A DNA stretch of 64,000 nt, from the IMG/VR virus record IMGVR_UViG_3300017707_001811, positions 37,573 to 101,572 of that record; one strand, 5' to 3'. Of this stretch, positions 1-64,000 are shown in pieces (positions within the stretch are counted from its first letter, which is position 1; every line of letters begins with the position of its first letter). The notes under the pieces are model-generated. The model ran no database searches, was not told where the DNA came from, and saw only the letters and a list, made by a program, of their open reading frames with translations. Position numbers and translations under genes: made by a program. The stretch comes from a virus (taxonomy: Duplodnaviria > Heunggongvirae > Uroviricota > Caudoviricetes).

Positions 1-1
1 T

Positions 2-559
2 AACCTACCTGCAGTACAGAAAAAAGCTAAATGGGCTTTGGATTGGATTGAAAATGCGTCATTCCAAGAGAGATTGGTGGCATTTGCGGCTGTTGAGGGT
101 ATCTTCTTTTCAGGTTCATTCTGTTCTATTTTCTGGTTGAAATCAAGAGGTATTATGCAAGGATTGTGTAATGCTAACGCTTTGATTTTCAAAGATGAAA
201 ACCTACACTGTGATTTTGCAATTCATTTGTTAAATAATCACGTTGAGAACAAACCAAGTGAAAAAAGAATTAAAGAAATTCTACTTTCAGCACTTGAGAT
301 TGAAAAAGAATTTATCACTGAATCACTACCTGTTTCTTTAATTGGTATGAACCAAAACTTAATGAAACAATATCTTGAGTTTGTGGTTGATGGTTTACTT
401 GTTAAAATGGGTTGTAAAAAACAATTTAACGTTGAACAACCATTTAAATTTATGGAACAAATTGCCGTTGAAACAAAGGGTAATTTCTTTGAATCCAGAA
501 CAGTTGAATACCAAAAAGCAAAGTTAAATGAGACCCTCTCCTTTACTGATGACTTTTAA
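2..559 (+). CDS. nrdB: Ribonucleotide reductase class Ia beta subunit (5'-truncated by window edge)
   Basis: Frame is open from base 2 ([15 protein letters not shown]...). Diiron motifs [10 protein letters not shown] and KDENLH; C-terminal NFFE..TVEY tail; directly upstream of nrdA. Confidence 0.95.
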
Positions 560-578
560 TTTACTATCTTTTTAAACT

Positions 579-3011
579 ATGATGTCACTAAGAATTAAAA
601 AACGTAGCGGTGAAGACGCTTCCTTTAACCCGCAGAAAATTTATAATAGAATTAAGAGAGCCTCAAAAGGTCTTAACGTTAATTCTGATGAAATTTTTAT
701 TAAAGTAATAACCTCAGTACCAACTGAAGGTGTAATAACTACAAAAGAATTAGATAAGTTAATTTATGAAATTGCCGCGGCATTTACAGGTAGTCATCAT
801 GATTATTCTAGACTAGCTTCCTCAGTCGCTATCTCATCTTATCATAAAGAAACAGACTCAAGTTTCTCAAATGTAATGCATACTTTACATGTTGACGGAA
901 TCATTAATGATAAGTTAATGGAGATAATTGAAAACTATGGTCCGTCAAATATTGATAATATTATTAATCATGATAATGACTATAACTTTGATTATTTTGC
1001 TTGGCGTTCATTACAAGAGATGTATCTTTTAAAATTACCAAATGGTAAAGTAGTTGAAAGACCCCAACACATGTATATGCGTGTCGCTCTTTGGATTACA
1101 AAATCATTTGAGGAGGCAGTTGAATATTATACTGCGTTATCTGAACAAAGAATTTCTCCCGCAACACCAATAATGATTAATGCGGGAACAAAAGTTCCAC
1201 AGTTAGCTTCTTGTGTTTTAAAATATAATGATGAAGATTCTCGTAAAGGTCTATTAGATACTATGAGAGATATATCTACTTACTCTTCAGATGCCGCAGG
1301 TATTGGACTTTGCATGTCAAATATTCGTAGTAAAGAAAGTAGAATTAATTCATCAGGTGGATTTGCAGGTGGTTTATTAAAGTATTTGAAGATTGTTAAC
1401 GAGTCACTTCGTTTCTTTAATCAACAAGGTCGTAGACCAGGTTCTGCGGCAATCTATTTGGAACCTTGGCATAAAGATATCTTTGATTTGTTAGATATTA
1501 AAAAGAACACAGGTGCTGAGGAATTAAGAGCTCGTGATTTGTTTACCGCACTTTGGATTCCCGATAATTTCATGAGAGCGGTTAAGAATAATGAAGATTG
1601 GTATTTGTTCTGTCCTAATGATATTAAGAAATCTGGTATTAAAGCATTACAAGAGTGTTATGGGGATGAATACGAATCTAACTACAATAAGGCTGTTGAA
1701 TTAGGTATCGGTAAAAAAGTTAAGGCTCAAGAAATTTGGAATAAAATTATTGAATCTCAGATTGAAACAGGAGTTCCTTACTTATGTTCTAAAGATAATG
1801 CTAACAAAAAGACCAACCATCAAAATATAGGTGTAATCAAACAATCAAATCTTTGTAATGAGATTTACCAATATACTGACGAAGATACTACTGCAATCTG
1901 CACATTATCATCTATGGTATTAAAAAACTTTGTTAAGGATGGAGAGTTTGACCACAAATTACTATATGAAGAAACTCGTAAAGTAGTTAGAGCGTTAAAT
2001 AAAGTTGTTGATATTAACAACTACTCAACAGAAAAAGGATTGAAAGGTGGATTAGCTCAAAGAGCAATTGCTATTGGAACTCAAGGACTTGCGGACGTAT
2101 TTTATTTGATGGATTATATCTTCACATCTGATGAAGCTCGTAAGTTGAACAAAGACATTTTTGAAACAATTTATTTCGCAGCAATCACTGAAAGTAATAA
2201 ATTGTGTATTGATGGATTATACCAACCGTACTCTCACTTTGAAGGGTCACCAATGTCACAAGGAGTATTCCAATTTGATATGTGGGGATTGAAAGAAGAT
2301 GAGTTATCAGGAAGATGGCCTTGGGGAATTCTTAAACAAAATGTTAGTAAGTATGGTGTTTGTAACTCATTATTCACGGCTCAAATGCCTGTTGCATCTT
2401 CAGCTAAGATTACAGGGTCATATGAAATGACTGAACCAGCTCACTCAGCTATTTTTAACAGACGTGTGGTTGGTGGTGAGATTATGATTGTTAACAAATA
2501 CTTGATTAACGACTTTGAAAAAATTGGAATTTGGTGTGAGGATTTGAAGAACGAAATCATTATGAACGAAGGTTCAATCCAAAACATCAACTTCAATAAC
2601 TACCTTGACCAAGAAGATAAGAAGTACAATTCAAAAGTTAAAAGAATTGAACACTTGATTAACAAGTATAAAACAATTTGGGAAATCTCACAAAAGTCAT
2701 TGATTGAAATGGCCGCAGACAGAGCTCCGTTTATTGACCAATCACAATCAATGAATATCTATATGGGTAACCCAACATTGTCAAAGATTTCATCATCACA
2801 TTTTTACGGATGGGAAAAGGGATTAAAAACACTTTGTTATTATGTTAGAACAAAGGCAATCTCAACAGGAGCGAAACATTTGGCGGTTGACATCTCAAAA
2901 GTACAAAAACCAAATCCAACACCTGAACCACCAAAGGTAGATTACTCTTATATGAATTTACCTCCAAAACCTGAAAATAGTGAATTTGATTGTTTTGGAT
3001 GTTCATCTTAA
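579..3011 (+). CDS. nrdA: Ribonucleotide reductase class Ia alpha subunit with N-terminal ATP-cone
   Basis: ATP-cone-like start (IKKRSGEDASFNPQKI), SPATP, ASC, NLCNEI catalytic loop, MPVASS, LCYY tyrosine pair and C-terminal CFGC. No intein or intron evident. Confidence 0.97.
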   Translation: MMSLRIKKRSGEDASFNPQKIYNRIKRASKGLNVNSDEIFIKVITSVPTEGVITTKELDKLIYEIAAAFTGSHHDYSRLASSVAISSYHKETDSSFSNVMHTLHVDGIINDKLMEIIENYGPSNIDNIINHDNDYNFDYFAWRSLQEMYLLKLPNGKVVERPQHMYMRVALWITKSFEEAVEYYTALSEQRISPATPIMINAGTKVPQLASCVLKYNDEDSRKGLLDTMRDISTYSSDAAGIGLCMSNIRSKESRINSSGGFAGGLLKYLKIVNESLRFFNQQGRRPGSAAIYLEPWHKDIFDLLDIKKNTGAEELRARDLFTALWIPDNFMRAVKNNEDWYLFCPNDIKKSGIKALQECYGDEYESNYNKAVELGIGKKVKAQEIWNKIIESQIETGVPYLCSKDNANKKTNHQNIGVIKQSNLCNEIYQYTDEDTTAICTLSSMVLKNFVKDGEFDHKLLYEETRKVVRALNKVVDINNYSTEKGLKGGLAQRAIAIGTQGLADVFYLMDYIFTSDEARKLNKDIFETIYFAAITESNKLCIDGLYQPYSHFEGSPMSQGVFQFDMWGLKEDELSGRWPWGILKQNVSKYGVCNSLFTAQMPVASSAKITGSYEMTEPAHSAIFNRRVVGGEIMIVNKYLINDFEKIGIWCEDLKNEIIMNEGSIQNINFNNYLDQEDKKYNSKVKRIEHLINKYKTIWEISQKSLIEMAADRAPFIDQSQSMNIYMGNPTLSKISSSHFYGWEKGLKTLCYYVRTKAISTGAKHLAVDISKVQKPNPTPEPPKVDYSYMNLPPKPENSEFDCFGCSS

Positions 3012-3026
3012 AATATCCGATGTGTT

Positions 3027-3051
3027 ATCCCGAGCTAGGTCGGGGTTTTTT
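3027..3051 (+). terminator. Intrinsic terminator after nrdA
   Basis: Hairpin atCCCGA-gctagg-TCGGGgt followed by a T-run. Confidence 0.8.
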
Positions 3052-3061
3052 ATTTTTAAGG

Positions 3062-3069
3062 TATTTATA
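3062..3069 (+). promoter_or_regulatory. TATTTATA putative late-promoter motif
   Basis: Lies 7 nt before ATG 3077; the same motif precedes many structural genes. Confidence 0.55.
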
Positions 3070-3076
3070 TGTTACC

Positions 3077-3856
3077 ATGGACAATTTAATTAGAGAAGAA
3101 ATAGAAAAAATAAAAAAAATTATGATTTCAGAAGAACTGGTTCAAAAAAATGGATACAGCTCTTTAAAAGAAACCATTGATATTTTATCAAAAAAAAATA
3201 AAGTATTATTATTAAGTTGTTCCAATAGATTTAATTGGGATGAAGATAATATTGATGTACCTAAATCTAAAATATTAGCATCATATATTAATGAAGAATT
3301 AAAAGACAATTCTGTTTTAATTGACATTACTGAATTAAAAATTTTCCCATGTGAAGGTAATGTTTCCAGAAAAGATGGTAATAGTTGTGGTATTATGAAA
3401 TCATTATTAAAAGATGATAAAAAAAATCCATCAGGATACCATAGATGTTGGGCTAGTTTAAATAATAAAACAGATGAACTTTGGAAAATTTCTAAAGAAC
3501 TTTTTGAGTCTGACACAGTGATTTTTTTTAGTTCAGTTAGATGGGGTCAAACAAATATGTACTACCAAAATCTAATTGAAAGATTAACTTGGATTGAAAA
3601 TAGACATGCGTCATTAGGTGAAAAAAATATTGTAGAAAATATTGAAAGTGGTTTCATATGTGTGGGACAAAATTGGAACGGAGAAAACGTAACAGATACC
3701 CAAAAACAAGTTCATGAATTTTATGGGTTCAAACCGAATAATAAATTATATTGGAATTGGCAATACACCAAAGACAAAAACGATGAAACTTTAAAATCCT
3801 ATAAAGAAAGTTATAAAAAATTCTATAAAGATTTCAAAATAGATGAAGAAGACTGA
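3077..3856 (+). CDS. Flavodoxin-fold protein (NADPH-dependent FMN reductase / iron-sulfur flavoprotein-like)
   Basis: VLLLSCSNR, FPCEG, SDTVIFFSSVRWG and LIERL motifs of the FMN_red/WrbA fold. Start moved from 2990 to ATG 3077, after the terminator and TATTTATA box. Confidence 0.7.
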   Translation: MDNLIREEIEKIKKIMISEELVQKNGYSSLKETIDILSKKNKVLLLSCSNRFNWDEDNIDVPKSKILASYINEELKDNSVLIDITELKIFPCEGNVSRKDGNSCGIMKSLLKDDKKNPSGYHRCWASLNNKTDELWKISKELFESDTVIFFSSVRWGQTNMYYQNLIERLTWIENRHASLGEKNIVENIESGFICVGQNWNGENVTDTQKQVHEFYGFKPNNKLYWNWQYTKDKNDETLKSYKESYKKFYKDFKIDEED

Positions 3857-4019
3857 TATCGGGTATTTCAAATACGAAAGTAGTATACCAAAAAAACTTA
3901 CTGAAATACCTTATTATCCAATTAATGATATTATACTTAATAGTTTAGAACACATCAAATATGAGTTTGAAAATAATGTACAAAAAAAAATAAATGGGAA
4001 ATTAGTGGTTTTGATTTAA
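3843..4019 (+). CDS. Small hypothetical protein, 58 aa (not in ORF track)
   Basis: ATG 3843 to TAA 4017-4019 (MKKTDIGYFKYESSIPKK...LVVLI); fills the gap between neighbouring genes. Confidence 0.55.
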   Translation: MKKTDIGYFKYESSIPKKLTEIPYYPINDIILNSLEHIKYEFENNVQKKINGKLVVLI

Positions 4020-4035
4020 TAACTATTTATTTAAT

Positions 4036-4497
4036 ATGGCTAACGGTAAAACATATGGTATTAATTTCCCATTTAGAGATTCTTTTAATGGGAAATATCT
4101 TGATTTATCTGACTACGCTAATGAGGAGATAAGAAGTGATTTAATTCATTTATTATTGACTAGAAAGGGGGCGAGATATTTTTTACCTGATTTTGGAACA
4201 AGATTATATGAATATATTTTTGAACCATTAGATGGACCGACATTCAACGAAATCGAGGCAGAAATTAGAGATTCTGTTGAAAAGTACATTCCTAATTTAT
4301 TAGTTAATTCTATTAATGTTTTTGCAGCAACAGATGAAGAAGGGACTGATGTCGTAACTACCGAGGGTAATGTTGATACTAGAACTTATAATTTACCTGG
4401 AAGAGCTGAAAGAGAATACACCGCTAAAGTTAGAATTGAATATACTATTACAAATGATGTATTTAATTCTAAAGATTTTGTAATTATTAATATATAA
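4036..4497 (+). CDS. Baseplate wedge protein, T4 gp25 / GPW-like
   Basis: IRSDLIHLLLTRKGARYFLPDFGTRLYEYIFEP...IRDSVEKYIP is the gp25/GPW signature. Confidence 0.9.
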   Translation: MANGKTYGINFPFRDSFNGKYLDLSDYANEEIRSDLIHLLLTRKGARYFLPDFGTRLYEYIFEPLDGPTFNEIEAEIRDSVEKYIPNLLVNSINVFAATDEEGTDVVTTEGNVDTRTYNLPGRAEREYTAKVRIEYTITNDVFNSKDFVIINI

Positions 4498-4498
4498 G

Positions 4499-6337
4499 AT
4501 GGCAAACAAACAGATTTCATATACAACTCGTGATTTTGAAAACATTCGAGAAGAATTAGTAAATTATACTAAAACTTACTATCCTGAACTTATAGGTAAT
4601 TTTAATGACGCTGCGATATTCAGTGTATTCATGGATTTAAATGCTGCGGTTACTGATAACCTACATTTTCATATTGATAGGGCGATTCAAGAAACAGTAT
4701 TGCAATACGCTCAACAAAGGTCTTCAATATACAATATTGCGAGAACGTACGGGTTAAAAATACCAGGTTTAAGACCTTCAGTTGCTTTAGTTGATTTTTC
4801 TATAACAGTGCCACCATTTGGAGATAAAGAAGATTTAAGATATTGTGGTATTTTAAGAAGAGGAAGTCAAGTCCAAGGTTCAGGGCAAGTATTTGAAGCG
4901 GCGTATGACATTGATTTTGCGTCACCATTTAATAATGAAGGTTACCCAAATAGATTAAAAATACCTAATTATAATGCGAGTAATCAAATTATTAATTACA
5001 CTATAGTTAAAAGAGAACCTGTAATTAATGGAGTTACGAAGGTTTTTAGAAAAACAATAACTAATGCGGAATCTAGACCTTTTTTTGAAATATTTTTACC
5101 TGAAAAAAATGTGTTAGGCGTAACTAGTGTTCTTCTTAAAGATGGTACTAATTATTCTAATGTACCCTCGGCTCAAGAATTTTTAGGTGTTGCAAATAAA
5201 TGGTATGAAGTACAAGCTTTGGCTGAGGATAGAATTTTTATAGAAGACCCTACTAAAACTTCAGACACGCCAGGAGTTAAAGTTGGTAAATATATTCAGA
5301 CTAATACTAGATTTATAACTGAGTATACTCCAGAAGGGTTTATGAAATTAACTTTTGGTGGGGGTAATACATCTACAGATGAATTATTAAGAGAGTTTGC
5401 AAGAAATGGAACACCGTTAGACTTATCAAAATACCAAAATAATTTCTCATTAGGGTCAACATTAAAGGCTAATTCAACACTGTTTATTCAGTATAGAGTC
5501 GGAGGAGGTTTAGGGACTAATTTAGGTATTAACACATTGAATCAAATTGGAACTATAAATTTTAATGTTAATGGACCCTCACAAACTATTAATACAAGTG
5601 TAATAACATCATTAAATTGTAATAACGTAACTGCCGCAGTTGGAGGCTCTAACGCACCGACAACAGAAGAAGTTAGAAATTATGTTACATTTAATTTTGC
5701 CGCTCAAAATAGAGCGGTTACAGTTAGTGACTACGAAGCATTAATACGTAAAATGCCCTCACAATTCGGAGCTCCTGCAAAAGTGGCAATTACTGAAGAA
5801 GATAATAAGATTAAAATTAATATATTGTCTTATGATATTAATGGTAAATTAACACCATTAGTTTCAAATACCCTTAAAAGTAATTTGGCTAATTATTTGT
5901 CAAACTATAGAATGATGAATGATTACATATTCATATCAAGTGCTAGTGTTATTGACTTATCATTCCAAATATATGTTACTTTAGACGCTACTCAAAATCA
6001 GGGGGCGGTAATTTCAAATATAATTACTAGAGTATCCAATTATATGAATCCTGTTAATCGTGAGATGGGACAAAATGTTAATGTTGCTGAAATAAGACAA
6101 TTAATACAAAGTGAAAATGGAGTAATAACATTATCAAAGATTGATGTGTTTAACAAGGTTGGAGGATTATATTCTTCATCTGAAACTTCACAATCATATT
6201 CTGACTCTGCAACCAAACAAATAGGGTTAATTAATGAGACTATTTTTGCTGAACCAAGTCAGATATATCAAGTAAGATTTCCTCAAAATGACATAACTGT
6301 AAGTGTGCTTAACTTACAAACTGTTAACTTCTCATAA
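4499..6337 (+). CDS. Baseplate wedge protein, T4 gp6 / Baseplate_J-like
   Basis: YTTRDFENIREEL start, ETVLQYAQQRSSIYNIARTYG, YRVGGG, GGSNAPTTEEVR and RAVTVSDYE; follows gp25-like gene. Confidence 0.88.
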   Translation: MANKQISYTTRDFENIREELVNYTKTYYPELIGNFNDAAIFSVFMDLNAAVTDNLHFHIDRAIQETVLQYAQQRSSIYNIARTYGLKIPGLRPSVALVDFSITVPPFGDKEDLRYCGILRRGSQVQGSGQVFEAAYDIDFASPFNNEGYPNRLKIPNYNASNQIINYTIVKREPVINGVTKVFRKTITNAESRPFFEIFLPEKNVLGVTSVLLKDGTNYSNVPSAQEFLGVANKWYEVQALAEDRIFIEDPTKTSDTPGVKVGKYIQTNTRFITEYTPEGFMKLTFGGGNTSTDELLREFARNGTPLDLSKYQNNFSLGSTLKANSTLFIQYRVGGGLGTNLGINTLNQIGTINFNVNGPSQTINTSVITSLNCNNVTAAVGGSNAPTTEEVRNYVTFNFAAQNRAVTVSDYEALIRKMPSQFGAPAKVAITEEDNKIKINILSYDINGKLTPLVSNTLKSNLANYLSNYRMMNDYIFISSASVIDLSFQIYVTLDATQNQGAVISNIITRVSNYMNPVNREMGQNVNVAEIRQLIQSENGVITLSKIDVFNKVGGLYSSSETSQSYSDSATKQIGLINETIFAEPSQIYQVRFPQNDITVSVLNLQTVNFS

Positions 6338-6401
6338 TATAGTTAAGTCTTATCATTTATTTTTTAAAAATAGTGAGTAAACTATTTATTAAAAAAAATA
6401 T

Positions 6402-9400
6402 ATGTCAAATTCTTATAGGATTAGAACTGAAGTTGGTGTTGATAAGTACCTACAAGTTAAATTAGAACAAGATTATGACCAACTTGATATATTATCGTTT
6501 TCTATTTTTCCAAACGATGTTTATACAAGGAATTGTCCTGATTTTGGAGTAGTTTGCGGTAGGGTATTTTGTAACAAAGGATTTGGTTTACCAAATGCTA
6601 AAGTTGCAATTTTTATACCTATATCAGATGAAGATGAATTAAATCCAATAATCTCTACTCTATACCCTTATAAGAGTTTTGAAGATTTAAATGAAGATGG
6701 TTATAAGTATAATTTATTACCGTACACTAAATCACACTCTGGTCACGTTCCTGTTGGTACATTTCCTGAGAGAGAAGACGTATTATTAGATTCTTCAGTA
6801 ATTGAGGTTTATGACAAATACTATAAGTTTACTGTAAAGACAAATGATTCAGGTGACTTCATGATTTTTGGGGTACCTGTTGGTCAGCATAACTTATTTA
6901 TGCAGATTGATTTATCTGATATTGGGGAATTTTCTTTAACCCCACAAGATTTAATTAGAATTGGAAGAGCAACTGAAAGTCAAGTTAATGGTGCTTCTTT
7001 TAAGTTTTCTGAAAATTATAGTGAGTTACCACAAATTGTAACATTACAAAAAATAATACAAGTTGCCCCTTTTTATGGTCAACCTGATATCTGTGATTAC
7101 TATATAGTTAGAGCGGACTTCGATTTAACAACAGAGTCTTCAATTACTCTTGAACCTACAGCAGTGTTCATGGGGTCCCTAATTTCGACTAATGACAGAA
7201 AGAAAATAAAAAGGACTTGTAAAACACCTGCTAAAGCTGGTTGGTTATGTGATTTAATTACAGGTCCAGGTCAAATAGAAACTATTAGACAAACAGTTGA
7301 TTCTGATGTAGATGGAAGACCAGTACTTGAAGACTTTAGATTAGAAAATGACGGTAAAATAATTGATGATAATGGAACATGGGTTGTTGAAGTCCCAATG
7401 AACTTAGAATATGTGTATACGGATGAATACGGCAATAGGTTAGTTTCAAATGACCCAACAGTAGGAGTACCGACAAAAGGTAAGTATAGATTTAAAATAA
7501 AATGGCAACAATCCCCAAAACTCTCAGAGGAAAATAAAAGAGGATATTTTTTAGTTCCAAATATTAAAGAGTATGGTTGGGAATCATCTAGTAATGACCC
7601 ATCTAACCAAAGTATTGCTAGTGGTAGTATTACTTTAAACCATAATTCTGACCCACAAGAATTAGTATTTGGTGCGCAATTTAATGATAATGCGATTAAT
7701 ATTAATAATTCCCAAAACGTACAAAGTTATGAAATTTTGGTTAATGACGTTGTAGTACCTGAATATCAAACAACAATACCAATATGTAATTTAGATAGTG
7801 GTGACATTGTAAAGATAAGATACACATTAACCGATACATCTGTTGATGGTGAATTATTTGTTACTATTTTAACAGAAAGTCAATGGTTACAACAATGTTC
7901 ATACGCTTATAGTTTAAGTTGGGAAGATTATGGTAATGACTTAATGGTTAATGAAGCCATTAACTGTGAGGATAGATTTTTTGAATTACAATATAATAAA
8001 GTTTACACCGTTTCACAATTATTAGATAGGGTAACTAGACAGAAATTTCCATATGCCCCACAAAAATCTATACAAATTAAACACATCACAGATTCAAAGT
8101 GTGAGGGAGATTACAACCCATTCCCAACTAATGACGCTTATTTTAGATATGATTTTATTTATCTTGCATTAACATTAATTCTCACAATTTTAAAATTTGT
8201 TCTTGTACCTCTTGTAGTTATAGTACACGTTTTGGCTTTTTTATGGCCAATATTTGCAATTATTATAATCGTTATTAGTGTAATTGCGAACATCGTAATA
8301 GCTATTTGTAATGGTATAAATAGTGTTGCTGGATTATTAGGGTTAAGTTTTGATTGCCCATCACCGATACCAATTGATAGTGAAATATTTAGTAATAATC
8401 CTTTTAAGAATATAAAATTACCTTTATTTTTATATACTGAAGATGGATGTGAAAGATGCAGATGTAATATTGATGGTGTTGATGTTAGTGATAACGCATA
8501 TTCCGACAGTTTAAGTCAATGGACTGCTCAAAATTCATTACAAAATACTTCTAATCTTATTGATTTTACTTCATTGAATAGTTACGGAAATGTTAATTAT
8601 ATACAATCTGTTTTGTTGGCTGGGTCTAATGACCCTGATAGACCTTGTATTGATAGAGTTCCTTATTATAATAATAATAGTGCAACATATTATATATCAT
8701 CAAGTTTACCTATTGCGGAAAGATTAAATTTATTTAATACTAAGGCTAAGTATTTTGATAATACTAATAGTAATTTAAGTCCTGGAAATACAGGATGGAA
8801 TCAAATAAAAGTTACTTGGTTTCCTGAAGCTAACGGTAATTTAAATCACTTTGACAATACATTAGTATTGTTAATCGAAACTACAGGATTTAGTAGAGGT
8901 GATATTATATCTTTCCAAAATCCTGCTATGTCAAATGATATTAACGCTAATAATATAACAGGTGCAACATCAATACCCGAAACGATAACTGTTAGATATG
9001 CTAACCCTGTTTTTGGCTTAGGTGAATCCCAAGTTACGTACGCGATGCCTTGGTATAGCGAAGAACAAAGAGAATTAACTAGAACTACGTGTTTTAAGGC
9101 GGATATTGAGTATTTCCAAGTACTTGATATAGTTGACTTTGATACTTATAAATCAAACGCTAATCCACTTTCGAATAATGATAATCGATTTTCATTACCT
9201 TGGAGATTTTTAGATTCCTCACATATTTTTAATGGAGATGTTGGGGTTAATGGAACCTCTAGTTGGGGATTTGATAACTCAATGGCATATTTTACTGAAA
9301 GTACAGAAAATGCCAATGCCGCTATAGAAGCTTGTAGATATGGGGTATTCCATAAATATGGTAGTAATTTAGATGCGTTATCGTATAATACATTTACTGG

Positions 9401-12029
9401 CTCAACAACAAGAAAGTTATTAATATTACAAAGAGGAGTTGATGTACATTCTCCACCAATATCTCAAAAAATTGATTTGTCTAGATTATATGGATATCCA
9501 AATTACGGGGCACAAAATAATCAGTTTGTAATTGAGGGTAATTTTAGAATGAATATACCAATACAGGACGGGTCACCTCAAAATGTGTCTGGATTAAAAC
9601 TACCAAGACACAATCAAATACTAACAAATTCTGATGATAGTGAGGGTATTGGTATTTTTTATGACAGTTATTTATTTAATTATTCAAATAACTTTAGTGC
9701 TTTTACAACCACACTACCTAATTATTATTCGGCTTTAGATATAAATGCTTATTGGAATTCGGGTGTATGGAACCCTGGTTGTTCAGGACCCACAAATATG
9801 GTTGAACCAAGTTCTGAAAACACTGTTTCTCAGCAATATATGGTTATTGACATACATAATGGTTTTGGTGTTAATTTTAGTAGATATAAAGCGACTAGTG
9901 ATTCTGCGAGATGCACTAGGTGCTTTCCAATTAATGCTGGACCTATTGCCGATTGTTATTTTAACGGTGACGAAATTGCTTCTTATGGTTGGTACCGAAA
10001 TGTTGGTCAAATTGGTAGTGATTACATTTATAATTCAGAAACCAATAGGGTTTCAGGATACTGGATTGATAGTAATAAAAAAGAATATGTTGAAGGTGGG
10101 TCGGCTATGGGATTTAGATGGAGTAATAGTTATCCTGGTGGCGCTAGATTATATAGTTCTGGATATCAGGGGGGATATCCTAATGCTACTTGGTGTGGTT
10201 ATTCTAATAACAACGAATGTGATGGTGCAATAGCACATTCGTTAGGTAATGTTTTATATTTATCTCCAGCATACGCCGCATTTCCTGAAGTACAAACTGG
10301 GCCTCAAGATTATGTAACACCTAATCATCAAATATCTGTAAACAATAGACATAAAATTGTTTTTAGAACAGATAGATTGCCGACTTCAACAACCCTAAGT
10401 ACAAATGGTAATGGTAATGGATTTTTATTACATCAAAACCCAACCTTTGCAATATTTAAATTCGGTACAGGATGTACGTACGTTCAACAAGGTGGTGAAC
10501 CAGCGAATCAAATTAATTCTGTTGATATTGATTATAATACTTTACCTGGAGGTGAAGACGGGGCTATTGCTAATATATCACAGTCATTAAGTGAATGTAG
10601 TAAAGCTGTAGATTTAAATAGTTATGGTGTTGAAAATAATCAACCTGTTATTTATGACCTTGACCCTTATAGTAAACAAAATAAATACTTATGGTTTAAT
10701 AGAGGTGAAGGGTGTTACAATTTAGTTTCAAGACCTATATTATCATTATTTAGAAAAGACATTCCTGGAGACCCTGATGGTAGAGGTTATAGCGATATCG
10801 CAATGGTGGTTGAATGGGTTCAAAGATTAAAACTTAATTTTGCACTTTGTTTTGACGTAATATCCCACACGTATTCTAATAATTGGATAAACGGTACATT
10901 ATATGCGTACTCTTTCCAAAACACAACGTTTTTTGATAGTCAAAACCAACCATATAGGTTATATTGTAAAGATACTATTTATTTTAATGACTCAATAAAT
11001 AATTACTTCTACAGGAGCAGTCCATATGATGGTATTAATTTTATAGGTAAAGAGGCTTTACCAAACTCAAGCCCATCATCAGTTTACGGTAATTTCAAAA
11101 ATTTATTATACCCAACGACAATATTAGACATTGGGCCAAAAGTTGAATTTATACAAGAATTAGTTAGTTCGGATGAATATGATGGATACATAATAAATCA
11201 GGTGCCATCAACATCATTTAAAAATGTTAGTGATATTCTTAATTTATTTGTTTTAAGTCGATTAATAAACACTACATTTATTCAAACATTAATTCCTTCT
11301 ACTGCAGATGATGGTAATGAGGAAGGTGGTGACGACCCATCAGTCGGAGCATTTTTCGCAAACAAAAGATGGAAAAATGGGGCATTGTATTTTAACGGGT
11401 TAATACCTGGAGTGATTGATGCTGATTATAGTCAGTTAATATCTATTAATTCTGAATTTGGACTTACTGAGTATTCTAGTGAAAGTTATGATAACACTTC
11501 TGTTGTATTTTTAGAGGATGATTTAGGTAATAGTGTATTCGGACTTTTACTTACTGGGGACACCCAAGCTAGAGATTACGTATCTCCAAGAAGAACTATA
11601 TGGAATCAAAACGCAGTTGTACCTGGAACTCAGGCTGATTTTACCTACATACCAACTAAAACCCAAGTAGTACCTTTTTATCAGTGGGAGATTAATTACC
11701 AAAATAACACACCGTCAATTTTTGGATATCAGTCTAATAATTATTTAACAAATACTGGAGCGTTTTTCTCATACAAGTACCAAGGATTAGATAGGTTTAA
11801 TCCTTCTTCGGAGTACTTTGAACCTGATGGTAATTTAATACGTAATTTCAGAGGGTATATTGTTAATTTTGATACAAATGGTAACCCAACATATAACTAC
11901 TCTCAGTCACCAAACAGTCCTGTAACTTTTGGTTCTCCGTTTAATTTCTATTTTGGATTAAAAGTTGGGGGTAGTGCTATGGATAGATTTATAACTAAAT
12001 ATGTAAACACAAATGAAGTGATAATATGA
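6402..12029 (+). CDS. Very large (1875 aa) baseplate/tail-associated structural protein with internal hydrophobic hairpin
   Basis: Position after gp25/gp6; N-terminal prealbumin-like segment (GRV...GLPNAKVAIF...KTNDSGDFMIFGVPVG); Asn/Ser-rich beta-type composition. Confidence 0.6.
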   Translation: MSNSYRIRTEVGVDKYLQVKLEQDYDQLDILSFSIFPNDVYTRNCPDFGVVCGRVFCNKGFGLPNAKVAIFIPISDEDELNPIISTLYPYKSFEDLNEDGYKYNLLPYTKSHSGHVPVGTFPEREDVLLDSSVIEVYDKYYKFTVKTNDSGDFMIFGVPVGQHNLFMQIDLSDIGEFSLTPQDLIRIGRATESQVNGASFKFSENYSELPQIVTLQKIIQVAPFYGQPDICDYYIVRADFDLTTESSITLEPTAVFMGSLISTNDRKKIKRTCKTPAKAGWLCDLITGPGQIETIRQTVDSDVDGRPVLEDFRLENDGKIIDDNGTWVVEVPMNLEYVYTDEYGNRLVSNDPTVGVPTKGKYRFKIKWQQSPKLSEENKRGYFLVPNIKEYGWESSSNDPSNQSIASGSITLNHNSDPQELVFGAQFNDNAININNSQNVQSYEILVNDVVVPEYQTTIPICNLDSGDIVKIRYTLTDTSVDGELFVTILTESQWLQQCSYAYSLSWEDYGNDLMVNEAINCEDRFFELQYNKVYTVSQLLDRVTRQKFPYAPQKSIQIKHITDSKCEGDYNPFPTNDAYFRYDFIYLALTLILTILKFVLVPLVVIVHVLAFLWPIFAIIIIVISVIANIVIAICNGINSVAGLLGLSFDCPSPIPIDSEIFSNNPFKNIKLPLFLYTEDGCERCRCNIDGVDVSDNAYSDSLSQWTAQNSLQNTSNLIDFTSLNSYGNVNYIQSVLLAGSNDPDRPCIDRVPYYNNNSATYYISSSLPIAERLNLFNTKAKYFDNTNSNLSPGNTGWNQIKVTWFPEANGNLNHFDNTLVLLIETTGFSRGDIISFQNPAMSNDINANNITGATSIPETITVRYANPVFGLGESQVTYAMPWYSEEQRELTRTTCFKADIEYFQVLDIVDFDTYKSNANPLSNNDNRFSLPWRFLDSSHIFNGDVGVNGTSSWGFDNSMAYFTESTENANAAIEACRYGVFHKYGSNLDALSYNTFTGSTTRKLLILQRGVDVHSPPISQKIDLSRLYGYPNYGAQNNQFVIEGNFRMNIPIQDGSPQNVSGLKLPRHNQILTNSDDSEGIGIFYDSYLFNYSNNFSAFTTTLPNYYSALDINAYWNSGVWNPGCSGPTNMVEPSSENTVSQQYMVIDIHNGFGVNFSRYKATSDSARCTRCFPINAGPIADCYFNGDEIASYGWYRNVGQIGSDYIYNSETNRVSGYWIDSNKKEYVEGGSAMGFRWSNSYPGGARLYSSGYQGGYPNATWCGYSNNNECDGAIAHSLGNVLYLSPAYAAFPEVQTGPQDYVTPNHQISVNNRHKIVFRTDRLPTSTTLSTNGNGNGFLLHQNPTFAIFKFGTGCTYVQQGGEPANQINSVDIDYNTLPGGEDGAIANISQSLSECSKAVDLNSYGVENNQPVIYDLDPYSKQNKYLWFNRGEGCYNLVSRPILSLFRKDIPGDPDGRGYSDIAMVVEWVQRLKLNFALCFDVISHTYSNNWINGTLYAYSFQNTTFFDSQNQPYRLYCKDTIYFNDSINNYFYRSSPYDGINFIGKEALPNSSPSSVYGNFKNLLYPTTILDIGPKVEFIQELVSSDEYDGYIINQVPSTSFKNVSDILNLFVLSRLINTTFIQTLIPSTADDGNEEGGDDPSVGAFFANKRWKNGALYFNGLIPGVIDADYSQLISINSEFGLTEYSSESYDNTSVVFLEDDLGNSVFGLLLTGDTQARDYVSPRRTIWNQNAVVPGTQADFTYIPTKTQVVPFYQWEINYQNNTPSIFGYQSNNYLTNTGAFFSYKYQGLDRFNPSSEYFEPDGNLIRNFRGYIVNFDTNGNPTYNYSQSPNSPVTFGSPFNFYFGLKVGGSAMDRFITKYVNTNEVII

Positions 12030-13801
12030 GCGATTTAGGTAGTATAAATTTTGTAAAAGGTAGTTTAAGGTATAAAGGTGCCGTTGAGGAAGGTATTGAT
12101 TTAACAATACCGCTAAGTGGTAAAATAAAAGAATTAGATGAATTTGAAAGAAATATATCGGCTAGTTTAGGTGAGGTTTATAATATGGAAAGACAAAAGT
12201 CTACCTTATTTGTACCGACATGTAAATTCCAAGTTATTTTTTCAAATTCATATACAGGACTAACACAAACACCTTTTAATCCTTATCCTCCATTTAATAA
12301 TAATTTATATTATTTTGATGAGTTAAATTATAAACAGTTACAATTATTACAACCAAACACAATTGCTTGGGCGGGTTACCCACAGTATAATGAATTTAAT
12401 TTTATCAGAACTGATTATAATATAGAAGGATACACTGCCCCACCACAATATCATGTTTATTCTGAACCCATGGAGGCGACAAGATATAATTGGTATTTTT
12501 ATTTAACATATACCAATTCAAGTGACGACAGTAGATTTTTACAATATGAGTTTTCTGATGGACAAATTATTAATTGGCAACCAAAGAATGGAATACCGTA
12601 CCAAATGACTCAAACAACATTCAACGGTAAAAATGTTTGGAAGTTTAAATGTCCAGTAAACCATAATTTAAAAGTTGGTGAATACGTTGAGTTAGATTTT
12701 GATATACAGGGAGTGGTAAGATTCCAAGTGTATACCTTAGGCGACGAGATTTATGGTTCAGAAGATAAGATTTTTAATATTTTAGATGTTGGTTTTCCTA
12801 CATCACCTTCACCAGGATTTGGATTAAATAACATTGGTCAATTTAAAAGAATTGTTAATAATGATAATCCAATTGAAAGTAAATCAGAATATTATGTTAG
12901 AAAACACAAAGTATTAACTAATTACACAGGTTCGGTTGTTACTAATTCAGGGTTTGAACAAAACGCATTTAGAACCACCAAAAAATACGAATCAAAAGAA
13001 TTAACACCTAATTTTTTAGCAAGAACTTCTATAAAAGAGGGTTCACAGTCCTATAATATATCATTTCAAGAAACACTTAATATAAATGGATTATATGATA
13101 ATAAAAATAGACCTATAAGTGAATTATTTGTAACTGTAGTTAATAGAGGTTATTTTGGATATTTTAATAAACCATTCCCGACAGGTACAGGTAACGCATT
13201 AAAAGAAGGATGGGCATTTAATATTTCATCTGAAACAACAAATTGGTGGAACCGAAATAATATAAATTCTGAAGTCAATTTGGGTACAAATTATTTTAGC
13301 CCAATAATACCTGGATACCAAAATAGATTTTTTTGGTCAAATGATTCTTATGAAATAGGTGATGAGATTTATGGTGACTTATGTGAGTGGAATAATATTA
13401 CACAACAAGAAACAGTAATATCTAAATACTACCAAAAATTCACATATAATCCTGACAATTTTAATATTGGTGGTAGTATAGATAACCCATTAGGGTATTA
13501 TTATAATCCTCATTATAATATTAAAATTAAAGATTTTTCTGACTATATAGAAGAAAGCTCTACAATAAACGTTGTAGACATCCCAAACTATGCGTATTAC
13601 TCACAATATGAAAATAGATTTATATGGAGAGATATGTATTCTTATGGTTTTATTGATTCTGACGGTAATGGTGTTGATTATCCATTTATGAATAACAAAC
13701 ACTATCCTTATGAAAATTTTATTTTTAGGATAATACCTGAAGGCTCAAATATTACACAAATAAGCACAATAGAAATACCTATAATAGATGATTGTGAATA
13801 A
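12026..13801 (+). CDS. Hypothetical tail/baseplate structural protein
   Basis: 591-aa ORF with ATGA coupling inside the structural module. Confidence 0.55.
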   Translation: MSDLGSINFVKGSLRYKGAVEEGIDLTIPLSGKIKELDEFERNISASLGEVYNMERQKSTLFVPTCKFQVIFSNSYTGLTQTPFNPYPPFNNNLYYFDELNYKQLQLLQPNTIAWAGYPQYNEFNFIRTDYNIEGYTAPPQYHVYSEPMEATRYNWYFYLTYTNSSDDSRFLQYEFSDGQIINWQPKNGIPYQMTQTTFNGKNVWKFKCPVNHNLKVGEYVELDFDIQGVVRFQVYTLGDEIYGSEDKIFNILDVGFPTSPSPGFGLNNIGQFKRIVNNDNPIESKSEYYVRKHKVLTNYTGSVVTNSGFEQNAFRTTKKYESKELTPNFLARTSIKEGSQSYNISFQETLNINGLYDNKNRPISELFVTVVNRGYFGYFNKPFPTGTGNALKEGWAFNISSETTNWWNRNNINSEVNLGTNYFSPIIPGYQNRFFWSNDSYEIGDEIYGDLCEWNNITQQETVISKYYQKFTYNPDNFNIGGSIDNPLGYYYNPHYNIKIKDFSDYIEESSTINVVDIPNYAYYSQYENRFIWRDMYSYGFIDSDGNGVDYPFMNNKHYPYENFIFRIIPEGSNITQISTIEIPIIDDCE

Positions 13802-14792
13802 AATAAAATTAACCCCATCATTTAATGATAGAACTGTCCAAATTCCTATTGGTCAAAATTGGGATTTATTAAATCGCTCAGATACGATTGATTCGTACGA
13901 AACGACAGTATTAGAAGAAGTAATTGGATTACCTATTAATTATGAGTTAGATAGGTTCTCAAGAGATTTAAATGGTGGAAAAACGCAACAAATATATACT
14001 TTTTATTTTAAAAAACCAAATACTGATGTGTGGGAAAATAGTTTCACATACAGTGAAAGGTTTACATTAAATGAAGTTAGAAAAAAAGTTAATTCATTTA
14101 AGAATTCTTTTTTTAAGTTGGACTTATATGATACCATGGACCCTAAGAAACAAAAAATTTATTTATCAATAATTATTAGGCCAACTAATGGTAATGTTAT
14201 AAGTAGAGATTGTATTGAGTATTTGTTCAATCCAAAATTTGATGGGGAATTAAGATATAAGGATTGTTGTGATGTTTCAAATATTATTAATGTAACTAGC
14301 GAAAATCCTGTACCAATATGTAGCTTAGCGGGTACATCTGCTTATTTTATAACTAACACCGCTGGTTATCCTGTAAATTTCGCAAATAGTAATCCTGGGG
14401 TGTATACATCTACCGCATCTCAGTCATGTGACTGTAACGACCCTAATTCTAGTTTTGAGGCGGATGATTCTATAGTACCGATATTCACGTTAGACCACGT
14501 TGGTAACCAAGAAGGGTATTATATATATTGGTTTCAAGACAAAGATTTAATAGATGTTGATTACTTGTATATGACATCTAAATTTTTTGATGCGAAAGAC
14601 GGTACATATACAAAATTTACAACAAAATCACAAAATAATTTTTCTGACCCATATCAGATACCTAATGAATATTTTTATTACAGAGTTAAATTTGATTATG
14701 GAGATAAAGTATATAGAATTTTAGATGCAATAAATGATATTGACTTATCAAACGTAAGTTGGTTCGAATATGAAAACCCTCCTTTAGTATAA
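13788..14792 (+). CDS. Hypothetical structural protein with Cys-containing insert
   Basis: 334-aa ORF coupled to neighbours; DCCDV and SCDC motifs. Confidence 0.5.
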   Translation: MIVNKIKLTPSFNDRTVQIPIGQNWDLLNRSDTIDSYETTVLEEVIGLPINYELDRFSRDLNGGKTQQIYTFYFKKPNTDVWENSFTYSERFTLNEVRKKVNSFKNSFFKLDLYDTMDPKKQKIYLSIIIRPTNGNVISRDCIEYLFNPKFDGELRYKDCCDVSNIINVTSENPVPICSLAGTSAYFITNTAGYPVNFANSNPGVYTSTASQSCDCNDPNSSFEADDSIVPIFTLDHVGNQEGYYIYWFQDKDLIDVDYLYMTSKFFDAKDGTYTKFTTKSQNNFSDPYQIPNEYFYYRVKFDYGDKVYRILDAINDIDLSNVSWFEYENPPLV

Positions 14793-14793
14793 T

Positions 14794-15882
14794 ATGGAAA
14801 TTTTTAAAATTAAAATATCGCCAGAAGTTTTAAAGTATGATATTGAAACTATCACAAGTAGTGGATTTACATTTGGATATTACCCAAGTCTACCTAATAT
14901 TTTATCTGGAGGTACTAATGGTCAGTCATTATTAACAGATTTGTCAATTCCTATATTACTTAAAAGTGATTATAATGATATTGGATATTATTCTGTGTTT
15001 GATGGTGATTTATCACAATGTATAGAAGATGTTAATTTTATATTTTCAGGTAATACACTATCACCATATCAAATTTGTATATATAATACATCTAATAATC
15101 TTGCTAATTACTTACAAGAAACAACTTATTTTGTAAATTGGGGTGACGGTAATATCGAACAAGTTACAAATTTTATACCTGAGTCTGTTTGTCATTTATA
15201 TTCTAATGTTGATACGGATGTTACTTATACTATTTCATTTACAGGAAGTAACAATATTGGTAACTTCATTATTGAAAAGGATATAAAGATACCATATACT
15301 ATTGACCCTATAACTAATCCATACGGTACGGTAACATTCCAAGTAAACCAAGGTTCGTGGTCGACAATCCCAACATCACAAAATTATATTTTTACTGGTG
15401 ATAGTGAAACAAGTGTAAATTCACAAATTAGCTCAAACTATGTTAGTACTCCTTTTGTTGTGTCTGGTTTCACCCAATCAAGATTAAACGAATTAGAAAC
15501 CTACGGAGCGTCACCATATATAAATGATTTAATAATTCAAATTGAAGATGGAGGTACGGGTTATGTAATGTCACAAAGTCCAGAATATACTTCATATACA
15601 ATAAATGATTTAGTATACTTTGACTATTCAGGAGGTACTACTGCATTTATTTGTTATTCGTCAGGTATTACAACAGATATGATTGTTTCTTCGGCGATGA
15701 CAAAATTTGAGTATTTAATGAACATAATTGACCAACCAGAAATACAAACAAATGTATTTATTGAAAGAGGTAAAAACTCAGGATTAGAAAATTTTAGGAG
15801 AATTGGTGAAGTAAGAGGTATGGAACAATTAGTAACATATGGATACAAATTTTTTAATGTTGTGAATTACAATGAAATATAA
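14794..15882 (+). CDS. Hypothetical structural protein with PKD-like segment
   Basis: YFVNWGDG..E...H.Y...YTISFTG resembles PKD/Ig-like strands; rich in [ST]Gx[ST]. Confidence 0.5.
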   Translation: MEIFKIKISPEVLKYDIETITSSGFTFGYYPSLPNILSGGTNGQSLLTDLSIPILLKSDYNDIGYYSVFDGDLSQCIEDVNFIFSGNTLSPYQICIYNTSNNLANYLQETTYFVNWGDGNIEQVTNFIPESVCHLYSNVDTDVTYTISFTGSNNIGNFIIEKDIKIPYTIDPITNPYGTVTFQVNQGSWSTIPTSQNYIFTGDSETSVNSQISSNYVSTPFVVSGFTQSRLNELETYGASPYINDLIIQIEDGGTGYVMSQSPEYTSYTINDLVYFDYSGGTTAFICYSSGITTDMIVSSAMTKFEYLMNIIDQPEIQTNVFIERGKNSGLENFRRIGEVRGMEQLVTYGYKFFNVVNYNEI

Positions 15883-15901
15883 ACTTTAAATTTTTTTTAA
15901 A

Positions 15902-16807
15902 TTGGCTACAGGAAATTACGGAATAGTTAGACCATCAGACGTTAGTCCTGAGGATGTTGAGATTATTCTACACTATACACCCTCAAGAGATGATACTACA
16001 AATTTTACGTTAACAAAATTAGATTCTCTTCAATACTTAACACCATACTACAACAACAGTAGTACTGGCGGTAATAATAATGAACTACTTGGAGGACTGT
16101 ATAATCTTAGATTACCTGCAGATGAATTTAATGCTTTAGGAATTTATACTTTATATTTTAGACCTTCACAAATAAGAACAAAAATAAATGATTGCGGTGT
16201 TCTATCGTCTTCACCGAATGTTAAAGGTATAATTATAAATCTACAAGACGTACCTACTGAATATAGAAATAAATTTGTCAATCAAGGACTTGTTGGATTT
16301 AGAGTGGAGTATTTAAATTCTGATGGAACTAAAATACCTAATTTTTTTAGAATAGTGACTTCTTGTTTTTATTGTGAACCAGTTACCCAAAATTTAACAA
16401 ATACTATACAAAAAGCGGTAAGGTATCGATACACAGATGGTACTAGTGATTTACTATTTTGTACATTGTCACCATCGGCATCACCAACAGTAAAACCAAA
16501 TGCGACTCCATATATTGGGGTACCAAATCAAAATATTGTTTTTACAAATACTTTTTTTAACCCAACAGTGGTTGAAGTTGAGATTGTCGAACATGACTCC
16601 TCAACTATTGCAATTGCATTATATGGTAATCAAACGAAATCAATTGATGATGGAATTTATACTATATACGATAGCGATAATAATATATATAAACAATATA
16701 ATCTTTATGAAATCCGAGACCAATTCAACGAACTTCTTTATGAAGTTAGACAAGACAGAGGGGATGATATTGATAACACTAAGAACTTTGAAAATATAAT
16801 TTCATAA
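15902..16807 (+). CDS. Conserved-looking hypothetical structural protein (TTG start)
   Basis: 301-aa ORF, MATGNYGIVRP start, higher-complexity sequence than its neighbours. Confidence 0.55.
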   Translation: MATGNYGIVRPSDVSPEDVEIILHYTPSRDDTTNFTLTKLDSLQYLTPYYNNSSTGGNNNELLGGLYNLRLPADEFNALGIYTLYFRPSQIRTKINDCGVLSSSPNVKGIIINLQDVPTEYRNKFVNQGLVGFRVEYLNSDGTKIPNFFRIVTSCFYCEPVTQNLTNTIQKAVRYRYTDGTSDLLFCTLSPSASPTVKPNATPYIGVPNQNIVFTNTFFNPTVVEVEIVEHDSSTIAIALYGNQTKSIDDGIYTIYDSDNNIYKQYNLYEIRDQFNELLYEVRQDRGDDIDNTKNFENIIS

Positions 16808-19749
16808 TGGCTAAATACGCTTGTCCACCACAAAAACCTAGCGGTGCTGGTTCTTTCTCAGACAACCTTGTTGGTTTACAAATCGTACAAGGTGGAGGAC
16901 TTACGCAAGGTAATTTCCAATTTACAACAAGTGTAGTTGAAAAAGTTAATAGGACATTTGATATTGGTGTATTTTCAGAACCAATATCACTTTCTGATTT
17001 AGATATAACTTCAATTGACCAAGCCCAACAAATTTATAATGCTAATTTTAAAGTATACCCAAATTTTGACGAAACAAATATTTTAAACTTTGTCGCATAC
17101 GGGCCATTAACTAATAGATTTTCAGCCGCGGTAACTAATATAGTTAATTTTTACCCTGCGGCTTTAGAGGTTGATAAAATGAGGTTAAATTTAACAACAG
17201 GGTCAACCGCTTTTAATATAACCTATGATAGTTTAGAAAATCTCACAAGTTTAGATATTTCTGTTGCATCTATTAAGAATCCTTTTTCTATAGATTTTAC
17301 TACAAATGCAACTCAAAATATAAATAACTTAGAATTTGAAGTTTCAAAGTATAGAAATTTAACTAGTGAATTTGTTAATTATATTTTACAGGTAAATAAT
17401 AATTCATACGAATTATTTGATATTACACCTACAACATCAATAAGTGCTGGTACACTATCAATAATAGTTGTTGGTGACCCATTTAGTGGACAATCAGTAT
17501 CCTACGATTCTTTAGTTATAAGACCAAATGATACAATAGTTAATGAGGTTTTTAATTTAGAATTAGATGAGGTAGAAGAATTACTTTTAAACCGATATAT
17601 TACACCAAGATATACCGCGAAATTCCAAGTACCTACCGAAGGTGATGATGGAACAATATTCATTAAATTTCAAAGCGTAACATGGAATTTAGACGGACAA
17701 TGGAATATTGATATAAGAACTTCCGCCTTTCAAGATTATATTGAAACTTTAAATTTAATAGGGGAAGATTTTGATACATTTAGGACCGATTTAGTTTCAA
17801 GATTTTATACGACAGACGCATTTAAAGAGTTTGATACTAGCGACAATAAAGTTGCAAAAGTATTGAAAATTTATGGACGTAGTTTTGACGAGACTAAAAA
17901 ATATATCGATGCCATAACTCACATGACATCAATAAATTATAATGTTGGTAATGATGTACCGTCAAAATTACTGGTTAACATTGCTCAAACATTAGGATGG
18001 TCAACAAATATATCCCCAATACAGAACAGTGGATTTATTACTTCTTTATATGGACAAACACAAAATGAGTTTCCAGGATATTCGGACAGTAAAACATTAG
18101 AAGAATTACAATATCAGTATTATAGAAATTTAATAATGAATTCAGGTTATCTTTTTAGGTCTAAAGGAACTAGAAAGTCTATAGAATTTTTATTAAATTT
18201 TATAGGGGCACCAGAGGCACTAATTGAGTTTAATGAAAATGTTTATTTAGCGGATGGTCCTATATCTATTGAACAATTTGATGAATTATATATAACGATT
18301 ACTGGAGGGACCTACGCCCCAACATTACCACAGTTAGATTCAAATAACACATATAGATTTAATGGAGTAACCTATTCGGCATTTACTTCTTCAACATCAA
18401 TAATTGATATATCAACAACCATCAATGATTTCCCAATAGACGATAATGGATATCCATCGTCACCACAAGATACTGATAATATGTTTTTCCAAAAAGGAGA
18501 AGGGTGGTTTGAATCAACACCACAACATAGAAGTCCTGAAATAGTTGACAACACTAATAGTGTTTTTACTGGACAAAACTTCAATGTTCAAACATCATTA
18601 GAACCTTTTACATATGGTGAAAAATATTTAGATATTTATAGAAATTTTCCATATTTAGGTATTGGATTTGAAATTCTTAAAACAAATGACAATAAAAAAT
18701 CTTGGTCAAATTCTGATAGTGAATTTAGAAAATCTTTAAATGCTGGGTATAATTCATTATACGAAGTTAGTGATGATAAACTTGTTATAAACGTTAAGAA
18801 TATCGATTTATTTTTAAATCCTGCACAAGCATTGGCTTATGATGTGTGGTACCTATCAAATACAAAAAGTTACCCAATACCAAGTACAGGACTATCATCA
18901 CCATATCCACAAACAGGAGGTACTGATTGGACATTTATCAATCCTAAACCACAAAATAAAACTTTCTATGAGTTTTATAGAACATTTTGGAGTAATATGA
19001 TAAATGTTAGAAATAGACAATTTTCTTCAGATGGAAAAACTAGCGGATACCCAACACTACAGTCTATTTTTTGGAAATATCTAACAATGTACCAAGACGT
19101 TGGAATTGAAAATAATAACTTCAATTATCAAAATATGATAAACTACATTGAAGGAATAGGTGATTATTGGATAAGACTTGTCGAACAATTTATTCCCGCA
19201 ACTACTATATGGAATACAGGAACTAAATTAGAGAATTCAATTTTCCACAGACAAAAATTTATTTACAGACCACAAAGAGGTTGTTTTACAATAGAAGAAG
19301 AAATCTCAGGACCACAGGTCGGAGGAGGATATAATAACAATGATTGTAGTGAAACTCAATTCATTGTTGACATGGAATATGATTTAAACAACATCCAAAC
19401 TCAGTACAATTTATCTAAACTTGCTTTAGATTGTGACCCTAGCACAACAACTATAGTTAGTATGCAATATGGTTTTGATATTGTGATTACAAATTATGAC
19501 GGAACTTCAAATACTTTATCTTATATTGACCCAGTTGTATTTTTAGCGGGTTCATTAGATATTACTGAGACTCAGTGGTATGATTTTATTGCTCAAGGAA
19601 TGTCGTATATTTTCTTAGAACTCGCTCAATTAGGTATTGGATATACTAAAAATGGTTATAATTTAATATTTACATCTGAAAATTGTGAAGTAATAGATAG
19701 TATTGAATTAGAATTAAAATTCATAAATGTTCAATTAACATGTATCTAA
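16807..19749 (+). CDS. Baseplate/tail protein containing P2 gpI / T4 gp7-like segment
   Basis: LVNIAQTLGW...YLFRSKGTRKSIEFLLNFIG matches the tail_P2_I-type KGT motif; the later VEQFIPATT is typical of the same family. Confidence 0.6.
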   Translation: MAKYACPPQKPSGAGSFSDNLVGLQIVQGGGLTQGNFQFTTSVVEKVNRTFDIGVFSEPISLSDLDITSIDQAQQIYNANFKVYPNFDETNILNFVAYGPLTNRFSAAVTNIVNFYPAALEVDKMRLNLTTGSTAFNITYDSLENLTSLDISVASIKNPFSIDFTTNATQNINNLEFEVSKYRNLTSEFVNYILQVNNNSYELFDITPTTSISAGTLSIIVVGDPFSGQSVSYDSLVIRPNDTIVNEVFNLELDEVEELLLNRYITPRYTAKFQVPTEGDDGTIFIKFQSVTWNLDGQWNIDIRTSAFQDYIETLNLIGEDFDTFRTDLVSRFYTTDAFKEFDTSDNKVAKVLKIYGRSFDETKKYIDAITHMTSINYNVGNDVPSKLLVNIAQTLGWSTNISPIQNSGFITSLYGQTQNEFPGYSDSKTLEELQYQYYRNLIMNSGYLFRSKGTRKSIEFLLNFIGAPEALIEFNENVYLADGPISIEQFDELYITITGGTYAPTLPQLDSNNTYRFNGVTYSAFTSSTSIIDISTTINDFPIDDNGYPSSPQDTDNMFFQKGEGWFESTPQHRSPEIVDNTNSVFTGQNFNVQTSLEPFTYGEKYLDIYRNFPYLGIGFEILKTNDNKKSWSNSDSEFRKSLNAGYNSLYEVSDDKLVINVKNIDLFLNPAQALAYDVWYLSNTKSYPIPSTGLSSPYPQTGGTDWTFINPKPQNKTFYEFYRTFWSNMINVRNRQFSSDGKTSGYPTLQSIFWKYLTMYQDVGIENNNFNYQNMINYIEGIGDYWIRLVEQFIPATTIWNTGTKLENSIFHRQKFIYRPQRGCFTIEEEISGPQVGGGYNNNDCSETQFIVDMEYDLNNIQTQYNLSKLALDCDPSTTTIVSMQYGFDIVITNYDGTSNTLSYIDPVVFLAGSLDITETQWYDFIAQGMSYIFLELAQLGIGYTKNGYNLIFTSENCEVIDSIELELKFINVQLTCI

Positions 19750-19752
19750 TAG

Positions 19753-21936
19753 ATGGGATTAATATATTATAACATATCAACAGTAGGTGATTGTTCAAAC
19801 ACATCATCGGGGTCGTTTAGTTTATCAGTTAGTGGGGATTCTCCACCATTTAATATTACATGGATATCGCCAATTTCAGGACTAACGTTTTCATCTCAAA
19901 CAATTACAACAAATCCTTATGTTGTTAATAGTTTGAGTGCTGGAACCTACGCATTTCAACTAACAGATTCATCTTTATTAACATCGGCTAGTACTGTAAT
20001 AGGTTCCGTATCCATAGTCTCATCAACAACTATTAATTTAGGAGTATTTAAGGATACTACCTGTGGACAAAATAACGGGATTATTACTGCTAATACCCCA
20101 ACAAATTTTATATCAAATACAGTTTCTTTATTTAAAGATGGTGAATTATATGAAACACAAAGTGGTGGTGGAACTATATTTAGTTTTATAAATTTAGGTC
20201 CTGGTATTTATTATTCTAATGTCGAATCTGAAGGTGGATGTGTTGGAACTAGTGATTCTGTAATTATTCACGGTTCTGAAACTTTAGATTTTGAATTATA
20301 TGTTATTAATAATCCTGCGTGTTTATTAAACAATGGTAAGATATACGTAACAGGATTAACTGGAACACCACCATTTACGTATGAATGGTCAACTAATGTA
20401 CCATCAGGACAAACATCTTATTTTGTAACAGGGTTAACTAGAAATAATTATAGTGTAACTGTAACTGATTATTATGGATGTAGTTTAACTAAGGGTGTTT
20501 TTGTTGATAATGCAAGTCCAATTAGTTTAGTTAATTATTCGGTAGTACAACCTACTTGTTTACAAAGCGACGGCTCAATAACTTTCACAATATCAGGAGG
20601 TAGTGCCCCATATTATTATTTATTAAGTAATGGATATGGAGTCGTTAGTTATTCAGAACAAATAACATTTTCAGGTTTATCTTCAGGTTTATATGAATTA
20701 AATGTAACTGATGTTAGTTTGTGTACATTTAAAACAAATGCTAGATTAAGTACACCTAACACTTTTTCAGTTGTTTCTATAACTTCTGAAAATTCAAAAT
20801 GTGGTTATAAAAATGGTTCAGTTACCGTACAATTAAATGGAGGGGCTCCACCATATTTAATGTCGTTAATAAATTCTCAGGGTACCGAAATAAACATAAG
20901 TTCAACATTAACAAATACAACCTTTAATTCATTAAGTTCTGATACCTATACTTTATTAATTAGGGACTCATTTAGTGCTTGTACTTATAGTGGAAGTACT
21001 GTTATTACTAACAATCCTTCTTATGATTTTTCAGTTAATTCTACGGGTACTACTTGTGGTAACAATGACGGGATAATACAAATATCAATAATAAGCGCCA
21101 GTACTACTGGTAATTCTTATACTTATTCACTTAGTAATGGAAGTTCATCAGTTGATACCACTGCAACAACATATACTTTTACTGGTGTTTCTGCGGGTAA
21201 TTATGAAATTTCTGTGGTAAATTCCGAACAATGTAAACAATTAGATTATGCGGTAGTAAGTAATTCGGAACCATATTCCATATTTATGTATCCGTCAACA
21301 TGCTATAGAGGTACTGATGGTACAATACAAGTTTTAATTGAAGAATCTGACGGTCCATTTAATTTAACTTGGAGTGATAATGTTAATGGACAGACTGGTA
21401 TGTACATTACAGGATTAACTGCTGGAACATACTATTTAACCGTAAGTGGAGAAACAGGGTGTCAACAATTATTAAGTACTGATATAGTATGTGTACCATC
21501 AACCTCAACAACCTACTCATTTACATACGGTAGTGGGGTTAGAGAGTATAGTCCTTCATCAAAATTAAGTTTAAAAAATATGCTTTATTCGGGATATTCT
21601 TCGTTAGTTACGGATGCTGAATATTGTAAATTAAACAGTGCTGAATTTAGTTTGAAAGTTACGATTGATTCAACTGACTACACATTCCCATTCTATTATA
21701 CAACCACTTTCGATAGAATACCTACACTATCTTATTTTTCAGGTATTTTGGAAAATGCGATATTGAGTATTCCATATATTACAGATTGTACAGTTGATGC
21801 TGTTAATGGTTCTATTGAAATTGAATCTGAAGTTGTTGGAGGGGTTGAATACTATAAAGATGAGACAATAACATTTGATATCTTAATAGATTATGATATT
21901 AGTTGTTTGTCGATAAATGATATTGTTTGTCCATAA
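19753..21936 (+). CDS. Virion protein built of SprB-like repeats
   Basis: Repeated TC.x3.[ND]G.I.v.i.GG.pPY units, e.g. [21 protein letters not shown] and [21 protein letters not shown]. Confidence 0.75.
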
Positions 21937-22949
21937 TGGGATTAATTACAATAAATGATATTTCAGGTATACCACCTTATAATGTAAGTGTATGTGACAT
22001 TAATGAATTTTCATGTGTATATGTTACAACAATAACACAATATGTACCACCTTCAGTTGAGTTTAATTTGCCATCAGAATTTATCATGGCTCCAATTGTT
22101 TTAATTAAAATAGTTGACTCAACTGGATGTGTATTTACTTCTCAGTATCAATGTTTTACATCACCAACCCCGACACCATCTATTACCCCTTCTATTACAC
22201 CTACAATAAGTATTACACCTACAAACACACCTACAATAAGTATTACACCTACAAACACACCTACAATAAGTATTACACCAACAATAACATCAACCCCCAC
22301 AATTACACCGTCAGTTACTCCGACATATACCCCAACTCCGTCAGTTACACCTACAAATACACCAACACCATCAATATCTTCACCACCATCTTTTATAAGT
22401 GCGATTTTATTTATTGAACCATATTCTGGTTCGACCGATATTGGACAATGGATGTATGATAAAGGATTATCATTTTACGGATTTACAAATGGTAGACAAC
22501 CTGCAACTAATCAAACAGATTTTAATATACAATTTAATAATTATGTTGACTTTTCAGGTTGGACAAGTGGCTCATTCCCTCAGAAATTTTACTCAGATGT
22601 GCCATCGACTTCAGGAGGAGTTGACGATTATGGTAATCCTATTGTTAAATATAACTTTAAAACCATGTCAATACCTGCAAATACTGTAGAAGACCAATCA
22701 TGGTATACATGGATAATACCAACTGGACTGACAAATGGATTAATACAAAAAGAAATTGATGTAAGTATTGATAACCCAAATGTGTTAACTAGTACTTTAA
22801 TGGAATCAACAATTTACGCTTATACATTTACATATACAGGAAATACAATTCCAAGAGCGACATATAGAGTTTATACGTCATTCCCATCATCAAATTTCCA
22901 ACTAAAAAATTCAACAAATATATATTTTAGAGGAAGTGTAGTTGGGTGA
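21936..22949 (+). CDS. Virion protein: small Cys-containing Ig-like domain, Pro/Thr linker, C-terminal domain
   Basis: Start moved to ATG 21936 (TAATG overlap with upstream stop); [10 protein letters not shown] repeats in the middle. Confidence 0.65.
22197..22279 (+). repeat. Perfect 30-bp tandem repeat (~2.8 copies) encoding [10 protein letters not shown]
   Basis: acacctacaataagtattacacctacaaac at 22197 and 22227, plus a partial copy at 22257. Confidence 0.95.
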
Positions 22950-22964
22950 TAATTATATAATAGT

Positions 22965-25900
22965 ATGTCAAATTTTCCATATAAAAAATCTATTTCGCCA
23001 ATACAATTACTCGGAACACAATCAGTTAACCGAGAAGCGACCTATGGTACTCATTTTAGTACTGATGGTATCGGTGGATACATGGAAGTTTTTAATGTAA
23101 CTGATTTAATTTTTACGATACCAACAGGACAAACAGGTTCAATTGAATATACTGGTAATACAATTCCTGTAAATTTATTGAAAGGAGGTGCTGGACCATT
23201 TTCAACTGACGTTTTAACTCTAAACCCTGATAATATATCTTCAGGTAGAAGAAAACTTGGGATGTTAGTTTATGTTTATGAATATGACCAAGTTTACCAA
23301 TTTGCAATAGATAACTACGAAACACTTTGGAATAACGCCACTGGGGCAACAAATACCGTTGTTATTTCTGAATATGGAACAACCGTAAATACCTCAACAC
23401 CTGAAGGACAACTTTTAGTATCATCATGGACCGCAAATACAATTGATGGGGTAAGTGGTGTAACAAGAAGTAATGCGGTTTGGAAAAAATATTATGGTAC
23501 TAATTTGGCGGTTACGGGAGGTTCTTTTAACGGAGTAACTGGAACCTTAACTCTTACTAATATAACAGGTGGTACACAAAATATTACTGGATTTGGTTCA
23601 GGTGGAGGTGGAGGAGCTCCAATTACAGGAGGTACTTTTGATAGTAGTAATTTAGAATTAGATTTAACTTCTTCAGCGGGAACAATAACTGTTACAGGTG
23701 TAACAGGATTGTATATTTCGGCAGGAACATATAGTAGTGGAAATACAACATTATCATTATCAAACTCAACTGGTGGAACAATAACCATCACAGGTTTTAG
23801 TCAAACATTTTCAGGAGGGTCAGGAAATTGTATCAACCAATTATATTTGAATGAAATTTACCCATGCACTTCTGATATAAAAATTCAACCACTGTCAACA
23901 GGTAGAGTTTACTTTGGAAATAACAGTGGGGCTTCAGGTTTAACAATTGACTTTAATTCAGAAACGGCTCAAAAATCTGCAAGATTAGGATTAAACATAA
24001 ACAATCCTGAATATACATTTGATTTTAAGAGTTTTGATAGAAAATCGGGATTTTTCTTTAGAGATGACATAGTGGCACCATTTGGTGATTGGAAACAAAT
24101 TGCAATTTCAGGAGATACTGATAATGTATTAATGTATACTTCTTTTCAGCCTGATGCCTCAGGAAGTTTAGGGCCACATGGTATTGCAATTGGGTCAAGA
24201 GGATATGGTAATTCTAGTACTACAACAAATAACTCTTTAGGAAGAACTGGTGACACATTTGTGTTTGCCTTTTCAAATACAAATGGGTTAAATATTATTA
24301 ATGGACCTGGAACAAATACTGATGATTATATAAGATTTTATGCTGGTCAAACTGTAGGTAGTAATACTCCTGATGTTCATATACAAGGTAGTGGGTCAAC
24401 AAGAGGATTTGTAGGGATAGGAACTACTGCAGTAACAAACCCATTACATGTTTATGCAACTTCTAATCCATTGAGATTAGAGGGTCTACAATCGTCCGCT
24501 AATACAAGATTTTTAGTTGCCAATTCAGACGGTGTTGTAACTTACACAACAACCGCACCTAGTGGAGGAGGAGGATTTAGTGCCGTATCTATTAATAATG
24601 TGGTACAATTTGACACAAGTGCGTCACAAACTATTAATTTCAGTGGTGTTAATATAAACATAACTTCCGCATCTACTAACACATTAGTCTTTAGTGGAGG
24701 AGGTGTTACCGTACCTGGCTCAAATAATCAAGTATTAACCTCAAATGGGTCAGGAGGAATTGTTGCTGAGTCATTGTTAACTTTTGATGGATTAGCATCA
24801 TCTCCACCATTAAATGTGAATGGAATAACTATATGGAGAGGGAAAAACAACTCAAGTAAAAGTATTGGTATTGGGCCCCTAACTTTAAATAACACAACAA
24901 GTGGTGTTGCAAATATTGCTATTGGTCCAGGGTCACAAACTAATACAAATACTGGATACAATAATATAAGTATAGGTCTTTCATCGTTATCTGCAAACAC
25001 ATCAGGAAATCGAAATATTGCGATAGGTACATACGCAATGAACCTAAATAGTGGTGGATATGGTAACGTTGCGATAGGAGATAGGTCTTTATACAAACAC
25101 TATATAGGGGACTTTAATATAGCTATAGGGGCTAGTTCTCTATATTATAGTGACACTAATTCTTCAGGAACTGATTTTAATATTGCTATAGGTAGATGTG
25201 CAATGTTTTATAATTCAGGTGGAACTGAAAACATTGCTATAGGTAGAAGAGCTTTGGCAGGTAACAATCCTAATAAGCAGTTTGGTAATTTTAACATAGC
25301 CTTAGGGAGAGGAAGTTTATATCAAAATTATAACGGTGACTATAACATTGCTATAGGTAGAAGTTCACTATATTCTAATAGTACTGGTTTACACAACGTT
25401 GCGATTGGTAGGAATTCTAATGGTGAAAATACAACAGGAAATAATAATATATCTATAGGGTATAATTCATTATATTATAATACAACAGGGTTAGGAAATG
25501 TATCAATCGGAGCTGACAGTTTATACAGTAATGTATATGGTAACCATAATGTTTCTATAGGTTATCTTTCAGGTAAAAACAGCGCTGGTAGTAGAAATGT
25601 ATTCATTGGTAGAGAGTCAGGATTTAATGAAGTTAATTCTGATAGATTACACATTGCTAATTGCCAGACTAGGATACCACTAATTTTTGGTGAATTTGAC
25701 ACTAACAGATTAGGTATCAATACAACAACTGTAACTAATACTCTTCATGTTTCGGCAACTACACATCCTGTTAGATTTGAAGGATTACAATCTTCTGCAA
25801 ATACAAGATATTTGGTGGCGAATTCTGATGGAGTAGTAACGTATGTTACAGGTACAACAGGTTCATTCTCAGGAGATTATTTACCTTTAAGTGGGGGAAC

Positions 25901-26429
25901 AGTTACTGGAGGAACTTCTTTTACTGCGGGACTGACTGCAAATACTATTTCAGCAACAACGTATTTAAATTTACCAATCGACCCTGATACGTATGTTACA
26001 GGTTTTACTTTAAATTCTAATACGGTAACCCTATCTCAAAATAGAAATGACCAATATTCAGCGTTTACAATAAATTTATCTGCATATACAGGAAATACAG
26101 GACTAAGTTATTATACGGCAACAACAATAGGTGATGGTGTTATAGATACTATTGATACTACAATTGGATATAGACAAGTTAGTTATGATTATACTTTAAC
26201 AAGTAATAATGGCTCAATAAGAAGTGGAACTTTTACTGCGAATTGGAATACAGGTTTAACAATTATTAATTATTATGATGCTGGACCATCCGAAATTATG
26301 GAGTCAACTGATGTTATTGATAATCTTTCAGCAATTATAAATGGTACTGATATAGATATAACCTTATCAGTCACACCTAATACTGAAACATGGGTGTTTA
26401 AATCACTTAAAAAACTTATGCCTGTATGA
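22965..26429 (+). CDS. Tail fibre / adhesin with YadA-head-like (NxAIG) beta-roll repeats
   Basis: About 14-residue N-x-[AS]-I-G repeats in residues ~650-900; Gly/Thr-rich shaft; internal duplicated module LHV.AT..P.R.EGLQSSANTR.LVANSDGVVTY. Confidence 0.75.
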   Translation: MSNFPYKKSISPIQLLGTQSVNREATYGTHFSTDGIGGYMEVFNVTDLIFTIPTGQTGSIEYTGNTIPVNLLKGGAGPFSTDVLTLNPDNISSGRRKLGMLVYVYEYDQVYQFAIDNYETLWNNATGATNTVVISEYGTTVNTSTPEGQLLVSSWTANTIDGVSGVTRSNAVWKKYYGTNLAVTGGSFNGVTGTLTLTNITGGTQNITGFGSGGGGGAPITGGTFDSSNLELDLTSSAGTITVTGVTGLYISAGTYSSGNTTLSLSNSTGGTITITGFSQTFSGGSGNCINQLYLNEIYPCTSDIKIQPLSTGRVYFGNNSGASGLTIDFNSETAQKSARLGLNINNPEYTFDFKSFDRKSGFFFRDDIVAPFGDWKQIAISGDTDNVLMYTSFQPDASGSLGPHGIAIGSRGYGNSSTTTNNSLGRTGDTFVFAFSNTNGLNIINGPGTNTDDYIRFYAGQTVGSNTPDVHIQGSGSTRGFVGIGTTAVTNPLHVYATSNPLRLEGLQSSANTRFLVANSDGVVTYTTTAPSGGGGFSAVSINNVVQFDTSASQTINFSGVNINITSASTNTLVFSGGGVTVPGSNNQVLTSNGSGGIVAESLLTFDGLASSPPLNVNGITIWRGKNNSSKSIGIGPLTLNNTTSGVANIAIGPGSQTNTNTGYNNISIGLSSLSANTSGNRNIAIGTYAMNLNSGGYGNVAIGDRSLYKHYIGDFNIAIGASSLYYSDTNSSGTDFNIAIGRCAMFYNSGGTENIAIGRRALAGNNPNKQFGNFNIALGRGSLYQNYNGDYNIAIGRSSLYSNSTGLHNVAIGRNSNGENTTGNNNISIGYNSLYYNTTGLGNVSIGADSLYSNVYGNHNVSIGYLSGKNSAGSRNVFIGRESGFNEVNSDRLHIANCQTRIPLIFGEFDTNRLGINTTTVTNTLHVSATTHPVRFEGLQSSANTRYLVANSDGVVTYVTGTTGSFSGDYLPLSGGTVTGGTSFTAGLTANTISATTYLNLPIDPDTYVTGFTLNSNTVTLSQNRNDQYSAFTINLSAYTGNTGLSYYTATTIGDGVIDTIDTTIGYRQVSYDYTLTSNNGSIRSGTFTANWNTGLTIINYYDAGPSEIMESTDVIDNLSAIINGTDIDITLSVTPNTETWVFKSLKKLMPV

Positions 26430-27829
26430 GTAATACTTTAGAAGTAAGAGGTAGTTTAAATAGTAATAATTTAATTTACTCTAATAGTGTTAGTGCAAAT
26501 ACTATTAGTGCTTCTACTTTTTTTGGTAATTTAAATGCATCATATGTTGGAAACAATGATGTTAACAACACAGAGTTTGGATATGTTAGTGGGGTTACAT
26601 CTAATATACAAGAACAATTAAATAGTATACCTGATGCGTCCCTCCCACTATTAACTTATAGTTCAAGTACTCTTTTAACCAATGATAGAGTAATTACCGC
26701 TGGTGAAAATATTATTTTACAAGATGACGGTAACAATCTATCAATGTCGATGGATATTGGGGTTTTAGATGTTAATGAGATTACAGTAACACCATTAAGT
26801 GCTCAAACCGACTACAACCCAACAGGATGGAATTCAACTTATCCTAACAAATCTACAGTAATTACATTAACACCAAGTGCCGCAACAATCATCTCAGGAT
26901 TTGAAGGGGGTGAAGAAGGTAGAGTTTTAATAGTTAGAAACTTAGGTAGATTTTTAGTTATATTAGAACATTTAAGTAGTAAAAATTCATCTAGTTCAAA
27001 TAGAATGTCGTTCGCAAGAAATGGAGGATGTTTTTTAGTACCATGGAAAACTGTGACATTAATTTATAATTCAACAACCTCGTTATGGGAAGAAAGTACC
27101 GAAACTGAAGGACCCTATAATGATTTTTCAATTTTTACTGACTTTGCCAATGCTCCATTATCACTCCAAATTGTTGGAGGAGGTGGGTTTTCTCCATTTG
27201 GAGGGTTTGCGTTTTATAATAAAGGTGGAACCACACAAATAATACAAACTGGAGATACAGATAGTTTTGGTGCGGTTTTTTTTGGAGGAGCGACTAATGT
27301 ATCACAATATTTTTCTTGGGGCCAAGGAAGAAATGTAGGTAGTGCTAATCAATTAAATGCAACAAGACTTAAATTATTAAACATCCCAACCGCCACATCT
27401 GACTATAAATTTTTAACTGGTACTGATGGTAATTATATTTCGGGTAGTTTTGAGGGGGTTTCACAGGGAGCTAAATGGAAAGTTGATAGAACAGTTTCGC
27501 CAACAAATTGGGTAATACAATACGCAACAGGACAAACCTCAAATGTGGTTTTTACAACAAATGTCCCATTAATTACGTCCGCATATACTATAGTTGGTCA
27601 CTACCAACAGGCTACTTCCGTCGCTGGTAATAACAGAAACGCTTGCTTTTTTTATTCATATGATGATAAAGATTACAGTATTGAAAGACAAATTTTGACT
27701 GGATTTATTATAGGTAGTTTAAATAATATTATGAATGTATCTATGACTGGAGGTGCCCAAGCGGCAACAAATTTAAGAGGTGTAATTATTGATTGGGTTG
27801 GATTAACTTTTTATAATGATAATGTATAA
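26426..27829 (+). CDS. Putative fibre / receptor-binding protein, paralog A
   Basis: Shares YVGNNDVNNTEFGY.SG and YxPTGWNxTYPNK blocks with the next gene. Confidence 0.6.
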   Translation: MSNTLEVRGSLNSNNLIYSNSVSANTISASTFFGNLNASYVGNNDVNNTEFGYVSGVTSNIQEQLNSIPDASLPLLTYSSSTLLTNDRVITAGENIILQDDGNNLSMSMDIGVLDVNEITVTPLSAQTDYNPTGWNSTYPNKSTVITLTPSAATIISGFEGGEEGRVLIVRNLGRFLVILEHLSSKNSSSSNRMSFARNGGCFLVPWKTVTLIYNSTTSLWEESTETEGPYNDFSIFTDFANAPLSLQIVGGGGFSPFGGFAFYNKGGTTQIIQTGDTDSFGAVFFGGATNVSQYFSWGQGRNVGSANQLNATRLKLLNIPTATSDYKFLTGTDGNYISGSFEGVSQGAKWKVDRTVSPTNWVIQYATGQTSNVVFTTNVPLITSAYTIVGHYQQATSVAGNNRNACFFYSYDDKDYSIERQILTGFIIGSLNNIMNVSMTGGAQAATNLRGVIIDWVGLTFYNDNV

Positions 27830-29226
27830 TGAGTAATATGTATAATATATATGGAGACTTAAACGTTAAGTCAGCAACAACATCATATAGTGTATCCGCA
27901 TTTACTATTAGTGCAAATACGTTTTATGGGGACTTAGACGCTACATATGTTGGTAACAATGACGTTAATAACACTGAATTTGGGTATCTATCGGGATTAA
28001 CAGGATATGTACAAACACAATTAAATTCTAAACTATTAGGTAACGTACCAATATTATCACTGTCCGCAGGAACAATATTAACAAATGAAAGAGTTTTCAC
28101 TGTTGGTGAAAATTTAATTTCAGTTGATGGAGGTGCCAATTCGACATACACAGTGTCAGGTCATATTGCATCACTAAAGGTTGGAGTTGTGGAAGATACA
28201 ATATCGGCCAACCAAAATAACTACTCACCAACTGGATGGAATGGAACTTATCCTAATAAAGCCACTCAGATTTTAATTACACCTACACAAGTTGTTAAAA
28301 TTTCAGGACTAAGTGGAGGTACTTCAGGGAGAATTGCAACAATTACTAATATCGGTAATTATTTAATTATTTTAGAGAATGAAAGTACTAATAGTAGTTC
28401 TGGTAATAGATTTTCATTTTCAATACCATTTGGATATTTTTTACCACCCAAAAAATCAATAAATTTAATATATAGTACCGCAACAACTTATTGGCATCAA
28501 ACAAATCATTCCGCAACTTTAGGTTTAGATGTATTTGAAAGATTTTATGCATTCGACTCAACAGGAGCGGTTAGACAAGCTAATAACACCGCATTCTACT
28601 ACGCCCAAGCAACTGGTACTAGTTGTACTTTTGGATTCGGAGGATATGGAGGAGCTTATATTCGTAGAGGGACGGTCGCAACAAATAGGGCTAGAGTTGG
28701 AGTTGTTGGAAATAATTTATTTGAGACAGTGAACGGTAGCTGGATTTTAACTGTGGGTAGATGGGGATTCCCAACCGTAGGAACAACTGTAGGCCCCCCA
28801 ACAACAACAAATAAATACGCAACAATAGTTGGTACACAAAACAATGATTTAAGTACTGCATATGTTACAGGACAATTAAATGGAGGTTGTTATTGGGAAG
28901 TCGATATAGATATTAATTCTTCGTTCGCCTCAATGGTTATGCAAGTTACGGGTAATTCATTACAAAGAGCAACGTCAACTTTACCATTATCATCATTATC
29001 CGCCGCGAACGCTACAGTAACAACTGGAGTATATAGTTTAAATTATAGTAGTGCAACATTTTTTTGGTCAACCAATGGAAATACTTTTACAATAGAACCC
29101 CCAATAAGTTATACTGGCGGTACTATTATGGGTTATCCAGGTATTGCTTTATTTGGTCAAGCGGGTACCTCAAATGCGGTTGGAATTGCAATTTTTAATT
29201 TAGGTAATAGTTTTGGTTCATTATAA
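27829..29226 (+). CDS. Putative fibre / receptor-binding protein, paralog B
   Basis: Tandem paralog of 26426..27829 with a divergent C-terminal half. Confidence 0.6.
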   Translation: MSNMYNIYGDLNVKSATTSYSVSAFTISANTFYGDLDATYVGNNDVNNTEFGYLSGLTGYVQTQLNSKLLGNVPILSLSAGTILTNERVFTVGENLISVDGGANSTYTVSGHIASLKVGVVEDTISANQNNYSPTGWNGTYPNKATQILITPTQVVKISGLSGGTSGRIATITNIGNYLIILENESTNSSSGNRFSFSIPFGYFLPPKKSINLIYSTATTYWHQTNHSATLGLDVFERFYAFDSTGAVRQANNTAFYYAQATGTSCTFGFGGYGGAYIRRGTVATNRARVGVVGNNLFETVNGSWILTVGRWGFPTVGTTVGPPTTTNKYATIVGTQNNDLSTAYVTGQLNGGCYWEVDIDINSSFASMVMQVTGNSLQRATSTLPLSSLSAANATVTTGVYSLNYSSATFFWSTNGNTFTIEPPISYTGGTIMGYPGIALFGQAGTSNAVGIAIFNLGNSFGSL

Positions 29227-29240
29227 AAATATTTAAAAAT

Positions 29241-29465
29241 ATGGAAGAATTAAATTTTAAATGCGAATGTTATAAATTTGAAAATTTATCAAATGAAATA
29301 GTTATAGTTGAAATCATTGATTGTGATGGTAATTATAAAAATTTAGAAATAGAACCAAATAATTCTATATACATTAAAATTTCAGGTGGATTATCGTATA
29401 ACGGACCTGAAATTTTAAAAATAAACGGTCCATTAGATGACACGGAATGCCAGCAAATTACATAA
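29241..29465 (+). CDS. Small Cys-containing hypothetical protein
   Basis: 74 aa, CECYKFEN...IIDCDG; fills the gap in the structural module. Confidence 0.55.
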   Translation: MEELNFKCECYKFENLSNEIVIVEIIDCDGNYKNLEIEPNNSIYIKISGGLSYNGPEILKINGPLDDTECQQIT

Positions 29466-29674
29466 CAATTAATAGTATAAACGGATTACCACCATACCAA
29501 ATTTATTTATGTGATGTTGGGTTTTATAGTTGTGAGTATATTACAACTATAGATGACCCTATAACTTATCCTGTTGAAATAAATTTACCTTTGAAATTTT
29601 CAGGTACCTCAAGAGTCGCAATTAAAATGGTCGATAGAAATGGGTGCGAAAATTTTAATGTCTTTATTTGTTAA
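29447..29674 (+). CDS. Small Cys-containing Ig-like virion protein (family with 37516..37740 and N-terminus of 21936..22949)
   Basis: I..I.G.PPY.i.lC......C.Y...I....P....P........iK.vD..GC pattern shared by three loci. Confidence 0.65.
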   Translation: MPANYITINSINGLPPYQIYLCDVGFYSCEYITTIDDPITYPVEINLPLKFSGTSRVAIKMVDRNGCENFNVFIC

Positions 29675-29714
29675 GTAAACTACAAAAAAAACTAAATCTT
29701 ATTATTTATATGTA

Positions 29715-31880
29715 ATGGCACTAGGTTTTCAAGACTGTTGTAATACATCTAATTATTTTTATTTAAACGGAATACCTGCTACGGTATCCGAGTTTGAAGT
29801 TTATTATATTGAAACAACTCAGGGAGAAAATTTCTGTGCAACATATGTTAATGTACCAACATTAAATTACCAACCACCTACTTATGACTTACTTGTGATG
29901 ACACAACAAACTGATTGTGAAACATGTACAGATAGTTATAGTTGCCCATCTGAGGAAACAATATTTTTAAATCAGTTTGGTGCAGGGTCTGTGGCAACAG
30001 GAACTGATTGTTATATTAAAACAATTTTTCCTATGTATGTTGAGTGTTCCTCAAGCAACCCAACCGCACTCAATTTATATGACGGACAGGTTTCTATTTA
30101 TGTAACTGGCGGAACAACACCTTATGTATTTTATAGTGGTAACACAAATCAAGTTATTGGTCCAAATACATTACCAATATCAAATGTGTTTTCAGTATTT
30201 CCTAATGCAACTCAAGGAACATATAGTATAAGAGTTGTTGATAAATATGGTGATTTTACACAGACAATTGATTGTACTTTAGATGCCGCACCAGCAATAT
30301 TAAGTGCGTATTGTGCATCAATTTCAGTATCTGCGTTTGGGGCTAACAATGGACAATTAAATGTACAAGCTTTTGGAGGAGTACCTCCATACACATACAT
30401 ATACACAGGTACAAGTACTAATTTACCTGTTACAGGATTAACTGCAGGTACTTATTCTTTAACTATAAATGATTCAGGTGAAGGAGAAGATTTACAAACA
30501 TTCACTATAGATTGTGAAGTGGGTACTCCTGATAGAATTGATTATCCTGATAATTTATGTTTAGAAATTAATGTTTGCGGAACAAACTTTAATTTAAGTT
30601 TCACGGCTAATGGAGAATACAACTATGTTACACAATATACCCTTACAAATCCATCAGTAATTGCTATAACAGGAATGACATTATACAATGGACCACAAGG
30701 ATGGGTAACAAGTATTGAAACACTAACAGGTACCCCACAATTTGTAACTTATTGTGGTCTTGATTTTACAACTCCACAAGTGTTCTTTAAATCTACAACA
30801 CCAAATGATGTACAACCAATAGGTGTTTGGGATGGATATGGTATATTCTTTAATAATACCGCTAACGTAGTTCCTGGAGAATGTACTAACCAATCAAGCG
30901 GGGGAGGAACCCCAATAGTATTACCTACGGTATCAACAATTAATATTACAAATGCGACATGTACAAATAATGTTGGTAATGTTACTTTATTGGCTAATGG
31001 TGGTTCTGGTGCTCCATATACATACTATTTGAATAATTCTCTACAGAGTGGACCGACAATTTCTAATTTATTACCAGGAAACTATTCGGCTTATGTTATA
31101 GATGTTAATGGAAACCAAAGTCAGACTATAACATTCACAATAACACAGCAACAACCATCGGTTATCTCTATGAATTTAAATACTGCTATTGATAGTGCTA
31201 ATGTTATTACTGATGGACCGTACACTGTAAATGGTGCGGGTGGACCGTACACTAATTGTTATTATACATATCGACCTATGACTGTTACTGCGACAATTAC
31301 AGGTATCCCTGCAGGACAAACAGTTACAGGATATTTTGTGATTAAAACAAAGATTCAGGGAGCGTTTACTGATGGATTTACTCAAACGGTATGGCAAGGA
31401 GGAGGTTCATCTAACATGACCATTACAGGGTATAGAATAAACGGTTCGTCTCAATTTATTCCATCTTCAACCTTAATTAGTGATGATACATTAATTAGAC
31501 CAAATGGAATAAACCCATCTTTCTTATTAACACAAGAAAGCCAAACATGTGTATCAAAACAAACAAGGAAAACTATAAAATCAAACACTCTTAATAGTAT
31601 TACTTTAAATAATAGTAGTGTTATTGAGTTTGATTTATTAATGGAGTCACAATTTAGACCCGAAGGTAACCAACCTTCTCACGGAGTAGACTCAAATATA
31701 AATGGATGTACCCCAGGTTCCGCAGTTCAATTTGAAATTGAGTTCATTAAAACATCTCCAAACATAAACTGTTATAATTTTGTATTTAACAATAATTTGA
31801 CACCATATATTAGAAGTTCAAAACAAAAAGGACCACAAACATATTTGGGGCCAATAAGTACTTCATTAATTATAAGCTAA
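29715..31880 (+). CDS. Cys-rich virion protein with N-terminal CC domain and SprB-like repeats
   Basis: FQDCCN start, DCETC...YSC, units such as VYVTGGTTPY, LNVQAFGGVPPY and VTLLANGGSGAPY. Confidence 0.6.
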   Translation: MALGFQDCCNTSNYFYLNGIPATVSEFEVYYIETTQGENFCATYVNVPTLNYQPPTYDLLVMTQQTDCETCTDSYSCPSEETIFLNQFGAGSVATGTDCYIKTIFPMYVECSSSNPTALNLYDGQVSIYVTGGTTPYVFYSGNTNQVIGPNTLPISNVFSVFPNATQGTYSIRVVDKYGDFTQTIDCTLDAAPAILSAYCASISVSAFGANNGQLNVQAFGGVPPYTYIYTGTSTNLPVTGLTAGTYSLTINDSGEGEDLQTFTIDCEVGTPDRIDYPDNLCLEINVCGTNFNLSFTANGEYNYVTQYTLTNPSVIAITGMTLYNGPQGWVTSIETLTGTPQFVTYCGLDFTTPQVFFKSTTPNDVQPIGVWDGYGIFFNNTANVVPGECTNQSSGGGTPIVLPTVSTINITNATCTNNVGNVTLLANGGSGAPYTYYLNNSLQSGPTISNLLPGNYSAYVIDVNGNQSQTITFTITQQQPSVISMNLNTAIDSANVITDGPYTVNGAGGPYTNCYYTYRPMTVTATITGIPAGQTVTGYFVIKTKIQGAFTDGFTQTVWQGGGSSNMTITGYRINGSSQFIPSSTLISDDTLIRPNGINPSFLLTQESQTCVSKQTRKTIKSNTLNSITLNNSSVIEFDLLMESQFRPEGNQPSHGVDSNINGCTPGSAVQFEIEFIKTSPNINCYNFVFNNNLTPYIRSSKQKGPQTYLGPISTSLIIS

Positions 31881-31896
31881 AGATATTTACTAAATA

Positions 31897-34089
31897 ATGG
31901 GATATATAATAAAAGATAATCAGGGTTTAGTTGTTACAAGATTAACTGATGTAGGAAGAAGAAAAATTTCACAAGGGTCTTTTAACATAAGCTATTTCCA
32001 AATAGGGGATAGTGAAGTTAATTACACATCTATACCAAATTATAATCAAAATGATTCTATGGTGTTAGAACCACCATATAACGCCCACAATAATACAGGA
32101 GTACCACAATCTACTAAAAACGATATCAAATATCCTTTTTATTTACAAGGTACATCAGGAATAACTTATGGAATACCATACCAAGCTTCAAATATTGATG
32201 AGGTATATAATACATCTGCGCCTTCAGGATTTTTCTCTGCAAACACTTCTTGTTACCCTCCACTAAAAAGTTCTGCTTATACCTATAATTCAGAGTATCA
32301 GGCGGATATATTAACTGGAGGTTTTAATGGTGGCACGTCAATAGTAACAGTATTTAGTAATCCTTGTTCAGATTCATCAACAGGCACTATTTCTGCAGGT
32401 ACTTATGTTACAATTTTTATGGATGGTGATTCTGGTGACCAATGTGGATGTTTCCAATCTTGTTTTCCAATATTAACATATCAAGTATTATCATGGAATT
32501 CAGGTACATTACAAGTTGCTTTAGATAGAGAACTACCTGATTTGGTGTCGTTGGGATATTCAGGGTTTGTTAGATTATTTTTCTATCCTAGTGGAATGAC
32601 AGGGTACGACTTGTCAACACCGATGAATTATTGGAGTAATAGTGTAATTAATTATGAATCAATATGTACACCTGAGGATGGTATAGTTAAGATATGGAAC
32701 ATGAATATTCCTTGGTCTGAAAGTCCAGCGGGTATTAATCCTATACAGAACTATACTTACGATTATTTTAATTCAAAAGATTATATTGGGACTAAAGAAT
32801 ATTACGGTTATATGTCATCTTCAGGACAAACCGATACCTCTGCGGTTACTTATTATAATTCATATGGTGAACAAATTATTGTGTCACCTGAAGAACAAAA
32901 AACGATTGCTATTGTTCATTATACTAATAATACAATTATTAATTTTTATGGTGAAAAATTCGCAACCGAAGCTTATGATTCATCTAACCCTGGACAAACA
33001 GGTCAGGCAAGAAATTTTAAAATAACAATGCCATGGTTAAATTGGCATAAAAATACAGAGTGTTGCTCAGGAACCACATTTTATATTGACCCACCAGGAT
33101 TTGATGGGTTTGATTTATTGACTCCTTATTATATAAAGTCGTCAAAAAATACGGATATGAATAATCCTGGTATAAGATATTATCATTTATACGATACCAA
33201 CGAAGCATATAATGATGGACCTCCAAACAGAGTAGGTAAAGTTTTCCCTGACGATAAAATTATAATATTTGATGATGAAGAAATTGTTGCTGCAATGTCG
33301 TATGTCTCAAATAGAAATTTCACATTACCTGCGCCTAGATTAGGGCTTATAACACCTGGAGTTTGTGACGGTAGTTCCGATGGATTATTAGACAATGACT
33401 CAGAATGTGTTTGGATTACTTATGGATTTGAAGGTGATTGGCAAGGTATGCATTGTAACTACTACCAAAAAATAGTAGGACCTACTTCTGGATGCTCAAC
33501 TGATGAGAAAAATGTTACAGTTTCATTCGGAGGAGATTTCCAATGTATGACCACTGGAAATACATATGGATGGGGAGGAAATGGATTTTTCATATTGGCT
33601 CAAAAAACAAGTAGTTCACAAAATAGACCATCTTCAACAGGATGGATTAAAATAGACTATACTACTCACCTTGATAATAATGGTTATGTAGATTCTAATG
33701 GATACATAATACCTGAAGGATTAACGGCATTAACATTTACAGTAAGTCAAACAGACTATAATAATGGTACTTCATATTTGTTAGACTCACAAATTAGTTT
33801 ACCTGCAATAGGACAACCTGATTTGTTAAATTTTGGAGATGAATATTTCTTTTACGGTACGATAGAAACTGACATTGAGGCAACAATATATGAAATGAGA
33901 TATTTGATTAATTTACCAAATAATCAATTTGTAAATAGCTCAAATCCAAGTTGGAGTAATACATATACACCATACATGTCTGAAATAGGTTTATATGACA
34001 CTGATAAAAATTTATTAGTTTTAGCTAAATTACAATCACCACAAGCAAGACAAGGTATACAACAAGTTGTCATTAAATTAGATTTTTAA
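31897..34089 (+). CDS. Tail-collar / fibre-attachment-like baseplate protein
   Basis: N-terminal LTDVGRRKISQG...YFQIGDSE and C-terminal MSEIGLYD...LAKLQSP resemble the two halves of the P2 gpH N-terminal (DUF3751-like) domain. Confidence 0.55.
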   Translation: MGYIIKDNQGLVVTRLTDVGRRKISQGSFNISYFQIGDSEVNYTSIPNYNQNDSMVLEPPYNAHNNTGVPQSTKNDIKYPFYLQGTSGITYGIPYQASNIDEVYNTSAPSGFFSANTSCYPPLKSSAYTYNSEYQADILTGGFNGGTSIVTVFSNPCSDSSTGTISAGTYVTIFMDGDSGDQCGCFQSCFPILTYQVLSWNSGTLQVALDRELPDLVSLGYSGFVRLFFYPSGMTGYDLSTPMNYWSNSVINYESICTPEDGIVKIWNMNIPWSESPAGINPIQNYTYDYFNSKDYIGTKEYYGYMSSSGQTDTSAVTYYNSYGEQIIVSPEEQKTIAIVHYTNNTIINFYGEKFATEAYDSSNPGQTGQARNFKITMPWLNWHKNTECCSGTTFYIDPPGFDGFDLLTPYYIKSSKNTDMNNPGIRYYHLYDTNEAYNDGPPNRVGKVFPDDKIIIFDDEEIVAAMSYVSNRNFTLPAPRLGLITPGVCDGSSDGLLDNDSECVWITYGFEGDWQGMHCNYYQKIVGPTSGCSTDEKNVTVSFGGDFQCMTTGNTYGWGGNGFFILAQKTSSSQNRPSSTGWIKIDYTTHLDNNGYVDSNGYIIPEGLTALTFTVSQTDYNNGTSYLLDSQISLPAIGQPDLLNFGDEYFFYGTIETDIEATIYEMRYLINLPNNQFVNSSNPSWSNTYTPYMSEIGLYDTDKNLLVLAKLQSPQARQGIQQVVIKLDF

Positions 34090-34117
34090 TTTACAAAACT
34101 TATTACTTTATTAAGAT
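34090..34117 (+). promoter_or_regulatory. sigma70-type promoter candidate upstream of ruvC
   Basis: TTTACA-16 nt-TAAGAT ending 10 nt before ATG 34128. Confidence 0.4.
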
Positions 34118-34127
34118 TAATTTACTT

Positions 34128-34718
34128 ATGGCAAAAAGCATTAAAAATTCGCCCAAAATTTTGGGATTAGACGTGTCAACAAAGACAATAGGATGGGCAC
34201 TTTTTGATATGTCCTCAAAAGACTTATTGGAATTAACTCACATATCCCCAAGACCAAAGCCAGTTCCTGAAAATAAAATGGAGGAGTTACTAATGAAATC
34301 TGGAATATTCAGAAAAAAATTGGAGGAATATAAAGGTCTTGGAATAATTAAATGTGTTATTGAGGAACCATTATTAAACTCTAATAACGCTTACACTATT
34401 GGAACTCTTTTAAGGTATAATACTCTTATTAGTAAAGAAGTTTATGATGTGTTAGGTGTTGTACCTGAATATGTATCAACATACGAATCAAGAAAAAGAG
34501 CGTTTCCTGAATTAGTTCAAAAAAATGAAAAAGGTAAATTTGTTTTGTTCGGAGGATATCCTAAAGACTGTGATAAGAAACAAATAGTTTGGGAACTTGT
34601 TGCGAAAAGAGAACCACAAATTCAATGGTTGTTCACTAGAAATAATACACTAAAAAAAGAAAATTTTGATATGTCAGATTCTTACACAGTTGTATTGAGT
34701 TATCTGAATAGTATATAA
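34128..34718 (+). CDS. ruvC: RuvC-like Holliday junction resolvase
   Basis: ILGLDVSTKTIGW, VIEEP, KKQIV and DMSDS acidic catalytic pattern of the RuvC fold. Confidence 0.8.
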   Translation: MAKSIKNSPKILGLDVSTKTIGWALFDMSSKDLLELTHISPRPKPVPENKMEELLMKSGIFRKKLEEYKGLGIIKCVIEEPLLNSNNAYTIGTLLRYNTLISKEVYDVLGVVPEYVSTYESRKRAFPELVQKNEKGKFVLFGGYPKDCDKKQIVWELVAKREPQIQWLFTRNNTLKKENFDMSDSYTVVLSYLNSI

Positions 34719-34746
34719 ATTATAATTTGATTTATTTTTTTTACTC

Positions 34747-34770
34747 AGGGGGTGATTTTCACCCTTTTTT
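34747..34770 (+). terminator. Intrinsic terminator after ruvC
   Basis: aggGGGTGA-ttt-TCACCCttt followed by a T-run, between convergent genes. Confidence 0.75.
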
Positions 34771-37514
34771 TATTCCTGACACGGTAGTAATCTAACAATA
34801 CCGTTAGCCTTTAATGACGAGTAAGTTGAGAAATTACCAACAGCAATTACTCTATTTTGATTGTCAGAAATTAAACCTTGTGAATTTGAATTAAATCCAC
34901 TTGTTGTTAAGAATTGGTTAACTAATAATCCGTCTTGAGTTATTTTAAATATTCCGTTAGTTGTTGTTCCATTATAATTTGATAATGCGAATGGTACAAT
35001 AAATACTAAATTACCATCTGCGGTTTCAGTACTATCATACGCATATGCTGTAACTGAAAGACCAGTTCCTGCATTAGTATTAAATGTTGAATTTAAGGTT
35101 CCTGTTAAAGATAATTTAATGATACCTCTTGCAACTGAAGAACCATTATATGTTGTAAACGTACCTGTTATAAATAAATTATTATTTGATTCTAAAATAG
35201 AACGAGTCGTACCATTAAACCCTGTACCATATACAAAGGTACCATCAATTGCTCCATTACTCGTTAATTTAACTATCCTATTTGCAGAAACACCATTATA
35301 TGTTGTAAAGCTACCTGTAACAACAATACTATCATCTGATAGTACTACTAAATTATTTGGTATTAAATTGAATCCTGAACCTAAAGGATTAAACGTAGAA
35401 TCAAAACTACCATCAGTATTTAATCTACAAATTTTACCAACCGAGTTACCGTCAAATTGAGTTAAATATCCTATACAAATCAATTTACCGTCTGATTGTT
35501 TTTTAATTGATATTATAACACCATTTGGACCAGTTCCGTAGTTAAATGTGGTATCTAAACTACCGTCAGTATTTAATCTACAAAAATTAGGAACAGATAC
35601 TCCACTATAATAATCAAAATAACCTGAACAAACTAACTTACCATTAGATTGCTCCGTGAAGCCTAAAGGTCTCATCAATAAAAATGTTGCTCCACTAAAA
35701 CCAACTTCAGTATTGAATGTTTTATCGTATACACCGTCTTTACTAATTCTAATTAAACCATTTCCTATTGAATTAGAGTATCCTGAAAATGCTCCAAAAA
35801 CATAATAATTATTATAAATACTTGATTCATAAACACCTAATGTTGATTGTGACCCTGAAGGTAAAAATCCTTCACCTGAAACAAAACTAAAATCAATACC
35901 AACCATTTGACATGAACTTGTAGATGGGGTTAATGTTATTGTCGGAGTTATAGTCGGAGTAACAGTTGGAGTTGGTGTTGGAGTTTGAGATGCAACTGGC
36001 ACACAGAACCTACATTCAAACAAATTACCACTATCTATTGATTGTAATATTGATGTTGCGGGACTGAAAACATCACTATCATATGTAACACAAGTTGATT
36101 TACCATTTATAGTTGCTAAAAATGTGGAACCAGTATTATAAGGTAGTGGTTCAGATATAATATATTTAAACCCATTAGAACAGTCAGTTAATTGTTTATT
36201 AAAGTTACTTGAGAAAATAGACTCAAATGTTCTAAATTCAACAGTATCAACAATCGAACAATTTTTAGACGCATTTGTTGGAGTAGGAGTAGGGGTTGAA
36301 GTTAAGAATGGGAAGTAAAATGTTGAACCTGACACATCTACTGATTTACCATAACAAACTTGAGTAGATGTTGGTGTTGGAGTTATTGTTGATGTTGGAG
36401 TTAATGTTGGGGTAGGTGTTGGAGTAGTTCCTGAAGTAACACTACAATCAAAAGATGCATTAAAATTAAAAGTTAAACATTCATCAGTAGTTGTTGGTGT
36501 CGGTGTAGGACAGAAAGGACCAAAAATAGAACTATCTAAGTCAGGACATAATGAGCTCGAATTTGTTGGTCCAAATAAAAAGCATTCGCCACCCACACAA
36601 TCAGATAGACACCATCTAGTGTCTCCTGTATTATAATATATAAAATATGGTAAAATTCCTGAAGGATTGTGAAATACGTCATAACCATCATAACCACCAT
36701 AGTTATAATATGTCCCATCATATTTAGTAGTACTACTAAAATTTGTAAACAGACAGAAACTATTATATGTACATCCAGTCCATGGTGTTGACGTAGGACT
36801 TGGTGTTATTGTTGGTGTAATACTTGGTGTAGGTGTAGGTGTACAGTCAGGTGATGGTAGTGAAGTTTTAGTTATTGTTGGAGTTGGAGTATTTGTTGGA
36901 GTTATACTAGGGGTTGCGGTTATTGTTGGTGTGTTAGTTGGAGTTATAGTATTTGTTGGGGTTATACTTGGTGTTGGAGTATTTGTCCTTGTTGGTGTAT
37001 TTGTTGGTGTTAAACTAGGTGTTGAGGTTATAGTTGCGGTTATACTTGGAGTCGGAGTTATAGTTGCAGTTATACTTGGAGTCGGAGTTATAGTTGAGGT
37101 ATTTGTTGGAGTTTGTGTTTGGGTTGTTGTTGGAGTCGGAGTTTGGGTTGAAGTAATTGTTGGGGTTTGAGTTGTGGTTGGTGTTGAAGTAATTGTTGGA
37201 GTTGGACTCTTTGTAGGTGTAGGTGTTGGAGCTGGAGTTGCCGAAGGAGTTTGAGTAGGACCTGGCACGCAAGGATAAACTGCGGTACAAGAAGCACAAG
37301 ATGCATATGAGGTAGTGTCCGCACTATATAAATTGTATACAGTTACTCCTGATGTAAAACCAGTTGCAATTGTTTGAGAACAACCTGTGTACTTATCTGT
37401 TACTAAATAGTATGTTAAACCTGTTGTAAAAGTATTAGGCGGTGACACCGTTTGAATTTGAAACGTGTCTCCGTAACAACATCCTGAAAATCTATACCAA
37501 ATTATCGAGCTCAA
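34770..37514 (-). CDS. Virion protein: CC domain, long Pro/Thr stalk, C-terminal delta-60 (DUF5122-like) beta-propeller
   Basis: RFSGCCY start; well over 100 residues of TPT/TPS repeats; repeated QSDGKL.c.G...[16 protein letters not shown] units. TTG start. Confidence 0.75.
37027..37096 (-). repeat. 30-bp tandem repeat (~2.3 copies) in the Pro/Thr stalk
   Basis: + strand unit gttatagttgc(g/a)gttatacttggagtcgga at 37027 and 37057, partial at 37087; encodes rotations of [10 protein letters not shown]. Confidence 0.9.
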
Positions 37515-37515
37515 A

Positions 37516-37740
37516 TTAAGTTACTGTAAAACAATTAGTTATTTCACACCCATCGTTATCAACTATCCTTACACAATATCCTTTTAAATCTTGAATAGGG
37601 TATGGTACGTTGAAACTATAAGGTAATTCTGCTGACGTAATAACACCCATATAATAACAAGGTGTCCCACCTGTTAAACATAAATATAACTCATATGGAG
37701 TTGAACCTGTAATATTACTAACTGTTACTGAAGTCGGCAT
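37516..37740 (-). CDS. Small Cys-containing Ig-like virion protein (paralog of 29447..29674)
   Basis: [12 protein letters not shown]...CYY...VRIVDNDGC; preceded by TATTTATA on the minus strand (37744..37751). Confidence 0.65.
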
Positions 37741-37812
37741 ACCTATAAATATAAAAGTCTTGAAAAGTTTGTGAAGTTTGATTTAATTAAGTTTTTTATT
37801 ATATTTTAGTTT

Positions 37813-38709
37813 ATGGAAGAAAATGAAGTATTAGTTGACATGTTAAGGGAACTATTCGGAAAGGATAAAAATTACTATGCTTCAAAAGGACAAATTTCGT
37901 TTAATTGTCCATATTGTGATGAGGGTAAGAACAAAGGAAATTTAGAAATTAATATTAACGAACACGTATATAAATGTTGGGCGTGCTCTGATTATAATGG
38001 TACCCACGGTGTTTTAGGTAAATTAATAGATATTTTTGGTACAAAAAAACAAAGAAAAATATACGATGTATTCAAGCCTGAAGAATACAAAGTTAGAGAA
38101 AAACATAAACCAAAGATTAAATTACCTAAAGAATTTATTTCATTTAAAAACGTAAACCCATTACATATACCACACAAAGAGGCTGTTAATTATTTGAAAA
38201 AACGTGGAATAACTGATGAGATAATAGAAAAATATAATATAGGATTTGCAACTGAAGGTGAATATGCTGGAAGAATAATAGTACCATCTTATGATAAAGA
38301 AGATGAATTAAATTATTTTGTTTCTAGAGCTTGGTTTAAAACTAAAAATAAGTATAAGAATCCTGAATACCCTAAAGAAACTATAATATTTAATGAAAAA
38401 TTAATAGATTGGACTAAACCAATTTATTTATGTGAAGGTGTGTTCGATGGATTCTTCACCCCAAATCCAGTGATTTTACTTGGTAAAATATTGTCTGATT
38501 TGCTTTTTGAGACAATATATACTAATGCTCAATCTGACGTTATTATTTGTTTAGATGCGGACGCTTGGAAAGATGCTCAAAGCCTTTATAACAAATTAAA
38601 TGGAGGTAAACTAAGGGGTAAAATTAAAATATTAAAGTTACCAAAAAATACAGATGTTGCCGAACTTATGGGTAAAATTGATGATTTTTATTATCAAATG
38701 AATTATTAA
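37813..38709 (+). CDS. DNA primase-like protein (Zn finger plus TOPRIM)
   Basis: CPYC...CWAC zinc finger, GRIIVP, LCEGVFD and ICLDADA TOPRIM motifs. Confidence 0.85.
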   Translation: MEENEVLVDMLRELFGKDKNYYASKGQISFNCPYCDEGKNKGNLEININEHVYKCWACSDYNGTHGVLGKLIDIFGTKKQRKIYDVFKPEEYKVREKHKPKIKLPKEFISFKNVNPLHIPHKEAVNYLKKRGITDEIIEKYNIGFATEGEYAGRIIVPSYDKEDELNYFVSRAWFKTKNKYKNPEYPKETIIFNEKLIDWTKPIYLCEGVFDGFFTPNPVILLGKILSDLLFETIYTNAQSDVIICLDADAWKDAQSLYNKLNGGKLRGKIKILKLPKNTDVAELMGKIDDFYYQMNY

Positions 38710-39017
38710 TGGATTTACAAAAATTAAAACTCTCAAGTATACGTAGAACTCAAAAAATATCAGAATCTAAAAAAAACAAGATTAAATTAAGTATTCTGAA
38801 AAAAGGGTTTGATTATAATAAAGGATATATTACCGTAGATAGAAAAAATATAATTATTAATGGTAATCATAGACACCAGTCTTTAATTGAGATTTACGGA
38901 AAAGAACATGAGATATTTGTAAAAAAAACAAAATTAAGTAGAAAAACATATTATCTAATAGTATGCTCAATAATAATAATAGTTTTTTACTTTTTATTTA
39001 ATATATTAAAAAAATAA
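38709..39017 (+). CDS. ParB/Srx-like domain protein with C-terminal hydrophobic helix
   Basis: ITVDRKNIIINGNHR resembles the ParB DGHHR box; C-terminal LIVCSIIIIVFYFLF. Confidence 0.5.
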   Translation: MDLQKLKLSSIRRTQKISESKKNKIKLSILKKGFDYNKGYITVDRKNIIINGNHRHQSLIEIYGKEHEIFVKKTKLSRKTYYLIVCSIIIIVFYFLFNILKK

Positions 39018-39018
39018 T

Positions 39019-39873
39019 ATGGAACTAAAACAAATTGCATTAGAAATAAGAGAAATTATATCTAATAAACAAAAAGAACTTGAATTATCTTTTATTGAAG
39101 ATACTCATACATATTTTATGAAAGATACTGATGGGGTTGTTAAAAACTCATTTCCATCAGTGTCAAAAGTACTTAAAAAATTCTATCCCGAATTCCCAAC
39201 TGATGAGGCTGCTGAAAAAAAATCAAAAGGTGACCCTGTAGTAAAACAACAATTAATTGAAGAATGGGCAGCGGCTGGAGACTACTCAACAAATATGGGA
39301 AGTAGAGTCCATTATTTTTTAGAAAAAAAAGTCGTTGAAAATAATGGAAGTTATAAAGAAGTTAGACAACCAATTTTTGATTGTGATTTTACACAAATTT
39401 TAAAAGGTGACAGTATGATTAGTGCTGGTAACAAGTATCTAAAATTAATGGAAGATAGAAATGTGGTATTATTAGATACTGAAATGGTATTAGGTCATCC
39501 TATTTTAGGTTATACAGGACAACCCGATAAAGTTTGGTTAGTTGTAAATAAAAAGGGGGATGAATTCGGGATATTAATAACCGACTGGAAAACAAATAAA
39601 CCTAAAAACTTTTTGTCAAACAGTTTTACAAAACCAATGTTCAAACCTTTTGAAAACTATCCAAATACTGCATTAGGACACTATTATGTACAATTACCAT
39701 TATATGGTAAATTACTAATTGAAATGTTAAAAGGTTCTAAATATGAAAATATTAGACTATATGGATGTATTGTTGTTTTGTTAAGAGAAGATTCTGAATT
39801 TGAAGAATTTAGAGTCCCACAAAATGTTATTGATATAGTACTTGATATGGATATTAAAGAATACCTTACTTGA
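39019..39873 (+). CDS. PD-(D/E)xK exonuclease (Cas4/RecB-like)
   Basis: PSVSKVL, GSRVHYFLE, DTE, GQPDKV, DWKT and QLPLY motifs. Confidence 0.85.
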   Translation: MELKQIALEIREIISNKQKELELSFIEDTHTYFMKDTDGVVKNSFPSVSKVLKKFYPEFPTDEAAEKKSKGDPVVKQQLIEEWAAAGDYSTNMGSRVHYFLEKKVVENNGSYKEVRQPIFDCDFTQILKGDSMISAGNKYLKLMEDRNVVLLDTEMVLGHPILGYTGQPDKVWLVVNKKGDEFGILITDWKTNKPKNFLSNSFTKPMFKPFENYPNTALGHYYVQLPLYGKLLIEMLKGSKYENIRLYGCIVVLLREDSEFEEFRVPQNVIDIVLDMDIKEYLT

Positions 39874-39899
39874 AATAACTAAAATAATTAACTATAATT
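39870..39899 (+). promoter_or_regulatory. sigma70-type promoter candidate
   Basis: TTGAAA-18 nt-TATAAT just before ATG 39904. Confidence 0.5.
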
Positions 39900-39903
39900 G
39901 AAT

Positions 39904-40122
39904 ATGCAAACACTAATTTTTGACACAAAAAATAAAAAAACTACACTACATGCTGGACATGTTGTAAACACTGATGTACTATTTTCTTATAATGACACAC
40001 CTACAGTTCAGGTTAGAGATGGATTTTATGAAGTTATGTATAAACCATCTGATGTCGATAAAGCAATACCTGTATTAAGAGTTCCTATTTCAAATACAAA
40101 CATGATTATTAAAAATTTATAA
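39904..40122 (+). CDS. Hypothetical protein
   Basis: ATG 39904 preferred over the alternative start at 39898. Confidence 0.6.
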   Translation: MQTLIFDTKNKKTTLHAGHVVNTDVLFSYNDTPTVQVRDGFYEVMYKPSDVDKAIPVLRVPISNTNMIIKNL

Positions 40123-40123
40123 T

Positions 40124-40357
40124 ATGGATTTACAAAAACCAAAGATTGATTTAAGAAAGATGGATTTTGTCAATTGTGACAAATGCGGTAGCAAAGAATT
40201 TAAAGAGATTACATACCTCAAAAAAGTACCAAAAATATTAACAGGTTCCGTAGATGATACCATTGTACCATTCCCAACGTATGCTTGTTTATCTTGCGGG
40301 CATGTAAATAAAGAGTTGAACCCTTTTGATATTGATTCTCCACAATTAGAACTATGA
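40124..40357 (+). CDS. Zinc-ribbon protein
   Basis: CDKC...CLSC spacing. Confidence 0.7.
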   Translation: MDLQKPKIDLRKMDFVNCDKCGSKEFKEITYLKKVPKILTGSVDDTIVPFPTYACLSCGHVNKELNPFDIDSPQLEL

Positions 40358-41133
40358 TAAATAAAATTGTTCACTTTAGTGACCTTCACGTAAGGTTATA
40401 TAAGGACCACGCCCTTTACAAAGGTATTTTGGAAGATGCTTTTAGACAATGGAAAGATATTGCTCCTGATAGAATTGTATTCACTGGCGACTTGGTTCAT
40501 AGTAAGAACCAAATGACACCTGAACTTGTTGAGTTTATCGCTTGGGTATTGACCGAGTGTTCAAAGATTGCCAAAACAATTTTAATCCCTGGCAACCACG
40601 ACTTCCTTGAAAACAATATGGAACGATTGGATGCCCTAACACCTGTGGTTGACTCACTTAAAAATGAAATGGTTGTTTACTACAAGAATAGAGGAGTATA
40701 CCCCGACCAAAATATTGATTGGTGCGTGTATTCACTTATGGACCATAACATTCCACCTACAATTGAAAAATCTGATAGAGTTAAGATTGGGTTGTTTCAC
40801 GGACCAGTACAAGGACTTACAACCAACTTAGGTTTTAAGTTTGAGGATGGATTTGAAACCTCAAAGTTTGACGGATGTGATTTGGTATTCTGTGGCGATA
40901 TTCATAAGAGACAAATCTTTGATATACCTGGTGGAAATAAGGCGTATATGATTGGCTCGACTATTTGCCAAAATTATGGAGAAACTGTTACAAAACATGG
41001 ATATGGGATTTATAATGTTGAGAAAGACGAATATACTGTTGTTGATTTACATAACCCAAAACCATTCGTGGCCTTTAGAATAAACTCATACGAAGATATT
41101 GAAAATGGAACAGAAAAACTCGTTAACTATTGA
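40354..41133 (+). CDS. sbcD: Metallophosphoesterase, SbcD/Mre11/gp47-like nuclease subunit
   Basis: SDLH, GD, GNHD, HG and GDIH motifs; upstream of SbcC. Confidence 0.88.
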   Translation: MINKIVHFSDLHVRLYKDHALYKGILEDAFRQWKDIAPDRIVFTGDLVHSKNQMTPELVEFIAWVLTECSKIAKTILIPGNHDFLENNMERLDALTPVVDSLKNEMVVYYKNRGVYPDQNIDWCVYSLMDHNIPPTIEKSDRVKIGLFHGPVQGLTTNLGFKFEDGFETSKFDGCDLVFCGDIHKRQIFDIPGGNKAYMIGSTICQNYGETVTKHGYGIYNVEKDEYTVVDLHNPKPFVAFRINSYEDIENGTEKLVNY

Positions 41134-41599
41134 TTTATCAAAACAAGATATTGAAGACTTTAATTCATTTTGTAAACTAAATGAAATAACAGATTCAGAA
41201 GGGTTTGCTAAATTATGTTTTCGTAAAGGATATTATGTTGAGAAATATGGGTTACTAAATCAAGGTAATTTGCCAGACATTATTGAACGAGAACTTGAAA
41301 AAGAAGTCATCAAAGAGGTTATTGTTGAGAAGGAAGTAATTGTTGAAAAACCAATAATTGATAACCAAAAAGTTGAAGAATTACAAAATGAGATTTATAT
41401 TTTAAAGGGTAAGTTAGAGAACCAAAAAGAAGTTGAGTGTGGCAAACTCCAAGACACACTAATGGAATTAAATAGACAACTTGGAGATAAAAACGAAACA
41501 ATAAAAGAATTAAGAAATAAGGTTAACGACCTTGAGAATCTAACAAAAACTTCTTATGCTTTTTATCTAAAAAATTCAAATTTAAAAGACAGATTATGA
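41105..41599 (+). CDS. Hypothetical coiled-coil protein
   Basis: EVIKEVIVEKEVIVEK repeat and heptad C-terminus; ATG 41105 chosen. Confidence 0.6.
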   Translation: MEQKNSLTIDLSKQDIEDFNSFCKLNEITDSEGFAKLCFRKGYYVEKYGLLNQGNLPDIIERELEKEVIKEVIVEKEVIVEKPIIDNQKVEELQNEIYILKGKLENQKEVECGKLQDTLMELNRQLGDKNETIKELRNKVNDLENLTKTSYAFYLKNSNLKDRL

Positions 41600-41952
41600 T
41601 TACAATATTATTAGCTTGGTTTATTATGAGTTATGGACTCATGAACATTATGGTTTATGGTTCAATTTTCAAAGGATTTAGAAAATTCTTTTCAGACTGG
41701 GGTGAATCCAAGTACGCTCCATTTAGCGGTGTAGGGGAATTTATTTCAGGTATTTTATCTTGTCCTATGTGTTTTAGTACTTGGGGAGGATTTTTCTTAG
41801 GGTTCTTTATCTACTCACCATCACATGAACTATTACAAACACACGAATATATTTCATGGTTCTTTGATGGTATCTTATCTTCAGGGGCAGTTTGGGCAAT
41901 AAACGCAATAATAGAATGGTTTGAACAAAATAGACCAAATAACAACAATTAA
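41596..41952 (+). CDS. Membrane protein, DUF1360-like
   Basis: Hydrophobic helices with GEFISGILSCPMCFSTW, resembling the GELL.CPWC..W signature. Confidence 0.55.
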   Translation: MITILLAWFIMSYGLMNIMVYGSIFKGFRKFFSDWGESKYAPFSGVGEFISGILSCPMCFSTWGGFFLGFFIYSPSHELLQTHEYISWFFDGILSSGAVWAINAIIEWFEQNRPNNNN

Positions 41953-41963
41953 AAATATAAATT

Positions 41964-42140
41964 ATGCCAAAATCAAGACAAAGAAAAAACCACAAAAAGA
42001 AAGTACAAGCACGTAAGCTTAGAATTAAAGGTATCCAAAATAAGTACCAAAACTTATTTAACAAAGAAATGTCCAAATATCTTGAAAGTCTTAGCGGAGA
42101 AACGGCTCAAAATGAGACAGAGACCACAACAAGTATTTAA
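41964..42140 (+). CDS. Small basic protein, 58 aa (not in ORF track)
   Basis: ATG 41964 to TAA 42138-42140, MPKSRQRKNHKKKVQARK... Confidence 0.65.
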   Translation: MPKSRQRKNHKKKVQARKLRIKGIQNKYQNLFNKEMSKYLESLSGETAQNETETTTSI

Positions 42141-42177
42141 TTTATTTTCAACCCCCGTAGATTATACACCTATTAAA

Positions 42178-44505
42178 ATGATAAAAGATTTAGATTTTTC
42201 AAAATTAGAAAATCCATACATACAAGTAGTTTGGGAAGACTTTCCTGAAAATTTTACACAAGAAAAATTAAAAAGTGTAAAACACTATTTTCAGAAAAAG
42301 TATCAGACTACTAGTGTTAATGTTATTACTAAACTTAAAAAATCTGAAGATGTTGAGGATAATATTGATGTTTCATTAAATATAATGGACAAAAACTACC
42401 AACATGAACTTATTAAAAGTTTATTGGAAAGTAAAAATCAAGGAACTCAATATGATGAAATTATCAAAATAGATAATGTTGTTGAGAACAAAATGTTGTC
42501 AGAACAAGAAGAGACTACAGCATTTAAAAAATGGTATATAAGAAACATAGAGTTTTCTAATTTCTTATCGTATGGGGATAATCAAAAACTTGATTTTGAA
42601 AAAATAAATGGTATTACTGTTGTTGAATCAGACCCACCTAACTTTGGAGGTAAAACAGTATTATCCGTTGATTTACTTCTGTTTTTATTCTTTAACACAA
42701 CTACTAAAACAAATAAAGCTGAAGAAATCTTTAATAGATTTTCAAATAGTAATAAAGTTACTGTTAAAGGTGAAATTATAATTGACGGTGAAGATTATAT
42801 TATTGTTCGTGAACTTGAAAGAAAACTATCTAAATCTGGAGAATGGAATGTTAAAACAGAGTTAGATTTTTTTAAGAGATATTCAGATGGTTCCTTAGTT
42901 AAGTTCACAGGAGAACAAAGAAGAGAAACCGAGAACTTTATAAAGGCCTCAATCGGAAGTTACGATGACTTTCTAATGACAATCCTAACCACTGGTACTA
43001 ACTTAGAAGATTTGCTTGAAGCAAAACCGACCGCTAGAGGACAAGTACTATCAAGATTTTTAGGTTTAGATTTTTTAAAAAAGAAGGAAGAAATAGGAAA
43101 ACAGGTATATTCTGATTTTTCTAAATCTATGATTTCAAACATCTACAATACTGAAAGTTTAAAAACTCAAAATGATGAACTTAATGTTTCGATAACTAAT
43201 TTAAAGGATGTAATTGAACAATGTGAAATCAAAATAGTAGATGTAAAAGGAAGACTACAAAAAGGACAGGAATATCGTGACAATTTGTTATCACAAAAAG
43301 TTACAGTAGAAAAAGAATTAACTCTTTTGAATCCCGACCAAACCAAGAAAGAAATTGAGGGATTTGAATCTCAAATTAAACAAAATATCTCTCTACGTGA
43401 CGGTGTTAAAATTGTTGAACCTTCAGAGTTCTATAAAGAAAACGAACACGATAAAGTTAAAGAAGAATACCAAACGGCCTATAGAGAAAAGGTTGAGATT
43501 GACACTAACATCAATGGTATTAACAAACTAAAGAGTTCGGTTAGTGGTGGAATCAAGTGCGAACATTGTGGAATTGAACTAATGAATGCATCTATTACAC
43601 AATCCAGAATTGCTGAACTTGATGGATTTGCCCTTCGTAAAACCGAGATTGAGAAGTTAATGCAGGAATTATCAGACAAAGAACAAGGTTTTGTTAAGTT
43701 GAAAAAAGACTTTGATGAGTATGAAAGAAACAAACTTGTGTATGAAAAATACCAAGCAACGATTGAAAACCTACAAACAAAGAAAGAAACTTTGGAAGGA
43801 AAACTAGGTAGATATGTGGAGATGCAAGACGTAATTAAAACTAATGAACAGATTGAATCTCAAATAATAAAGGCTAATTTAAGATTGGATGAATTAAAAA
43901 GAGAAGAAAGTGAAATAAATAAAACAATCTCAAATTCTGAATTTCAAATTAAACAAAACCAAGAAAAAATTGAAGGTAATCTAAAAACAATTCAAAAAAT
44001 ATTAGAAGAACAAGAGAAAGAAACTAAATACAAGTTATATTTGGAATTGTTTGGTAAAAACGGAATTGCTAAAAGAATCATGAAAAATATGATGCCTTTG
44101 ATTAATTCTGAGTTACAAAGATTATTACAAGATTCATGTTACTTTAGACTTGAGATTCGTATTAGTGAGAAGAATGAAGTTGAGTTTTGGATGATTGATA
44201 ATAATACTCAAATTGAAAAATTAATGGTTTCAGGGTCAGGATATGAGAAAACTATTGCTTCGTTAGCTCTAAGAGCGGTATTGTCAAAAGTATGTTCATT
44301 ACCAAAACCTAACGTGGTTGTTTTTGACGAAGTTTTTGGTAAAATATCTAACGATAATTTGGAACTTGTTTATGAGTTCTTTATAAAAATAAAAGAATAT
44401 TTTGAAAATATTTTTGTTATCACCCACAATCCCATGATTAGCCAATGGGCCGACAACACAGTAAAAGTTAAAAAAGTTGATAACATCAGTAAAATAGTTA
44501 ATTGA
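42178..44505 (+). CDS. sbcC: SbcC/Rad50/gp46-like SMC ATPase with N-terminal extension
   Basis: NFLSYGD, PPNFGGKT Walker A, CEHC zinc hook in coiled coil, SGSGYE signature, VVFDEVFG Walker B and ITHN. Start moved to ATG 42178. Confidence 0.9.
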   Translation: MIKDLDFSKLENPYIQVVWEDFPENFTQEKLKSVKHYFQKKYQTTSVNVITKLKKSEDVEDNIDVSLNIMDKNYQHELIKSLLESKNQGTQYDEIIKIDNVVENKMLSEQEETTAFKKWYIRNIEFSNFLSYGDNQKLDFEKINGITVVESDPPNFGGKTVLSVDLLLFLFFNTTTKTNKAEEIFNRFSNSNKVTVKGEIIIDGEDYIIVRELERKLSKSGEWNVKTELDFFKRYSDGSLVKFTGEQRRETENFIKASIGSYDDFLMTILTTGTNLEDLLEAKPTARGQVLSRFLGLDFLKKKEEIGKQVYSDFSKSMISNIYNTESLKTQNDELNVSITNLKDVIEQCEIKIVDVKGRLQKGQEYRDNLLSQKVTVEKELTLLNPDQTKKEIEGFESQIKQNISLRDGVKIVEPSEFYKENEHDKVKEEYQTAYREKVEIDTNINGINKLKSSVSGGIKCEHCGIELMNASITQSRIAELDGFALRKTEIEKLMQELSDKEQGFVKLKKDFDEYERNKLVYEKYQATIENLQTKKETLEGKLGRYVEMQDVIKTNEQIESQIIKANLRLDELKREESEINKTISNSEFQIKQNQEKIEGNLKTIQKILEEQEKETKYKLYLELFGKNGIAKRIMKNMMPLINSELQRLLQDSCYFRLEIRISEKNEVEFWMIDNNTQIEKLMVSGSGYEKTIASLALRAVLSKVCSLPKPNVVVFDEVFGKISNDNLELVYEFFIKIKEYFENIFVITHNPMISQWADNTVKVKKVDNISKIVN

Positions 44506-44591
44506 TGTTATCAATTCCTAAGTATCTTTTATTTTTAAAAATATTTTTTGGATTTTAGTTGAAATTAATGTAGTTTTGTAAAAAATTAAAT

Positions 44592-45134
44592 ATGAGTTAT
44601 TTCTTATTTGTTTACGGTGATTATCAGGAGCATCTATTTGTAATAAAGAATATTGCAAAAATGTTAAATAAAGTTTCATCTGATGATGTAAAATATCAGT
44701 ATGGTGATGCAGGTGCAATATTTCACTTCAAATCTATATACAGTGTTGAAGAATTGAAAAATTCAATAACTCCATCACTTAAAGAATTATCCGCAATGTT
44801 TTTCTTATTTAAAAACACTGATAATATAACATATAATTTCCAAGACAAAGAAATTGAAAATCATCTAATGAATTTTTCTGACAATGTGTCAGAAAATGAC
44901 AATAAGTCAGATGAATTTAAAACGTATAGTTATGATGTCCCATTGGACTATTTAGAAGAATTTTCACAAATTCTTAACGAATATATGTCAAATTCCACTT
45001 ATACCGATACTACAACTGAAATTAAAACCGAAAAGAAATTATCTTTGGACGAATTATTGGATAAGATTAATGAAAATGGAATTAATAGTTTAACTGAAAT
45101 CGAAAAAAAACAATTATATGAGTATTCTAAGTGA
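44592..45134 (+). CDS. Hypothetical protein with C-terminal LDELLDKI..G..SLT..EK motif (DUF6576-like)
   Basis: The C-terminal motif resembles the small helical domain found after Bacteroidota rhomboid proteases. Confidence 0.5.
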   Translation: MSYFLFVYGDYQEHLFVIKNIAKMLNKVSSDDVKYQYGDAGAIFHFKSIYSVEELKNSITPSLKELSAMFFLFKNTDNITYNFQDKEIENHLMNFSDNVSENDNKSDEFKTYSYDVPLDYLEEFSQILNEYMSNSTYTDTTTEIKTEKKLSLDELLDKINENGINSLTEIEKKQLYEYSK

Positions 45135-45936
45135 AGAAAAAAATGACAAAAATGTATCACCAATCAATCAAGAAGAGATTCAGTATTATCTGAAAGAACT
45201 TAGAAAGATTAAAGTAATGACTCCTGAAAGGGAGAGAGAGCTGTCTGCGAAAATACAAAGTGAAAGCATCACAGATAAACAAAGACAAGAGATAAACCAA
45301 GAATTATTGAGAGGTAATTTAAGATTTGTTATCACAATTGCGAAACAGTACCAAAATCAAGGGATTGATTTATCTGATTTAATTGCCGAAGGAAATATCG
45401 GATTAATGAGGGCGATAAATAATTTTGATTGGACAAAAAATCTAAGATTTATTTCTTATGCGGTTTGGTGGATTAGACAGTCAATACTACAATGTTTAAA
45501 CGAGAACTCAAGGACTATTCGAATACCTGTGAATGTTGTTCAAGATTTACATAAAGAGAAAAAAAGAGTAGAGAAAACAGGTGACCAAATGGACTCAAGA
45601 TTCATTAACCTACCGTCAGTAATTAATTTAGAAAGTCAAATTAATGAAGATGGAGACACCTTGATTGACTTAATTGAGAATAAAGATTCATTAATGCCTG
45701 ACCATTCGTTTAATAATGATAAACAAGTTAAAGAAGGTTTATTGAATTTATTAGATGTTTTAGATGACAGAGAAAAACAAATCATTATGGATTATTATGG
45801 ACTGTCAGGGACCCCAAGAACCTTAGAAGATATTGGACAAGATTTTAATTTAACAAAAGAAAGAGTTAGACAAATTAAGGAAAGAGGACTTAGGAAAATG
45901 AGAAACGAATGTTCTATGTTATTCGATTATCTTTAA
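45118..45936 (+). CDS. rpoD: RNA polymerase sigma-70 family factor, short Bacteroidota sigma-A type (no region 1.1)
   Basis: YLKE, NLRFVITIAKQY, DLIAEGNIGL, FISYAVWWIRQSI, RTIRIPVN, TLEDIG...TKERVRQI. Confidence 0.9.
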   Translation: MSILSEEKNDKNVSPINQEEIQYYLKELRKIKVMTPERERELSAKIQSESITDKQRQEINQELLRGNLRFVITIAKQYQNQGIDLSDLIAEGNIGLMRAINNFDWTKNLRFISYAVWWIRQSILQCLNENSRTIRIPVNVVQDLHKEKKRVEKTGDQMDSRFINLPSVINLESQINEDGDTLIDLIENKDSLMPDHSFNNDKQVKEGLLNLLDVLDDREKQIIMDYYGLSGTPRTLEDIGQDFNLTKERVRQIKERGLRKMRNECSMLFDYL

Positions 45937-45982
45937 TTTACTATTTATTAGATTATAATATTATTTTTTAAACAAAAAATAT

Positions 45983-46261
45983 ATGGAAAAAATACAAAAA
46001 TATTTACCCTACGCAACAATAGTTTTTATATTTTTAATTCTATTGAAAAGTTGCGGAACGTCATCAAAAGTACAGATGATTGAAAAAGAAAATAAAGTAC
46101 TTCGATATAAAGTAGACTCTTTAACTAGTATAACTTTGACGGAAGACAAACTGAAGAAAATAATGGAATCTACGGTACTTTGGAGAACTTTAGAAATTGA
46201 AGAACTTTCTGATAAGAACAATATGCCAATAAACCATTATAAAAGTGAATCTCAGAAATGA
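45983..46261 (+). CDS. Putative lipoprotein / spanin-like protein
   Basis: Basic N-terminus, hydrophobic stretch ending LKSC, then a coiled coil; upstream of membrane protein and amidase. Confidence 0.4.
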   Translation: MEKIQKYLPYATIVFIFLILLKSCGTSSKVQMIEKENKVLRYKVDSLTSITLTEDKLKKIMESTVLWRTLEIEELSDKNNMPINHYKSESQK

Positions 46262-47196
46262 GAAAATTATTTAAGTGGGTTAAAGATAACCCGAATAGGA
46301 CCATGTTTTTGGTCCCTATTCTTTTGGTGGCGGGTATATCCATATCACACGTAGTCTCTTGGTACGACATTGCCAACCCAATCAGTTGGGCCATTTATTT
46401 GTCAATAGCCATTGAGGTTGCGGCTATGACTGCACTTGTTGCTGCAACAAATAGAATTAAGGGTGGGGTATGGTTCATGTTTATTTTGGTAACTATTATT
46501 CAGATGATTGGTAATATATTCTTTTCATTTAAAGAAATAGATGCTAATGGTGACCTTTTTAAGTCTTGGGTTGAACTTACTGGTCCACTTTGGGAAATGT
46601 TAGGTTCAGACCCTGGAGATGTTATATCACAAAAAAGGTGGTTAGCATTTTTGGAAGGAGGACTTCTACCAATCATATCTTTAACATCATTACACTTCTT
46701 TACAAAATACGATAGAAACGCTCCAAATGGAAACGAAGAAGTTAAAGAAGTACCAATGATTACTAAACCTGATGAAAACATAACTGAAGAAGAATATAGT
46801 AAGATTATTGATGAGTTTGTTAAAAGACAAAAAGAAGAATCTGAAAAAATTAAGTACACCCCAAAGGAAGAAGATTTAGAAAAATTAGATGAATTTTTAA
46901 ATAATGTGGGTTATGACGGACCAAAAAAAACTGAGACTGATGAATCAGTTAAATTCACACCTAGTTATGAGGAGTTAAAAAAAATAGAAGATATTTTATT
47001 AAATCAATCAAAAAATATCCCACAAGAAGAAGAAATTTTTACTGATAATATTGAAGACATTGAAAAAGTTAAAAGAGCTTTGATTGATTATAATAAAGAG
47101 GATATTAATGTTAATGATGACGAAAATGAATACGTTGAATTATCAAATCCCGAACCAATAAATAAAGTATTGAATTATTCAAAAAGAGATGAGTGA
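46258..47196 (+). CDS. Multi-pass membrane protein with acidic C-terminal tail (holin-like by context)
   Basis: About four hydrophobic segments in the first 150 aa; adjacent to amidase. Confidence 0.5.
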   Translation: MRKLFKWVKDNPNRTMFLVPILLVAGISISHVVSWYDIANPISWAIYLSIAIEVAAMTALVAATNRIKGGVWFMFILVTIIQMIGNIFFSFKEIDANGDLFKSWVELTGPLWEMLGSDPGDVISQKRWLAFLEGGLLPIISLTSLHFFTKYDRNAPNGNEEVKEVPMITKPDENITEEEYSKIIDEFVKRQKEESEKIKYTPKEEDLEKLDEFLNNVGYDGPKKTETDESVKFTPSYEELKKIEDILLNQSKNIPQEEEIFTDNIEDIEKVKRALIDYNKEDINVNDDENEYVELSNPEPINKVLNYSKRDE

Positions 47197-47785
47197 TGTT
47201 ATTAAATTTGGAAAATTTAAAAATTTTGAAAAAAATAAAAATAAAAAACAAATAATTCTTTGTAATTCTTTTAGAAGTTCTGAGAAATATTTAAATTCTT
47301 TAAAGTACAGAAATAATGGGGACTATAAAAAAGTCCCCAATTATTTTATTGATATATCTGGAAAAATAATAAGTCTGTTACCAGATGACTCCGTATCTAA
47401 TTTCTTTAACGATTATGAAGTTAATAGAAATTCAATAATAATATGTCTTGAAAATAATGGATGGTTGAATAAAACACCGTTTAATTTGGGATATATTAAT
47501 TGGATTGGTGATATTTATAATGGTAAAGTGTTTGAAAGAAAGTGGAGAGATAAGATTTATTGGCAAACATATACCGAAGAACAGGTTAATTCCTTAGTTG
47601 ATATATGTAAAAAAGTAACAAAAAAATTTTCAATCTCAAGAAGGTTCATTGGACACAATACAAAAGTTGATGGAGTTAAGATATTTAATGGTATAGTATG
47701 TCGAAGTAATTATGATAATCGATATACTGATGTTAATCCATCATTTGACTTTGAAGAATTTAAAAAAAGAATTGAAAATGAATGA
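47189..47785 (+). CDS. N-acetylmuramoyl-L-alanine amidase (Amidase_2-like), atypical first Zn ligand
   Basis: PNYFID.SGKI, SIIICLEN, YTEEQVNSL, IGHN and TDVNP motifs. Confidence 0.7.
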   Translation: MSDVIKFGKFKNFEKNKNKKQIILCNSFRSSEKYLNSLKYRNNGDYKKVPNYFIDISGKIISLLPDDSVSNFFNDYEVNRNSIIICLENNGWLNKTPFNLGYINWIGDIYNGKVFERKWRDKIYWQTYTEEQVNSLVDICKKVTKKFSISRRFIGHNTKVDGVKIFNGIVCRSNYDNRYTDVNPSFDFEEFKKRIENE

Positions 47786-48368
47786 AATTGATTTAATAAA
47801 AAAACAAATTAGAACTCTTAGAGACATCTATAGTGAAACTAACCCAATTGTTTCAGAGCACGTAAAAGAAATTAAAGACAAATATTTAATTACCGAAGAC
47901 GACTCACCAAGGGACATTAATAGATATAATGTACCTAAGTCTACTGAACAAGAAATTGAAAATGATGAAGGTAAACCAGATGACGTTAGTCAAGGGTATA
48001 GAATAAGTGGAGGGGTATTAGTAATTCATGGAGATTCTAGTAAAGAAACCGAGCTAACAACTGACGATAAAACTGCTTTCCAAGAAACTATGGATGAGTT
48101 TGTTTCTGAAGTTTCAGACTTAGTAAATTTTGGACAACTAAATGTTTATAAAAACAATGTTGATTGGTCAGGATTGATAATTGATTTTGATGTTGAATTT
48201 TATTTTACAATTGGTGAAAGTAATGGAATATACATGTCAGGTGAAATGATGAAAATTGACGAAAATTATTTACAGATGGTTGAGAAATTACAAAAATATT
48301 ACGAAAAATTTAAATCAAAATGGGCTAAAATATTAGCCGTACGTAAAAAAACCTCACAAACTAAGTAA
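47778..48368 (+). CDS. Hypothetical protein (probable virion head-associated)
   Basis: ATG 47778 overlapping the amidase stop; acidic. Confidence 0.6.
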   Translation: MNEIDLIKKQIRTLRDIYSETNPIVSEHVKEIKDKYLITEDDSPRDINRYNVPKSTEQEIENDEGKPDDVSQGYRISGGVLVIHGDSSKETELTTDDKTAFQETMDEFVSEVSDLVNFGQLNVYKNNVDWSGLIIDFDVEFYFTIGESNGIYMSGEMMKIDENYLQMVEKLQKYYEKFKSKWAKILAVRKKTSQTK

Positions 48369-48369
48369 A

Positions 48370-48615
48370 ATGGCACTAACAGCAACAGACAAGAAAGAAA
48401 TTGAAAAAATTGTAAGACAAGAAATTAAACAATTTTTGAATGCTAATACAACTAAACAATATGAAGATAAATTAATTGATTTAGTCGCTAAAGAAGTTAA
48501 GAAAGGTAAAATTGAGGGTGAGGTTAAAGACATTGTTATTAAAATATTTAGAGAATTCTATCAATTCATGTGGACACAAAGAAGTTACTGGGAACCACGA
48601 TTAAAAAATGCTTAA
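48370..48615 (+). CDS. Hypothetical helical protein
   Basis: 81 aa, tightly packed between neighbours. Confidence 0.65.
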   Translation: MALTATDKKEIEKIVRQEIKQFLNANTTKQYEDKLIDLVAKEVKKGKIEGEVKDIVIKIFREFYQFMWTQRSYWEPRLKNA

Positions 48616-48620
48616 ATAAT

Positions 48621-49463
48621 ATGGATTTAAAAACTCAACTTTTAAAAAAAATACAACAAGAATACAGTAAAGATTCTAGAACGACTGGCACTGATAGTGC
48701 TATTGAGATTGCGGATTATAAAAGTCAACTTAAAGAAAAATGGTCCGAAAAGTATAAGAACTCAATAAACTGTAAAAACCCAAAGGGGTTTAGTCAAAGA
48801 GCTCACTGCCAAGGAAAAAAGAAAAAAAGTGAAAACAAAGAAGCGATGGGGGCATCATCTGCAGGTGCCTATTCAGGACCCTTATTTACTAAAATGAATG
48901 AAGAAAAATTAAAAGGTGGTTTAGCCGACAATAAAACTTTAAAAGATATTGCAATAAAACATGCTTACGACGACTCAAAGGACTCAACATCTAATGAGAA
49001 GATTATGAGTATGTATAAAAAATTAAAGTTACAATTTAAAGAAGGTATTAAAGTAGAGATGGAACATACTAAAGATAAAGAAAAGGCTAAAGAGATTGCT
49101 ATGGACCATTTGTTTGAAGACCCTAATTACTATGATAAGTTAAAAAAAGTTGAGGCTAAAGAAGCAACAACTTCAGCATCGTCAGGACAATATTCAGGAC
49201 CTGCGTTCGGGGCCAAATCAATGAGTCCTAAAGATTGGAGAGGAAGAGCTAAAACAACATATCCTGGAGGTTCATTTGTACAAGTAAAAAAGAAATGTAA
49301 GAATTTTCCATATTGTAATCAGGGAGATATTAACGCACTAAACCTGAGTAAAAGTAAAAAAGTTAAAAGAAGTGCTAAAAAACTTTCTGAAAAATATAAT
49401 ATTAGTGAGGAATTGATAATTGAGTTTTTTACTAAAGAAATAATGAAAAAGATAAAAAAATAA
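48621..49463 (+). CDS. Modular head-associated protein containing DUF5661-like domain
   Basis: GIKVEMEHT...AKEIAMDHLFEDPNYYDKL; two KEA..ASS(A)G.YSGP repeats; KWSEKYK..INC.NPKGFSQRAHC module. ATG 48621 chosen. Confidence 0.6.
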   Translation: MDLKTQLLKKIQQEYSKDSRTTGTDSAIEIADYKSQLKEKWSEKYKNSINCKNPKGFSQRAHCQGKKKKSENKEAMGASSAGAYSGPLFTKMNEEKLKGGLADNKTLKDIAIKHAYDDSKDSTSNEKIMSMYKKLKLQFKEGIKVEMEHTKDKEKAKEIAMDHLFEDPNYYDKLKKVEAKEATTSASSGQYSGPAFGAKSMSPKDWRGRAKTTYPGGSFVQVKKKCKNFPYCNQGDINALNLSKSKKVKRSAKKLSEKYNISEELIIEFFTKEIMKKIKK

Positions 49464-49486
49464 CTATTTATATAAAAAAATTAAAA

Positions 49487-50677
49487 ATGAGAAAAATTAA
49501 TAATTTAGTAAATAAAATTTTATCTGAGTCTTTAACTAAAAAGGCTAGTGAAATTACTGAGAAAATAAAAAATAAGTTAAAATATAATGAGTTTGACTAT
49601 GTTGCCGAAACTGAAATGAATGAAAAGTGGAAAGGTGATGTTGAGGTTGAAAAAACTGGAGAATATTCTGACATGAGTATTTCTGAAATTAACTCAGAAA
49701 TTAAAAAATTAAAATCTAAAACTGAAAAGTATAAAGAAGAAGGTAAAAAAGTCCCAACCTCAATGAAAGAAAAAATGAGTGAACTTTATTTTGCTAAAAG
49801 AGCTAAACAAGGATGGAAAGGAAAGGGTAAAGCGGTTGTTGATGAGGAAGAAATGGAAGAAGGAAATGCTTTTACAGGAGCACTTGCAAAGGCAAAAGAA
49901 ATGGGAAAAGATACTTTTGAAGTTGGAGGTAAAGAGTTTAAAGTACAAAAAGAATCAATTGTCTACCAAGTGGAAATTGATGGTGAATTAATTAATTTAT
50001 CTGAAAATGAAATGGTGGATATGATTGAGGATATTGTTTTAGAAGAAAAAATTAAGTCTAATATAAGAGGTACTGGTAAAGCTAAGGGAACTGTTGAGTA
50101 CGATAGAGTACATAAAAAAGACGAGGATATTAATGAAAAAGCAATAAATGATGTTGCTAAAAAAATGGAGGAATACGTTAAACCTGGGTCTAAATCCAAA
50201 TTTGACATGAATCCTAAAACTTTCCCAAAAGGTAATGGTGAATTAGGAGAAATGTCTAAAAAGGCATACCAAGCCTCAGATGCCGTTGAAGAGTATATCA
50301 CCAATTTTGCATATGCTCCAGGTATGGAAAATTTGAAAACAGATGAAATTGATTACAATGACGAGTGGGTTACAAAAAATATTGAAGGTTCTGAACTAAC
50401 AGGTAATTCTCCAAAATACGCAAATGCTGTCGATACTGGATTTGGTAAAAAGATAAACAAAAAGAGAAAAGAAAATTGGTATCAAAAAGAGTTAGACCAA
50501 AGTTATAATAGAGTTACCCAACCAGTAGACAACGCTGGAGATTCAAAAAAAGACGGTAAGTTAAAAAATATGTTTAAAAAATTGAAAGAATCTGAAAATG
50601 AAGAAACTGAAAATATCTTAAACGAAGAAATGGTTAAAATGAAACATCTTTTAACTTACAATAAAAAAACACAATAA
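49487..50677 (+). CDS. Modular Glu/Lys-rich head-associated protein
   Basis: TATTTATA at 49465; KILSE N-terminal motif, GNAFTGALAKAKEMG..TFEVGGK module, C-terminal ILNEEMVKMKHLL. Confidence 0.6.
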   Translation: MRKINNLVNKILSESLTKKASEITEKIKNKLKYNEFDYVAETEMNEKWKGDVEVEKTGEYSDMSISEINSEIKKLKSKTEKYKEEGKKVPTSMKEKMSELYFAKRAKQGWKGKGKAVVDEEEMEEGNAFTGALAKAKEMGKDTFEVGGKEFKVQKESIVYQVEIDGELINLSENEMVDMIEDIVLEEKIKSNIRGTGKAKGTVEYDRVHKKDEDINEKAINDVAKKMEEYVKPGSKSKFDMNPKTFPKGNGELGEMSKKAYQASDAVEEYITNFAYAPGMENLKTDEIDYNDEWVTKNIEGSELTGNSPKYANAVDTGFGKKINKKRKENWYQKELDQSYNRVTQPVDNAGDSKKDGKLKNMFKKLKESENEETENILNEEMVKMKHLLTYNKKTQ

Positions 50678-50705
50678 TTTACATATTAATTTTTATAGTT
50701 ATAAT
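50678..50705 (+). promoter_or_regulatory. sigma70-type promoter candidate
   Basis: TTTACA-16 nt-TATAAT upstream of ATG 50726. Confidence 0.45.
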
Positions 50706-50725
50706 TCTCCATATGAATAATACAT

Positions 50726-51202
50726 ATGGAGAATTTTTTTACATACATATCTAAACCTGTTGATAAGGAAGATGTTCAAATTTGGATTGAACGAAATAAT
50801 ATATGTTATGTTAAGTTCGAATTATTTCATGATTTTGTTAATTCTTTAATACATTTAATTTATACAACATATCTTGGAAATAATGTTGATAAAAGCACCA
50901 ACATATATTTTAGTGATGAGGACAATCTTAAACATTTTATTTGGTGTTGGCAAAAAGTAATAAGTAATTTTAAAAAAGAAGAAATTTATTTTGAAGAGGA
51001 CGGAGAGCATCTCGAATTCTTCAAAGGGTTTATTGTCGACACATTCTATAAACAAAAAATAAATGAGGTAAAGTATTCCTTAGACAGATTCTTCAACGAA
51101 ATATTTAATCTTGACTCAATGTATACAATGTCTGATTTGGACTTATTAAAAACAGTATATAAAAGTTTAGATAAAAATTTAATGAATAATAATTTACATT
51201 GA
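50726..51202 (+). CDS. Hypothetical protein
   Basis: 158-aa ORF with phage-typical codon usage. Confidence 0.65.
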   Translation: MENFFTYISKPVDKEDVQIWIERNNICYVKFELFHDFVNSLIHLIYTTYLGNNVDKSTNIYFSDEDNLKHFIWCWQKVISNFKKEEIYFEEDGEHLEFFKGFIVDTFYKQKINEVKYSLDRFFNEIFNLDSMYTMSDLDLLKTVYKSLDKNLMNNNLH

Positions 51203-51221
51203 TTAAAATAGAAATTATTTT
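51193..51221 (+). promoter_or_regulatory. sigma70-type promoter candidate
   Basis: TTTACA-17 nt-TATTTT upstream of the Hc1-like gene. Confidence 0.4.
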
Positions 51222-51255
51222 TAATATTATAATAAACAATTTTTTTTAAACACAA

Positions 51256-51432
51256 ATGGAAACAATTGAAAAAATTAAAGAACTTACAGAAACAATTTCA
51301 GTTGACGCTGGTAAGTTTTATAAGGGTAACAAAAGTGCAGGTACAAGAGCTCGTAAGACTGCTCAAGAATTGAAATCTTTGTTACAGACACTTAGAGTTG
51401 AAATTTTGAACGAATCTAAGAAAGATGCTTAA
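51256..51432 (+). CDS. Hc1 / 'histone H1-like' small nucleoid protein, 58 aa (not in ORF track)
   Basis: METIEKIKELTETISVDAGKFYKGNKSAGTRARKTAQELKSLLQTLRVEI; the KGNK[SA]AGTRARK motif is the Bacteroidota Hc1-like family hallmark. Confidence 0.8.
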   Translation: METIEKIKELTETISVDAGKFYKGNKSAGTRARKTAQELKSLLQTLRVEILNESKKDA

Positions 51433-51607
51433 TATAACAACTATATTTATTTTCTTATTCGTTCTAAACATCTTTAATGTGTTGAACGTTTTTTTAAGAT
51501 TTATAAGAGCTTTATTAAAACCTGAAAGATTTAGTATGGGAAAAATAGAGCTCTTATTTTTCTGGATATCATTATCATACATTATAACATTTATACTACA
51601 AAATTAA
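51425..51607 (+). CDS. Small membrane protein
   Basis: Two hydrophobic helices; coupled to both neighbours. Confidence 0.55.
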   Translation: MLNITTIFIFLFVLNIFNVLNVFLRFIRALLKPERFSMGKIELLFFWISLSYIITFILQN

Positions 51608-52047
51608 TGGGTTTATATAAAGAACTTTCACCAATTTCTAACTATCTTCATCAAATAAGAAAAATGGAAGATTATTTAGTCTTTGATATGCATTTTCCAA
51701 ATACATGGAAGATATTAAAAAAATTTATTACTGAGGATAGATTTGTAAATCATGGACAAATTGAAACTGATAAAATGATGTTATCATTTGTTTCTGAAAT
51801 TACAGATGAAAATTTAACATTAGTACATAGTAATATTTTAGGTATTATTAATTACAATTTGGAAAGAGAAATGAAAGATAGGTTACTACAATCTAAGATA
51901 GATGAACTAAGAACAATTTTTGAAAAACAAACCTTAGATAATTTAAAGTCTCTTAAATTTGATATAAAACCAACTTTAGAAATTAATTTAAATACAAATG
52001 GAAAATCAAAAAATGATGAATTGGTTAGAGAAAGCCAAGAAGAATGA
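51607..52047 (+). CDS. Hypothetical protein
   Basis: 146-aa ORF with TAATG coupling. Confidence 0.6.
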   Translation: MGLYKELSPISNYLHQIRKMEDYLVFDMHFPNTWKILKKFITEDRFVNHGQIETDKMMLSFVSEITDENLTLVHSNILGIINYNLEREMKDRLLQSKIDELRTIFEKQTLDNLKSLKFDIKPTLEINLNTNGKSKNDELVRESQEE

Positions 52048-52177
52048 TAGTATTGAATTAGAAGCTGAAAAGAAAAAAATTGTACAACAAATTAAAGGAT
52101 TAAGTAAGGAAGACGTAATCCCAAGACAAGTCAAATTAACATTATGGCAGAGAATAAAAAAAGCACTGAATTTCTAA
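51998..52177 (+). CDS. Small hypothetical protein, 59 aa (not in ORF track)
   Basis: ATG 51998 to TAA 52175-52177, MENQKMMNWLEKAKK...TLWQRIKKALNF. Confidence 0.55.
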   Translation: MENQKMMNWLEKAKKNDSIELEAEKKKIVQQIKGLSKEDVIPRQVKLTLWQRIKKALNF

Positions 52178-52368
52178 GTAAATTAGCATTATTAACCGAC
52201 GCAGCACAAGATTTGTGTAATGGTAAGGTTAGTATTATCTTTGAGTTGAATTTAGAAGATTTCAGAAATATGTATTTAAAATTTGAAGATAAAGTGGACA
52301 CAGAAAAAAAACAATTTAAAGTAGATATATCAGGTACCGATTTTATTTTTATTTTAGATGAGTCGTAG
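52144..52368 (+). CDS. Hypothetical protein
   Basis: 74 aa, ends in TAG. Confidence 0.55.
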   Translation: MAENKKSTEFLSKLALLTDAAQDLCNGKVSIIFELNLEDFRNMYLKFEDKVDTEKKQFKVDISGTDFIFILDES

Positions 52369-52984
52369 TATTTCTATATAAGAAATCTTTATTATACCCA
52401 TAATTTTCTAAAATCTGATACAGATATTTTTTTTGAGGACTTGAAAAATCTTTAACTATTATAAAATTTTTCTTATCTGAATATTTTGGTAGTAAATCTA
52501 AAAGTCTATCACAGTCGTATTCATTTTTCAACGAGAAAAGAGTGTACACATCATCAAATTGTATAACAAACTTATTATTAAGTTTTGATATCATATATAT
52601 TTTATTTTCATTTAAGTAAGATTTTAATAAATCATCAAAAGATATCCTCTTATTTTTTTTTACGTCAAAAATCTTTTCTTCTTTATTATATATTGAAATC
52701 TTATTAAGATATAAGTTAGAATCTAATTTAGGGTTTATAATAATATTTCTACCAATTTCATCAGTATAATGTATTTGGTCTTGTTTCCAGTTACTAGATA
52801 CTAAACCTATTTTATACTGACATTTAATTCCATTTTCATATTGGATGTTAAATTTTACGTTTTCAGATTCTTTTATTTTTTTATTAAAAAATTCATTTGC
52901 ATTATTTTCAGTTATGAAAGTTTTAAGAACCTTTCTTTTTTTATTATTTTTGAATATTATTACATAGAAATTTGATTCTTTCAT
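52349..52984 (-). CDS. Hypothetical protein
   Basis: 211-aa ORF; the only long frame here. Confidence 0.6.
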   Translation of the reverse strand: MKESNFYVIIFKNNKKRKVLKTFITENNANEFFNKKIKESENVKFNIQYENGIKCQYKIGLVSSNWKQDQIHYTDEIGRNIIINPKLDSNLYLNKISIYNKEEKIFDVKKNKRISFDDLLKSYLNENKIYMISKLNNKFVIQFDDVYTLFSLKNEYDCDRLLDLLPKYSDKKNFIIVKDFSSPQKKYLYQILENYGYNKDFLYRNTTTHLK

Positions 52985-53022
52985 AATTTTAATTTTAATA
53001 AATTTTTTAAAAAGATATAGAG

Positions 53023-53946
53023 TTGGAAAACTATTATGATATTTTAGGAGTCGCGGAAACCGCTACACAAGATGAAATTAAAAAGGCTTACAGACAAAAG
53101 TCAAAAGAACATCATCCTGATAAGGGAGGTAACGAGGAAACTTTTAAAAAGATAAATGAGGCGTATACTACTTTGGGTGACGATAATAAAAAAGTCCAGT
53201 ATGATAACCAAAGAAAGAACCCATTTGGTAATAATCCTTTCGGTGATATATTTGGAGATTTTTTTGGAGGTTTTGGAGGACAACAAGTTAAAAGGGCTCC
53301 TGATAAGATTATAAATGTACAAGTAGGTGCCGTAGATTCTTATTTAGGTAAAGAAATAAATATATTTTTTAACAGGAAAAATAATTGTCAACCTTGTAAT
53401 GGACAAGGAGGAACTAGAAATACTTGTAAAAAATGTAATGGTAGCGGATTTATTACACAAAGAGTTGGTAATGCGTTTTTCTCTAACATTATACAAACTC
53501 ATTGTAATGAGTGTAATGGTAAAGGTTATAGTCTAACTAATGTTTGTCAATCATGTTTAGGAGAGGGAAGAATCGACGAAACAAAATCAGTCTCAGTTAA
53601 TCTCCCAAAAGGAATATCTGACGGGCAGTTAATAAAGGCTGGGGGAATGGGTGATTACTCTAACGGTATGTTTGGTGATGTTATATTTAAAATTAATATT
53701 ATACCACAAGCGGGATTTGAAAAATCAGGTTCCGACTTAGTTTATAATAAATTTATGTCATTAGATGATTTTACTAAAGAAAAAATCCAAATTCCACATC
53801 CATCAGGTGATTTAAATTTAACATTACCTGACGACATAGACACAAGTAAACCACTTAAAGTAAAAGGTAAGGGTTACCAAAATGAAAATGGTGATTTATA
53901 TGTTAGAATGTATGTTAGACATAGAAAAAATAAGTTAGATTATTGA
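53023..53946 (+). CDS. dnaJ: Type I DnaJ chaperone
   Basis: J-domain with HPD (EHHPDKGG), four CxxCxGxG repeats and a C-terminal domain; TTG start. Confidence 0.93.
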   Translation: MENYYDILGVAETATQDEIKKAYRQKSKEHHPDKGGNEETFKKINEAYTTLGDDNKKVQYDNQRKNPFGNNPFGDIFGDFFGGFGGQQVKRAPDKIINVQVGAVDSYLGKEINIFFNRKNNCQPCNGQGGTRNTCKKCNGSGFITQRVGNAFFSNIIQTHCNECNGKGYSLTNVCQSCLGEGRIDETKSVSVNLPKGISDGQLIKAGGMGDYSNGMFGDVIFKINIIPQAGFEKSGSDLVYNKFMSLDDFTKEKIQIPHPSGDLNLTLPDDIDTSKPLKVKGKGYQNENGDLYVRMYVRHRKNKLDY

Positions 53947-54813
53947 ACTAACTAACTTATCAACATCAAACATTTCGGAAATTGACATATAAGGACACTC
54001 GTGGTTTATTCCCTCAAATGAGTAGTCAAATAAATATGAATCTATCAATTTTACTGTGTCTGAAGGTAAATTAGCAACAATGTTATTGTGTAAATCGTAA
54101 CCAAAATTTTTGGGTGAAGTACCAATCCAAATTACGTTAGACTTTAGACCAAGAGCTGACGATGCATGTTGTAAACATGAATCAATTAGGATTCTTTTAT
54201 CTGACACTAAAAGAATTGAGAATAAATCATTAGATGATAACTCATCATTAACAACCTCAACACCACTGAGTTGTCTAGAAGATGGTTTACAAATTTGAAT
54301 TATATGGTGAGTCCTTTCAAATTTTTTAACCAAAGACTGAGATACGTCAAAAGGAATATCTCTAGTCCATGAATATGGTTGTTTTGAATTAAAGGCACCT
54401 CCATTAGTTTGTATAACTAAAATAGGTTTTTCTCTGTACCATTTATTAGATGACCTTTTTTGTGGTAAATTTAAGTTAAGTACTGGAGTTTGATTTTTAT
54501 AATCAATACCTAACAAATCAGCCCAATTTTCAATTAGATGGGATTTTTTATGAATATGATTTGATTGATAATATGGTTCATGTCTGAAAATTATGGTGTC
54601 CTTATCTTTTATATAATCATCATAAAAATATTGAGTGTTACCTAATTTATAAACTCTATATATCGAATCATTATTTAAAAATACTTCAGGATATGATGCA
54701 ACGACTACTATTTTTCTATCTGAATATTTTTCTTTAAGTGAAGATAGTAATGAAGTTGCCGCAATATTTTTTCCTAAACCACCCTGTATGTGCCAAACTA
54801 TATATTTTTCCAT
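53935..54813 (-). CDS. Glycosyltransferase, GT9 (heptosyltransferase)-like
   Basis: GGLGK N-terminal loop and IDSCLQHASSALG...W.GTSP C-terminal motif (cf. DSG.MHLAAALG.P...FG.T.P). Confidence 0.75.
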   Translation of the reverse strand: MEKYIVWHIQGGLGKNIAATSLLSSLKEKYSDRKIVVVASYPEVFLNNDSIYRVYKLGNTQYFYDDYIKDKDTIIFRHEPYYQSNHIHKKSHLIENWADLLGIDYKNQTPVLNLNLPQKRSSNKWYREKPILVIQTNGGAFNSKQPYSWTRDIPFDVSQSLVKKFERTHHIIQICKPSSRQLSGVEVVNDELSSNDLFSILLVSDKRILIDSCLQHASSALGLKSNVIWIGTSPKNFGYDLHNNIVANLPSDTVKLIDSYLFDYSFEGINHECPYMSISEMFDVDKLVSSII

Positions 54814-55256
54814 TATTTTTTTGTCCCAATTCTTATAAATTTATACCAAACACGCTCATGAATAAAGTAAACTATAGGTTTAAATAACAATTCACCAATA
54901 CCAATTAGAGATGATAGTTCTAATGAAATACCTAAAGAAAAAGCTGAACCAACTGTTATTAAAGTACCTAATATACGATAAGAAATTGTTTTTAAAATGT
55001 GTCTTGTAAGTACCGATTCTTCTTTAATTGTAGTTATATAGGCTACAGTATTTTTTAATTCACATACTCCTTTACAGCTAATATGCCACTTAAATTCATT
55101 TAATTCGGGAACCCAATCCTTAGTTGTATAAGTATGACCATCAACAATTATATCGGAAACTAAAATTTCATTACCGTTTTCAATTAGTCTCCATCTCTCA
55201 CATTCATTTGTTGAGTTAGTATTGTATCTTATTTGAAAAGTTTTTATATTCTTCAT
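54813..55256 (-). CDS. Unknown N-terminal domain fused to DUF2061-like membrane hairpin
   Basis: C-terminal RHILKTISYRILGTLIT...ELLFKPIVYFIHERVW matches the DUF2061 pattern. Confidence 0.7.
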   Translation of the reverse strand: MKNIKTFQIRYNTNSTNECERWRLIENGNEILVSDIIVDGHTYTTKDWVPELNEFKWHISCKGVCELKNTVAYITTIKEESVLTRHILKTISYRILGTLITVGSAFSLGISLELSSLIGIGELLFKPIVYFIHERVWYKFIRIGTKK

Positions 55257-55651
55257 AATTTACCTTCAAGCCTCATTTGTTCCCTTATTTTAGTTGCAGA
55301 AATGTCGTGTATTTCTTGTGGAGGGATTCTTTCAATAATATCATATCCAACACCTCTACCAAATTCTATTGAACATATATCAGGTATAACCATCACTTTA
55401 ACCCTATCACTCAATTCTGAATAGTGTAACTCAATATTACTTTTAACTTCTTGTGCGGTAAATGGATTTTTTTCATCTGGCTCAATATCTCTAATACAAA
55501 TTAGAACATTCTTACCTTCATCCATAGCTTGTTTAAATAGCTCCTGGTGTCCTTTATGTAGAGGTTGCCACCTACCAACAAACATTGCAAATTGACCATC
55601 TTTTGATTTTAAAGAGGATTGAACGTGAAGTTTTTTATCCCAATTACTCAT
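55253..55651 (-). CDS. HxGH nucleotidyltransferase (cytidylyltransferase/NadM-like), candidate minimal sulfate adenylyltransferase
   Basis: FVGRWQPLHKGH, NPF and ISATKIR motifs; overlaps the APS kinase gene. Confidence 0.75.
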   Translation of the reverse strand: MSNWDKKLHVQSSLKSKDGQFAMFVGRWQPLHKGHQELFKQAMDEGKNVLICIRDIEPDEKNPFTAQEVKSNIELHYSELSDRVKVMVIPDICSIEFGRGVGYDIIERIPPQEIHDISATKIREQMRLEGKL

Positions 55652-56076
55652 TTTCTATTAAAAGGTATTAAATTAAGACATTCGTCTATAGTTTTATTTG
55701 TTGTATCGATATTAATAAAGTCTTCAGTTGGTTGTTCATATTCCTTAACAAAATTATGTTCTCTACCCCTGATTTCACTTGTGTGAACATATATTTCACA
55801 AACTTCATTAGTTTCCTTTAATGAGTTTCTCATTTTTTTATAAGGAGCAACAACAGAAATAACAACAGTAAATCCCTTGTGGTCTAAAAATCTAGCTAAA
55901 TCTAATACAGATTGGATATTTTTAATTCTACCTTCTGAAGAATAATCAAAGTTTTGAAATAGTTCTCTCAAACCATCTCCATCAACATTAATACAATTAT
56001 CTGAACACTTCTCAATTAAAGCGTTTGCTAATGTTGTTTTTCCTGCACCAGGTTGACCTGTAAACCAATAAATCAT
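55648..56076 (-). CDS. cysC: Adenylyl-sulfate (APS) kinase-like
   Basis: WFTGQPGAGKTT P-loop, VDGD.LR, R..NI, VVAPY, IYV and YEQP...IDT. Confidence 0.8.
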   Translation of the reverse strand: MIYWFTGQPGAGKTTLANALIEKCSDNCINVDGDGLRELFQNFDYSSEGRIKNIQSVLDLARFLDHKGFTVVISVVAPYKKMRNSLKETNEVCEIYVHTSEIRGREHNFVKEYEQPTEDFINIDTTNKTIDECLNLIPFNRK

Positions 56077-56336
56077 TGTGATATGTAGTTTTTACCCGAT
56101 TGAATTGAATCGTTAATATCCTGTAGTTGGTTTTGAGTTAATCCTGACATAAACCAATCTTTATTTTTCATCAATTCTAAATGTTTATAGTTTCTTTCTA
56201 CAGTATTTTTTTTTGTGTCAATATCGTCATTAATAAGTTTAGACCCATCGATTATACCATTTATTAGGTTCACTGAGTCAAATGCTGAATTAATTGACCT
56301 TGCAACATTTGGAACTCTTTCTTTTTCGTTATCCAT
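56073..56336 (-). CDS. Small helical protein resembling fibre-associated assembly proteins
   Basis: SVNLINGII...VERNYKHLELMKNKDWF resembles a motif I recall in or next to phage fibre genes. Confidence 0.45.
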   Translation of the reverse strand: MDNEKERVPNVARSINSAFDSVNLINGIIDGSKLINDDIDTKKNTVERNYKHLELMKNKDWFMSGLTQNQLQDINDSIQSGKNYISQ

Positions 56337-56342
56337 ATTATT

Positions 56343-57158
56343 TTATTTATAGTTAAATTTATTAAAAAACCAATTATAATGATTATATAATCTATTACAA
56401 TTTTCAATACCTAATATCTCATTATAATCTTCTTTTTGAGGAGAAAGAGTATTTTTAATGGTATGGTCACCAAAAATACCATGGATTACATCATTTTCAT
56501 GAGTTAATTGTTCTATTCTCTCAAAATCATGTTGATATGGAGGTATTTCTAAATAATTATAAATTCGTTTTAGTTCTAATTCAGGATTTGAAGTTAAATC
56601 TTCAAATCGGATAAATAAAATATCTTTATCGTATCCTTGGTGAATTGATTCATATAACCATTCTAAAGATGGACCAATTGGCGGAGATATCGAAAAGTGG
56701 TCAATTCTTGAATTAGTTGTCATATTTTTCAGCTCAGAAACATTTACTAAAAGAGGGTCCTTATGTGAGTTCTTTCTATAGTTTTTTTCCATTGAAGAAA
56801 AAATAGACCTAAGGTCTCTAACCATACAGATAATTTTTGGAGTACCGTAAAACCATTTTAAGAAATGGTAGTTACCAATCCAAGCTCTACTCTTATCAAT
56901 AACATAAGGTCTTTCAGTAATACCATCAAAAAAACCATTTAAACCTTTTTCACAAAAACTTCTTAATCCCTCTTTCATTTCATCAGGATTTTGAGCTTTA
57001 AATGCGTCTCCTGTTGAATATATTGTTCTGGCTTGTAAAATTAATTCTATAACACCTGATGTTGGTGTAGAATATATGTCAGGATTTTGCATTAATATAT
57101 TTTGAATTAATGTCGAGCCCGCTCTAGGTAAAGAGGCATTAAAAAATATTTTCTTCAT
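56343..57158 (-). CDS. PAPS-dependent sulfotransferase
   Basis: 5'-PSB loop SLPRAGST, 3'-PB motif VRDLRSIFSS and RFEDL..NPE..LKRIYNYL. Confidence 0.9.
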   Translation of the reverse strand: MKKIFFNASLPRAGSTLIQNILMQNPDIYSTPTSGVIELILQARTIYSTGDAFKAQNPDEMKEGLRSFCEKGLNGFFDGITERPYVIDKSRAWIGNYHFLKWFYGTPKIICMVRDLRSIFSSMEKNYRKNSHKDPLLVNVSELKNMTTNSRIDHFSISPPIGPSLEWLYESIHQGYDKDILFIRFEDLTSNPELELKRIYNYLEIPPYQHDFERIEQLTHENDVIHGIFGDHTIKNTLSPQKEDYNEILGIENCNRLYNHYNWFFNKFNYK

Positions 57159-57164
57159 GGGTTA

Positions 57165-57193
57165 ATTTTAACCTATAAAGTTATAAATGTCAA
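57165..57193 (-). promoter_or_regulatory. Near-consensus sigma70-type promoter for the sulfotransferase operon
   Basis: Minus strand TTGACA (57193-57188), 17 nt, TAAAAT (57170-57165), 6 nt before ATG 57158. Confidence 0.65.
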
Positions 57194-57195
57194 AG

Positions 57196-58713
57196 TTAAG
57201 CTAATAAAACTTTATATGAATTACCATTAATTATAATTTCCCAAGTTCTATAAGATTTACAAGATTCATAAGTTATTGTTCCTGCGGGAAATGACGAGCT
57301 TCCAACCACTAATTGGTTATTTGCGGTTGCAAATGCGTTATGACCAATAATAATTGACGAGCGATAATTATAAGAGTTTGTATTACAACCTATAGCAATA
57401 TTGTTCGAACCTGTAGTATTATAATATAATGATTTATAACCTATTGAAATATTATTGGCTCCTGATGTATTATAATATAATGACTTATAACCAATCGAAA
57501 TTAGATAACTAGCTCTTGTACTATTTACGGTTGACCTAAATCCTACTGAAACATTTTTACTTCCATTATTATTTGAATACAATGAACTTCTACCTATTGC
57601 AATATTAAAACTTCCACAGTCATTTAAATACATTGAACCTCTACCCATTGCTATGTTATACGACCCTCTATTTCCATAACTAGTACTACCAGCCAAAGCT
57701 CTCCTACCAATTGCAATATTACCTGAACCATTCCTGTTACATAATAATGCGCATCTTCCTATTGAAATATTAAAATCGTTATACTGACTTAAATTGTAGT
57801 ACATAGATGATTGACCTATTGCGATATTGAAGTCTGATTTATTTAAATTTAGTCTTAAAGAATCGTAACCTATTGCAATGTTTGAATCACCATCACAACT
57901 AGTTCTCATGGAGTTTGTACCTATTGATATATTTTTAGTACCATTGATATTAGAGCGTTGAGAATTAACACCTAATGATATGTTATTATCCGCTTTATTA
58001 TCAATTAGAGTACTAGCCCCTAACGAAATATTATTACTACCACTAGCTGAGTAATATTGAGAATCATTACCCAAAGAAATGTTATTAACTCCCCCACTTC
58101 TTCTTTTTTGACTATTCCTACCTATTGCGATATTATCACAAAAATTTGCAGAAATACAACAACCCTCTAAAGAAGAAGTTCCTATTCCTATATTATTAGA
58201 ACCAGTAGATAAATTTTTTAAAGTACTTTTACCTATAGAGACATTATTATCTAGTAAAGATACAGGTAATTTAAATGCAACATTACCTATCGAAATATTA
58301 CTAGAGTCATTTCCATTGCCCCTACCAATACAAACACTATTAACATCCAAAGTCGGAGACGACACTGTACCATCAAAAGTCAATAAAGATTCTGCAACTG
58401 TTCCACCAGACCCATTAGATGTTAATACCTGATTGTTTGAACCTGAAATACTAAACGAAGGTGTTCCACTAAAGGTAAGTTTATCACTTCCATCTATAAT
58501 AGTAATATTAACACCACTAAAACTTTTCAGAGCAATGTTTCCACCTGTAACACCAGATATATCTGAGACACCGTTACCAACAGTGTAAGCACTTGTTATG
58601 TAACTCGTAAGTGCGGAATATACCTCCCAATATATACCATTCCATTCCCACGTTTTATTATCGTAAGTATATTGTTGATTTGGTGACGGACTATTTGGAA
58701 AATTAATTGGCAT
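57196..58713 (-). CDS. Tail fibre / adhesin with YadA-head-like NxSIG/NxAIG repeats (paralog of 22965..26429)
   Basis: INFPNSP..Q.YTY..KTWEWNGIYW adaptor; shared GSNNQVLTSNGSGG.VAESLLTFDG block; beta-roll repeats. Minus-strand TATTTATA at 58724..58731. Confidence 0.75.
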   Translation of the reverse strand: MPINFPNSPSPNQQYTYDNKTWEWNGIYWEVYSALTSYITSAYTVGNGVSDISGVTGGNIALKSFSGVNITIIDGSDKLTFSGTPSFSISGSNNQVLTSNGSGGTVAESLLTFDGTVSSPTLDVNSVCIGRGNGNDSSNISIGNVAFKLPVSLLDNNVSIGKSTLKNLSTGSNNIGIGTSSLEGCCISANFCDNIAIGRNSQKRRSGGVNNISLGNDSQYYSASGSNNISLGASTLIDNKADNNISLGVNSQRSNINGTKNISIGTNSMRTSCDGDSNIAIGYDSLRLNLNKSDFNIAIGQSSMYYNLSQYNDFNISIGRCALLCNRNGSGNIAIGRRALAGSTSYGNRGSYNIAMGRGSMYLNDCGSFNIAIGRSSLYSNNNGSKNVSVGFRSTVNSTRASYLISIGYKSLYYNTSGANNISIGYKSLYYNTTGSNNIAIGCNTNSYNYRSSIIIGHNAFATANNQLVVGSSSFPAGTITYESCKSYRTWEIIINGNSYKVLLA

Positions 58714-58722
58714 ATCTTTTCG

Positions 58723-59937
58723 TTATAAATAATATAATATTTCAGCAGTTCCTAAGAAAGTTGCATTAGCACCCAATGGGGTAATACAAACCCACATTTC
58801 ATCTAAAGTACCATTCACATTAGAACCTACTCTTATTTGGTTATCATCCACTTTTATTGTTGTTAATGCTGATGTTCCAGCCTCCCCAATTAATGAAGAC
58901 ATAATGTGTCCACTACTTGTTATTGTGGTAGCCCCAACACCTAATGAATATTGGAATGGTGAGTTAGGAATATCAGTCCAAGTTGGTGTCGCTGACAAGG
59001 TTGGGTTAAACTCAATGGTCATTAAATAGTTATCATTTGATGTATTTAATAAACTTAAACTACTATATTGTGATGTAACAGATTTATAGGATTGTTTTAA
59101 TCTATACCCAATATATGGATATTTTGTACCTGAAGTCGATAAGGTTGCAGTTGATGAATGTATAACCCCAACGGTACTATATAAACCATTTAATGCACCT
59201 TCAGTAGAAACTTGACTACATATCATATCAAAACTACCCGAACCCGACCCAACTTGTCTTATCTCATATCTTATAGGTTGGTTTGGTGAACTCATATAAA
59301 CTAAACTTTCATTATTAGAACAATTATGTTCAGTAAAATAAAATGTTTGTCCAGATAAAGCAAGTCCAAATCTCAACCTACCAACTCCTAACCATTGGTA
59401 ATCAACAGTCATTAACTGAGTGTTTGACCATATAAGATTTGTTGGGTCAAATTCATTTGTTTCCCAAGTTGTTGTTGACGCACTAAATATTGTTGTACCT
59501 GACCTCCAAATTTGAAAACTTATCGTATTTGATGTTCCGTTACTTTCCAAGAAGAACCCGTCAAAAACTGAATTATAAGTTGATGCGGTTGTTGTAGTAA
59601 AACATCCCACTCTTTTTATTACATTTGTTTCTAACTGAAAATTTGAAAAACTTCCCTCAAATAACTGACTCTTACCAGGTTGGTATATTGGGTGTGTTTT
59701 TGTTTGTCTAATTACCAAATCATTATTTGAAGATGTTGACATTCTAACTCTCGCATACTCCTGATTAAAAACTGATGTCGCAGTTCCTGCGGTTACTTCA
59801 TTAACTTGTAATGGGTTTTTGTCGTAAACATGCTTAATGTCCAATAGATTTTGTACCGCAGCAGTCCTCAATCTACCAAAAGCGTCAAGATTTGGACTAT
59901 CAGAATATTTTACCGCATTATTATATATAAAACTCAT
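58723..59937 (-). CDS. Virion protein of the 'DAFGRLR' type
   Basis: NLDAFGRLR..., RQTK...YQPGKS and WLGVG motifs, which I recognise from phage structural proteins. Start moved to ATG 59937 (ATGA overlap). Confidence 0.6.
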   Translation of the reverse strand: MSFIYNNAVKYSDSPNLDAFGRLRTAAVQNLLDIKHVYDKNPLQVNEVTAGTATSVFNQEYARVRMSTSSNNDLVIRQTKTHPIYQPGKSQLFEGSFSNFQLETNVIKRVGCFTTTTASTYNSVFDGFFLESNGTSNTISFQIWRSGTTIFSASTTTWETNEFDPTNLIWSNTQLMTVDYQWLGVGRLRFGLALSGQTFYFTEHNCSNNESLVYMSSPNQPIRYEIRQVGSGSGSFDMICSQVSTEGALNGLYSTVGVIHSSTATLSTSGTKYPYIGYRLKQSYKSVTSQYSSLSLLNTSNDNYLMTIEFNPTLSATPTWTDIPNSPFQYSLGVGATTITSSGHIMSSLIGEAGTSALTTIKVDDNQIRVGSNVNGTLDEMWVCITPLGANATFLGTAEILYYL

Positions 59938-60626
59938 ATTAAATACCAATTTCCGCCCCTAACCATACAGGTTAAAGACATATAGTTTATGTTCATATCA
60001 ACGTAATTATTGTTGTCAATTGTTCCTGATGAAGGTGTTAATCTTATTCTATAAGTACCACAAATCCCTGCTTCATCTTTTATTATTAAATAATAACCCT
60101 CTTTACCTACTACCGATGGTAATACCAAATCAACATTACTATTACCACTTATACCCCAATATGTTTTATCCCAAGTTAAAGATTGTCCTGTAGTAATTCC
60201 TGTTGTTGTATAATATCCCGCATCAGGTGATAAAGGACCTGGTACCGAGAACGGCTGAACCCATTGTTGTGAATCACCATCATCAATCCAAACCAATTCA
60301 ACACCTGTATTTGTATTGAACCACCTATCCCCACTTATAATAATTCCTGTAGGTGTTGATGCAGATATATAATATTGTAGACCTCCACTCGAAGACCCTG
60401 AAACAGGACCCCAATAAGCATAACCTGTACCATCGGTTAATAAAGCATATCCATTTTGTTCAGTTCCATTAGAATAGGTAAAACCGCTATAAACTGTTAA
60501 ACCTGAAGAAAAAATTGGATTAACAGGAATTGAACCACCTATACGATAAACAACACCTGTTGAAAGGTCAGATTGAAGTACGTAATTATAACTATCCTTA
60601 ATTAATTGGTCTTTAATATCGGCCAT
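59934..60626 (-). CDS. Fibre-associated virion protein
   Basis: P....GDRWFNT.TG...W.DDGDSQQWV motif and C-terminal LP..GYYLIIKDEAG...ID......NY.SLT...GNW fibre repeat. Confidence 0.55.
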   Translation of the reverse strand: MADIKDQLIKDSYNYVLQSDLSTGVVYRIGGSIPVNPIFSSGLTVYSGFTYSNGTEQNGYALLTDGTGYAYWGPVSGSSSGGLQYYISASTPTGIIISGDRWFNTNTGVELVWIDDGDSQQWVQPFSVPGPLSPDAGYYTTTGITTGQSLTWDKTYWGISGNSNVDLVLPSVVGKEGYYLIIKDEAGICGTYRIRLTPSSGTIDNNNYVDMNINYMSLTCMVRGGNWYLI

Positions 60627-60650
60627 GCTTTAATTTTACAATTTTTTGGT

Positions 60651-60662
60651 TATTTATAAATA
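60651..60662. promoter_or_regulatory. Palindromic TATTTATAAATA, putative bidirectional late promoter
   Basis: Perfect 12-bp palindrome presenting TATTTATA on both strands between divergent genes (60626 minus, 60665 plus). Confidence 0.6.
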
Positions 60663-60664
60663 GT

Positions 60665-60994
60665 ATGGCTACCATTTGTTACGCTTGGGATGAGACACCC
60701 TTTGCATGGATTGATACCCCTTTCACTTGGGTGGAAGGATGCGTCATTGAAAAAATAGTCGGAGGAGGAGGGTCCATATCGTCCTATCAAATAAGAAAAA
60801 GACTAGATGCGTTACCTGAAGACGAAAAAGAAATTTTAATAAATTTGTTTGTTAGATTAAATGTTGATGAAATAGAATTTGAAAAACGTGTTAATAGAAC
60901 TAAAAATACAAAAGTTAAAATAAAATTAAAAGATGTTGAAATTTCTCTAAAAGAACAAAGAATGATTAATGTAAATGTGAAAATAATAGATTAA
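60665..60994 (+). CDS. Hypothetical protein with Trp-repeat N-terminus
   Basis: AWDETPFAWIDTPFTW repeat. Confidence 0.6.
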   Translation: MATICYAWDETPFAWIDTPFTWVEGCVIEKIVGGGGSISSYQIRKRLDALPEDEKEILINLFVRLNVDEIEFEKRVNRTKNTKVKIKLKDVEISLKEQRMINVNVKIID

Positions 60995-61013
60995 TAGATA
61001 TTTATAATTGATT

Positions 61014-61499
61014 ATGGGATATAAATTATACACTGATAAGTCAAATAAATTCAATTGTAATATTGAAGTTGAGGGTACTTCATTATCTAAATCACAAGTT
61101 AGATTAGTTATAGAATCTGAAGATTTAATTTATATGTTTAAAGGAAGTATTCAGAGTAATGGTGAATGTGAAGTTATTGTACCTAAAACAAAATCATTTT
61201 TAAATGAAGGTTCTAAGGGTAACATGAGATTAGAAGTTATTGCTGATGATGTTTATTTTGAACCTTGGTCTTCTGATTTCTCAGTGGTTACAAATAAGAA
61301 AGTAACAGTTCAAATTGCTGAACAAGAAGAAGAAAAACCTAGAATGAAAGTTCAGGTTGTCGAACAAAAAGAGGAACCAAAAAAAGAAACTATAAAAGAA
61401 TCGCCTAAACCTAAAGAAGAGGTTAAGAAGAGACGTATTATAGTTAATCAAAATGTGTTTACAAAAGATGAGATAATTAAAAAATTAATGGGAAAATAA
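61014..61499 (+). CDS. Hypothetical late protein (beta-sandwich N-terminus, charged tail)
   Basis: TATTTATA at 60999; ATG 61014. Confidence 0.6.
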   Translation: MGYKLYTDKSNKFNCNIEVEGTSLSKSQVRLVIESEDLIYMFKGSIQSNGECEVIVPKTKSFLNEGSKGNMRLEVIADDVYFEPWSSDFSVVTNKKVTVQIAEQEEEKPRMKVQVVEQKEEPKKETIKESPKPKEEVKKRRIIVNQNVFTKDEIIKKLMGK

Positions 61500-61640
61500 A
61501 CCAATAATTTTCATAATCACATCAATTATTCCGTACACACCAAAACCAAAAAATATTACAGAAACTATCACATAAGGTAGTACTGATTTTTTAGCGTTTT
61601 CACATTTACTACATTTCTTTTTTTCTTGTTTGTTTTCCAT
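61485..61640 (-). CDS. Small CxxC plus transmembrane protein, 51 aa (not in ORF track)
   Basis: MENKQEKKKCSKCENAKKSVLPYVIVSVIFFGFGVYGIIDVIMKIIGLFSH. Confidence 0.55.
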   Translation of the reverse strand: MENKQEKKKCSKCENAKKSVLPYVIVSVIFFGFGVYGIIDVIMKIIGLFSH

Positions 61641-61700
61641 ATAAAAAAATTACTAAATAAATTATTAGGTGTAAAGTTTAATAGAATAATATTTATAATT

Positions 61701-62102
61701 ATGAAATTAATATATTCTTTAAGTTCTTTAATAACTGAAAAAAAAATTGGTGAACTACAAGATACTGTATATATAAATTATGTATTACAACATACACCAA
61801 GTAGTAAACACGGAATTTTCAGAAAAAAAAGACACGAGAAAGAAGACGGAGGAGAAAGAATTACCGATTATCATATATTAGAGTTATGTAAAAAGGCAAA
61901 AACTAACATAACCCAATATATTGTTATGGGTGAAATAATTGACGGAGTTAGATTTATAGTATCATCTAAAGAATTTCCTTTTTTAAATATTGTAATTAAC
62001 CCACAAGAAAACTCACCATTTGATTGGACATTAACAGTTGTTACTGTAATGAACAAAGAAGATTTTAATATTGGTAGAAATCAATTACAAATTTTCATAT
62101 AA
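61701..62102 (+). CDS. Hypothetical protein with possible RelE/BECR-like RNase features and head-targeting leader
   Basis: TATTTATA at 61690; ATG 61701; leader ending LITE; KHG..RK.R and C-terminal VVTV. Confidence 0.45.
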   Translation: MKLIYSLSSLITEKKIGELQDTVYINYVLQHTPSSKHGIFRKKRHEKEDGGERITDYHILELCKKAKTNITQYIVMGEIIDGVRFIVSSKEFPFLNIVINPQENSPFDWTLTVVTVMNKEDFNIGRNQLQIFI

Positions 62103-62138
62103 AGAAAAACCCCCGATGTATTCTGACAACGAGGGTTT
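62101..62138 (-). terminator. Intrinsic terminator (probably bidirectional)
   Basis: Minus strand AAACCCUCG-U-UGU-cagaau-ACA-U-CGGGGGUUU followed by UUCUUU; on the plus strand followed by tctttttc. Confidence 0.75.
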
Positions 62139-62250
62139 AATCTTTTTCACTTAATTAAGTTGAGGCTTCCGCCCCTGAACATCATCGTGGTTCAGTTCCG
62201 CCGAGTTCTTGTAAGGGAATATCTCGGTTCAACCCTTCATATAATTTCGA
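62101..62250 (-). ncRNA. Candidate structured ncRNA (four-way junction, GNRA tetraloop)
   Basis: GC-rich non-coding island with four complementary helices, an upstream TAnnTTTG box and a downstream terminator; no known family recognised. Confidence 0.6.
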
Positions 62251-62253
62251 TTA

Positions 62254-62261
62254 CAAATATA
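62254..62261 (-). promoter_or_regulatory. Bacteroidota -7 promoter element TATATTTG
   Basis: Matches TAnnTTTG and points into the ncRNA candidate; no clean -33 TTTG seen. Confidence 0.45.
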
Positions 62262-62307
62262 TATCAAAATATTTAAATAAAAAAACTTTTTTTAAAAAAA
62301 AGTACAG

Positions 62308-62315
62308 TATCTTTG
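62308..62315 (+). promoter_or_regulatory. Bacteroidota -7 promoter element TATCTTTG
   Basis: Matches TAnnTTTG, 4 nt before ATG 62320; divergent from the 62254 box. Confidence 0.5.
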
Positions 62316-62319
62316 CTAA

Positions 62320-62457
62320 ATGAAACAGGAAACATTACCACTTAACATACGACATGTTGCTCAAATAGTAAGACGTAACATGATTACAAAAACAGTACCA
62401 TCAGGTAAAGTTTACTCACGTAAGAAATCTAAGAAGGTTGACATCTACCAAGATTAG
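62320..62457 (+). CDS. Small basic protein, 45 aa (not in ORF track)
   Basis: MKQETLPLNIRHVAQIVRRNMITKTVPSGKVYSRKKSKKVDIYQD, stop TAG. Confidence 0.6.
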   Translation: MKQETLPLNIRHVAQIVRRNMITKTVPSGKVYSRKKSKKVDIYQD

Positions 62458-62466
62458 GATTATTTT
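62438..62466 (+). promoter_or_regulatory. sigma70-type promoter candidate for dam
   Basis: TTGACA-17 nt-TATTTT upstream of ATG 62481. Confidence 0.5.
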
Positions 62467-62480
62467 TTTATAAAAAAAGT

Positions 62481-63320
62481 ATGCTCTCATATATAGGCGG
62501 TAAAAGTAAAATTGGTAAATGGATAGTACCGTATTACCCAAAAGACATGGAAACATATGTAGAGACATTCGGAGGAATGTTTTGGTGTTTCTTTAATATG
62601 GATTTAAAACAATATCCAAATCTTAAAAGAGTTGTTTATAACGACTTTAATCCTTTAAATTATAATTTATTTATGTGTCTTCAGAACCCTGGCGTTCTAC
62701 TGTCTGCGGTTAATAGAATTCCTTGCCAACAACAAGGAGTTGAGGAGACACCTCCAATCTACCGAGAACAGTTTAACACATTCCAAAAAGAAATATTTGG
62801 GGATGGGTTTACTATAAACTATCCTGATTATGATGTCGCCGCAAAATACGCATATGTCTTAACACAAGTATTCAGCGGGTCCAAACCTGAAACTAGTTCC
62901 TTTATTGATTTGAAGGGTAAGTATAAATCAAAATACCTTACATTTAGAGACAAATTATCTAAACCTGAATGGGTAGAACATTTTAACAGAATATCTCATT
63001 TTAGAATTGGGGATTTTGAAGATGTGATTAAAGAATTTGATAGCCCAACAACTTATTTTTATCTTGACCCACCGTATTGGAAAACTGAAAATTATTATTC
63101 TAATCACGATTTTGACAGAGATGACCACGAAAGACTTGCAAATTGTTTAAAAAATATTGAAGGAAAGTTTTCGTTATCTTATTATGATTTTGTACTTTTA
63201 CACGAGTGGTTTCCCGAAGATAAATATAGATGGGAGAAAAAAGAATTTGCTAAAGCCGCGGCAGCAAAAAAAGGTAAATCACAAAATATGGGAGAAGAAC
63301 TATTAATAATGAATTATTGA
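62481..63320 (+). CDS. dam: DNA adenine methyltransferase, Dam/D12 family
   Basis: YIGGKSK, YVETFGG, YND and YLDPPY motifs. Confidence 0.88.
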   Translation: MLSYIGGKSKIGKWIVPYYPKDMETYVETFGGMFWCFFNMDLKQYPNLKRVVYNDFNPLNYNLFMCLQNPGVLLSAVNRIPCQQQGVEETPPIYREQFNTFQKEIFGDGFTINYPDYDVAAKYAYVLTQVFSGSKPETSSFIDLKGKYKSKYLTFRDKLSKPEWVEHFNRISHFRIGDFEDVIKEFDSPTTYFYLDPPYWKTENYYSNHDFDRDDHERLANCLKNIEGKFSLSYYDFVLLHEWFPEDKYRWEKKEFAKAAAAKKGKSQNMGEELLIMNY

Positions 63321-63348
63321 TATATTTATATAAAAAAATATTTTTAAA

Positions 63349-64000
63349 ATGAAATTTACCACCTTATTAAAATCAGTAATTCTTGAGAATTCAAGATTTA
63401 AAATATTGTACGATAATTTAGTCCCTAAAAAAGAAGAAAAAGGTAAAAAATCTGACCCAAAGAAACTACCTTTTGATATTCTTAAAAAGATAATTGCTGC
63501 TGACCCAGATTCAAAATTTCCACAAGGATTTGATTTTGACACCGCAACTCCTGAAGATATGGAGAAAGGTAAAGTTGGTAAATATACTAATTGGTTAATT
63601 AAAAACTTTATGAAACCATCTGCAAGTTCTATAGATGCTGACCCTTCAGATGAGAGAGCTTATGGAATTGCGGTTAAAAACTATAAAGATTTATTTTTAG
63701 AAGACTTATATAAAACTACTAATGACCTTAAAAAGTTTGAGAGATTTAAAAACCAATTATCTGCGGATAAAAGAGATATTATGAAGTTATCACCAAGTGA
63801 ACTATTTGACTTGGTAAAAGACTTTTCATTGGAAAAAACTAAGGCTACAAAATCTGAAAAAGAGACTGCTAAAAAGACTTATGAACATCCAGGTGGTAAA
63901 GTTGCCTTTAGAGGCCCTAATTGGACTGTAATTAAAATTGAAGGTACTGGTGAACTACAAAAAGATGCTGCTTGTTTTTATGGAGGTTCTCATGAATATG
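63349..64000 (+). CDS. Large-phage protein, 3'-truncated by window edge (possibly PcfJ-like family); not in ORF track
   Basis: Open from ATG 63349 (MKFTTLLKSVILENSRF...GKYTNWL...EDLYK...WTVIKI...AACFYGG) to the window end; TATTTATA at 63323. Confidence 0.65.
   Translation, partial: MKFTTLLKSVILENSRFKILYDNLVPKKEEKGKKSDPKKLPFDILKKIIAADPDSKFPQGFDFDTATPEDMEKGKVGKYTNWLIKNFMKPSASSIDADPSDERAYGIAVKNYKDLFLEDLYKTTNDLKKFERFKNQLSADKRDIMKLSPSELFDLVKDFSLEKTKATKSEKETAKKTYEHPGGKVAFRGPNWTVIKIEGTGELQKDAACFYGGSHEY

Follow-up and report, generated by a model that had tools for sequence, protein, structure and literature searches.

In PAPS synthases and Sat-CysC pairs (human PAPSS1/2, Sat/APS kinase of Aquifex aeolicus, and the fungal ATP sulfurylase with an APS-kinase-like domain), an adenylyltransferase of the HxGH superfamily has an APS kinase as its coupled or fused partner. 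The rhizobial NodPQ-NodH and Xanthomonas RaxPQ-RaxST systems encode a private PAPS supply beside the sulfotransferase that consumes it. They use homologues of CysD/CysN-CysC and act on a glycoconjugate or on a secreted or surface protein. In the BAHT heptosyltransferase systems (TibC-TibA, Aah-AIDA-I), a GT9-fold enzyme adjoins a repeat-rich, beta-structured fibre or adhesin, and we know of no sulfation in these systems. Mycobacteriophages encode, close to their structural genes, glycosyltransferases that attach sugars to virion proteins (Freeman et al. 2023, PMC10527164, cited in PMC12619734). As far as they are described in that source, the mycobacteriophage systems have actinobacterial hosts, target the C-termini of capsid and tail-tube proteins, use other glycosyltransferase families and, unlike the cassette described here, are without sulfate and donor-synthesis genes (PMC12619734).

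We analysed a window of 64,000 nucleotides (the whole stretch of DNA considered here) from a large freshwater phage, a jumbo phage of lytic type. All six minus-strand ORFs that an earlier note on this DNA had described as overlapping or abutting were confirmed, with exact coordinates (53935-57158). They encode a sulfotransferase (ST), an 87-aa protein, a kinase (KIN), a nucleotidyltransferase (NT), a DUF2061 protein and a glycosyltransferase (GT292; Table 1), and these identities agree with Pfam and PHROG profiles or, for GT292, with Foldseek. From ST to GT292, a 6-bp gap is followed by overlaps of 4, 4, 4 and 1 bp. The six genes make up the distal end of a co-directional minus-strand block of nine genes in which the virion and fibre genes come first, and a tail-fibre gene immediately precedes the cassette. 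We found no published description of this module in the literature.

Table 1. Predicted features of the locus (window coordinates)
Feature	Position	Strand	Length	Evidence
GT292, GT9-fold glycosyltransferase	53935-54813	-	292 aa	AlphaFold model and Foldseek
DUF2061 two-helix membrane protein	54813-55256	-	147 aa	PF09834 2.4e-13, residues 87-137
NT, NMNAT-like minimal adenylyltransferase	55253-55651	-	132 aa	CTP_transf_like 7e-8, HxGH motif
KIN, APS-kinase-like P-loop kinase	55648-56076	-	142 aa	Pfam APS_kinase 2.2e-18, 67 bits vs cut-off 21
87-aa protein, variable slot between ST and KIN	56073-56336	-	87 aa	Homologues in close relatives only
ST, PAPS-type sulfotransferase	56343-57158	-	271 aa	Sulfotransfer_3 2.7e-17, Sulfotransfer_1 3.9e-10
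Sigma70-like promoter match, TTGACA-17-TAAAAT	57165..57193	-		11/12, region's best-scoring site
VS1, YadA-head-like beta-repeat fibre	57196..58713	-	505 aa	PHROG tail spike / virion structural protein
Virion structural protein	58723..59949	-	408 aa	phrog_1645, 1.1e-49
First gene of nine-gene block, possible fibre/virion protein	59934..60626	-	230 aa	Weak PHROG tail-fibre match only, 1.2e-3

The tightly packed six-gene block is conserved as a unit in many uncultured phages and is far beyond chance. The earlier note had proposed gene co-occurrence in relatives as a check, and the order ST-KIN-NT-DUF2061-GT is indeed kept, with protein identities of 36-97%; in phage contigs from IMG/VR and JGI, ST identity ranges from 90% down to 50%. 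The slot of the 87-aa protein, to which a Pfam search assigned no family, holds different genes or none in other relatives. We think it fairly probable that this is a sulfation cassette that provides its own PAPS. The cassette consists of two separable sub-modules, one for sulfate activation (KIN, NT and DUF2061) and one for transfer (ST and GT292). NT would adenylylate sulfate (ATP + sulfate -> APS + PPi), and KIN would phosphorylate APS to PAPS, with the DUF2061 membrane protein as a partner of the kinase step that may tether it to the membrane. GT292 would then add a sugar, and ST would sulfate the product using the cassette's PAPS. Quite likely, the sulfotransferase/glycosyltransferase pair draws on PAPS that the cassette itself makes or boosts.

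The kinase keeps the P-loop and the motifs DGD..R, YS..GR.KN and SPY, and is without the APS-kinase lid of about 20 residues (alignment A6). It scores above the Pfam APS_kinase cut-off but does not reach those of NCBIfam (TIGR00455: 75.9 bits, under 138.7). Our locus counts refer to the 31 of 80 NT loci that have at least 5 kb on either side. KIN is present in 30 of these 31 and DUF2061 in 22, and the gap between KIN and NT has a median of 19 bp (69 of the 80 loci, those where KIN was found). The 147-aa DUF2061 protein has an additional N-terminal domain of 80 aa without an assigned family, and relatives split it into genes of 77 and 72 aa. In bacteria, DUF2061 lies beside or is fused to cysC in 64 of 80 loci, mostly in Flavobacteriia, and cysD follows in 52 of the loci and cysN in 45; in Flavobacteriia it stands immediately before cysC-cysD-cysN or is fused to this group.

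NT shares the HxGH superfamily with ATP sulfurylase, and its structure model is confident (pLDDT 93). By fold, NT is nearest to NMNAT (1f9a) and PPAT, with a Z of 9.7, compared with 7.7 for ATP sulfurylase 1v47 and 6.2-6.3 for PAPSS1 and Aquifex Sat. The earlier note implied an ATP sulfurylase, but NT is not one of the Sat type: its Pfam ATP-sulfurylase match of 17 bits spans 24 residues and misses the cut-off, and the NMNAT and PPAT folds are nearer. Thus, sulfurylase activity is something that we infer. At 132 aa, NT also differs from PAPS synthases and Sat in being without the N-terminal PUA-like and other Sat domains, while its partner kinase is lid-less and a DUF2061 membrane partner is added.

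The best match by both sequence and fold is the archaeal or NadM-type NMN adenylyltransferase (1f9a, 1ej2, 2qjo), with which NT has the motifs GRxQPxHxGH, NPxT and ISxTxIR in common. However, NT lacks the C-terminal tail and a segment of about 30 residues that binds NMN in NMNAT; this segment, which joins the fourth strand to the ISxT helix, is where the nicotinamide sits in NMNAT (1ej2/1f9a). Moreover, NT misses every NCBIfam cut-off for NMNAT, and in genomes it is accompanied by APS kinase, CysQ and sulfotransferases rather than by NAD genes.

Fusions of NT with APS kinase occur in other phages and in bacteria, both as KIN-NT and as NT-KIN. Phages Sano and DLP6 carry such fusions, and the kinase-then-transferase order seen in phage homologues is also that of PAPS synthases. 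An NT::DUF2061 fusion was seen once (P0164). A bacterial operon consists of a CysQ-like gene, an NT::APS-kinase fusion and a second, canonical cysC, with sulfotransferase and polysaccharide genes nearby. Because of these kinase fusions, the CysQ, CysC and sulfotransferase neighbours in small-genome bacteria without Sat and CysD, and the DUF2061-cysC-cysD-cysN linkage, NT is a good candidate for an undescribed, non-canonical ATP sulfurylase. The same evidence bears out the earlier pairing of KIN with the HxGH enzyme for sulfate activation. That NT itself is the sulfurylase we rate at somewhat better than even.

Alternatively, host CysDN could provide the APS, in which case only KIN would serve ST and NT would have another kinase-linked role. 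Candidate roles are making an ADP-activated sugar for GT292, in the manner of HldE domain II, adenylylating another small anion, or a regulatory or scaffolding role of the kind that an inactive sulfurylase-like domain has in some APS kinases. ADP-heptose is the donor for GT9 enzymes and is made by HldE domain II. In line with this proposal, NT most resembles NMNAT, PPAT and other enzymes of the cytidylyltransferase fold, it has a weak PHROG match to heptose-1-P adenylyltransferase, and its fold matches include HldC and a Thermoplasma LPS-core enzyme. Flavobacterial hosts own DUF2061-cysC-cysDN, and in one MAG an NT::APS-kinase fusion adjoins cysD-cysN, so NT is not needed as a sulfurylase there. 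However, NT, KIN and DUF2061 travel without GT292 in 18 of the 31 loci, and also in bacteria that lack GT292. Among five small bacterial genomes with the NT operon, Sat was found in none and CysD in one; the four that show neither, although they have sulfotransferases and APS kinase, include a single 1.0-Mb contig. In addition, the catalytic motifs HxGH and ISxTxxR vary hardly or not at all, and NT is more strongly conserved than any other cassette gene (84-85% identity, compared with 36-57% for the other cassette proteins), which argues against a mere scaffold. We regard a role other than sulfurylase as rather unlikely. Neither Sat nor CysD was found in the phage record, which sets this jumbo phage and its fibre-gene neighbours apart from NodPQ-NodH and RaxPQ-RaxST. 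Under the sulfurylase reading, PAPS is probably made via an unrecognised mini-enzyme and then used with a sugar-transferring enzyme to produce a sulfated sugar coat.

ST matches phrog_27463 (2e-39) and has both PAPS-binding motifs, PRAGST for the 5′-phosphosulfate and RDxRS for the 3′-phosphate. Against the cassette reading, members of its family occur in cyanophages without NT. For GT292, a Pfam search gave no match and a profile search only a marginal one to WaaF (E 1). In contrast, its AlphaFold model, of moderate confidence (pLDDT 66), has Foldseek top matches that are almost all GT9, including 3tov, WaaF (1psw), TibC and WaaC (E 5e-8 to 1e-5). TibC, a protein heptosyltransferase, is outranked by 3tov and WaaF. 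GT292 is also shorter than BAHT enzymes (292 versus about 400 aa), and inspection of its sequence revealed no TibC-type four-cysteine iron site.

Within the 31 loci, which are not phylogenetically independent, ST occurs in 11 and GT292 in 13, and GT292 accompanies ST in all 11 ST-bearing loci (11/0/2/18; Fisher 9e-7, phylogeny ignored). This strict co-occurrence upholds the suggestion that the two transferases act as a joint functional pair. The best solved relatives of ST are protein-tyrosine sulfotransferase 1 (TPST1; E 8e-6, residues 4-212) and StaL, so the sulfate may not go onto a sugar. A TPST- or RaxST-like ST could instead sulfate tyrosines of phage or host proteins, with GT292 modifying the same protein independently, and the VS1 repeats do contain recurrent YY and Y motifs. 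However, these tyrosines do not have the acidic context that is typical of TPST sites, the similarity to TPST1 is weak (28 bits) and lies mainly in the PAPS-binding motifs that both have, and by our reading of the alignment the position of the catalytic Glu of TPST is unmatched. Direct protein sulfation seems quite improbable, and a sugar acceptor is favoured because ST is strictly paired with a glycosyltransferase and embedded in glycosyltransferase islands.

The acceptor of the sulfated sugar would most likely be the adjacent VS1 fibre or other Ser/Thr-rich virion fibres, in analogy to the glycosylation of autotransporter adhesins by TibC and Aah, with sulfate in addition. VS1 has PHROG matches in four stretches (7e-39 to 1e-24), resembles phage PTL_trimer and Peptidase_S74 fibre clusters in Atlas structures (TM 0.7), and contains NNIAIGxxS repeats of about 14 residues each. 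The gene immediately before ST encodes a VS1 homologue in L007/L008, L009, L023, L029 and L036. A giant Ser/Thr/Gly-rich ORF occurs within 8 kb of 9 of 13 transferase-bearing loci but of none of 18 activation-only loci (Fisher 3.5e-5, again for non-independent loci). These neighbours agree with the earlier view that the cassette is tied to fibre genes. Judged solely by association, a sulfated sugar coat on the phage's own fibres is the most likely outcome, and we propose a virion fibre as the acceptor tentatively, at a little under even chances. The VS1 protein of the window, at 23% Ser+Thr, is not exceptionally rich in these residues, which counts against a fibre acceptor.

The phage might instead sulfate and glycosylate the host envelope during infection (LPS, capsule or a Bacteroidota surface glycoprotein), which could block superinfection or prevent re-adsorption of progeny to debris. 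Distant relatives have the cassette embedded in polysaccharide-like islands of multiple glycosyltransferases and methyltransferases, not by VS1, and the bacterial NT::APS-kinase occurs in polysaccharide clusters with genes for a flippase, an ABC exporter and pyruvyl transferase. The LPS-core enzymes WaaC and WaaF are among the top fold matches of GT292, and the DUF2061 protein is membrane-embedded. On the other hand, we found no flippase, Wzx/Wzy or exporter in the phage block, the fibre genes and giant ORFs associate specifically with transferase-bearing loci, and several relatives have a fibre gene that directly adjoins ST. We consider a host acceptor unlikely.

The earlier note also favoured virion decoration over a sulfur AMG. 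The fibre and transferase context supports this for the present locus, but the AMG reading may still hold in general, because activation genes occur in complete phage genomes without a sulfotransferase. Complete or near-complete phages with KIN-NT and no recognisable sulfotransferase are Sano, DLP6 and G308 (90% completeness). In such settings, KIN-NT(-DUF2061) adjoins a DNA methylase, UvdE and early genes. Besides boosting host sulfate assimilation, the genes could serve to decorate hypermodified phage DNA with sulfated sugars: phages are known to have glycosyltransferases that hypermodify DNA (cited in PMC12619734), and the phage record has a ThyA-family protein that may be a pyrimidine hydroxymethylase. 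However, the activation genes here are locked to the ST and GT292 pair and to fibre genes, no DNA-modification genes lie within the block, and neither CysH nor sulfite reductase is present in the phage record. Either role is very improbable for this cassette.

That the cassette lies directly downstream of three same-strand fibre or virion genes was correct, with the reservation that the tail-fibre match of the most distant one is weak; a PDB sequence search with the 408-aa protein gave no match. The earlier note placed the cassette in a tail-fibre operon, but the sigma70-like promoter match, a match to the consensus only, falls between fibre gene and cassette. It is placed in the 37-bp gap between VS1 and ST, and 6 nt separate the end of its -10 hexamer from the ATG. 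The match is present in L007 and absent from L009 and L036; in these two, the stop of the fibre gene directly adjoins the start of ST. At the head of the block, about 30 nt before the first gene, is a TATTTATA box.

The six minus-strand genes described in the earlier note have exactly the coordinates listed in the table, and neighbours either overlap by 1–4 bp or are separated by a 6-bp gap. They belong to a 185-kb IMG/VR phage record (~30% G+C, estimated completeness 63%) that encodes a ribonucleotide reductase, a baseplate wedge protein, a sigma factor, an SbcC-like nuclease and DnaJ. The block as a whole has no match among GenBank phages by blastn. The earlier note read these genes as a pathway that makes PAPS and sulfates a glycan, most plausibly on the phage's own fibres. 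A phage-encoded PAPS supply feeding the paired sulfotransferase (ST) and glycosyltransferase-like protein (GT292) is the best reading of the locus, and probably the right one; the fibre is the leading candidate target.

Coordinates of the features discussed (window positions, except those prefixed G000:C1, which refer to the whole record)
Feature	Position	Strand	Description
ST	56343-57158	-	271-aa sulfotransferase
87-aa gene	56073-56336	-	ST-to-KIN slot; contents differ in relatives (56+129 aa in L013, 106 aa in L028)
KIN	55648-56076	-	142-aa APS-kinase-like kinase
NT	55253-55651	-	132-aa HxGH protein
DUF2061 gene	54813-55256	-	membrane protein
GT292	53935-54813	-	292-aa GT9-fold protein
VS1	57196-58713	-	505-aa fibre
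VS2	58723-59949	-	408 aa
VS3	59934-60626	-	230 aa
DnaJ gene	53023-53946	+	full length
Fibre paralogue	22965-26429	+	1154 aa
TATTTATA box	29703		
TATTTATA box	49465		
TATTTATA box	58724	-	
TATTTATA box	60655	-	
TATTTATA box	60999		
TATTTATA box	63323		
ThyA-family gene	G000:C1:160565-161677		outside window
GT2 gene	G000:C1:184619-185083		outside window

The identification of ST as a sulfotransferase holds. It exceeds the Pfam cut-offs for Sulfotransfer_3 (64.2 bits against 27) and Sulfotransfer_1 (40 bits against 22), and it has both PAPS-binding motifs, PRAGST at residues 11–16 (5′-phosphosulfate loop) and VRDLRS at about 113–118 (the 3′-phosphate RDxxxS motif), which align to those of TPST1. 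By sequence, the closest solved structures are those of protein-tyrosine sulfotransferase 1 (E = 8e-6) and StaL, and therefore the class of acceptor is not readable from homology. In a weak, low-confidence alignment, TPTS of ST lies opposite the GEET stretch of TPST1, its catalytic-glutamate region.

KIN had been called an APS kinase, and this claim stands in part. The protein matches Pfam APS_kinase (PF01583) at 67.2 bits (cut-off 21.1) and retains the P-loop, DGD..R, YS..GR.KN and SPY motifs, with G7, G12, K13, D32, G33, D34, R37, R50 and N53 invariant with canonical CysC in our kinase alignment; these residues include the Mg/APS motif DGD..R and the APS-binding Arg/Asn pair. However, it scores 75.9 bits against NCBIfam apsK (TIGR00455), whose cut-off is 138.7, and it reaches the cut-off of no subfamily model. 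Moreover, KIN and the five other short phage kinases in the alignment have a deletion of about 20 residues at the APS-kinase mobile lid (KGLYKKAR...FTGI), whereas L086, P0157 and the two canonical CysC proteins retain the lid.

For NT, which had been proposed as an HxGH nucleotidyltransferase acting as ATP sulfurylase, family searches confirm an HxGH cytidylyltransferase fold, but not a Sat-type enzyme. The Sat profile PF01747 reaches 17.3 bits (cut-off 24.3) and covers only residues 29–52, i.e., 24 residues around HxGH. In Foldseek searches with the NT model (pLDDT 93), the nearest structures are archaeal NMNAT, NadM and PPAT. By VIA, NMNAT and PPAT score Z 9.7, and ATP sulfurylases rank lower (1v47, Z 7.7; PAPSS1 and the Aquifex, soybean and yeast enzymes, Z 6.0–6.3). 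Judging from this model, NT and Sat-type ATP sulfurylase are of the same superfamily, but Sat is not the nearest fold, and by its profile scores NT is not a Sat. It is not an NMNAT either: all NMNAT NCBIfam models are below cut-off, the top score being 38 bits against 127. The HxGH and ISxTxxR nucleotide-binding motifs of NT align to 1f9a; 36 members of the NT family all have H32, H35 and S118, and nearly all have T120 and R123. NT profile positions 8–78 correspond to 4–75 of 1f9a and positions 88–117 to 110–138, while the intervening segment and the C-terminal tail are absent. The skipped residues, 75–110 of 1f9a, are presumably the part that holds nicotinamide/NMN. R54 is nearly invariant in the NT family and R99 invariant, and these two arginines would suit a small anion.

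NT has 1,282 relatives among the 1.8 billion cluster representatives searched. In the best 150 there are many NT–kinase fusions, with the kinase either first or second, and a single NT–DUF2061 fusion. In one phylum of small-genome bacteria, an NT::APS-kinase fusion occurs in 9 of 301 genomes. In four of six inspected loci (L110, L111, L113, L115) the fusion has a CysQ-type (Inositol_P) gene immediately beside it, and in three of these four a second, canonical cysC comes after the fusion. Genes for sulfotransferases, flippases, pyruvyl-transferases or GT2 enzymes lie close to the bacterial fusions. We considered whether KIN and NT might instead be an NR-kinase/NMNAT pair (NadR-like) or a PPAT/dephospho-CoA-kinase pair. 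This alternative was rejected because the neighbours of the fusions are CysQ, CysC and sulfotransferases, and because the kinase half of the bacterial fusions is a full, canonical APS kinase (180–190 bits).

Four activities are required for a PAPS cycle: sulfurylase, APS kinase, sulfotransferase and PAP phosphatase. The bacterial operons account for all but the sulfurylase, and NT is an adenylyltransferase. The case for sulfate activation by NT rests chiefly on this. Among five fusion-bearing small genomes, Sat was found in none and CysD in one. Four of the five have Sulfotransfer_1 matches, above the family cut-off in three. In one of the genomes without either Sat or CysD, a single 1.0-Mb contig, sulfotransferases lie 4 kb from the fusion. 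The phage record has neither a Sat nor a PAPS_reduct/CysD homologue. In one MAG, however, the fusion lies between cysD-cysN and giant GT-sulfotransferase genes, so NT is not always the sole possible sulfurylase. Overall, it is plausible that NT is a new kind of ATP sulfurylase, and we lean somewhat towards this view.

To our knowledge, the sulfate-activation step of sulfur metabolism has been ascribed to two enzyme types, Sat and CysDN. If NT activates sulfate, it would be a third and very small solution, widespread in phages (at least 472 confirmed viral matches) and present in small-genome bacteria that otherwise seem unable to make APS. Mis-annotations such as “adenylyl-sulfate kinase” and “cytidyltransferase-like” would then be fixed, and DUF2061 would gain a context. 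Our literature searches returned no report of an NMNAT-like sulfurylase and nothing relevant on cytidylyltransferase–APS kinase fusions.

The cassette's DUF2061 protein matches PF09834 at 50.7 bits (cut-off 23.1) over residues 87–137, and its 80-aa head is unassigned to any family. Among the best 80 bacterial loci for this domain, mostly from Flavobacteriia, 64 have DUF2061 immediately before cysC or fused to it; cysD follows in 52 and cysN in 45. The DUF2061-cysC-cysD-cysN operon is near-universal in the fetched loci L125–L195, from Flavobacteriia and other Bacteroidota, and about 13 of these have DUF2061::CysC fusions. In the flavobacterial proteins the DUF2061 domain is tandemly repeated. 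This operon puts a domain of unknown function in a clear pathway context, and the genomic linkage to cysC lends independent support to reading KIN-NT-DUF2061 as an activation module. The literature yielded nothing relevant on DUF2061 function. Fetched Pelagibacteraceae contigs carry DUF2061 alone, amid small phage-like ORFs.

The earlier note had suggested synteny across relatives as a check, and the cassette genes do co-occur, with their order kept in near and distant phages. The close relatives L007/L008 and L009 have the order VS1-ST-(87 aa)-KIN-NT-DUF2061-GT. Distant phage contigs of 200–320 kb retain ST-KIN-NT-DUF2061-GT at identities of 50, 55, 85, 45 and 36%, respectively, making NT by far the best-conserved cassette gene. 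In these contigs the cassette lies inside islands of GT2, GT34, GT1, GT9 and GT25 enzymes and methyltransferases. The 87-aa protein is an orphan in family searches; in L009 and L036 its slot contains unassigned sequence of about 600 bp.

An IMG/VR profile scan with NT gave at least 472 confirmed viral matches, of which the best 80 were tabulated. Of these, 31 loci have 5 kb or more on each side; 30 of them carry KIN, 22 DUF2061, 13 GT292 and 11 ST. ST and GT292 occur together in 11 loci, ST alone in none, GT292 alone in two and neither in 18 (Fisher 9e-7, uncorrected for shared ancestry). From these tallies, we infer that the locus consists of two modules, KIN-NT-DUF2061 for activation and ST+GT292 for transfer. 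The activation module also occurs alone, beside DNA methylases, UvdE or sugar-nucleotide enzymes. The cultured Xylella phage Sano and Stenotrophomonas phage DLP6 have a KIN::NT fusion in genomes without a Sulfotransfer_3 gene, and the cyanophages S-SKS1, S-SRM01 and S-SCSM1 have the ST family without this NT. The phage-type activation module is also found on five contigs filed as bacterial MAGs (L117, L118, L119, L122 and L180, labelled Chitinophagaceae, Eubacteriales, Bacteroides, Lutibacter and Saprospiraceae), two of them with ST-GT292. These are probably phage contigs binned into MAGs.

The description of GT292 as GT9-like is borne out at the level of the fold only, given GT9 matches of a model with pLDDT 66 and no Pfam match of its sequence at E 0.1 (PF01075 included). 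Against the PDB, the GT292 profile gives one marginal match, WaaF (E 1 over 39 residues). The strongest Foldseek matches are nearly all GT9 (3tov, WaaF, TibC, WaaC), and those at E ≤ 0.001 are mostly so (3tov, 1psw, 2h1f/2gt1, 4rb4/4rap; best 5e-8, TM ~0.5). The strict pairing of ST with this GT9-fold enzyme, together with the GT/methyltransferase islands in relatives, leads us to favour a sugar as the acceptor for ST. The relatives' extra GT and methyltransferase genes have no homologues in the 185-kb record, and the only other GT found is a GT2 gene ending 83 bases before the record does. The glycan may therefore consist of one sulfated sugar; alternatively, further glycan genes may be located in the part of the genome that was not sampled. 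The ThyA-family gene elsewhere in the record (314 bits, 380-aa frame) could be a thymidylate synthase or a pyrimidine hydroxymethylase; its identity bears on the alternative that the cassette modifies DNA.

Of the three upstream genes previously taken for fibre or virion genes, VS1 and VS2 are supported by PHROG matches, and VS3 is weakly fibre-like. VS2 matches a virion-structural PHROG (1e-49). VS1 has NNIAIGxxS repeats of about 14 residues, matches phage tail-spike PHROGs and, by structure, falls with trimeric fibre clusters having YadA-head-like repeats. PDB sequence searches with VS1 and VS2 gave nothing useful. A VS1 homologue is directly upstream of ST in L007/L008, L009, L023, L029 and L036, and in two its stop abuts the ST start. 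The GT9 family takes in TibC and Aah, which glycosylate repeat-rich, beta-structured adhesins, and VS1 resembles these substrates in both respects. GT292, however, has no evident TibC-type cysteine site in its sequence; its cysteines are scattered, and it is about 100 aa shorter than TibC. We take the defining features of these enzymes (BAHT) to be a four-cysteine iron site and a dodecamer-forming insertion.

With the idea of a Ser/Thr-rich fibre already in mind, we examined composition and found a giant ORF (≥450 aa, ≥22% Ser+Thr, ≥15% Gly, within 8 kb of the cassette) in 9 of 13 loci with ST or GT292 versus 0 of 18 activation-only loci (Fisher 3.5e-5, in tallies that share ancestry). VS1 of the window, at 23% Ser+Thr, is not extreme. 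By association, a virion fibre is the leading sulfation target, an assignment to which we give slightly less than even credence.

Giant ORFs of 1,200–2,200 aa (23–47% Ser+Thr, 20–31% Gly) adjoin the cassette in L020, L030, L055, L065, L083, L010/L011 and L013, and look collagen-like or mucin-like. The window also encodes a second, larger YadA-head-like fibre paralogue, which has phrog_6002, 4636 and 23837 in common with VS1 and is possibly another acceptor.

The top sigma70-like match of the region, TTGACA-17-TAAAAT, lies upstream of ST in the 37-bp gap after VS1. By contrast, several genes, among them VS3, VS1 and one of the head region, have a TATTTATA box 2–30 nt before the start codon. Overall, the motif shows no enrichment (17 occurrences versus 20 expected). 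There may thus be two promoter classes inside one co-directional block, in which case the cassette may have its own timing.

The cassette resembles NodPQ-NodH and RaxPQ-RaxST, which combine a private PAPS supply with a sulfotransferase, and would work like PAPS synthases. It differs from all of these in its presumed sulfurylase, lid-less kinase, DUF2061 partner and phage-fibre setting. A more far-reaching proposal is that NT founds a third, minimal class of ATP sulfurylase, architecturally unrelated to Sat and CysDN, which with the lid-less kinase and DUF2061 partner serves sulfated-sugar fibre coats, giving the first sulfated phage virion. As a whole, this proposal is tentative and rather unlikely to hold. 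We found no report in the literature of sulfation of any phage component, and nothing relevant on phage sulfotransferases or phage PAPS pathways. If the product is on fibres, phage particles with polyanionic, mucin- or heparan-like surfaces are possible, which would bear on adsorption and on sticking to algal or host exopolymers. Part of the “sulfur AMGs” of viromes would then be virion-building genes, not boosters of host metabolism.

The DnaJ gene and the GT9-fold gene are convergent, with a 12-bp overlap at the 3′ end of the latter; the DnaJ protein has a J domain, a Gly/Phe region and zinc-finger CxxCxGxG repeats. “Moraphages” are recently named freshwater jumbo phages of Bacteroidota with DnaJ, a reported hallmark, and several core GTs (PMC12619734). 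That paper makes no mention of sulfation, and it cites work in which phage GTs glycosylate mycobacteriophage virions. The window phage shares with the moraphages the traits of a freshwater jumbo phage, Bacteroidota-like features and DnaJ, which here adjoins the cassette.

What the first reader, a model, noticed from the sequence alone, without database searches (positions are those of the whole stretch)
62101..62261. Unrecognised four-way-junction ncRNA with its own promoter and terminator
Seen, minus strand: GAAGG GUUG A A CCGAG auauucccuuacaagaa CUCGG cggaa CUGAAC cacgaugau GUUCAG GGGC GGAA GCCU CAAC uu. The helices are closing GUUG/CAAC, CCGAG/CUCGG, CUGAAC/GUUCAG and GGGC/GCCU capped by a GNRA tetraloop. 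The 5' AAGGG is complementary to CCCUU in the first loop, giving a possible pseudoknot or alternative fold. The element is far more GC-rich than its surroundings, and its only ATG is followed by a stop at codon 4. It is preceded by a TAnnTTTG box (62261-62254) and followed by a strong terminator, predicting a ~145-nt transcript. It does not fit tRNA, hammerhead, twister, SRP or the riboswitch consensuses I know. Inference: a functional phage small RNA, possibly a ribozyme, a protein decoy or an antitoxin.
Basis: partly seen in the sequence, partly recalled or inferred. Interest (0 to 1): 0.78.

Follow-up and report, generated by a model that had tools for sequence, protein, structure and literature searches.

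The report
New phage RNA paired with nuclease-like gene
A large freshwater phage carries a gene for a roughly 147-base folded RNA of no catalogued family, and this RNA always travels with a neighbouring gene whose protein looks like an RNA-cutting toxin, so the two probably work as a pair.

Summary
The element is real. Window 62101-62261 (minus strand) holds a GC-rich island (51% against about 27%), a TATATTTG -7 box, a structured core and a hairpin plus U-tract terminator. Rfam 15 and ARAGORN find nothing. I collected 19 distinct homologues from IMG/VR and metagenome contigs. Sixteen of those are G.U pairs that exist only on the minus strand, and the helices have been rewritten many times. 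A 5'-GGG:CCC-loop pseudoknot has one compensatory case (CGGU:ACCG). The GNRA loop is not conserved. 'Only ATG' is wrong.

The key new result is gene linkage. The RNA always sits beside one 128-135-aa protein family, here 61701-62102 (+). The protein has no Pfam or PHROG match and a weak RelE/HigB/RegB/colicin-like fold signal. The flanking genes differ between phages, and both RNA and protein are absent together from three complete relatives.

Best reading (about 0.4): the RNA is the cognate regulator or antidote of that RNase-like protein, probably by binding it. The core has no antisense match to the mRNA beyond the shared terminator. Expression could not be tested. An automated 2023 catalogue of phage RNA candidates could not be checked.

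The parts
62254..62261 (-). -7 promoter box TATATTTG (Bacteroidota sigma-A type TAnnTTTG). Predicted TSS is about 62249.
   Evidence: locates it. A TA(T/A)(A/C)TTT(G/A) box sits 16-18 nt before the GGG in every homologue. The E and I types also have TTTG 19 nt upstream. In Flavobacterium johnsoniae the G of the box lies at -5 (PMC6847099).
62233..62237 (-). 5' strand of the pseudoknot (AAGGG)
   Evidence: It is complementary to CCCUU at 62217-62213. GGG:CCC is kept in 18 of 19 variants. Type G has CGGU:ACCG instead.
62228..62232 (-). Linker UUGAA; 5' strand of the doubtful helix P1 (UUGA/UCAA)
   Evidence: It is invariant except in type C (UCAA), where P1 cannot form. No covariation.
62201..62227 (-). 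Hairpin P2 (CCGAG/CUCGG). Its 17-nt loop holds the pseudoknot 3' strand CCCUU (62217-62213).
   Evidence: Eleven sequence variants, all fully paired; all 8 pairs show changes on both sides in the E/G/I/J set.
62196..62200 (-). Junction J2/3, CGGAA (consensus CGNNA)
   Evidence: Unpaired in every variant, with CG and A invariant.
62175..62195 (-). Hairpin P3 (CUGAAC/GUUCAG); loop CACGAUGAU with the conserved ACGR motif
   Evidence: Eight stem variants, all paired. The loop motif ACGA or CCGG is kept.
62163..62174 (-). Hairpin P4 (GGGC/GCCU, loop GGAA), directly abutting P3
   Evidence: The outer pair occurs as G.U, A-U, G-C, U-A and C-G in different variants. The loop is not conserved.
62149..62160 (-).
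   Evidence: Ten stem variants, all paired; 6 of 6 pairs show changes on both sides.
62101..62148 (-). A-tract, terminator hairpin (62135-62110) with apical loop GUCAGAAUAC (62127-62118), and U-tract. The terminator is bidirectional and shared with the convergent gene.
   Evidence: The stem covaries while the loop is invariant in types A, B, E, G, H and I. The same loop sits on a 5' hairpin in type F and occurs twice in type J.
61701..62102 (+). Convergent partner gene (P0001/P0010, 133 aa), with a TATTTAT box at 61690-61696
   Evidence: It is adjacent to the RNA in every locus that holds the RNA. No Pfam or PHROG family. Weak RelE/BECR-like fold signal.

Best explanation
Window 62101-62261 (minus strand) is an independent gene for a structured RNA of about 147 nt that belongs to no catalogued family.

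Anatomy, 5' to 3': a Bacteroidota-type -7 box; a short leader; a 5' GGG strand that pairs with CCC in the loop of hairpin P2 (an H-type pseudoknot); junction CGNNA; hairpins P3 and P4 stacked end to end; hairpin P5; an A-tract; and a bidirectional terminator whose apical loop GUCAGAAUAC is itself conserved.

The RNA forms a mobile two-gene module with the neighbouring gene 61701-62102 (+). That gene encodes a 133-aa protein with a RelE/HigB/RegB/colicin-like (BECR) RNase-type fold prediction.

Most likely mechanism (inferred, not shown): the RNA is made early by host RNA polymerase and acts as the cognate regulator or antidote of that RNase-like protein. The protein gene carries a different box (TATTTAT, near-leaderless). 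The RNA probably acts mainly by binding the protein through its folded core and/or the GUCAGAAUAC hairpin, which would be a type-III-like logic. Kissing of the complementary terminator hairpins of the two convergent transcripts may contribute.

My odds: real structured RNA about 0.93; functional partnership with the neighbouring protein about 0.8; antidote or regulator role about 0.4.
For: Structure. In 16 representative variants, P2-P5 give 320 of 320 standard pairs on this strand, 16 of them G.U. Only 304 would pair on the opposite strand. On the E/G/I/J alignment, 96.8% of cells are paired, 18 of 25 pairs change on both sides, and the covariation score is 0.456, against 0.156 in shuffles (0 of 500 reach it) and 0.10 or less when partners are slid. 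The A-D set gives the same picture. A model built only from types A-D finds types E, G, I and J at E from 1e-4 to 1e-10.

Linkage. All 30 IMG/VR loci with a protein relative at 30% identity or more belong to contigs that carry the RNA; 17 of 17 searched with the model hit within about 150 nt, and the rest were found by pattern. The same holds on ENA, Logan and JGI contigs.

Mobility. The flanking genes differ: MTase, sigma factor, DnaJ-like, glycosyltransferase, amidase. In type J the core RNA sits on the other side of the protein gene and is divergent from it.

Co-absence. Three complete relatives of about 300-320 kb have neither RNA nor protein.

Protein fold. The AF2 model has pLDDT 77 and a beta-alpha-alpha-beta4 order. 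Top Foldseek PDB hits are HigB2, RelE, YoeB and RegB at E 0.09-1.5. In the VIA-align search most of the top 50 are RelE/ParE/YafQ/BrnT, CdiA-CT, RegB or colicin E5/D, at Z 3-5.1. The nearest named ESM-Atlas clusters are DUF4258, scores 0.83-0.84. E13, H37 and R44 are invariant and H45 nearly so.

Promoter classes. The RNA has TAnnTTTG; the protein gene has (A/T)TATTTAT 4-5 nt before its ATG.

No antisense. The core has no complementarity to the protein's mRNA beyond shuffles, which favours action in trans or on the protein.
Against: The RNase assignment is weak. Foldseek E-values are all 0.09 or higher and VIA Z-scores 5.5 or lower, a range the tool itself calls uninformative. The conserved His/Arg stretch has pLDDT below 50. 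Pfam and the DUF4258 HMM give nothing. Toxicity is not shown.

The sequences fall into only about seven deep lineages, so the shuffle statistics overstate independence.

Pseudoknot support rests on one lineage (type G). More distant protein relatives have shorter, unrelated convergent RNA units (L142, L159, L160) or none at all (L192-L201), so the core is not obligatory for the protein family. In one contig (P0027, no DNA available) the gene is directly overlapped by a downstream gene, so the RNA may be missing there.
Confidence: 0.42

Rival explanations
1. The RNA is a trans-acting phage sRNA or decoy that acts on a host factor or on other RNAs. It might, for example, sequester a host protein, or base-pair through the C/A-rich P2 loop or the ACGR loop of P3. 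On this view the neighbouring protein gene is linked only because the two share a terminator and move together.
For: The gene has a host-type promoter and its own terminator. It has conserved single-stranded motifs: CCC with an A/C-rich loop, ACGR, and CGNNA. It has no complementarity to the neighbouring mRNA. The genome is rich in other RNA genes and RNA-repair genes (earlier notes; not tested here).
Against: The linkage to one protein family persists through changes of flanking genes and through a change of side and orientation in type J. RNA and protein are also absent together. That is hard to explain by a shared terminator alone.
Confidence: 0.2
2. The folded core is a riboswitch-like sensor, and the terminator is its expression platform. 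Binding of a ligand or protein would decide whether transcription stops or reads through. In most types read-through would make antisense RNA across the protein gene. In type J it would continue into a downstream membrane-protein gene in sense.
For: The layout is promoter, multi-helix domain with conserved junction bases, then terminator. Several pairings exclude one another: the 5' GGGU can pair with the P2 loop, with the bases after UCAA, or with the AACCC of the terminator's 5' strand (sequence inspection). In type J a gene follows in sense.
Against: The terminator is strong and also serves the convergent gene. No conserved anti-terminator was shown. GGG/CCC complementarity to a GC-rich terminator is trivial. 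The type J terminator is unrelated to the others.
Confidence: 0.13
3. The RNA is an obligatory subunit of a ribonucleoprotein formed with the neighbouring protein, acting as a guide, scaffold or specificity factor rather than as an inhibitor.
For: The linkage evidence is the same as for the best explanation. Hairpins with CAGAAU or CAGAUA hexaloops recur, twice per RNA in types E, G, I and J, which could seat a protein dimer.
Against: Protein relatives without the core RNA exist, as do fusions of the domain to large proteins. There is no variable guide-like segment with matching targets.
Confidence: 0.12
4. The RNA is a self-cleaving ribozyme.
For: It has a compact multi-helix fold with a pseudoknot and conserved junction bases.
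Against: No hammerhead, twister, twister-sister, pistol, hatchet, hairpin or HDV model matches even at E<=10. No conserved bases flank a plausible cleavage site. It is a single-copy stand-alone gene with no repeat or rolling-circle context.
Confidence: 0.04
5. This is not an RNA gene. It would be a DNA-level site (origin, recombination or packaging site) or a chance GC island.
For: There is no expression evidence.
Against: Sixteen G.U pairs work only on one strand, there are many compensatory changes, and the promoter box and terminator are conserved.
Confidence: 0.02

Closest known systems
par (Fst RNA I / RNA II) type I toxin-antitoxin loci of Enterococcus plasmids and chromosomes (PMC7472228)
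   Same: Both have convergent promoters and a shared bidirectional intrinsic terminator, so the two transcripts end in complementary stem-loops (for par; here). The mRNA-sense loop GUAUUCUGAC contains a YUNR-like CUGA, by my reading of the sequence.
   Different: The 'toxin' here is a 133-aa soluble protein, not a roughly 33-aa membrane peptide. There is no second complementary region over the translation start, and the mRNA looks near-leaderless. The RNA is about 147 nt with a covarying multi-helix core, against about 40 nt for RNA II.
Type III toxin-antitoxin systems (ToxIN, CptIN, TenpIN; e.g. PMC8860590, PMC5772629)
   Same: In both, an endoribonuclease-like protein is genetically coupled to a non-coding, pseudoknotted RNA, and the RNA plausibly neutralises the protein by direct binding.
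   Different: The RNA here is not a tandem repeat array. It is transcribed from its own promoter, convergently or divergently, rather than upstream in the same operon. The protein fold hints point to RelE/BECR, not the ToxN/AbiQ type; that family assignment is from my own knowledge.
RelE/ParE-BECR fold RNases, including phage T4 RegB (PDB 2hx6), HigB2, YoeB, BrnT and colicin E5/D nuclease domains
   Same: The order of secondary structure elements and the best structural matches of the neighbouring protein agree with this fold. Invariant Glu/His/Arg residues are present.
   Different: There is no sequence-level match to any Pfam, PDB or PHROG family. An extra N-terminal helix is present. No protein antitoxin gene lies beside it.
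Rfam 15 families and the automated catalogue of 8,495 IMG/VR candidate structured RNAs ('DNAVirus_X', PMC10690425)
   Same: That catalogue was mined from the same kind of data (IMG/VR intergenic regions with covariation), so it may already list this motif or part of it.
   Different: No Rfam family matches. The catalogue's alignments are not held here, so overlap could not be checked. According to the text read, it names no function or protein partner.

Membership tests
Any Rfam 15 family (including SRP, tmRNA, riboswitches, small ribozymes) | Covariance-model score at or above the family's gathering cut-off | tested here: not met
   One search gives 0 matches in the whole window. In one search the best match is 23.3 bits against a cut-off of 50 (ohsC), and it covers only the terminator.
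tRNA / tmRNA | Cloverleaf or tmRNA recognised by ARAGORN | tested here: not met
   One search finds 0 genes in the window.
   The 3' strand UCAA is invariant. The 5' strand is UUGA in most variants but UCAA in type C, giving two central mismatches. In type G the G-C pair becomes U.C. No change on both sides is seen.
   The loop is GGAA only in types A and B. It is AAAA in C, AAAC in D, and a 7-nt UGAAAUU-type loop (two positions vary) in E, G, H, I and J.
Structured RNA (generic) | Helices supported by compensatory changes on one strand | tested here: met
   P2-P5 give 320 of 320 standard pairs, 16 of them G.U. 18 of 25 pairs change on both sides, and the covariation score is 0.456 against 0.156 in shuffles.
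H-type pseudoknot (5' GGG with the P2 loop CCC) | Complementarity kept, with compensatory change | tested here: inconclusive
   GGG:CCC is present in 18 of 19 variants with variable flanking pairs. One lineage (G) has CGGU:ACCG. In one search one of the 4 pairs changes on both sides. This is a single evolutionary event.
Bacteroidota sigma-A promoter | -7 box TAnnTTTG (TAHHTTTG) with a -33 TTTG about 19 nt upstream | tested here: inconclusive
   The -7 box is present and conserved at a fixed distance in all types. A -33 TTTG at 19 nt is present in types E and I but not in the window's copy. The bare box is not enriched in the window. No TSS data.
Intrinsic (bidirectional) terminator | GC-rich hairpin followed by a U-tract on both strands | tested here: met
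   Searches show CCCUCG...CGGGGG followed by U5CU3 on the minus strand, and an A-tract giving CUUUUUCAC on the plus strand directly after the protein gene's stop at 62102. It is not listed because its loop is longer than 8 bases.
Type I TA, par-like | Small hydrophobic toxin peptide | tested here: not met
   The partner is a 133-aa protein with a mixed alpha/beta fold prediction.
Type I TA, par-like | Second RNA-RNA complementarity covering the toxin's translation start | tested here: not met
   Duplex energies of the sRNA core against the mRNA or its start region do not differ from shuffles.
Type I TA, par-like | Convergent transcription with a shared bidirectional terminator | tested here: met
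   This holds in all types except J.
Type III TA (ToxIN-like) | Antitoxin made of tandem RNA repeats upstream of the toxin in the same operon | tested here: not met
   There are no tandem repeats in the RNA. It has its own promoter on the opposite strand.
RelE/ParE-BECR RNase superfamily (for the partner protein) | Significant sequence or profile match (Pfam clan members, DUF4258) | tested here: not met
   Searches give no hit. One search gives no PDB sequence hit at E<=10.
RelE/ParE-BECR RNase superfamily (for the partner protein) | Shared fold | tested here: inconclusive
   Foldseek E-values are 0.09-1.5 with TM 0.3-0.4. VIA Z-scores are 3-5.1, but most top rows come from this superfamily. 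The ESM-Atlas neighbours are DUF4258 at 0.83-0.84, below the 0.9 level the tool treats as more than a lead.
RelE/ParE-BECR RNase superfamily (for the partner protein) | RNase activity or toxicity | not testable with these tools
   This needs expression and cleavage assays.

The most novel reading that the evidence does not exclude
The module is a new kind of protein-RNA toxin-antitoxin-like pair carried by lytic jumbo phages. A BECR/RelE-fold ribonuclease would be held in check, or aimed, by a single-copy, pseudoknotted, multi-helix RNA made from a host-type early promoter. The conserved GUCAGAAUAC hairpin, which loosely resembles an anticodon stem-loop, would serve as a docking site or substrate mimic. 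If so, RelE-fold RNases would have an RNA antidote, and the phage would have a timed RNA-degrading weapon.
Probability: 0.2. Interest if true: 0.85.

Novelty: new variant of a known kind. Interest (0 to 1): 0.64.

Why it matters
If confirmed, this adds a well-supported structured RNA family, with five covarying helices including a candidate pseudoknot, to the few phage-encoded non-coding RNAs that have a clear genetic partner. It would link RelE/BECR-fold nucleases to an RNA partner rather than a protein one. That combination is not part of the current toxin-antitoxin types as I know them. The module is small enough for direct tests: a 133-aa protein and a 147-nt RNA. It also shows how uncultured jumbo phages of Bacteroidota-like hosts may separate early host-type promoters from phage-type ones. 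If the RNA turns out to be a decoy or a sensor instead, it is still a new fold worth probing.

Tried and rejected
RNA family and gene finders
- Rfam at gathering score and at E<=10: only terminator noise.
- ARAGORN: nothing.

Searches for relatives
- blastn of the locus and tblastn of the protein against 50,697 deposited phage genomes: no match, so no cultured relative.
- Exact-pattern scans of IMG/VR and JGI metagenomes found only close variants. The wider family came from the protein neighbour instead.
- The rest of the own 185-kb record holds no second copy.

Expression

Partner protein annotation
- Pfam, PHROGs and PDB sequence searches, and the DUF4258 HMM: nothing.
- Pfam on fused relatives showed only cytidylyltransferase-like or UPF0227 parts elsewhere in those proteins.

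RNA model behaviour
- Model R2 (E clade) does not reach types A-D at E<=0.001, whereas R1 (A-D) does reach the E, G, I and J types.
- Whole-record searches of five relatives with R1 were empty even for the record known to hold type E6. That search is therefore informative only for A-D-like copies.

Ideas considered and dropped
- A small protein-coding gene: no conserved frame.
- SRP-like GGAA hairpin: no model match, and the topology differs.
- Antisense regulation of the divergent 45-aa ORF and MTase: that pair occurs widely without the RNA.

Not attempted
- Complex prediction, because it takes no RNA chain.
Full report
**1. What is in the window**

Read on the minus strand, 62261-62101 contains these parts in order:
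- TATATTTG (62261-62254).
- An 18-nt spacer.
- GGG UUGAA.
- Hairpin P2 (CCGAG/CUCGG).
- CGGAA.
- Hairpin P3 (CUGAAC/GUUCAG).
- Hairpin P4 (GGGC-GGAA-GCCU).
- CA, then hairpin P5 (ACUUA/UAAGU).
- GAAAAAG and a GC-rich hairpin followed by U5CU3.

GC reaches 0.51 in a genome region of 0.14-0.33. The single-sequence fold is modestly better than shuffles (z = -2.7).

The window is part of a 185-kb IMG/VR virus record, estimated 63% complete. Complete relatives are about 295-322 kb, so this is a jumbo phage.

No Rfam 15 model matches, and ARAGORN finds no tRNA or tmRNA.

Neither that frame nor any other is conserved in homologues.

**2. Homologues and structure**

DNA patterns and a covariance model built from the first four sequence types (R1) found only close variants in IMG/VR and JGI metagenomes. 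The family widened when I followed the convergent protein gene instead.

I ended with 19 distinct RNA sequences in about seven deep types (A, B, C, D, E1-7, G, I1-2, J), plus a truncated type H.

R1 contained only types A-D. It still recognises the other types:

| Type | Score (bits) | E-value |
|---|---|---|
| G | 35.6 | about 6e-7 |
| J | 47.2 | 8e-10 |
| E and I | 25-31 | 1e-5 to 3e-4 |

In 16 representative variants, all 320 base-pair cells of P2, P3, P4 and P5 are standard pairs. Sixteen are G.U, which would be A.C on the other strand, so the RNA strand is the window's minus strand.

- P2 has been completely rewritten several times: CCGAG/CUCGG, CUUAAU/AUUAAG, CUUGAU/AUCAAG, UUGGUUAA/UUAACCAA and derivatives, UCGGUUAA/UUAAUCGA, UUGACAA/UUGUCAA.
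- The outer pair of P4 occurs as G.U, A-U, G-C, U-A and C-G.
- P5 has ten stem versions.

On the model-based alignment of the E/G/I/J set:
- 96.8% of cells pair.
- 18 of 25 pairs show changes on both sides.
- The covariation score is 0.456, against 0.156 in column shuffles (0 of 500 reach it) and 0.10 or less when partners are slid.

The A-D set gave 94.6% paired and 0.359 against 0.206, even though P2 is shifted by one position in types C and D in that alignment. The lineages are few and related, so these figures describe consistency rather than giving a probability.

**3.

The proposed closing helix (GUUG/CAAC) never covaries. Its 5' strand is UCAA in type C, which is the commonest type (over 25 contigs), and that leaves two central mismatches. 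In type G its G-C pair becomes U.C.

The same G belongs to the GGG that can pair with CCC in the P2 loop. In type G both partners changed together (CGGU with ACCG). I therefore favour the pseudoknot and treat P1 as unproven.

The GGAA loop is not a conserved GNRA. It is AAAA, AAAC, or a 7-nt UGAAAUU-type loop elsewhere.

The conserved unpaired bases are the UUGAA linker, CGNNA between P2 and P3, ACGR in the P3 loop, and CAA(C/U) after P4.

**4. Promoter and terminator**

A bare TAnnTTTG match is not above chance in this AT-rich window (96 found, 113 expected). However, a TA(T/A)(A/C)TTT(G/A) box lies 16-18 nt before the GGG in every type. Types E and I add a TTTG 19 nt upstream, which makes the full Bacteroidota -33/-7 pattern (consensus from PMC6847099).

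With the G of the box at -5, the TSS falls near 62249 and the RNA is about 147 nt.

The terminator is bidirectional. The stop codon of the plus-strand gene ends at 62102, directly against it.

Its stem covaries (CCCUCG, CCCCAC, CCCAC, UCCCAU and others), yet its apical GUCAGAAUAC is invariant in types A, E, G, H and I, with one base changed in B. The same loop caps a 5' hairpin in the shorter RNA of type F, and it occurs twice in a small second unit in type J. A terminator loop kept this strictly is unusual and suggests a sequence-specific role.

**5. The partner gene**

Every RNA copy lies next to a member of one protein family of 128-135 aa. In the window this is 61701-62102 (+). In most types the RNA and the gene converge.

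The other flanking genes differ between types:
- A 45-aa ORF plus a Dam-type methyltransferase in types A-D.
- A sigma factor, a 100-aa ORF and an amidase in type E.
- A glycosyltransferase, a DnaJ-like gene and others elsewhere.

In type J the core RNA sits on the other side of the gene and is divergent from it. The spacer is 25 nt and overlaps the gene's own promoter box. The 5' half of that RNA is identical to type B and its 3' half is E-like.

Three complete relatives carry the same methyltransferase but lack both the RNA and the protein. One has only a distant protein relative and no RNA.

More distant protein relatives have shorter, unrelated convergent RNA units behind a TAnnTTTG box (L142, L159, L160), or none at all.

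All protein genes carry (A/T)TATTTAT 4-5 nt before the start codon. This is a different box from the RNA's and a near-leaderless layout.

**6. What the protein may be**

There is no Pfam, PHROG or PDB sequence match.

A profile search finds 288 representative clusters. These include copies of the domain at the C-terminus of 300-1000-aa phage proteins.

The AF2 model (pLDDT 77) has helix-strand-helix-helix followed by a four-stranded sheet.

The weak fold hits point the same way:
- Foldseek's best PDB rows are HigB2, RelE, YoeB/ParE and T4 RegB, at E 0.09-1.5.
- In the VIA-align search most of the top 50 are RelE/ParE/YafQ/BrnT toxins, CdiA-CT nucleases, RegB and colicin E5/D, at Z 3-5.1.
- The nearest named Atlas clusters are DUF4258.

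Each line is below the level the tools call reliable. Together they make a RelE/BECR-type RNase fold the leading guess and no more.

**7. Mechanism**

- The core RNA has no complementarity to the partner mRNA beyond shuffles and no tandem repeats. It therefore fits neither a par-type antisense RNA nor a ToxI-type repeat array.
- The linkage survives a change of side and orientation. This argues for action through the gene products rather than through overlapping transcription.
- I therefore favour an RNA that binds and controls the RNase-like protein, with the complementary terminator hairpins as a possible extra contact between the two transcripts, as in par (PMC7472228).
- The rivals are an independent decoy or regulatory sRNA, a sensor that controls read-through, an RNP subunit, and, least likely, a ribozyme.

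**8. Novelty and limits**

No Rfam family matches and no cultured phage carries the module. An automated catalogue of 8,495 unnamed IMG/VR candidates exists (PMC10690425), but its alignments are not available here.

Earlier notes of this scan on the same genome had already flagged the neighbouring gene as RNase-like and noted the two promoter motifs. I re-examined both points here.

Nothing shows expression, binding or toxicity.

Noticed in passing
window 62320-63320 (+): A very basic 45-aa ORF (MKQETLPLNIRHVAQIVRRNMITK...) is directly followed by a D12-class Dam methyltransferase. The methyltransferase recurs in over 500 IMG/VR contigs, and where I looked the small ORF precedes it. A TATCTTTG box ends 5 nt before the ATG. 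The small ORF matches no family.
   Followed up: partly
L006, L018, L021, L030, L055, L059, L063 (about 2500-3000, minus strand): Relatives that lack the RNA and protein module carry other genes on that side of the methyltransferase: a DnaJ C-terminal-like gene and a roughly 55-aa ORF with a CxxC motif and one hydrophobic helix.
   Followed up: no
window 61690-61696 and the equivalent sites in L019, L033, L028, L140, L145-L147, L157: (A/T)TATTTAT lies 4-5 nt upstream of the start codon of every partner-protein gene. It is a candidate phage-specific promoter giving near-leaderless mRNAs, and it is distinct from the host-type TAnnTTTG box of the RNA.
   Followed up: partly
L174:1046-1145 (-) and L174:1570-1660 (-): The type J locus splits the RNA functions. 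A recombinant core RNA (5' 35 nt identical to type B, 3' half E-like) lies upstream of the protein gene and is divergent from it. A separate small unit downstream holds two hairpins with the GUCAGAAUAC loop.
   Followed up: partly
P0081-P0178: The partner-protein domain also occurs as the C-terminal ~120 residues of 230-1030-aa phage proteins. Some of these have cytidylyltransferase-like or UPF0227 parts.
   Followed up: partly
L142:900-1030, L159:540-660, L160:1120-1210 (minus strands): More distant relatives of the protein are followed by shorter convergent units of about 70-100 nt. Each has a TAnnTTTG box and a terminator, but none has the core fold.
   Followed up: partly
window 62180-62185 (-): ATGATG inside the P3 loop opens a 12-codon frame (MMFRGGSLNLIK). 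It is present only in this phage's copy.
   Followed up: yes
own genome C1:109388 (window coordinate 71816, beyond the window): This is the only other GTCAGAATAC in the 185-kb record. It lies inside a perfect 7-bp palindrome (TTTGTCA...TGACAAA). About 0.35 chance matches are expected.
   Followed up: no
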